From: a virus
Lineage: Duplodnaviria; Caudoviricetes
Reading direction: 5' to 3' (one strand)
Virus record (IMG/VR): IMGVR_UViG_3300020369_000015
Location: 1-28,471 of that record
DNA length: 28,471 nucleotides
Part shown: positions 1 through 28,471 of the stretch, in pieces
Layout: each line of letters opens with the position of its first letter
How positions within the stretch are numbered: the stretch's first letter is position 1
Made by a program: the position numbers and the translations under genes
Notes under the pieces: model-generated
What the model saw: only the letters and a program-made list of their open reading frames with translations
Told to the model about the DNA's origin: nothing
Databases searched by the model: none

Positions 1-704
1 GCCTTAATGGTGCCGGTGTAGGCGCTGGTAAATCGCAGCATATAGCCCCGCGTACAGACAAAAAACAACCGGGAGCGGATGGTTTTTGGCACCTGGGCAA
101 ACCCGGTGGACACTGGCAGATAAATTTCCTCGCGTATTGGGTCGACCAATACCGCCTGCCCATCATTGGTGGCGGGTAGACTTTCAATCTCACGATACCC
201 GACATAGCGTTTAAGCATGTAAGGCAGGGAATTGGGCGGGGAAACTGTATTGCCTGGCGTAGTGGACAGATTTTCATCACGCACACTGGCAATCGCAGTC
301 TCAAGCATATCAGTGAGCGCCGAGAGGTCATCTGCGATACTGCCATTCAGAGCAGTGAGATCTGATTGCAGCACGCCGCCCGCGTACACAAACACTGACG
401 CGCTATCAATATCATCCTGAGCCGTCGCGCCGCTGGTGTAATCCTCCAGCACTAAATACCAGGTTTCACCGGTTTGCCAGATGTCATTGCGCTGATAGGC
501 GGTGGCCGACTGCCACGCACCGCGCGACACAATACTGCCGTATTGTAATATCGCCTGAGCAATGGCTTTAGCCAGACTGGGTTTATCGCCGCCGTACCGG
601 GTCGGTACCGTCGTACTGGCATCGCCATTAACGATGGCGGCGGCATCGTCAAGATCGCGCTTGAGATCATAAACCTCCTGAACGGTCGGTAATTGCTGTG
701 GCAT
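1..704 (-). CDS. Tail fibre/tailspike, N-terminal part (runs off window; not in ORF track)
   Basis: Manual translation from ATG 704: MPQQLPTVQEVYDLKRDLDDAAAIVNGDASTTVPTRYGGDKPSLAKAIAQ...GAWQSATAYQRNDIW..., open to window edge; directly follows tail tip gene. Confidence 0.8.
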   Translation of the reverse strand, partial: MPQQLPTVQEVYDLKRDLDDAAAIVNGDASTTVPTRYGGDKPSLAKAIAQAILQYGSIVSRGAWQSATAYQRNDIWQTGETWYLVLEDYTSGATAQDDIDSASVFVYAGGVLQSDLTALNGSIADDLSALTDMLETAIASVRDENLSTTPGNTVSPPNSLPYMLKRYVGYREIESLPATNDGQAVLVDPIREEIYLPVSTGFAQVPKTIRSRLFFVCTRGYMLRFTSAYTGTIK

Positions 705-710
705 TGCGTA

Positions 711-3200
711 TTAATCCGGAGTGCTGTTGTCGTATTCAAAGATGGCAGCGATATATTCCTCACCGGTCACGGTCACGGTATCGTCACTGCCAGGGGAAAT
801 ACTGTCTATCCATACCCGTTCAATCAGTTCATCGGCGGTGCCAATGACGCAGATGGTATCTTCCATGCTGCCATCGTAAACAGGCGTAAAATCAAGGGTA
901 GCCGGGCTTGAAAGGGTGATTTCATCACTGGTACTGCCAGCGGCTATCACATAGAGCCCGGAAAACGCGCCATTGGGCTGGCGAAACGCCGCGTAATAGG
1001 TTAAACCGCCAGATAAATCCGGCGCACTGTCGAGCGTTATCGTGGGCGCGCTGTAATCGGTCACATAAAACGACTGGTTAGCGTTAAGCGGTGAGGCCAC
1101 CGCATCATAATTGCCATAGTCAGAGTTCAGCGCATCCAGCTCAGTGGTAAATTCAATCCGTGCGGGTTTATACGCCAGGCGTAGCCGTTCGCGCATGCCA
1201 TAGCGCCAGGCGCGGGTTCGGTCGGTAATACCGGTGGCCTGAATGCGCTTGGCCTGCGCCTCACTGTCCCCGGCAATGAAACAATTTACCGTGTCATTGG
1301 TCCCGGTGACCGGATTTAAATACTCGACCACTAGGCCCTTGGGTTCACTCGCATCATAGTGGGTATCGTCGCGAGATAACCCCGCTCCGAGCATGACGTC
1401 GGGCGGGTAAAACTGCTGATACTCGGTTGATGCCTCGCGTCTTACCGGCGACAGTAGCCCTTCTTTAATGGTCGCCTGGGCGTACCCCGGGGCCAGTATG
1501 ATCTTTATTGACTCCCACAAGGTGGCTTCGTCGACAAACTCCGCGTTTAGCTCATCACCCCGGCCCTTTAGGGTCGCATCAAGCTTGGCGATTTCTTCCC
1601 AGTCGAGCAAATCCGCGCGGCTCACATCGTAAAGTGTCCAGGCGAAATACGGCGCCAGGCTGCTGCCGCCATGACTGGCAGTGAGGCTATAGGGCGTGCC
1701 ATCCTGAATGTATTCTTTTAAGGCTTCGACGGTGGGCAGTTTGCGCGTGGCGCCGCGAATATTGATTTTGTTTTCAGCGGTTTGGGCCAGCGCATTGGTG
1801 CCGCGTAACCGTAATTGCACGGTGGTCACATCAGCGTAACTGGTCGGGCTTTCAAGGCGGCCGCGAATACGCACGCAGTAAATATCATTAATGATATTGG
1901 TTGCTGCTGCATCCGCCGTCACCCGGCGGACTCGCACTTCGGGCCGCATGGTTGCCGGCAAAGTAATCGACTCAGTAAACCCAAGCTCGTCCAGCGTATT
2001 ATCGGTATAACTGTAATCTAACTCCGTCCAGGTACTGGTGCCGACTTCGCGATAGGCGACTTTTACATCAACGGTTCGCGCGGTTAAGCTGCCATCATTC
2101 TCGGTTTTGGCCAGACCGCGCGGGAACCGAAAATCCACCTCCATCACGTCGGTGGTTTCCCCTTGCGGCAAGATCTCAAACGGCCCTTCCCAATTCACGC
2201 CGCCCGACGTTGCACCCCAGTCGACCACCTCACCGGTGGTGGTGGTTAAATTGGTGCTGCTGGCATCCTCGTACTCGGTCACATAGGAGCCCTGAGAATA
2301 ACGCGGATCCTCACCGTCACCGTCCCAGTAGCGGGTAACAACCTGTTTAACTACCGTGGCGGTTTCATTACTTGCCCCGCTAATGCTATCCACCCGATAG
2401 GTGCCGGCATTGGTCGAGTTCGTGATCTCAAAATACGCCCCGACCGCAAACGGGAACGCTACCAATGATCCAGCCTCGTAACTGGTCATCTGATCGCCGC
2501 TGGCGTCAATACTCCAGGTGCCCGCCTCAGAATCGGTGGACGTCACCAGTTTTAAATCGCTGATTTCTTCGGTGGTAAACCAATTTTCATGGGCATCATG
2601 GGTGGATACATCGCCGCCAGGCGGCGTGATCTGGACAGAAATATCCCCGGCATAGTTCAGCATCGGCGTTTCAGCGATATACAAATCACTGGTGGTCAGG
2701 TCAAATTCGCCGGCGCCCACACACAAATTGAGGTACAAGTATTCCAGGTTGCTATCGTATTTGCGCCGGACCGGGCAAATTAAATCCGGATAAATAGGGA
2801 CCGAACCCGCCACCTCACGAATAATGCCGTTCGGGCGCACCCGATTAGCTTTACCGTTGGGGCTGTAAATGGACTCACCCGCCGGGGTTGAGGTTTGATA
2901 GTTTTGCGGAATATTCGACGCTTTAACGTAAGCGTAACCGGCCGCCACCACCGCGATAATGGCAAAGGCGGTCGCCGCATCGCCCGGCTCAATGGTCACC
3001 TCGACCACATCCTCATCGGTTAATCGTTCACCGTGGCGCGCATATGGCCAGGGGTGGCCGTTCAATGTCGCGCTGTATGGGGGGCGACAAAGTGCCTGGT
3101 AACCGGGTACCGACTCACGCAGATAGGTCAGCAGTGAACCGGTAATGCTAAGGCTTTCCTGCTCGGTGCCTAATTTATTGCGTACTATCAGATGCGCCAT
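711..3200 (-). CDS. Tail tip / host specificity protein (TipJ-like, with N-terminal gpI-like region)
   Basis: 829 aa; motifs IREVAGSVPIYPDL, VDFRFPRGL, TDRTRAWRYGMR; position after NlpC/P60 gene. Confidence 0.85.
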   Translation of the reverse strand: MAHLIVRNKLGTEQESLSITGSLLTYLRESVPGYQALCRPPYSATLNGHPWPYARHGERLTDEDVVEVTIEPGDAATAFAIIAVVAAGYAYVKASNIPQNYQTSTPAGESIYSPNGKANRVRPNGIIREVAGSVPIYPDLICPVRRKYDSNLEYLYLNLCVGAGEFDLTTSDLYIAETPMLNYAGDISVQITPPGGDVSTHDAHENWFTTEEISDLKLVTSTDSEAGTWSIDASGDQMTSYEAGSLVAFPFAVGAYFEITNSTNAGTYRVDSISGASNETATVVKQVVTRYWDGDGEDPRYSQGSYVTEYEDASSTNLTTTTGEVVDWGATSGGVNWEGPFEILPQGETTDVMEVDFRFPRGLAKTENDGSLTARTVDVKVAYREVGTSTWTELDYSYTDNTLDELGFTESITLPATMRPEVRVRRVTADAAATNIINDIYCVRIRGRLESPTSYADVTTVQLRLRGTNALAQTAENKINIRGATRKLPTVEALKEYIQDGTPYSLTASHGGSSLAPYFAWTLYDVSRADLLDWEEIAKLDATLKGRGDELNAEFVDEATLWESIKIILAPGYAQATIKEGLLSPVRREASTEYQQFYPPDVMLGAGLSRDDTHYDASEPKGLVVEYLNPVTGTNDTVNCFIAGDSEAQAKRIQATGITDRTRAWRYGMRERLRLAYKPARIEFTTELDALNSDYGNYDAVASPLNANQSFYVTDYSAPTITLDSAPDLSGGLTYYAAFRQPNGAFSGLYVIAAGSTSDEITLSSPATLDFTPVYDGSMEDTICVIGTADELIERVWIDSISPGSDDTVTVTGEEYIAAIFEYDNSTPD

Positions 3201-3552
3201 AGCGGTAAAACATCACCTTGCGTTGCTGTGAAAATAAAGGGATGTGATCAATGCGAAAGCCGGTTTTGCGGCCCACATGCCAGATGGCGCCATCGATCAC
3301 AATACCCACATGAATGAGGCATTTACCTCGATACTGGCAGGCCACATCAAAGGTGGCGGGTGTATTAACTGCGCGGAATGCGCCGCGCACCACATGATGC
3401 GCTTTGGTCATACCGCGTTTATCGTCAGGGAGCACCCCGAACACCGGCAACACAGCCGGATTGATGCCCGCCTCATTAATGAGCATGGCGCGAACAAAAT
3501 CCCAGCAGTTGGCATCATCCCGGTACTGCCAGACCTGCCAGCGATCACGCAT
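3175..3552 (-). CDS. NlpC/P60-family tail assembly protein (gpK-like)
   Basis: NCWDFV catalytic Cys motif and HVGIV..WH motif; tail-tip synteny. Confidence 0.85.
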   Translation of the reverse strand: MRDRWQVWQYRDDANCWDFVRAMLINEAGINPAVLPVFGVLPDDKRGMTKAHHVVRGAFRAVNTPATFDVACQYRGKCLIHVGIVIDGAIWHVGRKTGFRIDHIPLFSQQRKVMFYRYGASDSTQ

Positions 3553-4069
3553 GCTTTACCCCGGGAAAGGTTTCTGCATAATACCGGCGTATCGGCCAAC
3601 TGATATCCGCCATGGGTAAAAACGAGGCTTGCAGGGTCATTTTAAAAATGTCCACGTTGGTATTGAGCACCACCATTTTAATGACCGGCCCATCCGGGGC
3701 GGATAAGTCTGATTGTAAAAACTGGCGATACTCCAGGCGAATTTTTTCAGGTACCGTATTACTGGCTAATAAGGCGCGATTGGCCGCGATCACTTGTTTG
3801 ATTTCCTGCCATGCCTGACGCGACACATTTTCCAGCTCGAAATTCAAATCCTGCCGACCATCCACGCCTTTTTTGGGCAAGCTTAAGGTAAGCCCTGCCG
3901 CCTCAAAGGTTTCGCTGCTGGCATCTTCAAGCGTTGCGGTCACATCATACTGGCCCTGTACGAACGCGCGCGAGCCGCCTGTTAACCCACTATGCAAAAT
4001 GCGCAGGGTATGAATGGGGGTATCAGCGGCGCTGGCATAAGCCTGTTTTAATAATTCACTACTGGCCAT
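3545..4069 (-). CDS. DUF1833-like minor tail protein (gpL position)
   Basis: LKQAYASA..TLRILH, LEYRQFLQSDLSAP, YAETFPG motifs; synteny. Confidence 0.8.
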   Translation of the reverse strand: MASSELLKQAYASAADTPIHTLRILHSGLTGGSRAFVQGQYDVTATLEDASSETFEAAGLTLSLPKKGVDGRQDLNFELENVSRQAWQEIKQVIAANRALLASNTVPEKIRLEYRQFLQSDLSAPDGPVIKMVVLNTNVDIFKMTLQASFLPMADISWPIRRYYAETFPGVKHA

Positions 4070-4071
4070 GG

Positions 4072-4530
4072 TTATAACTCGTTTTCATTGACGGCTTTTT
4101 CCAGCGCAGCGGCCACGCTGTGCAGGTTAAAAAACGTTTCACCGGTGGCCACGGCAAAATCATATAATTGCTGGCCGATATCGTGCTGGCGGTCGATAAC
4201 TTCAAAGGACCACGCGATGAGCCAATGTGTTTGACTCATCGGCCGGGCTTCATAGGAATTCGTGATAAACCGTAGCGTGCCGGTTTGCTCCACATCGTTA
4301 TCGAAATACGGCCCAGTAAAGGCGCCGGGGTTGTCGGCATAAAACGCTTCAAACGTGTCTTTTTGGGTGGCATTTACAACGGCCTGCACGCGAAAGGCAT
4401 CGTTACGGTTCACGCGCTGCAGGCGCTGGCGGTGTTTACCGGTCACGGTGGGGCTGCGCGAGACATCCGGCGCGACTTCGACCTGATAATTTTGCTTTAA
4501 GTAAGTGATACTGACGGGCCAGGTATTCAT
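4072..4530 (-). CDS. Minor/distal tail protein (gpM-like), copy 2
   Basis: TWP start, FEAFY...FTGPYF motif; downstream of tape measure gene. Confidence 0.65.
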   Translation of the reverse strand: MNTWPVSITYLKQNYQVEVAPDVSRSPTVTGKHRQRLQRVNRNDAFRVQAVVNATQKDTFEAFYADNPGAFTGPYFDNDVEQTGTLRFITNSYEARPMSQTHWLIAWSFEVIDRQHDIGQQLYDFAVATGETFFNLHSVAAALEKAVNENEL

Positions 4531-4874
4531 CGGACTTCTACCTCACAACTCACCCGCGCGCCCTTGGGGAGCAGTTGATAATTATACGCGCCGTTGACCA
4601 GGCGAATGCGGGTAAGCACCGGCCCGGATGACAATGAGAAATAGCCGGTAAACCAGTTGGCCCCCTCGTTGCATCGGTCGCGGATGAAATACTCAAAAAT
4701 TGGCACCTGAGCACCGGATAAATATAAGTTAGCCCGCAAGGTTTTATTAACGCGGCGTGACAGCGAACGCTGGCTGACTTTGCCTGGCTGGGTGGAGCGT
4801 AAAAAATTATGCTCCGCCACTACAGACTGATCCGCCAGTAGCCATTTTGGCAAAAATTCTGGCCAGGTTTCCAT
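4527..4874 (-). CDS. Minor/distal tail protein (gpM-like), copy 1
   Basis: METWPEFLP, FEYFIRDRCNEGANWFTGYF motif; immediately after tape measure gene. Confidence 0.7.
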   Translation of the reverse strand: METWPEFLPKWLLADQSVVAEHNFLRSTQPGKVSQRSLSRRVNKTLRANLYLSGAQVPIFEYFIRDRCNEGANWFTGYFSLSSGPVLTRIRLVNGAYNYQLLPKGARVSCEVEVR

Positions 4875-7177
4875 TAACGACGCCCTCGCGGCTGCATGGT
4901 TGACGTGGTATGCATCACATTCCTAAAATCACTGGACTGGTTGGCCGCTTGCCCCACCATGATTTTGACCACATCCCGCTCGGTGAGCTGGCGCACCGGG
5001 GCGCCTGAATAATTGTGCACCTCAACCTTTTGACTACCCTGGCCGCCCGGCTGCTGCTGGGCGTTTAAGAAATTGGTTAAATCCTTGTTTTGTTCCTCTG
5101 CGACCACACGCTCACCGCCATCGAGAATATAGGAACCCTCACCGGGAATATTGGTCATCCCTCGGTGCGCCATGCCCATCACTTTGGCAGCGGCCGCGCC
5201 ACCGACCAGCATAATGCCGCCATAAGCGGCCGCACCTAGCGCAGGGCCCACGAACGGCACACTGGCTAAGGACTCATAAGCGCCCATCGCCGCCTCATAG
5301 GTACTGGCCCAAATCGACTGTACCGACTCGCGCTTTTTCTCATCGAGCAACAAGCTGCCCAATGATAAAGCCATGCGGACATAACCGGCTTGCTTGCCTT
5401 GCATGCCGTCATAATAACTACCAATCACGCCTAATAAGGCCTGATAGCCCTGGGATAGCTTGGCGTTCTTCTCTGCTTCGGCCTTAAGTTCTGCATCGCG
5501 AGCGGCCTCTGCCGCTTCTAATTCTTCCTGGCGCGCATCTTCTTTGGCTTGGCGTTCTTTTTCGCGCGCCTCGGTTTTTATCTCACCGATGCGGGCCTGA
5601 TGGGCCTGATCTAATTCTTCCAGCGCGGTTTTATGGGCGGCCTCAATTTCTTCGGTCACCAGGCCTTTTTCGCGCAACTCGGCAAGCTCTGCGTTTAATG
5701 CATCGCTGCGGCGCTTAAGTTGGAATTCCTCCAACTGAATCGCCTGCTCATCGGCCGCCAGGGCATCGGCGTGAATTTGCGCGTATTTATCGCGCATAGC
5801 GGCCACTTCGCGCTCGTTCGCCGCATCAATGCGCGCCTGTTCCTGTGCCGCTTTTTCAGCGCGTTCAGCGGCCAGCGCCTCGGCGGCCTCTTTCTGCTCA
5901 TTTTGGATGGCTTGCTGGGTTTCTTTTTGCGTTTCTGCCTGCTCATTTAAGGTATTATAATGCGCCTGATACTGGGCAATTTCTGCCTCCAGGGCGCGCT
6001 GCTGGGCTTGCAGTTGCTCGCGTTCACTGCCTTGTCCGCCACGCTGGCGGCGGGTGCTGGCGTTAGCGATTTCGCCATCCAACTCGGCAATGCGGTTTCG
6101 CCGGTTAGCAATGAGCGCCGTGATAGCGTTTAAATCATCACTTTGCGCACGGGCCACCAGGATTTGCTCCTGAATCGCGGCAATTTCGGCGTCAAAGGAT
6201 TCAGGGCTCGGACCACGACGGCCCCGCCGGGTATTCTGATTGGCCGCCGCAGTGGCGCGCGCGGCCTGCAACCGGGCAAGCTCAGCCTCCAAATCGGTCG
6301 TGGTCGGGCTGATTTTACTGCGCAGCGTATCCAATCCATTAGCGATGTTATTGAGCCAGGTGGTCACCACTGAGCCCGAGCCACTGGTATTACTAAAACT
6401 TAACAGCAATTCGTCCCAGCGCTGACCTAACGTATCGACCGCACCGGCTAACCCGCCCGCCTCAGCAGCACCCGCGCCCCCTACCTGTGCCGCAAGTTGC
6501 GATAAAATAATTTCCTGTGCACCGGCCACATTACCGGCCTCGGTCATGGTGCGAATTTGGTCTTTTTGCTGCTCGGTAAAGCTCACGCCCGAACGGCGCA
6601 GCGCATTAATGCCCTGGATAGGATCCTCAAGCGCTTTCCCTAACTGCATGGCCTTGTCTTTCGCCGTGCCGCCAAACACCGCCGCCATATCCTGTGACAA
6701 GCTAATTGCCTGGCGGAACGTGTCACCACTGACGGATTTAAACGTCATCAGCACGTTTTGCGCTTCAACAATCCCGCCGACACTGGCCAGTGTTGACAGG
6801 GCGACCTGTTCTGCCTGCTCCTGCAGCTGCTCACTAGTTAACCCGGCCGCCTGACCAGTGGCGCGCAATAGCGCCTCAGTGCGCAGCTGGCCGCGCTGAT
6901 ATTCATCAAACACTTTTATGGACTTATAGCCCACAGCGGTTAATCCGGCAATACCGGCGGCAAAACCTGCCACATGGAGCGCGCCGCTGCGAAACAGCGA
7001 GTTAACCACGCTCAGGCGGGAGGCCACCCCACCCATTGGCCCCTGAATAGCGGTTGCACCTTTCGTTAAGCCCTCCATGGACTTATTGAACCGATCATTT
7101 GATTTGATGGCCCTGCCGAACTCGGCGCGGTAATTTTTCGTATTACCGCGAATTTCGACCTGATGGCTTTTTTTCAT
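4874..7177 (-). CDS. Tail tape measure protein
   Basis: 767 aa Ala/Gln/Glu-rich helical protein; QLGKALEDPIQGINALRRSGVSFT and C-terminal GMAHRG..LDGGERVV motifs. Confidence 0.95.
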   Translation of the reverse strand: MKKSHQVEIRGNTKNYRAEFGRAIKSNDRFNKSMEGLTKGATAIQGPMGGVASRLSVVNSLFRSGALHVAGFAAGIAGLTAVGYKSIKVFDEYQRGQLRTEALLRATGQAAGLTSEQLQEQAEQVALSTLASVGGIVEAQNVLMTFKSVSGDTFRQAISLSQDMAAVFGGTAKDKAMQLGKALEDPIQGINALRRSGVSFTEQQKDQIRTMTEAGNVAGAQEIILSQLAAQVGGAGAAEAGGLAGAVDTLGQRWDELLLSFSNTSGSGSVVTTWLNNIANGLDTLRSKISPTTTDLEAELARLQAARATAAANQNTRRGRRGPSPESFDAEIAAIQEQILVARAQSDDLNAITALIANRRNRIAELDGEIANASTRRQRGGQGSEREQLQAQQRALEAEIAQYQAHYNTLNEQAETQKETQQAIQNEQKEAAEALAAERAEKAAQEQARIDAANEREVAAMRDKYAQIHADALAADEQAIQLEEFQLKRRSDALNAELAELREKGLVTEEIEAAHKTALEELDQAHQARIGEIKTEAREKERQAKEDARQEELEAAEAARDAELKAEAEKNAKLSQGYQALLGVIGSYYDGMQGKQAGYVRMALSLGSLLLDEKKRESVQSIWASTYEAAMGAYESLASVPFVGPALGAAAYGGIMLVGGAAAAKVMGMAHRGMTNIPGEGSYILDGGERVVAEEQNKDLTNFLNAQQQPGGQGSQKVEVHNYSGAPVRQLTERDVVKIMVGQAANQSSDFRNVMHTTSTMQPRGRR

Positions 7178-7494
7178 GAATTAAAGGCCTCAAACAAAGC
7201 AAACATTTCTTCGGGGGTTTGGGGTTTCGGTGGTGGTGTGTAGCCCATCATAAAATCATCGATTTTATACGGCGCGGTGGTTTTCTTGCGCAAGTAGTTG
7301 GCCATCTGCGCCCGGATCCCAGCCAATTGAAATGGCACCACCTTGTTACCGTAAGGCTCGATTTCGTGAAAGCGTAACCAGTCCACCAACGCCGATGCAG
7401 TGAGTTGATGCAACCAGGCGTCAACATCTGACACGCCTAACTGCATGGCCAGTCGCAGCACTGCAACCTTATACGGCTGGCCTATCAGGGGTTT
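7174..7494 (-). CDS. Tail assembly chaperone T part (probably made as G-T by -1 frameshift)
   Basis: Between G and tape measure; frame is open back to the heptamer at 7494 in the -1 frame of G. Confidence 0.75.
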   Translation of the reverse strand, partial: KPLIGQPYKVAVLRLAMQLGVSDVDAWLHQLTASALVDWLRFHEIEPYGNKVVPFQLAGIRAQMANYLRKKTTAPYKIDDFMMGYTPPPKPQTPEEMFALFEAFNS

Positions 7495-7943
7495 GCTGCC
7501 ACCGCCTCTTTATCAAGGGGGGCAGGGGCATCCTGCGGATCGCCGTCATTGGCAGGCTGAGATTGACTGATTGACAGCCAGGGTAATTCCGACAACTCAG
7601 CGGCCGCCTCAAGCGCTGGCGTGATCACTGAATACGGCAGCGAGGCTAATTGCATCAGATCACGTTCGCTTTGCCAGTCAAACGGGATGCGCCCACCAGG
7701 GGTTCGCAACGACATGGCCAGTGCTTGATAGCGCAAACCGATGATTTGCCGGCCCTTGCTTTCTATATCCTCCTCACTGCGCTGGATTTGAAATAACAAG
7801 TCCATTAACACGGTGTATTCCGCCGCACCAATTTCAACCAGTACATACCAGCCCACTCGCTGCGGGCTTTTGGCCCGCTGCGAAAACGTCGGATCGGCTG
7901 GCAATTTAAACGCCGCCAGCCAGCGTTTTATGCGGGTAAACAT
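7485..7943 (-). CDS. Tail assembly chaperone G
   Basis: Between tail tube and T; ends A AAC CCC TGA. Confidence 0.75.
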   Translation of the reverse strand: MFTRIKRWLAAFKLPADPTFSQRAKSPQRVGWYVLVEIGAAEYTVLMDLLFQIQRSEEDIESKGRQIIGLRYQALAMSLRTPGGRIPFDWQSERDLMQLASLPYSVITPALEAAAELSELPWLSISQSQPANDGDPQDAPAPLDKEAVAANP

Positions 7944-8362
7944 TATGGCAACGTCGCCCGGGTTACTTCACCGGCGACCTTAAAGGTAAACACCCGTTCA
8001 ATCTGGTTATCTTTTGGCACTGGTGTCCCCACGCGGGTCACAATCGCCGGAAATGAGCGCGATTTACTGATGGGGGCCGGGAACTGCAGCTGCAAATACT
8101 CAATCGTGCCATTATCATAGGCATCTTCCAGCGCATCCGCATCGGTCTGTCCCGTCTCATAACGGATATTAACCGTCATTTCGCCACCATCTTTTAGCCC
8201 TTGCACAAAGGTTTTATAGTCATGGTTTGAGCCATACTCGGTGGTTTCATTGTTATCGGCGGTGAGCTCGGGTGGCTCCATAGTCTGGATTGCCCCGATC
8301 GCCGTGCCATACGTACCGCCAGAATCGCTGGAACGGTGTAAAGTTACTTGTTTACCTAACAT
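7943..8362 (-). CDS. Major tail (tube) protein
   Basis: 139 aa; YKTFVQGLKDGGEMTV and FTFKVAGEV motifs. Confidence 0.88.
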   Translation of the reverse strand: MLGKQVTLHRSSDSGGTYGTAIGAIQTMEPPELTADNNETTEYGSNHDYKTFVQGLKDGGEMTVNIRYETGQTDADALEDAYDNGTIEYLQLQFPAPISKSRSFPAIVTRVGTPVPKDNQIERVFTFKVAGEVTRATLP

Positions 8363-8365
8363 GGT

Positions 8366-8761
8366 CTAATCCTCATCATGGTAATGGACGTGATAAATAA
8401 CAGAGAGCGTACCGATATGACTATCCGGATCGCGCTCATAGGTGAAACCGATGCGCCAAATTCCGGCCACAATACCCAGCAGGGTGTCATCAGTCTTAAT
8501 AGCGTTATGAATGTCGTTGCCTAGCGTATCGAGCGCGGCATCCACATTGGCTGCGCTACGCGCCGTAATTTCAATAATCAGGCGGCCGGTGGTTTCGTCT
8601 CGCTCATCAAAATCGTGCGAGGTTTCGCCATCTTCAAAAAAGACACACGCAGCGGGCAATTCTTCCTCCAGCAACTGCGGTGCGCGATAATCAAACGCCC
8701 GCACCACCTTGGGAGCTGCTAAGTCTTTTAAATAACTTCGGATGGCTGCGCGCGTGGTCAT
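8366..8761 (-). CDS. Tail terminator (gpU-like)
   Basis: EELPAACVF motif, acidic; precedes tail tube gene. Confidence 0.75.
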   Translation of the reverse strand: MTTRAAIRSYLKDLAAPKVVRAFDYRAPQLLEEELPAACVFFEDGETSHDFDERDETTGRLIIEITARSAANVDAALDTLGNDIHNAIKTDDTLLGIVAGIWRIGFTYERDPDSHIGTLSVIYHVHYHDED

Positions 8762-9306
8762 GACAAAATCCTCATCATTGCCTTGTCCAATTCAACAAAC
8801 AGGCGAATCCTAAAATCATTGTCGAGATTGTCGCGGCTTTCTGCGTTGGTGATCCGCGTTAGCGTGGGACCGACAAAGGCCTCACCAAAGGCCGCCTTTT
8901 TAATCGGTAGACGGGCCCGCCCTTTACGCTCAAAAATACCGTTATTTAACTTGGCGTTACTAAAGGCGTTTGGCCACTGATACGGTCCCAGTTTATAGCC
9001 CTCATCGGCAGGTTTAGCACCCGCGCTCTGCGCCGTAATGGGGTTTAACCCCACCCACACCCGGCCGCTTAAATGGCTGGCCTTGGCTTTGACCACCACC
9101 ACCCGGGGGCGCAATGTTTTTTGTTTAATTTGCATACTGACCGCCGCTTTTTTGATTACGCGGCGTTTTATAGTGGCCAGGTTTCGATTGATGACCCGCG
9201 ACAAGATGCGATTTACTTCGGTGCTGCGGTGCCGGTTTAGTTGCCGACTCATGCGGGTCAACTCGCGTTCCATATCGCGAGAATCTACACGAACTACGGG
9301 GATCAT
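8758..9306 (-). CDS. Tail completion protein (gpZ-like)
   Basis: Basic 182 aa; IFERKGRARLPIKK motif; synteny. Confidence 0.8.
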   Translation of the reverse strand: MIPVVRVDSRDMERELTRMSRQLNRHRSTEVNRILSRVINRNLATIKRRVIKKAAVSMQIKQKTLRPRVVVVKAKASHLSGRVWVGLNPITAQSAGAKPADEGYKLGPYQWPNAFSNAKLNNGIFERKGRARLPIKKAAFGEAFVGPTLTRITNAESRDNLDNDFRIRLFVELDKAMMRILS

Positions 9307-9587
9307 GATTGCGGCGCCAGTAAAACCCGATTTAACGGCTCTGATGGATCGGTCTGCACATAGACATAACGCTGCTCACCAATGAAAATCAAACTGTCAC
9401 GGCGCAGCATTAACACCGGATTTGCTGGCATCAGGAACACATGATGCGAGACGTTGGTTTCCGCATACGCATGCATGCGACGCAACAACTGACCGTTATA
9501 GGGCACGCCATCCACATACATCACATCGGGAAGATCAGCAAAAAAGGCCGAATTCAAATCCTCGGCCATATCATCAGCAAAGCTCAT
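9303..9587 (-). CDS. Head-tail joining protein (gpFII-like)
   Basis: MSFADDMAEDLNSAFF start; synteny. Confidence 0.65.
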   Translation of the reverse strand: MSFADDMAEDLNSAFFADLPDVMYVDGVPYNGQLLRRMHAYAETNVSHHVFLMPANPVLMLRRDSLIFIGEQRYVYVQTDPSEPLNRVLLAPQS

Positions 9588-9808
9588 CAGCTGGCTTTCG
9601 GCGGGTTAGTACTCGCCTCACCCTCTGGCGCTGGCCAGTTCGCGCTTTTACTGGTTTTTTCACCCACACCGCGCTCAATAAAACTCACGCCCTGGTATAT
9701 CGGTACCGTGACCACAGTTTGCTCACCGGCGGTGTTTTTTGGCTCTACCGCTTCACCCTGCAGGTAAACCCGCTTAATGAGCGCAATATTTAATGTTTTA
9801 TCTGCCAT
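9587..9808 (-). CDS. Small protein after capsid (gpFI position)
   Basis: ATG 9808 with GGAG RBS; 73 aa; start revised from ORF track. Confidence 0.6.
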   Translation of the reverse strand: MADKTLNIALIKRVYLQGEAVEPKNTAGEQTVVTVPIYQGVSFIERGVGEKTSKSANWPAPEGEASTNPPKAS

Positions 9809-9821
9809 TACACACTCCAAT

Positions 9822-9846
9822 AAAAAAGGCGCCACCCGGGCGCCTT
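9822..9846 (-). terminator. Intrinsic terminator after major capsid gene
   Basis: Minus strand: AAGGCGCC-CGGGT-GGCGCCTT running into a T6 tract. Confidence 0.75.
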
Positions 9847-9864
9847 AATTGTGTTTTTCACCTG

Positions 9865-10785
9865 TTAGATAACTGCCGTCATCAGGTAACCCAAATCCGG
9901 TGCGGTGATAATTTCTTTCACCGATTCACCCGAACGGTTACGCATGCCGCCCTTGTAACCAATCGATTTATCTTCATCAGCACCAGCCATGCGGTCGCCA
10001 TACTGCGCCGTAAAGCCGAAAGTGGTGCCGCGACGGGTATCAACGATATCCTCATGATAAGACAGCAACAGGTTGTTACCCCAAGCGCGTTGCAGGTTGG
10101 CGGCCTGGCCTTTTTTCGCAGCATTAACAAATGCCTCACCCACGTTGATTTCTTCCAACTCAAACAAATCGGCGATTTGTTGACGCGAGGCAATACCTGC
10201 ATCACCGGAATTGCCATGAACCGCTTTGTTAATCAACGGATGACGCGATAATGCACTAAAGGCTTTGCGGCCGATGGTCATTTTGGTACCACGCATCACC
10301 ATGGAGTCGAGCGCATTGGTTATAATTTCCACCGGATCGGAGCCGTCAGCGGTAAATTTATCACCCGCCGCCAGGGTTTCTTTGTTGGACGTTGCATAGT
10401 TGCTGGCGTCAAACACCAGGTTTGCCGTTCTGACTTCGCGGTCCAGCAAAATCAGGTTGGTCAGGTACTCGGTTGATACTTCAAGCGGGTCGTAATTTTC
10501 CGGCGCCTGGTCGATATCATCCATTGGAATAGGATCGTCCAGCGCAAAATCTTCAGTGCTCGCCGTTTCTTCACTGGCTGAGAACGTCACTTCATTAACC
10601 TTGCCGCGACGGCCCGTTTTGGTTTTGGGTACCGTAAAACCATCAGCCAGGTTATGCAGTAAATACTTAAATTCGGATTTGGCTACCGGTACACGCGGCA
10701 GAACACGATCAGCGATGAGACGTTTGTTTTGATACGCGATAGCAATCGCGGTCATCACCGGATCAAAAGGGAAAGGGGTACGCAT
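9865..10785 (-). CDS. Major capsid protein (gpE-like)
   Basis: 306 aa; DPVMTAIAIAYQN..IADRVLPRVPV, ITAPDLGYL motifs; synteny. Confidence 0.9.
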   Translation of the reverse strand: MRTPFPFDPVMTAIAIAYQNKRLIADRVLPRVPVAKSEFKYLLHNLADGFTVPKTKTGRRGKVNEVTFSASEETASTEDFALDDPIPMDDIDQAPENYDPLEVSTEYLTNLILLDREVRTANLVFDASNYATSNKETLAAGDKFTADGSDPVEIITNALDSMVMRGTKMTIGRKAFSALSRHPLINKAVHGNSGDAGIASRQQIADLFELEEINVGEAFVNAAKKGQAANLQRAWGNNLLLSYHEDIVDTRRGTTFGFTAQYGDRMAGADEDKSIGYKGGMRNRSGESVKEIITAPDLGYLMTAVI

Positions 10786-10814
10786 AGTATTATTCCTTAA
10801 TCGTTATCGATTCG

Positions 10815-11195
10815 TTACGCTGCGCCTTGCAGCACACCAGGGAGGGCCAGATATTCGCCGATATCACCGTCCACACCATCCACTTCGGCATAGCCAGCAA
10901 TAAACACATTTGCACCGGCGGCGGGCTCGGCTTTAACCGCCTTGCCATCGGCGCCCGCGGTGAGCGGATCGCCTTTGGTGACCGTGCCACCAAATTGCAC
11001 CAGCGGGATCCCGCTGCGCACGATATCGGCCGGCTCGCCGGTTTTTACATCGAGCTCACCGTTAACACCTGCAATGAATGCGCTGCCATCGGTCGCCGCG
11101 ACCACGGACTCATCGGCGGTGCCAAACTTAGTGAGTCGAAAAGCGGCAATATCCGCCTCGGCGGATTTGGTTGTAATGTCTCCACGAAAACCCAT
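10815..11195 (-). CDS. Capsid decoration/cement protein (DUF2190-like)
   Basis: 126 aa from ATG 11195; GGTVTKGDPLTAGADGKAV motif; between protease and capsid. Confidence 0.8.
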   Translation of the reverse strand: MGFRGDITTKSAEADIAAFRLTKFGTADESVVAATDGSAFIAGVNGELDVKTGEPADIVRSGIPLVQFGGTVTKGDPLTAGADGKAVKAEPAAGANVFIAGYAEVDGVDGDIGEYLALPGVLQGAA

Positions 11196-11196
11196 C

Positions 11197-12522
11197 TTAG
11201 TTCCCCTTATACTGTTGTTTAACCTGTGCCATGGCCTGACGTAAGGACAACTGCTTGCCCTGACTTTCTGCCTGGGCAATCAAATCGTTTGCCTCGCTGG
11301 CTAACTGTTTAGCCCCTGGCATTGCCGGTTTATCGGACTGATTATCCGACGCATTCGGCGCGGGTGCCGGGGCATCCTCGTCGAGCTCAGCGGCAATTTT
11401 TGCTTGCTGGGCTTTTTCTGCTTTCAGCACTTGCACCGCGGCCTCCGGGCCAGTCGTTTGGCCATCGAACGCCAGTTTTTGGATCAAATCTTCATGACCG
11501 GTCATTGACTGCTCAAGCACCGCCAAAATGCGACCGCGCTCATTTTCTGCACCGATGGCCTCCCCGTCCGCACGCAATGCAGCGGCAATTTCAGGGTGAT
11601 CATTGGCGACTTGCTCTTTAGTTAACATAAGAGAGTCCTTAGTTGTTGAGTGGTTAGAATCCGCGCGAATATGGCGGTTTTGTTGAGGTGCGGGGCTTGC
11701 TTCGACCATTTCCGAAAGCAATTGATCAAAGGTTTTTTTACCATCAACCAATCCCGCGTCAATCGCCTGCTGCCCGGTAAAGGTCCGGCCATCGGCCATG
11801 TTATCAATGACCTGTTCAACCGATACGCTCCGGTGAGCCGCGACCGTTTCAGTAAACAAACCATAAATATAATCGACCTGCGCTTGCAGTGTCTCTTTGC
11901 CCTCATCGGTCAGCGGACTGTGAATTGAGGCAATCCGTTTGAATTTCCCGGCACTGATGTCGGTGCGTTTAATGCCGATCTTTTCGTCACGCTTGGAAAT
12001 GTCGATGTGCGTTTGCACGACGCCGATACTGCCCACCATAGTGGTGCTGGAATCGATATAAATCTCATTGGCCGCCGATCCGGCCCAATAGGCGGCCGAG
12101 GCCATCACCGAGGTCGCCAGAGAGACCGTGCGTTTTGTGCGCGCCGCAGCGGCTATCGCATCACCGAGTTGCTCTGTGCCGTCCACGGTACCGCCCGGGG
12201 AATCCCACACCAACAACACACTATTGACCGCCGGAGAATTCACGGCAGTATTAATTTGCTCGATAATTTCTCGCGTGGACGTGCCACCGCCGCCAAATAA
12301 CTGGGTGAAAAAATCCACCTCACGGGCCATCACGCCCTCAATAGTGATCACGGCGACCCCGTCAATTACTTGCATCGGCCTGGCCGCCTGAAAATCATCA
12401 AGCATAAAAAACGCCTCGGGCTTTGAGGCGTTTTTCTCGGTGTAGAGGGCCTGTTCTTTTAACATTGAATCAAGCGATCGCGGCAACATGGACCACAACT
12501 TGTCACTATAATTACGTAGCAT
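11197..12522 (-). CDS. S49 prohead protease with C-terminal scaffold (gpC/Nu3-like)
   Basis: DSPGG, MASAAYW, VGSIGV, AGKFK motifs; ATG 12522 with CAGGAG RBS. Confidence 0.93.
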   Translation of the reverse strand: MLRNYSDKLWSMLPRSLDSMLKEQALYTEKNASKPEAFFMLDDFQAARPMQVIDGVAVITIEGVMAREVDFFTQLFGGGGTSTREIIEQINTAVNSPAVNSVLLVWDSPGGTVDGTEQLGDAIAAAARTKRTVSLATSVMASAAYWAGSAANEIYIDSSTTMVGSIGVVQTHIDISKRDEKIGIKRTDISAGKFKRIASIHSPLTDEGKETLQAQVDYIYGLFTETVAAHRSVSVEQVIDNMADGRTFTGQQAIDAGLVDGKKTFDQLLSEMVEASPAPQQNRHIRADSNHSTTKDSLMLTKEQVANDHPEIAAALRADGEAIGAENERGRILAVLEQSMTGHEDLIQKLAFDGQTTGPEAAVQVLKAEKAQQAKIAAELDEDAPAPAPNASDNQSDKPAMPGAKQLASEANDLIAQAESQGKQLSLRQAMAQVKQQYKGN

Positions 12523-14086
12523 TGTTTGCTCCTGAATTGTCGTCGGCGTCATCGTCTGACCGCGAGGGTTCGGCGCTGCCAGCATTGGCAGGCTGCCCCC
12601 CGTTCGCCAACTCTTTATTACGTTGGCGCACGGTTTTCTCCCAGTCGCCGCCATCGTAAGCCGCTTTCTCCTGGGCGAGACTGGTCAGTTTAATGTCCAT
12701 GCGTTTCTCGGCGGCGCTGGCCTCTTTGAGTGGGTCGAGTGAGCCCATGCCGTCACCGTGCCAGGTTGCCCCGCAATACGCTTTTCTGATCATCGGATCA
12801 GTAAAGAAACCCGGCGCATTAATGCGCCCAATGGCGACAGCTTCGGTCAACCAGGTCTCATAGATGGGCTGACAAAACATGCTGGCCAGCCATTTACGGC
12901 GGCGCAGAAAGAAACGCCAGGCATCTTGCAGTGCTGCCTTAGCGGCACTGTAAGAGCTGGTAAAACTTTTCATCAGCACTTCAAGGGGAATTTCAAGCGC
13001 AATACCAACCTGCTTTAAAATCGCATATACAAACGGGTCGAATTCTGAATTGGGGCGGCCGGGGTTAATGATCTCGATACTGTCACCGGGTAATCCCTCG
13101 ACAATGTTACCGGTCCCCAGCGAGTAATCGCGCGGCGTGTTGTGCTTTTGACTGGCGGCGTTGGATATCGACTCTGGACCGAGCATAGAGCCCTGCCCGT
13201 CCTCGGTTTTAATAAAAACCGTAAACATACTGGACACAACCGCCGACATTAATTCCGCGTCAGTATAGCGACCGAGCTGCTTTAACGGCTCAATCACCGG
13301 TGTTAAATACGGCATCCCCCGGTTTTGGCCTGGCCGTCGGCGCTCAAACAAGTGTATGACATTGCGCCGGCCGGTTTTTGCGCCAAACGCCGCATAGGTT
13401 TCCCAGGCTCGCTTATCACGTTTTAAACTACCTGGATGAACGGTTAAGATATCGTATTCGACCGGCGCACCGTGCTCATCCAGGTGAATGCCGGCCACAA
13501 TTTTATTGTTATCGGGTTTATCATCCCGATTGCACACACGGTCGGCTTCAATCATTTGCACACGGGTTTTATACGGCATGCCTTTGACTGGAACCGAGGG
13601 CAACAAACTAAAACTGTCACCATTGGTTAAGGCGCCGCGAAACGCCAAATCCTGCAGGCCGGCAAAGTTTTGGGTCCGGGTCAGATCACAATCCTGACTT
13701 TCTGACCACAATCGAAACTCACGTTCAGCGTGATTCTGCCAGCGCGTGACCGCATCATCATCTAATCCGAGAAAATCCCCATCAATGGCACTTTGCAGGG
13801 TTAATCCACCGCCCACCACATTACTGACCACCGTGTTGATAGCCCCATGGGCCAACGGGTGATTGCGTTCCAGGTCGCGACTGCGTTCGCGCAGCGTTTT
13901 TAAATCGGGGATTAAGTCAGCATCCGCGCTGTTATGCGTGGTGCGCCAGTTTTTAAAAGACGCGCCAGTTTTCTTAGCGCCAGAAAAGCCGCCAAGGGCA
14001 GACATCGAGTTGCGCGCATGGACTCGGCGCATCCCCTCGACCGGGTTAAAGTACCCGACCACACGGTCTAAAAAATTCGGTTTCAT
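12512..14086 (-). CDS. Portal protein, lambda family
   Basis: LRERSRDLERN, VIHLFERRRPGQNRGMP, SYSAAKAAL, LDPLKE motifs. Confidence 0.95.
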   Translation of the reverse strand: MKPNFLDRVVGYFNPVEGMRRVHARNSMSALGGFSGAKKTGASFKNWRTTHNSADADLIPDLKTLRERSRDLERNHPLAHGAINTVVSNVVGGGLTLQSAIDGDFLGLDDDAVTRWQNHAEREFRLWSESQDCDLTRTQNFAGLQDLAFRGALTNGDSFSLLPSVPVKGMPYKTRVQMIEADRVCNRDDKPDNNKIVAGIHLDEHGAPVEYDILTVHPGSLKRDKRAWETYAAFGAKTGRRNVIHLFERRRPGQNRGMPYLTPVIEPLKQLGRYTDAELMSAVVSSMFTVFIKTEDGQGSMLGPESISNAASQKHNTPRDYSLGTGNIVEGLPGDSIEIINPGRPNSEFDPFVYAILKQVGIALEIPLEVLMKSFTSSYSAAKAALQDAWRFFLRRRKWLASMFCQPIYETWLTEAVAIGRINAPGFFTDPMIRKAYCGATWHGDGMGSLDPLKEASAAEKRMDIKLTSLAQEKAAYDGGDWEKTVRQRNKELANGGQPANAGSAEPSRSDDDADDNSGANNAT

Positions 14087-14304
14087 GAGGGCAGCACCAC
14101 CCGCGACACGCCGCGGCGACGACCACCGGATAAACGTTGCACCCAGTTATTCCAGTATTCAATTTTAGCGGTAATTTGATCGGCATCGGCGCGGGTCAGC
14201 GTTAAACCCTCGTGGGAGTAGCTCTGGCTGCGGCTGACCATATCCTCAGCTTTTAACCAGCCCTCTAGTTTTGCTTGTGCGACTTCGAGTGTGATCCCCG
14301 GCAT
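14083..14304 (-). CDS. Head completion protein (gpW position)
   Basis: 73 aa, QSYSHEGLTLTRAD; between terminase and portal. Confidence 0.75.
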   Translation of the reverse strand: MPGITLEVAQAKLEGWLKAEDMVSRSQSYSHEGLTLTRADADQITAKIEYWNNWVQRLSGGRRRGVSRVVLPS

Positions 14305-16361
14305 TACATTTCAACTCCAGAATTAATGATTCGGCTGCGGCGCTGATTGGTCGACGGCATTTCCAGCGTCTCGGGTTGCTGGAATAAATCTTTCTGCATC
14401 AGCGTTTTTTCCAACTTATCCCAGGCTGACGGTAACCAGCGGTGAATTTTTAGGTGCCTGGAGGCGTGCAGTGCATACACTTCACAATCCAGTCCCTCGT
14501 TTCTGACGCCGCTTTTTGGCTGCCAGCGCAGCTTGCCACGGTGCGGAATTTTCACCTCTGACATTAACTGCTCGAAATAGTCAGAGCGAACGCCAGCATA
14601 CCAGTGCATCCGACCCGGGCCGTTCCCCTCAAGTGAGACGCGCCCTTTTTCGCCAATCAGCAAATCCTTGGCGCGCTGGGTACCAACCAGATACACATGC
14701 AGGCCTTTAGCGGCCGCTTTGGTTTGTGATTTGTGATCAATGGCTTTGGGTCGGTTATAAATCTCACGATCCCCGGTGTCATTGGACGCACCCTTAATTG
14801 CCATAACCCCGTATTTTTGCCGGGGTCGTACCCAGTCATAGACCTGTTCTGACGTGTTGCCGTCTGAGGCATCTATGCTCACCGCCGTGACCGACAGGCT
14901 AAACCCATTTTCGTGGGGTATTGGGGAAAATAAAAGGTTGTGCAAATCGCGCCAGACCGGATCATTCACATCCGTGGTGGACTTTTTAGCGGGCAACTCG
15001 CCCCAGTAAACGAGGTAACTTTCCTCGCCTCGACCCCAGGCCCGGATAATGACCGCGAGACGGTCTTTTTGCACATCCACACCGGCCGTGAGGACCAGAC
15101 CGCCCGCGGGGACAGTCAATTCAGCGTAATCCTCGACGCGCTCGGCCAGCACATCGGCCTCCGGCGCATCACTTTCGTATTCATAGGTTTTGCCGAGTTT
15201 TTGATTAACAAACTTGATCATCATCGACTGGTCGCCGAGCTCTGAGCGATGCTTAGCGTTTAAGTATTCACGCACAACCATCGACAGCGAGGTGCCCGGG
15301 ACGCATGCATACAACTCACTTAACCCAGTAAAACCGGCAACGCCGTTGCTTTTTCGGGTGGGCACCCAACCACACAGCGGGTCGCCCTTATCCATGGCGT
15401 TAAAAACCGTGTCGACGATGTTTTTCTGGCGCTGGTAATCATCCCAGTGATCACCACAATCCGGACAAACATAAACGGCAGACTCTGGATCGTTAAACCC
15501 AAACACCTCATGGCGCTCGGTCATCACCTCACCGGTGGCCGGGTCGACCGGCACATCATCACTGCCCTTGCCTGGCCACTCGACATTGTCAAAATCGAGC
15601 ACATGGGAATGGCCGCAGGTATGACACACCACAGGAAGCACCCGCGCATCAGATTGGGCAATGCGGGCCTCGGTTTTTGAAAACCCTTTAACCGCTGGCG
15701 TACCGCCGACGATCAACTTTTTATTCCCGACGTAACGTTTTAACCGCTCCTCGGTTAAGCCGATAGCATCGCCCTGCTCTTTTACATCGTCGCTGGTATC
15801 GTCGGGTTCCTCGATAAAGGCAACACCCACCGATGAGGTCGATTTTACGTTACCCGGTGAGTTGGATCCGACCAACTTTAAAAATCCGCCAGGGAAGTTT
15901 TTAAAATCCCAGCGATTACCCGCCGCGCGCGAGGTGGTCACGTCGACCACGTCCATGACTTCCGGGTTTGCTTCAACGGTTTTTTTCAGCTTTTCATCGT
16001 GAAACGCCTTGCCGTCTTTTTCTTTTGCAAACACCCCCAGGATAGGACACGGGTCGGTTTTGATGCGCTTTAAAATGTAGCCGATAATAAAATAGGTCCA
16101 GCCAATCTGGCTGGCTTTCATCAAATCGACTTCGTACACGTTCGGATCATCAAGCGCGGCCGCCACTCCTAAAAAATACGGCGCCCGTTCAAACTGGTAC
16201 CCACCGGCAAAGCCTGTCACATCCGGCAAACTGTATTCACCGGACATAAAATCGACAGTTTTAACGACCCTCGGCGGGTTGAACTGTCTCGCTACTTTCT
16301 CGATAAGGCTCTGCAGATTTTTCTGCAAAGCGCCTAACTCGGTCGATTGTAGTTCCAACAA
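14304..16361 (-). CDS. Terminase large subunit (gpA family)
   Basis: MKASQIGWT Walker A variant, two CxxC motifs, LTAGVDVQKDR, RNEGLDCEVYA; exact start uncertain. Confidence 0.96.
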   Translation of the reverse strand: MLELQSTELGALQKNLQSLIEKVARQFNPPRVVKTVDFMSGEYSLPDVTGFAGGYQFERAPYFLGVAAALDDPNVYEVDLMKASQIGWTYFIIGYILKRIKTDPCPILGVFAKEKDGKAFHDEKLKKTVEANPEVMDVVDVTTSRAAGNRWDFKNFPGGFLKLVGSNSPGNVKSTSSVGVAFIEEPDDTSDDVKEQGDAIGLTEERLKRYVGNKKLIVGGTPAVKGFSKTEARIAQSDARVLPVVCHTCGHSHVLDFDNVEWPGKGSDDVPVDPATGEVMTERHEVFGFNDPESAVYVCPDCGDHWDDYQRQKNIVDTVFNAMDKGDPLCGWVPTRKSNGVAGFTGLSELYACVPGTSLSMVVREYLNAKHRSELGDQSMMIKFVNQKLGKTYEYESDAPEADVLAERVEDYAELTVPAGGLVLTAGVDVQKDRLAVIIRAWGRGEESYLVYWGELPAKKSTTDVNDPVWRDLHNLLFSPIPHENGFSLSVTAVSIDASDGNTSEQVYDWVRPRQKYGVMAIKGASNDTGDREIYNRPKAIDHKSQTKAAAKGLHVYLVGTQRAKDLLIGEKGRVSLEGNGPGRMHWYAGVRSDYFEQLMSEVKIPHRGKLRWQPKSGVRNEGLDCEVYALHASRHLKIHRWLPSAWDKLEKTLMQKDLFQQPETLEMPSTNQRRSRIINSGVEM

Positions 16362-16782
16362 ATTCAGTCACCATCGTTCGGTCAATTTCAATGCCATAGC
16401 GGCGTTCTATTTCCATCACCAGGCTGTCGAACCCGCTGCGATATTCTCGGTTGGCATAGCCTGCCCAGCCGGACAATACTTGCTCAACTTCACCGGCAAT
16501 CACCAGCGCCTCCAGCTTTGAAAAATAATCAAGCCGGCCAATGGCGGCTTTGACTTCGGATTCTTCAATGCGAGCGGCGGCCTGCCGGTCCTGCAGTGAT
16601 GAAGCGCGGCCGCCTGCCTCAGTGCGTAGATGTTCGGTGTACTCGGCGATCCACTGACCAAAGGTAGCACCTTTGGTCAGTCGACCCTTGCTGATGTAGG
16701 ATGAAATGCTGGGCTGAGACACACCAACTAACCGAGCAAACCGGGTTTGGTCTGCTGGTTCTGAAAGATTGATGTTGTTCAT
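16261..16782 (-). CDS. Terminase small subunit (Nu1-like)
   Basis: N-terminal HTH (QTRFARLVGVSQPSIS), coiled coil; upstream of large subunit. Confidence 0.85.
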   Translation of the reverse strand: MNNINLSEPADQTRFARLVGVSQPSISSYISKGRLTKGATFGQWIAEYTEHLRTEAGGRASSLQDRQAAARIEESEVKAAIGRLDYFSKLEALVIAGEVEQVLSGWAGYANREYRSGFDSLVMEIERRYGIEIDRTMVTEFVGTTIDRVRRFAEKSAEPYRESSETVQPAEGR

Positions 16783-16836
16783 AGTAAAAGAGACATTATT
16801 ATAACCCCCCTTAGGGGCTCAGCTCTGCAAAAAAAC

Positions 16837-16879
16837 CGGGACACTTATACCCGTATTCCAGATTGCTCCAGAAGGACCC
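16837..16879 (-). promoter_or_regulatory. Putative cos packaging site (cosQ and cosN)
   Basis: Minus strand GGGTCCT (16879-16873, the lambda cosQ heptamer) followed by TACGGG-TATAAGTGT-CCCG dyad upstream of the small terminase gene. Confidence 0.65.
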
Positions 16880-16892
16880 GCGGCCATGTGGA

Positions 16893-17153
16893 TCAATGAC
16901 CTTCGAGCAGGCGGTCGAGTTTTTTGTCAATCGAGTCCAGGCGCTTTTCGACCCGCTTTGAATCTTCAGCGCGCTGGGCCCTGAGAAACTCGATGCTTTG
17001 TTCAGCCTGAATCAATCGTTTATCGAAATCATTGAAGTAAGAGAACGCGGTTACCAGCATAACAATCGTGGTTAGGATGTGGCCTACACTAATCGACTTC
17101 TCAACATGAAACCGCTGATTAACATGGGGCTCCAGTTGTGACATATCACTCAT
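16893..17153 (-). CDS. Lysis-region protein, one TM helix plus coiled coil (holin/XhlA-like?)
   Basis: ISVGHILTTIVMLVTAFSYF hydrophobic segment, then RLDSIDKKLDRLL. Confidence 0.6.
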   Translation of the reverse strand: MSDMSQLEPHVNQRFHVEKSISVGHILTTIVMLVTAFSYFNDFDKRLIQAEQSIEFLRAQRAEDSKRVEKRLDSIDKKLDRLLEGH

Positions 17154-17316
17154 AACCCAGTGCATCCTTAACTGTAACGACTAACTGATCATCAACTTTG
17201 TTGGTTGTTTTACTGGCAATGTAATCCAATAACATAATGATCAATGCACCTACCACTTTCTCAGTGAGCAACTTAGTGAGCAGGCTTTTTAATATAATTA
17301 ACAGCGCCGTTTTCAT
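17146..17316 (-). CDS. Small holin-like protein, 56 aa (not in ORF track)
   Basis: MKTALLIILKSLLTKLLTEKVVGALIIMLLDYIASKTTNKVDDQLVVTVKDALGYE; ATG overlaps the downstream endolysin stop as TAATG. Confidence 0.65.
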   Translation of the reverse strand: MKTALLIILKSLLTKLLTEKVVGALIIMLLDYIASKTTNKVDDQLVVTVKDALGYE

Positions 17317-17729
17317 TACCATTCCCCTGTTCGCATTTGTTCAGCCAGCTCTTTGGCACGGCCGCCAACCTACGTGGCCCAGCGGCTGTCAAGCATTTCA
17401 TCTGCAGCACGTTCGTAGTCATCCATGCTCAGGAAATACAAAAACTGCTTAAATCCTAACAACCCATGCATGCCAAGGTTAAACGCCATATTGATCAGCA
17501 CACCCAAACGGGCGTCACTCAAGCGCTTAACGTGAATATGTTTTCTGACTTGTTCCTCAGCATCAGCCAAATCTTCCAGCAGGATCAAATTAGCGATATC
17601 TTTACTAATACCTTTTGCCTGCAGGTTGTGCCCATAACCAATAGACCAATACCCAGCCGGACATTTGTGAAGATCCAGGCGTTCACCCTCATGCCGCTTA
17701 AGTTGTGCAATGAGTGGCTCGTAACGCAT
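17316..17729 (-). pseudogene. T4-like (GH24) endolysin interrupted by in-frame TAG at 17370-17372 (nonsense allele, readthrough, or sequence error)
   Basis: LKRHEG...IGYGHNL...NMAFNLG...DSRWAT*VGGRAKELAEQMRTGEW*; the conserved C-terminus continues past the TAG. Confidence 0.85.
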
Positions 17730-17743
17730 GGGAGTCCTTAACG

Positions 17744-17770
17744 AAAAAAGCCCCGCTCAATGAACGGGGC
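17744..17770 (-). terminator. Intrinsic terminator in late leader
   Basis: GCCCCG-TTCATTGAG-CGGGGC followed by T6 on the minus strand. Confidence 0.75.
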
Positions 17771-17821
17771 AAAAGGTACTGGGAACACTGTCTGTCGGAA
17801 TAAACACACAAAATCGAGCAT

Positions 17822-17854
17822 AAAAAAAGGCCGCCTTAATGAGCGACCTTTTTT
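17822..17854 (-). terminator. Intrinsic, possibly bidirectional, terminator (tR'-like)
   Basis: A6-GGTCGC-loop-GCGGCC-T7 just downstream of the late promoter. Confidence 0.75.
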
Positions 17855-17887
17855 ATAAACGCAATTTTCGTGAGCTTACGGGAAATC

Positions 17888-17916
17888 ACTATAAAGATCC
17901 GCGCGGATCAAATCAA
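17888..17916 (-). promoter_or_regulatory. Late promoter (pR'-like)
   Basis: TTGATT-17 bp-TATAGT just after Q, facing terminators and lysis genes. Confidence 0.75.
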
Positions 17917-17924
17917 GCGCTTTT

Positions 17925-18284
17925 TTAAGCAGAAATACTAAAATTATCTGCGGTCAGCGTTTTGATACTGCCATCCACCCACGCCACCGCCGCAGTATGT
18001 AAGGCTCTGGCGCGTGTTTCGCCGCACTTAATCGCATTGGCCACCATAGGAAAATTATAATCATCCCGGTAGTAAATCAGTAAAATTTGCTTTAACACCG
18101 GGTGACTGCTACCCATCTCAGCGATGATCTTATCCATCACCAGCGCCATATCATCCGAAATCAGTGCCACATTGGTGTAATCACCTCGCCCGATGTTCAA
18201 TTTCAGGCTAATGCGAGACCAGCGGCCCCACTGCTGCAGTAGCATTTCTGTTTGCTTAGTATCGAAAATTACGCCATTCGTCAT
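17925..18284 (-). CDS. Late antiterminator Q family protein
   Basis: LLQQWGRW...ISDDMAL...AVAWVDG pattern; before late promoter. Confidence 0.85.
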   Translation of the reverse strand: MTNGVIFDTKQTEMLLQQWGRWSRISLKLNIGRGDYTNVALISDDMALVMDKIIAEMGSSHPVLKQILLIYYRDDYNFPMVANAIKCGETRARALHTAAVAWVDGSIKTLTADNFSISA

Positions 18285-19066
18285 GCTACTTTGCCCTCAG
18301 TGTCATCGTGATTGCTAATAAACCGTTTTTTTACTTTTTCGCCCAGGGCTTTCATGCGCAGGCTGAGCGAATCATCGCCCTGCACAATCGGGCCGTGTTG
18401 CTCGATATACTGCTCAATTCTGGCTTTGTGGTTCGGCACATAGGGCAATGCTTTGCGGGCCGGCGGCAAATCGCCATTCATAAAGCGATTTACCCAATAC
18501 TCATACTCACCGGCAAACAGCGCGGCAAAGTCTGATTCTTTCATGCCCTTTTCATACATCCGGTAACCGATGCGTTCGTCCACCACTTCCAGCACCCGGT
18601 GGCTGTAGGTAAAATCCTGACCACGGTATTTACTGCGTCGCGTGATCAGCTCAGCCAATGCCGATGGCGTATCCTTGAGCCCCAATTCCTCGGGCGTTGG
18701 TAAGCATAATTTTGCAAACTCGGTCGGGTTCGGGCGGTATTTTTGCTGGGTTGCTTTTAACATACCGGCTTTAATCTGCGCCGTATTGGTTACCCCTTTC
18801 AGCGTGATTTGCTTGGCATACTCACCCATCACAAAACGCTGCAAGGATTCATCCGGATACTTGTTGGTAAACTCGCGCCAGTATTCCATCATCACCGGCA
18901 GCAGGTTACTCATGCAAAACTCTAATATCCGATCACGCTTCGTCTGAAAAGTCGAAGTCTCCAACACCGATACCGGCTTGCGCGCGCTCTCTGCAGCGCC
19001 CGAGTGTTTCAGCTGTTGCGTTTCGGTATTGACCGCCTGTTGTGCCATTGCGTTGATTGACTTCAT
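18281..19066 (-). CDS. Replication protein P-like (helicase loader)
   Basis: QIKAGM...PNPTEFAKLCLP..LGL...LF..EY motifs; follows initiator. Confidence 0.7.
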   Translation of the reverse strand: MKSINAMAQQAVNTETQQLKHSGAAESARKPVSVLETSTFQTKRDRILEFCMSNLLPVMMEYWREFTNKYPDESLQRFVMGEYAKQITLKGVTNTAQIKAGMLKATQQKYRPNPTEFAKLCLPTPEELGLKDTPSALAELITRRSKYRGQDFTYSHRVLEVVDERIGYRMYEKGMKESDFAALFAGEYEYWVNRFMNGDLPPARKALPYVPNHKARIEQYIEQHGPIVQGDDSLSLRMKALGEKVKKRFISNHDDTEGKVA

Positions 19067-19754
19067 TGCTGCCCCCTTGCTGAACTTGATTTGCTCTGAT
19101 GGATGCGCAGTATTTGCGCCAGGCTTTCTGATGAACCGATAAGCCCCGGTAAGTGCTGGTTAAATCGCCCTCACGCCAAACGTTAAACCACGATTCGATT
19201 TGTTCTTTGCTGGCTACCAGCCCCACTGATGATGCCAACGCGAGCCAGTCGTCCGAGAACAAAATTTCCTCGCGCGCGTAAACATCATCATCTATAGGTT
19301 TATCTGGTTTGTGTTGTTCCTCATTTTTTCTTAAGTTAACAACGTTTGGCGGCAAGCCCTTGCCAGTCGTGGCCTGTGTCGATTTTTGCTTATTGGTTGT
19401 TCCTTGGTTGCTCTCTGGTTGCTCCTCAAAAGCGCCCAAAAACGCCACAGCCTTTGCGCATCGGTACTCAGCGGCCTTGTTGTTGGCTAATGAACCCTTG
19501 GCGACCAGTTTTATCAGGCTAACCCGAATAAGCTGATCAACGGCGTGGCGCAATTCCCCACGACTTGGGCGGGTGCTGGGCTTGGTTGAGCCGCGCGGCG
19601 GTATATGCTCCATATCCTGTGCCATTCGCCGGTACGAGACAAACACGCAGCCCGTTGCGAAATCCATGTTTCGCCGAAAACACCGCACATACAGCGCCAC
19701 GGCGAACGGTGGCAACTCGTTGTCGCCCAACGCATCCATTTCAAGCTGATTCAT
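18933..19754 (-). CDS. Replication initiator (O position)
   Basis: N-terminal wHTH-like region (LYVRCFRRNMDFATG), linker with iteron-like repeats; ATG 19754 with AGGAGG RBS. Confidence 0.65.
   Translation of the reverse strand: MNQLEMDALGDNELPPFAVALYVRCFRRNMDFATGCVFVSYRRMAQDMEHIPPRGSTKPSTRPSRGELRHAVDQLIRVSLIKLVAKGSLANNKAAEYRCAKAVAFLGAFEEQPESNQGTTNKQKSTQATTGKGLPPNVVNLRKNEEQHKPDKPIDDDVYAREEILFSDDWLALASSVGLVASKEQIESWFNVWREGDLTSTYRGLSVHQKAWRKYCASIRANQVQQGGSNEVNQRNGTTGGQYRNATAETLGRCRERAQAGIGVGDFDFSDEA
19394..19426. repeat. Three tandem 11-bp repeats, putative ori iterons
   Basis: TGGTTGTTCCT / TGGTTGCTCTC / TGGTTGCTCCT inside initiator gene; related copy near 19311. Confidence 0.6.
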
Positions 19755-20301
19755 TATGCGAGCCTCCTGCCAGTTCACTCAGCGTTCGAAGATCGCCCGC
19801 AATGCTTTTGAATAATTTATCAATGGTAGGATCAAGGTATTTACCCAACTCAGCTAGTGCGGCAATTTTCGTATCGATTAAATCAGGGGGCTGCAGGTGC
19901 TTAAGCCGGTCGATAGTGGTGAGTTTCTTTTTAACTTTCACCAGGGCAGCGTCTACGTCACTCACGCGCGGTTTGGTAAAGTCCATTTTGGCAATGGGGG
20001 CCAATGGCCGCTCAGGAGTAATTTTAGCAAGCGGTGCAGCTGCTAAATCCGGTTTTTTGGTAGCATCGCTTCCCAGTAGCTCGGTTAATTCCTCGTCGAG
20101 ATCTGACTCAGGGGTTGAAGCCTCAAAGTTGATACGCTCCCACCTTTTATCGTCGTGGCGAATTACCTTGTTATAGCGTTTTGCCAAACCAAGCAATTTG
20201 GCAGTAGCTGTATGCTCACTGTGCGTGATCGATGCAAGTTCAGCGCTGGTGTAACGCTGGCCACGCTCCATGGCGTGAATTATTGTGTCGTAGCTGGCCA
20301 T
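19741..20301 (-). CDS. Hypothetical early protein with N-terminal wHTH-like region
   Basis: 186 aa; YTSAELASITHSEHTATAKLL; in-operon with RBS. Confidence 0.7.
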   Translation of the reverse strand: MASYDTIIHAMERGQRYTSAELASITHSEHTATAKLLGLAKRYNKVIRHDDKRWERINFEASTPESDLDEELTELLGSDATKKPDLAAAPLAKITPERPLAPIAKMDFTKPRVSDVDAALVKVKKKLTTIDRLKHLQPPDLIDTKIAALAELGKYLDPTIDKLFKSIAGDLRTLSELAGGSHNESA

Positions 20302-20394
20302 ACAGCCCCCTATTTTACGTTGTTAAATTGCTCCTAAGTGGTTTATGGTTAAGGGGTCTAAAACTTAAACAATCACCACAAAGGAGCAAAACCC

Positions 20395-20544
20395 ATGTCA
20401 GCACACTTGGTAGAAGTCGAATTAAACAAATTCATTAAGCACTACCAGCAAGAAATGCGCTTATTAAACCAGCGAATAACAGTTTTAGAGGCTGAAATTA
20501 AGCAGTTAAAATCTGCTCAGCCTAAAAAACCTATTAAACGCTAG
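20395..20544 (+). CDS. 49-aa coiled-coil protein, antisense to early operon (not in ORF track)
   Basis: AAGGAG RBS; MSAHLVEVELNKFIKHYQQEMRLLNQRITVLEAEIKQLKSAQPKKPIKR fills the gap between minus-strand genes. Confidence 0.7.
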   Translation: MSAHLVEVELNKFIKHYQQEMRLLNQRITVLEAEIKQLKSAQPKKPIKR

Positions 20545-20779
20545 GTAATTTCGTTATTAGGCGTTCTAACTTTTCTAGCAGTGCTCGCCTAAATTCACTT
20601 TCCTCTTCGACGCAGGCCAGCATTTTTCTTTCATAATCGCCGGCATCAAACACTCCGAAATTGCTGTCCTCGATGTTCACAGATGACTCATCGCCGACCA
20701 CGATCTGCAATATCCCATCATCAGCTTCAACAACTTTGACGGGCTCTTTTGTGTGATTTATTACTGTGAAAGTTTTCAT
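20534..20779 (-). CDS. Hypothetical protein
   Basis: 81 aa, GGAG RBS, ATGA overlap with upstream gene. Confidence 0.65.
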   Translation of the reverse strand: MKTFTVINHTKEPVKVVEADDGILQIVVGDESSVNIEDSNFGVFDAGDYERKMLACVEEESEFRRALLEKLERLITKLPSV

Positions 20780-20997
20780 TGTTTCTCCAGGTTAATTGCC
20801 TCGGCTGCAACGCGGCATCGGCCATGTAATACATCATCAATAAGAATGATGGAGTTAATCACCTCGGCCACCACGGCGGTGGTATTGCCGTCAAAACACA
20901 CCCGGCGATCAATGTCGTGCGCGCCAATCACCGGTCGAACGGTATCGCCCGGTTTAAATTTAATGGTGGATGCCGGAGTGCGTAGATAGGTTGTCAT
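20776..20997 (-). CDS. Hypothetical protein (possibly SH3/KOW-like)
   Basis: 73 aa, KFKPGDTVR motif, tightly packed in operon. Confidence 0.6.
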   Translation of the reverse strand: MTTYLRTPASTIKFKPGDTVRPVIGAHDIDRRVCFDGNTTAVVAEVINSIILIDDVLHGRCRVAAEAINLEKQ

Positions 20998-21132
20998 TTA
21001 CATCACCCACGTACTAGCAATGGTGCCCAGCGGCAAACCGAAGAACAGCGCAAAGAGGATGCCGCCCAGGAGTTGAATTAAGAAACGGCCTACTTTGGTT
21101 AAATCTTTACTGCGACGTTGATGGTTATACAT
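20998..21132 (-). CDS. 44-aa single-TM protein (not in ORF track)
   Basis: AAGGA RBS; MYNHQRRSKDLTKVGRFLIQLLGGILFALFFGLPLGTIASTWVM; fills gap exactly. Confidence 0.65.
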   Translation of the reverse strand: MYNHQRRSKDLTKVGRFLIQLLGGILFALFFGLPLGTIASTWVM

Positions 21133-21144
21133 AGTGATTTCCTT

Positions 21145-21450
21145 TTACACTTCGACCGGATCACCCTTAAGGGTGTTGGCCATAATGGAACGGTACCGAT
21201 CAATCCGTTGGTTAATGCCGCTGATTGTTGAGTCAGCGCGGTGAATGTCTGCCGGGTTTTTCATGTCTGATTTGTGCGCTTCAATGAGCGCTATATCAGC
21301 ATGACAAGCTGCAATCATTTTGGGTAAAAATGAGCTCGGCACGTGGCTGAGGTGTGTTTGTGTTTTTAGCCACGCCTCTGCAGCCATATCTGCCAGGTGT
21401 ACAAATCTTGATATATAACCCTGAGTGTCTTGTTTTCTTTGTTTACTCAT
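21145..21450 (-). CDS. Hypothetical protein in cII position
   Basis: 101 aa, ATGA overlap with cro; no CII motif recognised. Confidence 0.65.
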   Translation of the reverse strand: MSKQRKQDTQGYISRFVHLADMAAEAWLKTQTHLSHVPSSFLPKMIAACHADIALIEAHKSDMKNPADIHRADSTISGINQRIDRYRSIMANTLKGDPVEV

Positions 21451-21701
21451 GCGGCACCCTCTACATCATGCAGATCATTAAAAATAGCGGCGATATCAGG
21501 CCTTACATCGCGAGGCTCTATGATTGAATCAGGTGTTATTTCCGCGGATGCATCCCGTAAAGCTTTGCACATTTCAATTCCCGCTTTTCTCGGCGTGTAA
21601 GCCAACTGGCTAAGATAGCCAATCGACGTGTTAGCCTTTTCTGCAAGAGCATCTCTTACCTCTTGTGACTTGTTTTCACTTAACCATTGCTTAATGTTCA
21701 T
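21447..21701 (-). CDS. Cro-like HTH regulator
   Basis: ALAEKANTSIGYLSQLA HTH and VRPDIAAIF tail; divergent from repressor. Confidence 0.85.
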   Translation of the reverse strand: MNIKQWLSENKSQEVRDALAEKANTSIGYLSQLAYTPRKAGIEMCKALRDASAEITPDSIIEPRDVRPDIAAIFNDLHDVEGAA

Positions 21702-21715
21702 ATCTCACCAATGCG

Positions 21716-21781
21716 TTACCATCTTGGTAATACTTTATACTTGACAAATGTTACCGTCAAGCTAATTTACCCATTAGGTAA
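21716..21781. promoter_or_regulatory. OR region: three operators and PR promoter
   Basis: TTACCATCTTGGTAA (21716), TTACCGTCAAGCTAA (21751), TTACCCATTAGGTAA (21767); minus-strand TTGACG-17-TAAAGT (21760-21732). Confidence 0.85.
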
Positions 21782-21808
21782 TGTATGGTTTTATATCGGA
21801 TATGATTA

Positions 21809-22261
21809 ATGTCAAAAAAATTGGACTTTGTTATGGACGTAAAAGAGGTTAGAAGATTAAACCTCGAATACCTGATCGCTAGTGCCGGATCAGTAAAAAG
21901 GATTGCCGAAATACTTGGCTCAAATGCTAGCTATATCAGCCAAGTACGAAATGGTAATGCAAACAAAACAATGGGCGATAGTACAGCCAGGAGGCTAGAA
22001 AAAGCGTTTGGAAAACCACATGGATGGATGGACAAGCTACAGTTTGACGATAATGAGAATTACGAAAAATTAAATGACGAAGAGTTGCTTACGCTTTCGG
22101 TAAGGACGGTAATTAACCAGCTGATCGCCGCTGGAATATATGAGCCGAAAAAGTCCATCGATATAGATGCTGTTTCGAGTTTAATCGTCACCGAATATAA
22201 ACGTTTACTCGGTGACAAATCAATCAAGCCGACTGGCGTTGACGGTAGGAATCAAGCTTAA
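21809..22261 (+). CDS. CI-like repressor (Xre HTH) without S24 peptidase domain
   Basis: RRLNL...IAEILGSNASYISQV...MGDSTARRLEKAFGKPHGWMD; short helical C-terminus; start may be ATG 21833. Confidence 0.88.
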   Translation: MSKKLDFVMDVKEVRRLNLEYLIASAGSVKRIAEILGSNASYISQVRNGNANKTMGDSTARRLEKAFGKPHGWMDKLQFDDNENYEKLNDEELLTLSVRTVINQLIAAGIYEPKKSIDIDAVSSLIVTEYKRLLGDKSIKPTGVDGRNQA

Positions 22262-22532
22262 CAATTTGTGCATTGTGCAAACTGCCATATGATATCGAAT
22301 TTTTTTCGATATACTCTAATAGCTGCTCTATTTTCTCTTCTCTTTCTTTTATAAATTCAATTGTTTTAAGGCCGTCATTTGACTGTTCTGACATTGCTTT
22401 AAGGTAGCGAATTTCAACTAACTTGGTTGCAATCTCGCTATCTTTCAATGTTACTTTTGGTCTTTTAAAGCACGCAATGTACATTATTAAAATTGATAAA
22501 AACGAAAGAAACGCTAGTAATATCGTGAACAT
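22224..22532 (-). CDS. Membrane-anchored protein (cassette gene C)
   Basis: AAGGAG RBS; N-terminal TM FTILLAFLSFLSILIMYIACF followed by KRPK and a charged helical domain. Confidence 0.75.
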   Translation of the reverse strand: MFTILLAFLSFLSILIMYIACFKRPKVTLKDSEIATKLVEIRYLKAMSEQSNDGLKTIEFIKEREEKIEQLLEYIEKNSISYGSLHNAQIVKLDSYRQRQSA

Positions 22533-23062
22533 ATATACTCCTTTAAAGATTCACCGATAAGCAAATAAGCAATTATGAGTGCTGATGACACATTAAGGAT
22601 CAATGTGTAAGCGTCCCACAACCACCAGTAACTCTGATACTCTGTATTAATTATTAACTCGCCATCAATCAAAAGTTCGCCTATATGATTTAAGCCCACA
22701 ACATTCCTATCTACGTGCATTAGAAACTGGAGAATGATGCACACGGAAAGGTTTACAAAAATAAAGCTCGATGTGAATGAAGGTCCGACTTTTAAAATAA
22801 AAAAGCCATAAAATAAAGTTGATGCCACATATAAAAGAAGGCGGGATGAGTATCTATATTGAACCTGCTCATCCCACTGCAAGCTTATTATCCAAGCGTA
22901 TACGAAATGGCCTATGGCATACATTAGTACAACCATCAACGAAGCCATTACTAGCTGTTTGTTGTTTGGCTTAAATTGCCAATTTATTATAAAGATTATA
23001 GCGGTAAGGATTACCGCCCATAAATCTATAATCCAGCCCATTGCAGTGGATAATTGAAGCAT
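22514..23062 (-). CDS. ~5-TM membrane protein (cassette gene B), 182 aa
   Basis: ATG 23062 with AAGGA RBS; five hydrophobic segments by eye. Confidence 0.8.
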   Translation of the reverse strand: MLQLSTAMGWIIDLWAVILTAIIFIINWQFKPNNKQLVMASLMVVLMYAIGHFVYAWIISLQWDEQVQYRYSSRLLLYVASTLFYGFFILKVGPSFTSSFIFVNLSVCIILQFLMHVDRNVVGLNHIGELLIDGELIINTEYQSYWWLWDAYTLILNVSSALIIAYLLIGESLKEYICSRYY

Positions 23063-23066
23063 TAAG

Positions 23067-23279
23067 TTAATCCTTGTTTTTATTCGTTCCTGGCTTCGGG
23101 TTTGGCCTTGGTCCGCCGTGGTCTGTGCCGCCCGCTCCAAGCGAGTTTACTTTGCAGGCCCATGGCGCAAAACCACAAACTAAACCTCTAAAATCATACT
23201 CGCTGCTAATTGCAAATGGTGAGTACACAAGCGATGTTACGGTCGCTAACATAAAAGCCTTTTTGACTGTTTTCTTCAT
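23067..23279 (-). CDS. Small secreted protein with Sec signal peptide (cassette gene A), 70 aa
   Basis: MKKTVKKAFMLATVTSLVYSPFAIS then SEYDFRGLVCGFAPWACKVNSLGAGGTDHGGPRPNPKPGTNKNKD. Confidence 0.75.
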   Translation of the reverse strand: MKKTVKKAFMLATVTSLVYSPFAISSEYDFRGLVCGFAPWACKVNSLGAGGTDHGGPRPNPKPGTNKNKD

Positions 23280-23398
23280 CTTAAAAATCTCTTGGTTAGT
23301 AGATGCAAAATTGCATACCAAATATTACCAATTAATAAGATTTTTAAACCCACCTAGCGCCCTTTTAGTTAACTTTACTGGTCTTACCAGTTTATGTA

Positions 23399-23460
23399 TT
23401 ACCATAATGGTATTGCTAAAATTTACCATTAAGGTAACAATAGCATTACCATAAAGGTGA
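23399..23460. promoter_or_regulatory. OL region: three operators and probable PL
   Basis: TTACCATAATGGTAT (23399), TTACCATTAAGGTAA (23423), TTACCATAAAGGTGA (23446); plus-strand TTGCTA-17-AACAAT. Confidence 0.8.
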
Positions 23461-23582
23461 GTAAAGTAATAATGATTACCTTCACTGCTGGTTGGTTGTG
23501 AGAAAAAGTTTTTTGAATATATCCGTTGAACAATGACGGTGGCAAGTAAACATTGTATTTATACAATACATTAAGGTTATTT

Positions 23583-24449
23583 ATGATTGAATATGGAAAA
23601 AGTAACATTTCGTTAAATGACGATATTGATAATTTGATTTTGAAGTTTAACGATCTGGTCAAAATAATATCAGATGCAATTAATTTCACCGTGAGTTCTA
23701 ACATTATCAAGGAAGATGGCTTTATTTTTGTAGACGTATGGCGGGATCATCAAGACCAACTCATCCGAACAGTTAGCAAGCGTCACAAGCCGTCAGAATT
23801 TAAAGATGCGCTAACCAAAATATGCGGTGAGTTACAGGGAATTGTTACTGATAATTGTCTAACGGAAGGAGTTGAGCATTCTGGTTTATCGATAGGGCCA
23901 TTGCCTCGTGGTTTTTATTCGCAACTGCAAAGTAATGATCATATCGACTTTGGGAATATCCAGGCGCTGAAATTTAATATTGAAGATATCGCGCATTCCC
24001 TTTCCAATTTATGCCGCTTCAACGGCCACACAAGCACTTTTTACTCCGTTGCCCAACACAGTGTACTGGTTAGCTGTATTGTGCCGCGTGAGCATGCCCT
24101 GGCAGCCTTGCTGCATGATGCTGCAGAAGCTTACTGCGGTGATGTGGTAAGTCCCCTAAAAGCACTGCTGCCAGTCTATCAGGCTATCCATAACGATATT
24201 GAGCGAACCATATTTTTACAGCTGGGGCTCGAATACCCAGCCCCTGCTTGTGTTCGTGATGCCGATATCGTTGCTTTAGCTACTGAGGTGCGCGACCTCA
24301 TGCCAAACAACCCAGCGCTATGGCACAACATTAGCGATATCGAACCCCATCACGAAATTATTAAACCCTGGACACCAGAGTCAGCAAAAGAGGTGTTTTT
24401 ACAGCGCTACTTTGATCTGCAGTCCAAAAACATCCAGCAAGCCAGTTAA
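23583..24449 (+). CDS. HD-domain phosphohydrolase (YfdR-like) with N-terminal extension
   Basis: IEDIAHSLSNLCRFNGH, YSVAQHS, LLHDAAEAYCGD, DADIVALATEVRDL; ATG 23583 preferred to TTG 23553. Confidence 0.88.
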   Translation: MIEYGKSNISLNDDIDNLILKFNDLVKIISDAINFTVSSNIIKEDGFIFVDVWRDHQDQLIRTVSKRHKPSEFKDALTKICGELQGIVTDNCLTEGVEHSGLSIGPLPRGFYSQLQSNDHIDFGNIQALKFNIEDIAHSLSNLCRFNGHTSTFYSVAQHSVLVSCIVPREHALAALLHDAAEAYCGDVVSPLKALLPVYQAIHNDIERTIFLQLGLEYPAPACVRDADIVALATEVRDLMPNNPALWHNISDIEPHHEIIKPWTPESAKEVFLQRYFDLQSKNIQQAS

Positions 24450-24458
24450 GGAGCAATT

Positions 24459-24821
24459 ATGGAAACTAATCCATTCGACAGTTTTATAACCGAAGTGGAC
24501 TCAGGTGCATTTCATGAACAAATTTCGGCGTTTTTGTCGGAAGTAGGTAAATCGATTTGTCGTTATGACAAAGGTGGAAAGCTGAATATCAGTTTTGATA
24601 TTAAACCGGTGCGCAACACCGCCCAGCAAGGTGCTGGCGTAAAAGTTGTGGTGGAAAGTAAGGCTAAATACATGCGCCCTACTCCAACAGGCGCAATTAG
24701 TGAAGAGTCCGCCACAGAAACCCCCATGTGGGTGAACAAGGACGGTTCAATTACTCTCCTGGCTGCGAGTCATGATGATTTGTTTCAGGGGTCAATATCA
24801 CCAATCGGTAAAAAAGGTTAA
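24459..24821 (+). CDS. Phage protein preceding DUF2303 (YfdP-like position)
   Basis: TAAGGAG RBS; ETPMWVNKDGSITL motif. Confidence 0.75.
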   Translation: METNPFDSFITEVDSGAFHEQISAFLSEVGKSICRYDKGGKLNISFDIKPVRNTAQQGAGVKVVVESKAKYMRPTPTGAISEESATETPMWVNKDGSITLLAASHDDLFQGSISPIGKKG

Positions 24822-24823
24822 TT

Positions 24824-25681
24824 ATGTTAGATAAAACAGCAATTCAAGAATTAAAACAGGATACCGGCGCCGCGCAGGCAAACAAAGATTTGCAGCAGGC
24901 GTTTGATAAATTTGGTTCAGATGCCGCCATATTGCCAGTGGTGGTAATGCCGGATGACTGCACCACCCTATCATTTGAAAAACACCTGCAATTCCGTACC
25001 CGTTTTCGCGGTGGATTTAAAACGCACGTTCCTGGTCAATTTGCTGCTTATTGTGCGCATTATTCCAAGTTGTATAAGTCGATGGATAGTCAGGTATTTA
25101 TTGATTCGGATTCGATGTCTGCAAAAGCAATTTTAAATCTCGGTGATTTGATGACGCCTGGACACTGCGATCACGATGCCGTCATCCAGTGCCGCAAAAA
25201 CGCCGCGTTTAAGGCAATGGAGTCGGTATGTAACCGCCGCCTTTCCCAAATGGAATTAAGCGACTTTATCGAGGACTGGAAAAACAACATTGCTGTCATG
25301 GGTCAGACCAACAAAGAAATGTTGCATGGTGTGGCGGTGACAGCTGTGCGTAAGGCGACGGTCGAAACTGTGCGGGCCATTGAGTCGGAGGTGGGCGATT
25401 TTGAAAACAGCGCAAGCGTTAGCGAACGCCGTGCCGCAAAGAATAAAGATGATCTGCCCAAGTTGATTACGTTTACGTGTGCGCCATACGACAGCTTTCA
25501 GGAGCGCGTTATCACGTTAAGGGTTGGTATGAACACGGGCAACGACGTACCTACGTTTGCCCTGCGAATTGTTGCCGAGGAGGAGCTGCGCGAATCCCTT
25601 ACCAACGAGTTCAAAGACATATTGATTGATGAGCTAACAGAAACGGCGTTTAAAGTTTTTGTTGGCAATTTTTCGGCTTAA
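24824..25681 (+). CDS. DUF2303 / YfdQ family protein
   Basis: MLDKTAIQEL, RTRFRG, PGHCDH, LSQMELSDFIEDW, FVGNFSA motifs. Confidence 0.88.
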   Translation: MLDKTAIQELKQDTGAAQANKDLQQAFDKFGSDAAILPVVVMPDDCTTLSFEKHLQFRTRFRGGFKTHVPGQFAAYCAHYSKLYKSMDSQVFIDSDSMSAKAILNLGDLMTPGHCDHDAVIQCRKNAAFKAMESVCNRRLSQMELSDFIEDWKNNIAVMGQTNKEMLHGVAVTAVRKATVETVRAIESEVGDFENSASVSERRAAKNKDDLPKLITFTCAPYDSFQERVITLRVGMNTGNDVPTFALRIVAEEELRESLTNEFKDILIDELTETAFKVFVGNFSA

Positions 25682-25715
25682 CTGATGGGGCCTTGCGCCC
25701 CGCTAAGGATTAGTC

Positions 25716-25904
25716 ATGAAGCATATTATTGTACTCGACGCCAATGAAGTGAAAGCGCTTGAGTTGATGTACATGGGGCTTGATAGCGCAGATGCAGCAA
25801 AATGGCCTGATGATGTGCAAAATGGTCTTTTGTCGGCTGGGGCGAAGCTGCATAAGGCGGTTACCCTTGAGGCTGTTACAGAAAAAAAGGAGTTGGTCGC
25901 GTGA
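25716..25904 (+). CDS. Hypothetical protein
   Basis: 62 aa, TAAGGA RBS. Confidence 0.65.
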   Translation: MKHIIVLDANEVKALELMYMGLDSADAAKWPDDVQNGLLSAGAKLHKAVTLEAVTEKKELVA

Positions 25905-26011
25905 AGAAATGGAAATTTAGTAACGCAGTGGTGCTCACTGCATTTGCTGGCGTGATGGCCTGGTGGGCTGTTTACGAACTGGTGATTTATATTGGAGGCG
26001 GTTATGCGTGA
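25901..26011 (+). CDS. 36-aa single-TM protein (not in ORF track)
   Basis: AAGGAG RBS, GTGA overlap; MKKWKFSNAVVLTAFAGVMAWWAVYELVIYIGGGYA. Confidence 0.6.
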   Translation: MKKWKFSNAVVLTAFAGVMAWWAVYELVIYIGGGYA

Positions 26012-26327
26012 GAATGACGTAGAGATCACCATTTGTATTGGTTTGTTCGGCGCCTGCGTGATCAGTATAGTGGGCGACGAAAGCGAGCTGGTGTATTTTG
26101 ATGTCTGTTCGTGGGGTGATGCCATTTGGTGTGATCAGTTGCCTGAGCACGAACAGCCTATTGAGGGTGTGTACAAAATCACTGTGGACGCTTGGGAAAA
26201 TGACACTCAAACCGCTGTGTGCTACGAGATAAAAGATTGCGAGCATTACAAGGTGGTTAAGCCAAAGGCAGTTAAGCCTGTTATTAGCAAAGACTGTGAC
26301 AATCAACTAAGTTTGGTGGGTGTGTAA
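26004..26327 (+). CDS. Acidic Cys-rich hypothetical protein
   Basis: ATG 26004 with GGAGG RBS; TAATG overlap with next gene. Confidence 0.7.
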   Translation: MRENDVEITICIGLFGACVISIVGDESELVYFDVCSWGDAIWCDQLPEHEQPIEGVYKITVDAWENDTQTAVCYEIKDCEHYKVVKPKAVKPVISKDCDNQLSLVGV

Positions 26328-26542
26328 TGGATATTATCATCGGTAAAGACATTGAGATCATGACCGGTTACAAGTTGCGCGCCTGTCAGGTTAGATGGTT
26401 TAAGGAAAACGGCATTACCTGCAAGGTGAGCGCCCGCGGCCAGGTGTGGACCTGCAAAGACTGGTTAAACGGGGCTGACAAGGAAGTAACTGCCGCAAAC
26501 GATGACAGCGGCTTTAACGCGGATTTTATGAAACATGGCTAG
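26327..26542 (+). CDS. Putative excisionase (DUF4224-like)
   Basis: IEIMTGYK...QVRWFKENGI..SARGQ motif; overlaps integrase start. Confidence 0.8.
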   Translation: MDIIIGKDIEIMTGYKLRACQVRWFKENGITCKVSARGQVWTCKDWLNGADKEVTAANDDSGFNADFMKHG

Positions 26543-27536
26543 AAAGCGCAGCAAAGAAAATCAATGGATGCCAACGCACGTTTATAAAGGTAAATCGGCA
26601 TTTGAGTTGCGATTACCTGCAGCGGGCACCGTTAAACTCTGCGCGCTGGGTGCGTCACAGTCCGAGGTGTGGAAAGCCTACGAGGATTATATGGCGATTG
26701 CTGATAATAAGCATACCGTCAGAAATTTAGTGCGCGAGTTTTTTACCAGTGCCGACTTTAACGATCTGGCATTGAACACCCGTAAAGATTATCAGAAATA
26801 CAGTAAAAAGGTGCTGGCCGCATTTGGTGATATGGAGGCCAAAAAGGTGCAACCCGTTCATGTTCGTAAGTTCATGGATATCATGGGCGTTAAATCACCT
26901 ACCCAGGCAAACAGGCATAAGGCGTTTCTGTCACGGGTGTTTCGGTGGGCTTACGAACGCGGAAAGGTAGAGCTAAACCCTTGCCAGGGCGTCAGGCAGT
27001 TTAAAGAAAAAGCGCGTGATCGTTACATTGCCGATTATGAATATCAGGCGGTTTACGATAATGCCTGTGTCGTCGTTAAGGCGGCGATGGAGATCAGTTA
27101 CTTGTGCATGGCCCGCAAGGGGGATGTGGTGAAGCTGCATAAAAGCCAGTTGCTGGATGAGGGCATTTATATTCAGCAAGGAAAAACAGGTAAAAAACAA
27201 ATCAAAGAATGGGGGCCACGCTTACGCCAGGCTATTCATACCGCAAACGAAATCAACCCCGATGTATTCAGTATGTTTGTATTGCACCAGAAGAATGGTC
27301 ACCCGTTCGCCTCAGCAAGTTTTGATCAGCGCTGGCGTAAGGCTATAAACAAGGCGCGCGAGATCACCCAGTTACCGCTTGATTTCACGTTTCACGACAT
27401 CAAGGCCAAGGGTATCAGTGATTTTGAGGGCACGGCCGGTGAAAAGCAATTTGCCAGTGGCCACAAAACAGAAAGGCAGGTCCATACCTACGACCGTAAA
27501 GTCAGGGTGGTACCTACCCTGGAAAGTAAGAAATAG
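26535..27536 (+). CDS. int: Tyrosine integrase
   Basis: ARKGDV, QGKTG, FHDIKAK, GHK, YDRK catalytic-position motifs. Confidence 0.96.
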   Translation: MARKRSKENQWMPTHVYKGKSAFELRLPAAGTVKLCALGASQSEVWKAYEDYMAIADNKHTVRNLVREFFTSADFNDLALNTRKDYQKYSKKVLAAFGDMEAKKVQPVHVRKFMDIMGVKSPTQANRHKAFLSRVFRWAYERGKVELNPCQGVRQFKEKARDRYIADYEYQAVYDNACVVVKAAMEISYLCMARKGDVVKLHKSQLLDEGIYIQQGKTGKKQIKEWGPRLRQAIHTANEINPDVFSMFVLHQKNGHPFASASFDQRWRKAINKAREITQLPLDFTFHDIKAKGISDFEGTAGEKQFASGHKTERQVHTYDRKVRVVPTLESKK

Positions 27537-27537
27537 C

Positions 27538-27822
27538 CTACTCTTTAGGGTGATTTTTATTTTTGAATTTTTTATCACAGCAGTAAGCGACGAACTGGCG
27601 GTAACTTTTAAAACCGCCCTGCTGAGCCATGGATTTGAGTAGTATTTCGGAAAACGGCGCTTTAGGGCAATCAACAGTGACTTTGTGCAATTCGCCCTTG
27701 ATGATCTTCACATACTGTTTGTGAGAAGTGCCTGACTTCTGCTTTCTTCTTTCAAACCCCAGCCTAACCAGGCAACTTTTCACGTCTTTGCACTTAACGC
27801 TGGGTAGTTTTCCAAACCACAC
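27538..27822 (-). CDS. hicA: HicA-family mRNase toxin
   Basis: Basic 94 aa; LGFERRKQKSGTSHKQY, KVTVD, LLKSMAQQGG. Confidence 0.82.
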   Translation of the reverse strand: MWFGKLPSVKCKDVKSCLVRLGFERRKQKSGTSHKQYVKIIKGELHKVTVDCPKAPFSEILLKSMAQQGGFKSYRQFVAYCCDKKFKNKNHPKE

Positions 27823-27851
27823 AATAAAACATCATCCTTGATTGGTTGGCC

Positions 27852-28178
27852 CTAGCAGGGTTTTAGCGGTAGCGTCTCGGTAAACAAAATAGATTTTACG
27901 TGATTTTTTGCTGACACAATCCGGCTAATGAGCGCAATATAATGATATTTAGCTCTAAGCGATAAAGGTGCCTTTCTGCTTAATAGCATGGCGGCGTGAG
28001 GCTTATCCTCACCGACAAGCGCATCAAAGAGGTACTCTTTTATTTGAGATTCCAGTTTTGCCTTGGCTTTTTCGATGGTTGAGGCTTGAGCAGCCAGGCA
28101 GAGATCAACACAGACAACGGTCCATTGATCGCCTTTCTGCTCGCCAAAACAACGGAGCATTAGCTGTTCAGTTTTCAT
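27852..28178 (-). CDS. HicB-like antitoxin (N-terminal fold only)
   Basis: WTVVCVDLCLAAQASTIEKAKAKLESQIKEYL motif; directly upstream of hicA; GAGGTG RBS. Confidence 0.75.
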   Translation of the reverse strand: MKTEQLMLRCFGEQKGDQWTVVCVDLCLAAQASTIEKAKAKLESQIKEYLFDALVGEDKPHAAMLLSRKAPLSLRAKYHYIALISRIVSAKNHVKSILFTETLPLKPC

Positions 28179-28205
28179 AATTCACCTCGTAGTCTGATCG
28201 CGCGC

Positions 28206-28248
28206 ATTATACAAATCCATTTAACTAACATGCAATATTAATATTGCA
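28206..28248 (-). promoter_or_regulatory. Promoter of TA operon with overlapping 18-bp palindrome
   Basis: TTGCAT-18-TATAAT; TGCAATATTAATATTGCA at 28231-28248. Confidence 0.65.
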
Positions 28249-28316
28249 CCTGTACCTTAATAGATCAACTTTTAAACGACGAGTAGCGACACAAAAAAGG
28301 TTAAAAATAGACAGAA

Positions 28317-28390
28317 TTTACGGAAATCATTTCCGGAAAAACAACCAATCGTATACCATTTTGCTTTTTTAATTTTGTAAGTGATTGATT
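28317..28390. promoter_or_regulatory. att arm: arm-type repeats and IHF site
   Basis: TTTACGGAAA/TTTCCGGAAA (28317, 28330); minus-strand AATCAATCACTTA (28390-28378) matches WATCAANNNNTTR. Confidence 0.65.
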
Positions 28391-28394
28391 TAAG

Positions 28395-28471
28395 TGGTGC
28401 CCGGGGCCGGACTTGAACCGGCACGCTGTTACCAGCGAGGGATTTTAAATCCCTTGTGTCTACCAATTTCA
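28395..28471 (-). tRNA. tRNA-Leu(UAA), 5' end cut by window edge; integration target
   Basis: Anticodon arm AGGGA-TTTAAAA-TCCCT, long variable arm, GGTTCAAGTCC T-arm, 3' CCA. Confidence 0.96.

Follow-up and report, generated by a model that had tools for sequence, protein, structure and literature searches.

The question raised by this locus is what three small genes do between the repressor gene and the left operators of a temperate phage. The window, meaning the whole stretch of DNA that was analysed, is a virus record of 28,471 bases that belongs to a lambdoid temperate phage and encodes terminase, portal, capsid, tail, lysozyme, Q, P, repressor, excisionase and integrase. The closest relatives of the window phage are prophages of Alteromonas, and marine and estuary metagenomes contain DNA near-identical to the window. 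The initial annotation had proposed that the three genes, here called A, B and C, form a ligand–receptor–transducer module, and the sequence comparisons presented below partly support this reading.

Layout of the immunity region

The AT-rich minus-strand open reading frames that had been reported between cI and OL are all three present at that place (Table 1). The A-B-C operon is convergent with cI and overlaps the last 38 nt (the 3′ end) of this gene; the start of gene C overlaps the end of gene B by 19 nt, and the sequences AAGGA and GGAG precede the starts of B and C. The GC content of A-B-C is 0.36–0.39, compared with about 0.50–0.56 in most 500-base bins of the structural genes. In a comparison with two relatives, each of the three genes showed its greatest divergence at codon position 3 (for gene A, 0.29–0.38 at position 3 and 0.59–0.68 at position 2), which argues that all three genes are coding. 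An antisense frame of 126 aa (23074–23454, plus strand) runs over gene A and OL and is likely to be a shadow frame.

Table 1. Features of the immunity region of the window
Feature	Position	Strand	Description
Gene A	23067..23279	-	70 aa; Sec-type leader (by eye), C-X3-P-X2-C loop, core GAGG[TS]xHGG; likely signal precursor
Gene B	22514..23062	-	182 aa; five-helix membrane protein; likely receptor
Gene C	22224..22532	-	102 aa; N-terminal anchor, soluble domain, C-terminal IVKLDSYR; likely output
cI-type repressor	21809..22261	+	150 aa; HTH and short conserved C-terminal domain; likely target of C
Cro-position gene	21447..21701	-	84 aa; divergent from cI; assigned by position and a weak PHROG match
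OR	21716..21781		three TTACC-N5-GGTAA sites, at 21716, 21751 and 21767
OL	23399..23460		three TTACC-N5-GGTAA sites, at 23399, 23423 and 23446
Extra operator-like site	22089..22103		inside cI; one mismatch to TTACC-N5-GGTAA

The product of the gene divergent from cI is taken by us to be Cro. With up to two mismatches permitted, the operator motif TTACC-N5-GGTAA has 31 matches in the window against 11 expected, and the OL sites lie 120–180 nt upstream of gene A and also upstream of the divergent early operon. The first early-left gene (23553–24449) encodes an HD/YfbR-like 5′-deoxynucleotidase domain behind an unnamed N-terminal domain of ~120 aa. The promoter scan gave 8 matches versus 7.6, which is the level of chance, and did not locate the promoter of A-B-C. 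Just past the stop codon of C, inside cI, there is an 18-nt imperfect inverted repeat (22180–22223), which was not called by the terminator scan and is a possible terminator for the converging transcripts.

In phage lambda, the interval between cI and OL holds the rexAB cargo, which includes a polytopic membrane protein and is co-transcribed with cI from pRM. A-B-C resembles rexAB in its place between cI and OL and in having a polytopic membrane protein, but it lies on the strand opposite to cI and encodes a putative exported peptide. The analogy with rexAB, drawn in the initial annotation, thus fails on orientation, since an operon that runs head-on into cI and overlaps its 3′ end is not co-transcribed with it from pRM and does not have the rexAB layout. 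Homology to RexA or RexB was not detected in Pfam, PHROG and PADLOC searches with A, B and C, and family scans of the three proteins returned nothing over the cut-off.

Spread and transcription of the locus

Single-sequence searches with B found six relatives and a weak match (E 0.05) in Pseudoalteromonas phage HS6, the locus of which holds the same A-B-C trio. Single-sequence locus searches with B in genome and viral contigs gave no relative, and profiles were needed. When the best 8–9 candidates per genome were scored, the B profile detected the family in 33 of 401 genomes of the Alteromonas family and a second profile in 69 of 401; at the order level, B was found in 17 of 401 genomes, and at the class level in 1 of 401, the centre genome only. 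Versions of the locus are carried by Alteromonas portus HB161718, Alteromonas sp. KUL42 and Pseudoalteromonas phage HS6. Some genomes hold at least nine B matches. Five genomes (G018, G026, G099, G172 and G215) have at least 8–9 B copies each, and the copies that were read in G099 have a peptide of their own, several of them lying beside integrases.

It had been proposed that B, as a protein of no known family, should recur together with a small upstream peptide frame, and this expectation was borne out. A small Gly-rich/Pro ORF immediately precedes B in 58 of 71 loci (a locus lacking a B match was dropped, and the loci are not all independent) compared with 6 of 230 control genes, the motif (three or more Gly within seven residues, then Pro) having been set after the data were seen. 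Loci collected later agree with the motif in 18 of 26 cases, one of which repeats L084; among the eight misses, seven show a comparable small ORF that is poorer in Gly, and in the remaining one the start of B is miscalled. B is followed by C or fused to it in 53 of the 71 loci and in all 26 later ones. The 71 loci comprise 16 with a long fused B, 37 with a separate anchored C and 18 with neither; one of these 18 is a filter miss, and most are chromosomal with 1–3 B genes. A match (E 2e-5) between the tail of one fusion (P0009) and the separate C protein of L005 makes it likely that B and C function together as a unit.

The description of A-B-C as a phage module as such did not hold. The locus is not phage-specific, many loci being chromosomal, and many of them sit in stable positions beside housekeeping genes. 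In HS6 and related Pseudoalteromonas prophages the trio is located at the tail end, far from the repressor. HS6 is a transposable phage, and a 202-aa HTH regulator (L202:5903–6511) is encoded divergently from its early genes; whether this regulator has an S24 domain bears on whether distant copies of A-B-C act on repressors. Seven chromosomal arrays (L019, L032, L040, L044, L045, L047 and L177) contain one peptide gene and 2–3 B paralogues without C and lie between arginine-biosynthesis genes and an outer-membrane gene, both recognised by eye. Such arrays are possibly receptor or immunity arrays.

Among metatranscriptome contigs from four runs (two studies), found with the window as query, B is represented in every run, cI in two runs and the B-C junction in one; this signal is weak, the contigs may be DNA, and strand and level are not readable from them. 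A few short pieces map elsewhere in the window. The contigs do not cover A, cro and the early genes, an absence that proves nothing.

The presence of B and cI together in these RNA contigs would suit cargo for superinfection exclusion or anti-phage defence, in which A would plug or prime B, and attack would release B-C to block DNA entry or to arrest the cell. The AT-rich composition, the tail-end moron position in HS6-like prophages and the fact that the same slot holds other membrane-anchored cargo in sister phages also agree with this explanation. It is nevertheless unlikely, since PADLOC 2.0 (a library dating from 2023) gave no match (0 families) for 55 B proteins, A, C, CI and one fusion, stable chromosomal positions next to housekeeping genes speak against it, and repeated cores and leader swapping better suit a diffusible signal.

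Peptide, membrane protein and anchored protein

Gene A encodes a basic N-terminus and a hydrophobic stretch at 8–18, both kept in relatives, and the alignment to these relatives permits cleavage after A-I-S or I-S-S. The C-X6-C loop (CGFAPWAC) and the Gly/Pro/Lys tail pointed out in the initial annotation are seen in the sequence. The combination of a putative Sec signal peptide and a Cys loop holds for the window's A and for its subfamily, which conserves C-X3-P-X2-C (the loop residues vary) and GAGG[TS]xHGG; it does not extend to the whole family, the common feature of which is a Gly-rich/Pro core. The A protein of L084, from a distant B clade, keeps C-X3-P-X2-C and contains SGNGGG(E/D)EPP twice. 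In many A genes the core is tandemly repeated 2–6 times (five times in L053, six in L060 and L243, three in L055, two in L002 and L084), and these repeats may be likened to multi-copy pheromone precursors; Phr and AimP precursors can be multi-copy. Three further peptides (L182:5047–5424, L189:4883–5185 and L062) combine a signal peptide with 5–6 near-exact core repeats and sit between an rsmI-like gene and an rnpB-like region, both identified by eye.

When sorted by eye, the A leaders fall into at least three types (Sec-like, double-glycine-like and FlgM-like) and a remainder. Matches to the FlgM N-terminus were obtained for 3 of 5 tested A proteins (E 0.055–0.077), and a bacteriocin signal for 1 of 5 tested A relatives with double-glycine-like leaders (E 0.09), all of them under the cut-off. 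The leader of the window's A is Sec-like, and no bacteriocin match was found for this protein. Leader types switch 11 times on a 34-row tree of B, and only the Sec-like label clustered beyond shuffles. These changes suggest that export matters and its route does not, which fits a signal.

A small exported peptide with a polytopic membrane partner is known from agr (AgrD/AgrB/AgrC), ComC/ComD and class II microcins. A-B-C shares with these systems the polytopic partner and, in some A members, double-glycine-like leaders; it differs from them in that window-type loci contain no histidine kinase, response regulator or dedicated transporter, and B has no family match. The leaders just mentioned, with the bacteriocin signal in one A relative, and the Gly-rich cores raise the question of whether A could be a microcin-like antibacterial peptide and B (with C) a membrane immunity protein, the whole being fitness cargo of the lysogen. 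The occurrence of 2–4 B genes per A and of at least nine copies per genome, as in poly-immunity loci, points in the same direction. However, the cores measure ~10 residues and form tandem repeats that follow Sec-like leaders, window-type loci were not seen to have a transporter or modifying enzyme as a neighbour, and immunity leaves the anchored C, the C-B fusion and the swap with S24 repressors unexplained, which makes a microcin distinctly improbable.

The predicted model of B is confident (pLDDT 93.1, pTM 0.86) and consists of five long helices and one short helix, in agreement with the earlier estimate of about five transmembrane segments. Conserved polar residues (H116, D118, N120, Y71 and Y152) lie near the membrane surface, and the window's B contains Y71, H-x-D-R-N (116–120) and W146/W149/Y152. 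By the positive-inside rule, the topology of B is probably N-out/C-in, and this would place Y71, H116-D118-R119-N120 and W146/W149/Y152 on the periplasmic face, where the ligand site would be. As the initial annotation had stated, B does not belong to a recognised family: no Pfam, NCBIfam, PADLOC or PDB sequence family was found for 55 members. The Foldseek search with the B model returned nothing at E ≤ 0.001, the best match in the VIA structure comparison (Z 8.8, rmsd 4.9 over 119 residues) is within the helical-bundle background, and the ESM Atlas search led to unnamed Pseudomonadota clusters. The name ‘MreD’, assigned automatically in the ESM Atlas, had no Pfam support and was rejected. 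B founds an unnamed family of five-helix membrane proteins, and a conserved three-part family is established, the function of which we infer.

The polar residues near the membrane surface, together with the position of B always directly after A, would also be expected if B were not a receptor and served, as a membrane enzyme or exporter, to process or modify A (AgrB-like or RiPP-like). This role seems highly improbable: not one position is fully conserved across 55 or 39 members, H116 being frequently substituted, A has a leader of its own, and neither an enzyme family nor a fold match was obtained for B.

Gene C encodes one anchor at 4–22 followed by KRPK, which confirms the earlier description of an N-terminal anchor with basic residues behind it. 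The protein ends IVKLDSYRQRQSA, the last residues being IVKLDSYR, and the SspB proteins that were fetched end EVVSLEAFRKKK, KIISLDAFRKK or EVISLDSFRKK. The fetched SspB tails are of two types, L[KRT]V[VI]K or [VI][VI]xL[DE]xFRK, the second of which rests on these fetched sequences, no paper giving that tail having been found. According to the available text of the sources, the E. coli SspB tail is the XB peptide RGGRPALRVVK (PMC3983244), and SspB docks on the zinc-binding domain (ZBD) of ClpX via its ClpX-binding sequence (PMC7804408). The last residues of C match one natural type of SspB tail. In other respects C is unlike SspB, being membrane-anchored and without the SspB domain (PF04386, the substrate-binding domain, has no match in C), so that the tail alone is alike, and most C proteins are without this tail.

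Among 40 C tails, 7 agree with patterns derived from the SspB tails; among 922 control tails, none does. Four of the seven matches are the window and three close relatives, and 2 of 26 later C genes match, weakly; the idea that C is an adaptor is therefore a lead for the clade of the window and not a rule of the family. Two other C proteins end LRVV and LKVVS. The Alteromonas SspB ends SLKVIK and so has the other tail type than the window's C. Relatives conserve the C tail even though the CI frame that overlaps it varies, and the possibility that the tail is conserved only through the overlap with cI was rejected for this reason.

Repressors facing the locus and a candidate switch

No Peptidase S24 domain was found in the 150-aa CI or elsewhere in the window, and in this respect the repressor is unlike SOS-cleavable repressors of the lambda CI and LexA type. 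The C-terminal domain is the better conserved part of CI, being identical to those of L002 and L003 at 37 of 46 positions, compared with 51–52 of 78 for the N-terminal HTH half. Sister prophages were located via the neighbouring early gene. Three of them (L080, L083 and L268) possess S24-type repressors of 238–241 aa (the S24 domain is present in L080 and L083) and other cargo without A-B-C, whereas in the window, L002, the L003/L004/L010 group and the L084/L270 element A-B-C faces S24-less repressors of 148–151 aa. This contrast, of 3 versus 4 elements, could have arisen if entire immunity regions were exchanged as blocks. The swap between A-B-C and S24-type repressors, as read from the sequences, suggests that A-B-C is linked to the lysis/lysogeny switch. 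On the tree, the B protein of L084 occupies a long branch well away from the window's B, a placement that points to a second recruitment.

Further cases of an S24-less HTH gene facing A-B-C are three integrase-bearing elements (L165, L176 and L178), two of which, L176 and L178, have the HTH gene one gene removed, with AlpA, and are taken by us to be AlpA satellites. The same is seen in L191 (lambdoid), L169, L187, L192, L265 and L266. An adjacent repressor is present in 9 of 40 wide regions (7 of them tested with Pfam) and in 3 of 26 later loci, most loci being without one. The absence of an adjacent repressor at most loci, the distance of the HS6 copy from its own repressor and the FlgM-like leaders, which hint at flagellar export, would be in line with a peptide-sensing module having a host target (ClpXP substrates, motility or envelope functions), so that its place beside cI is incidental. 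We consider a host target quite unlikely, because S24-less HTH genes opposite the module recur across B clades and in several elements that are unrelated, C overlaps cI, and the OL sites are just upstream of A.

With moderate confidence, A-B-C is best read as a peptide-sensing switch that acts on CI and chooses between dormancy and lysis by the phage's own peptide. This reading starts from what is directly seen, namely the genes, their family-wide linkage, the B-C fusions, the repeated cores, the missing S24 domain, the S24 swap and the likeness of the C and SspB tails. A is probably exported and processed into a Gly-rich/Pro peptide that is likely bound by B on the periplasmic side, and C likely relays the signal to a CI without a cleavage domain. 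A narrower version, which is rather doubtful when taken as a whole, is that, as long as peptide is not bound, C tethers ClpXP via its tail and hands CI over to be degraded. Peptide accumulating from lysogens nearby would, in that case, stabilise CI and maintain the dormancy of the prophage. The sign of this effect, in which the peptide would silence C, is argued from arbitrium by analogy only; with the opposite sign, the peptide would trigger induction.

In Vibrio phage VP882, the cytoplasmic transcription factor VqmA encoded by the phage senses a small molecule of the host, and the VqmA-Qtip pathway inactivates the repressor without DNA damage. A-B-C would resemble VqmA-Qtip and other antirepressor modules in being a phage-encoded sensor of an outside cue, but a peptide encoded by the phage would be the cue and a membrane protein the sensor. 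The similarity to arbitrium (AimP/AimR/AimX) and RRNPP systems lies in a putative secreted propeptide encoded by a phage beside a putative sensor and tied to the lysis/lysogeny switch, and in the repeated cores of A. In contrast, B is an all-helical membrane protein without a sequence match to the intracellular TPR-type RRNPP receptors, the host is Gram-negative, re-import would not be needed, and the output would be an anchored protein and not AimX. A-B-C is consequently not a member of arbitrium, since the receptor type fails, and may nevertheless work like it. As far as the available text of the sources goes, phage peptide communication is that of arbitrium/RRNPP in phages of Bacillota (PMC13220667, PMC10075063), which has cytoplasmic receptors.

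The literature search, conducted at the level of abstracts, with subscription journals thinly covered and supplements outside its scope, found no description of such a module. There is somewhat less than an even chance that the loci represent a widespread, undescribed peptide-pheromone system of marine Gammaproteobacteria, composed of an exported Gly/Pro peptide, a new five-helix receptor and a membrane-anchored ClpXP adaptor, and adopted repeatedly by phages and satellites in place of SOS induction as an arbitrium-like census of lysogens. If the reading as a switch is true, a peptide system with a membrane receptor in phages of Gram-negative bacteria would be a new signalling class and would offer one explanation of how induction is decided in marine prophages that have no SOS-cleavable repressor. 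It would also offer many natural peptide–receptor pairs, at least nine per genome in some genomes, and the predicted A ligands are short enough for synthesis.

Some further genes of the sister elements deserve mention. In L084 (1644–2066, minus strand) and likewise in L270, a second HTH-like gene is located between cro and cI; its product is 31% identical to the window's CI, has a similar C-terminal domain and may be a second target or a relic of a window-type repressor. In the S24-type siblings, the early operon begins with an additional regulator-like gene (L080:3397–3846, L083:3435–3872 and L268:3930–4367), which by eye resembles LuxR and was not seen in the siblings with A-B-C. The alternative cargo of the same three prophages is an unnamed protein encoded convergently with cI (L080:2336–3118, L083:2373–3482 and L268:2839–3813); it had no Pfam match in the two cases scanned and appears by eye to be membrane-anchored in two of the three.
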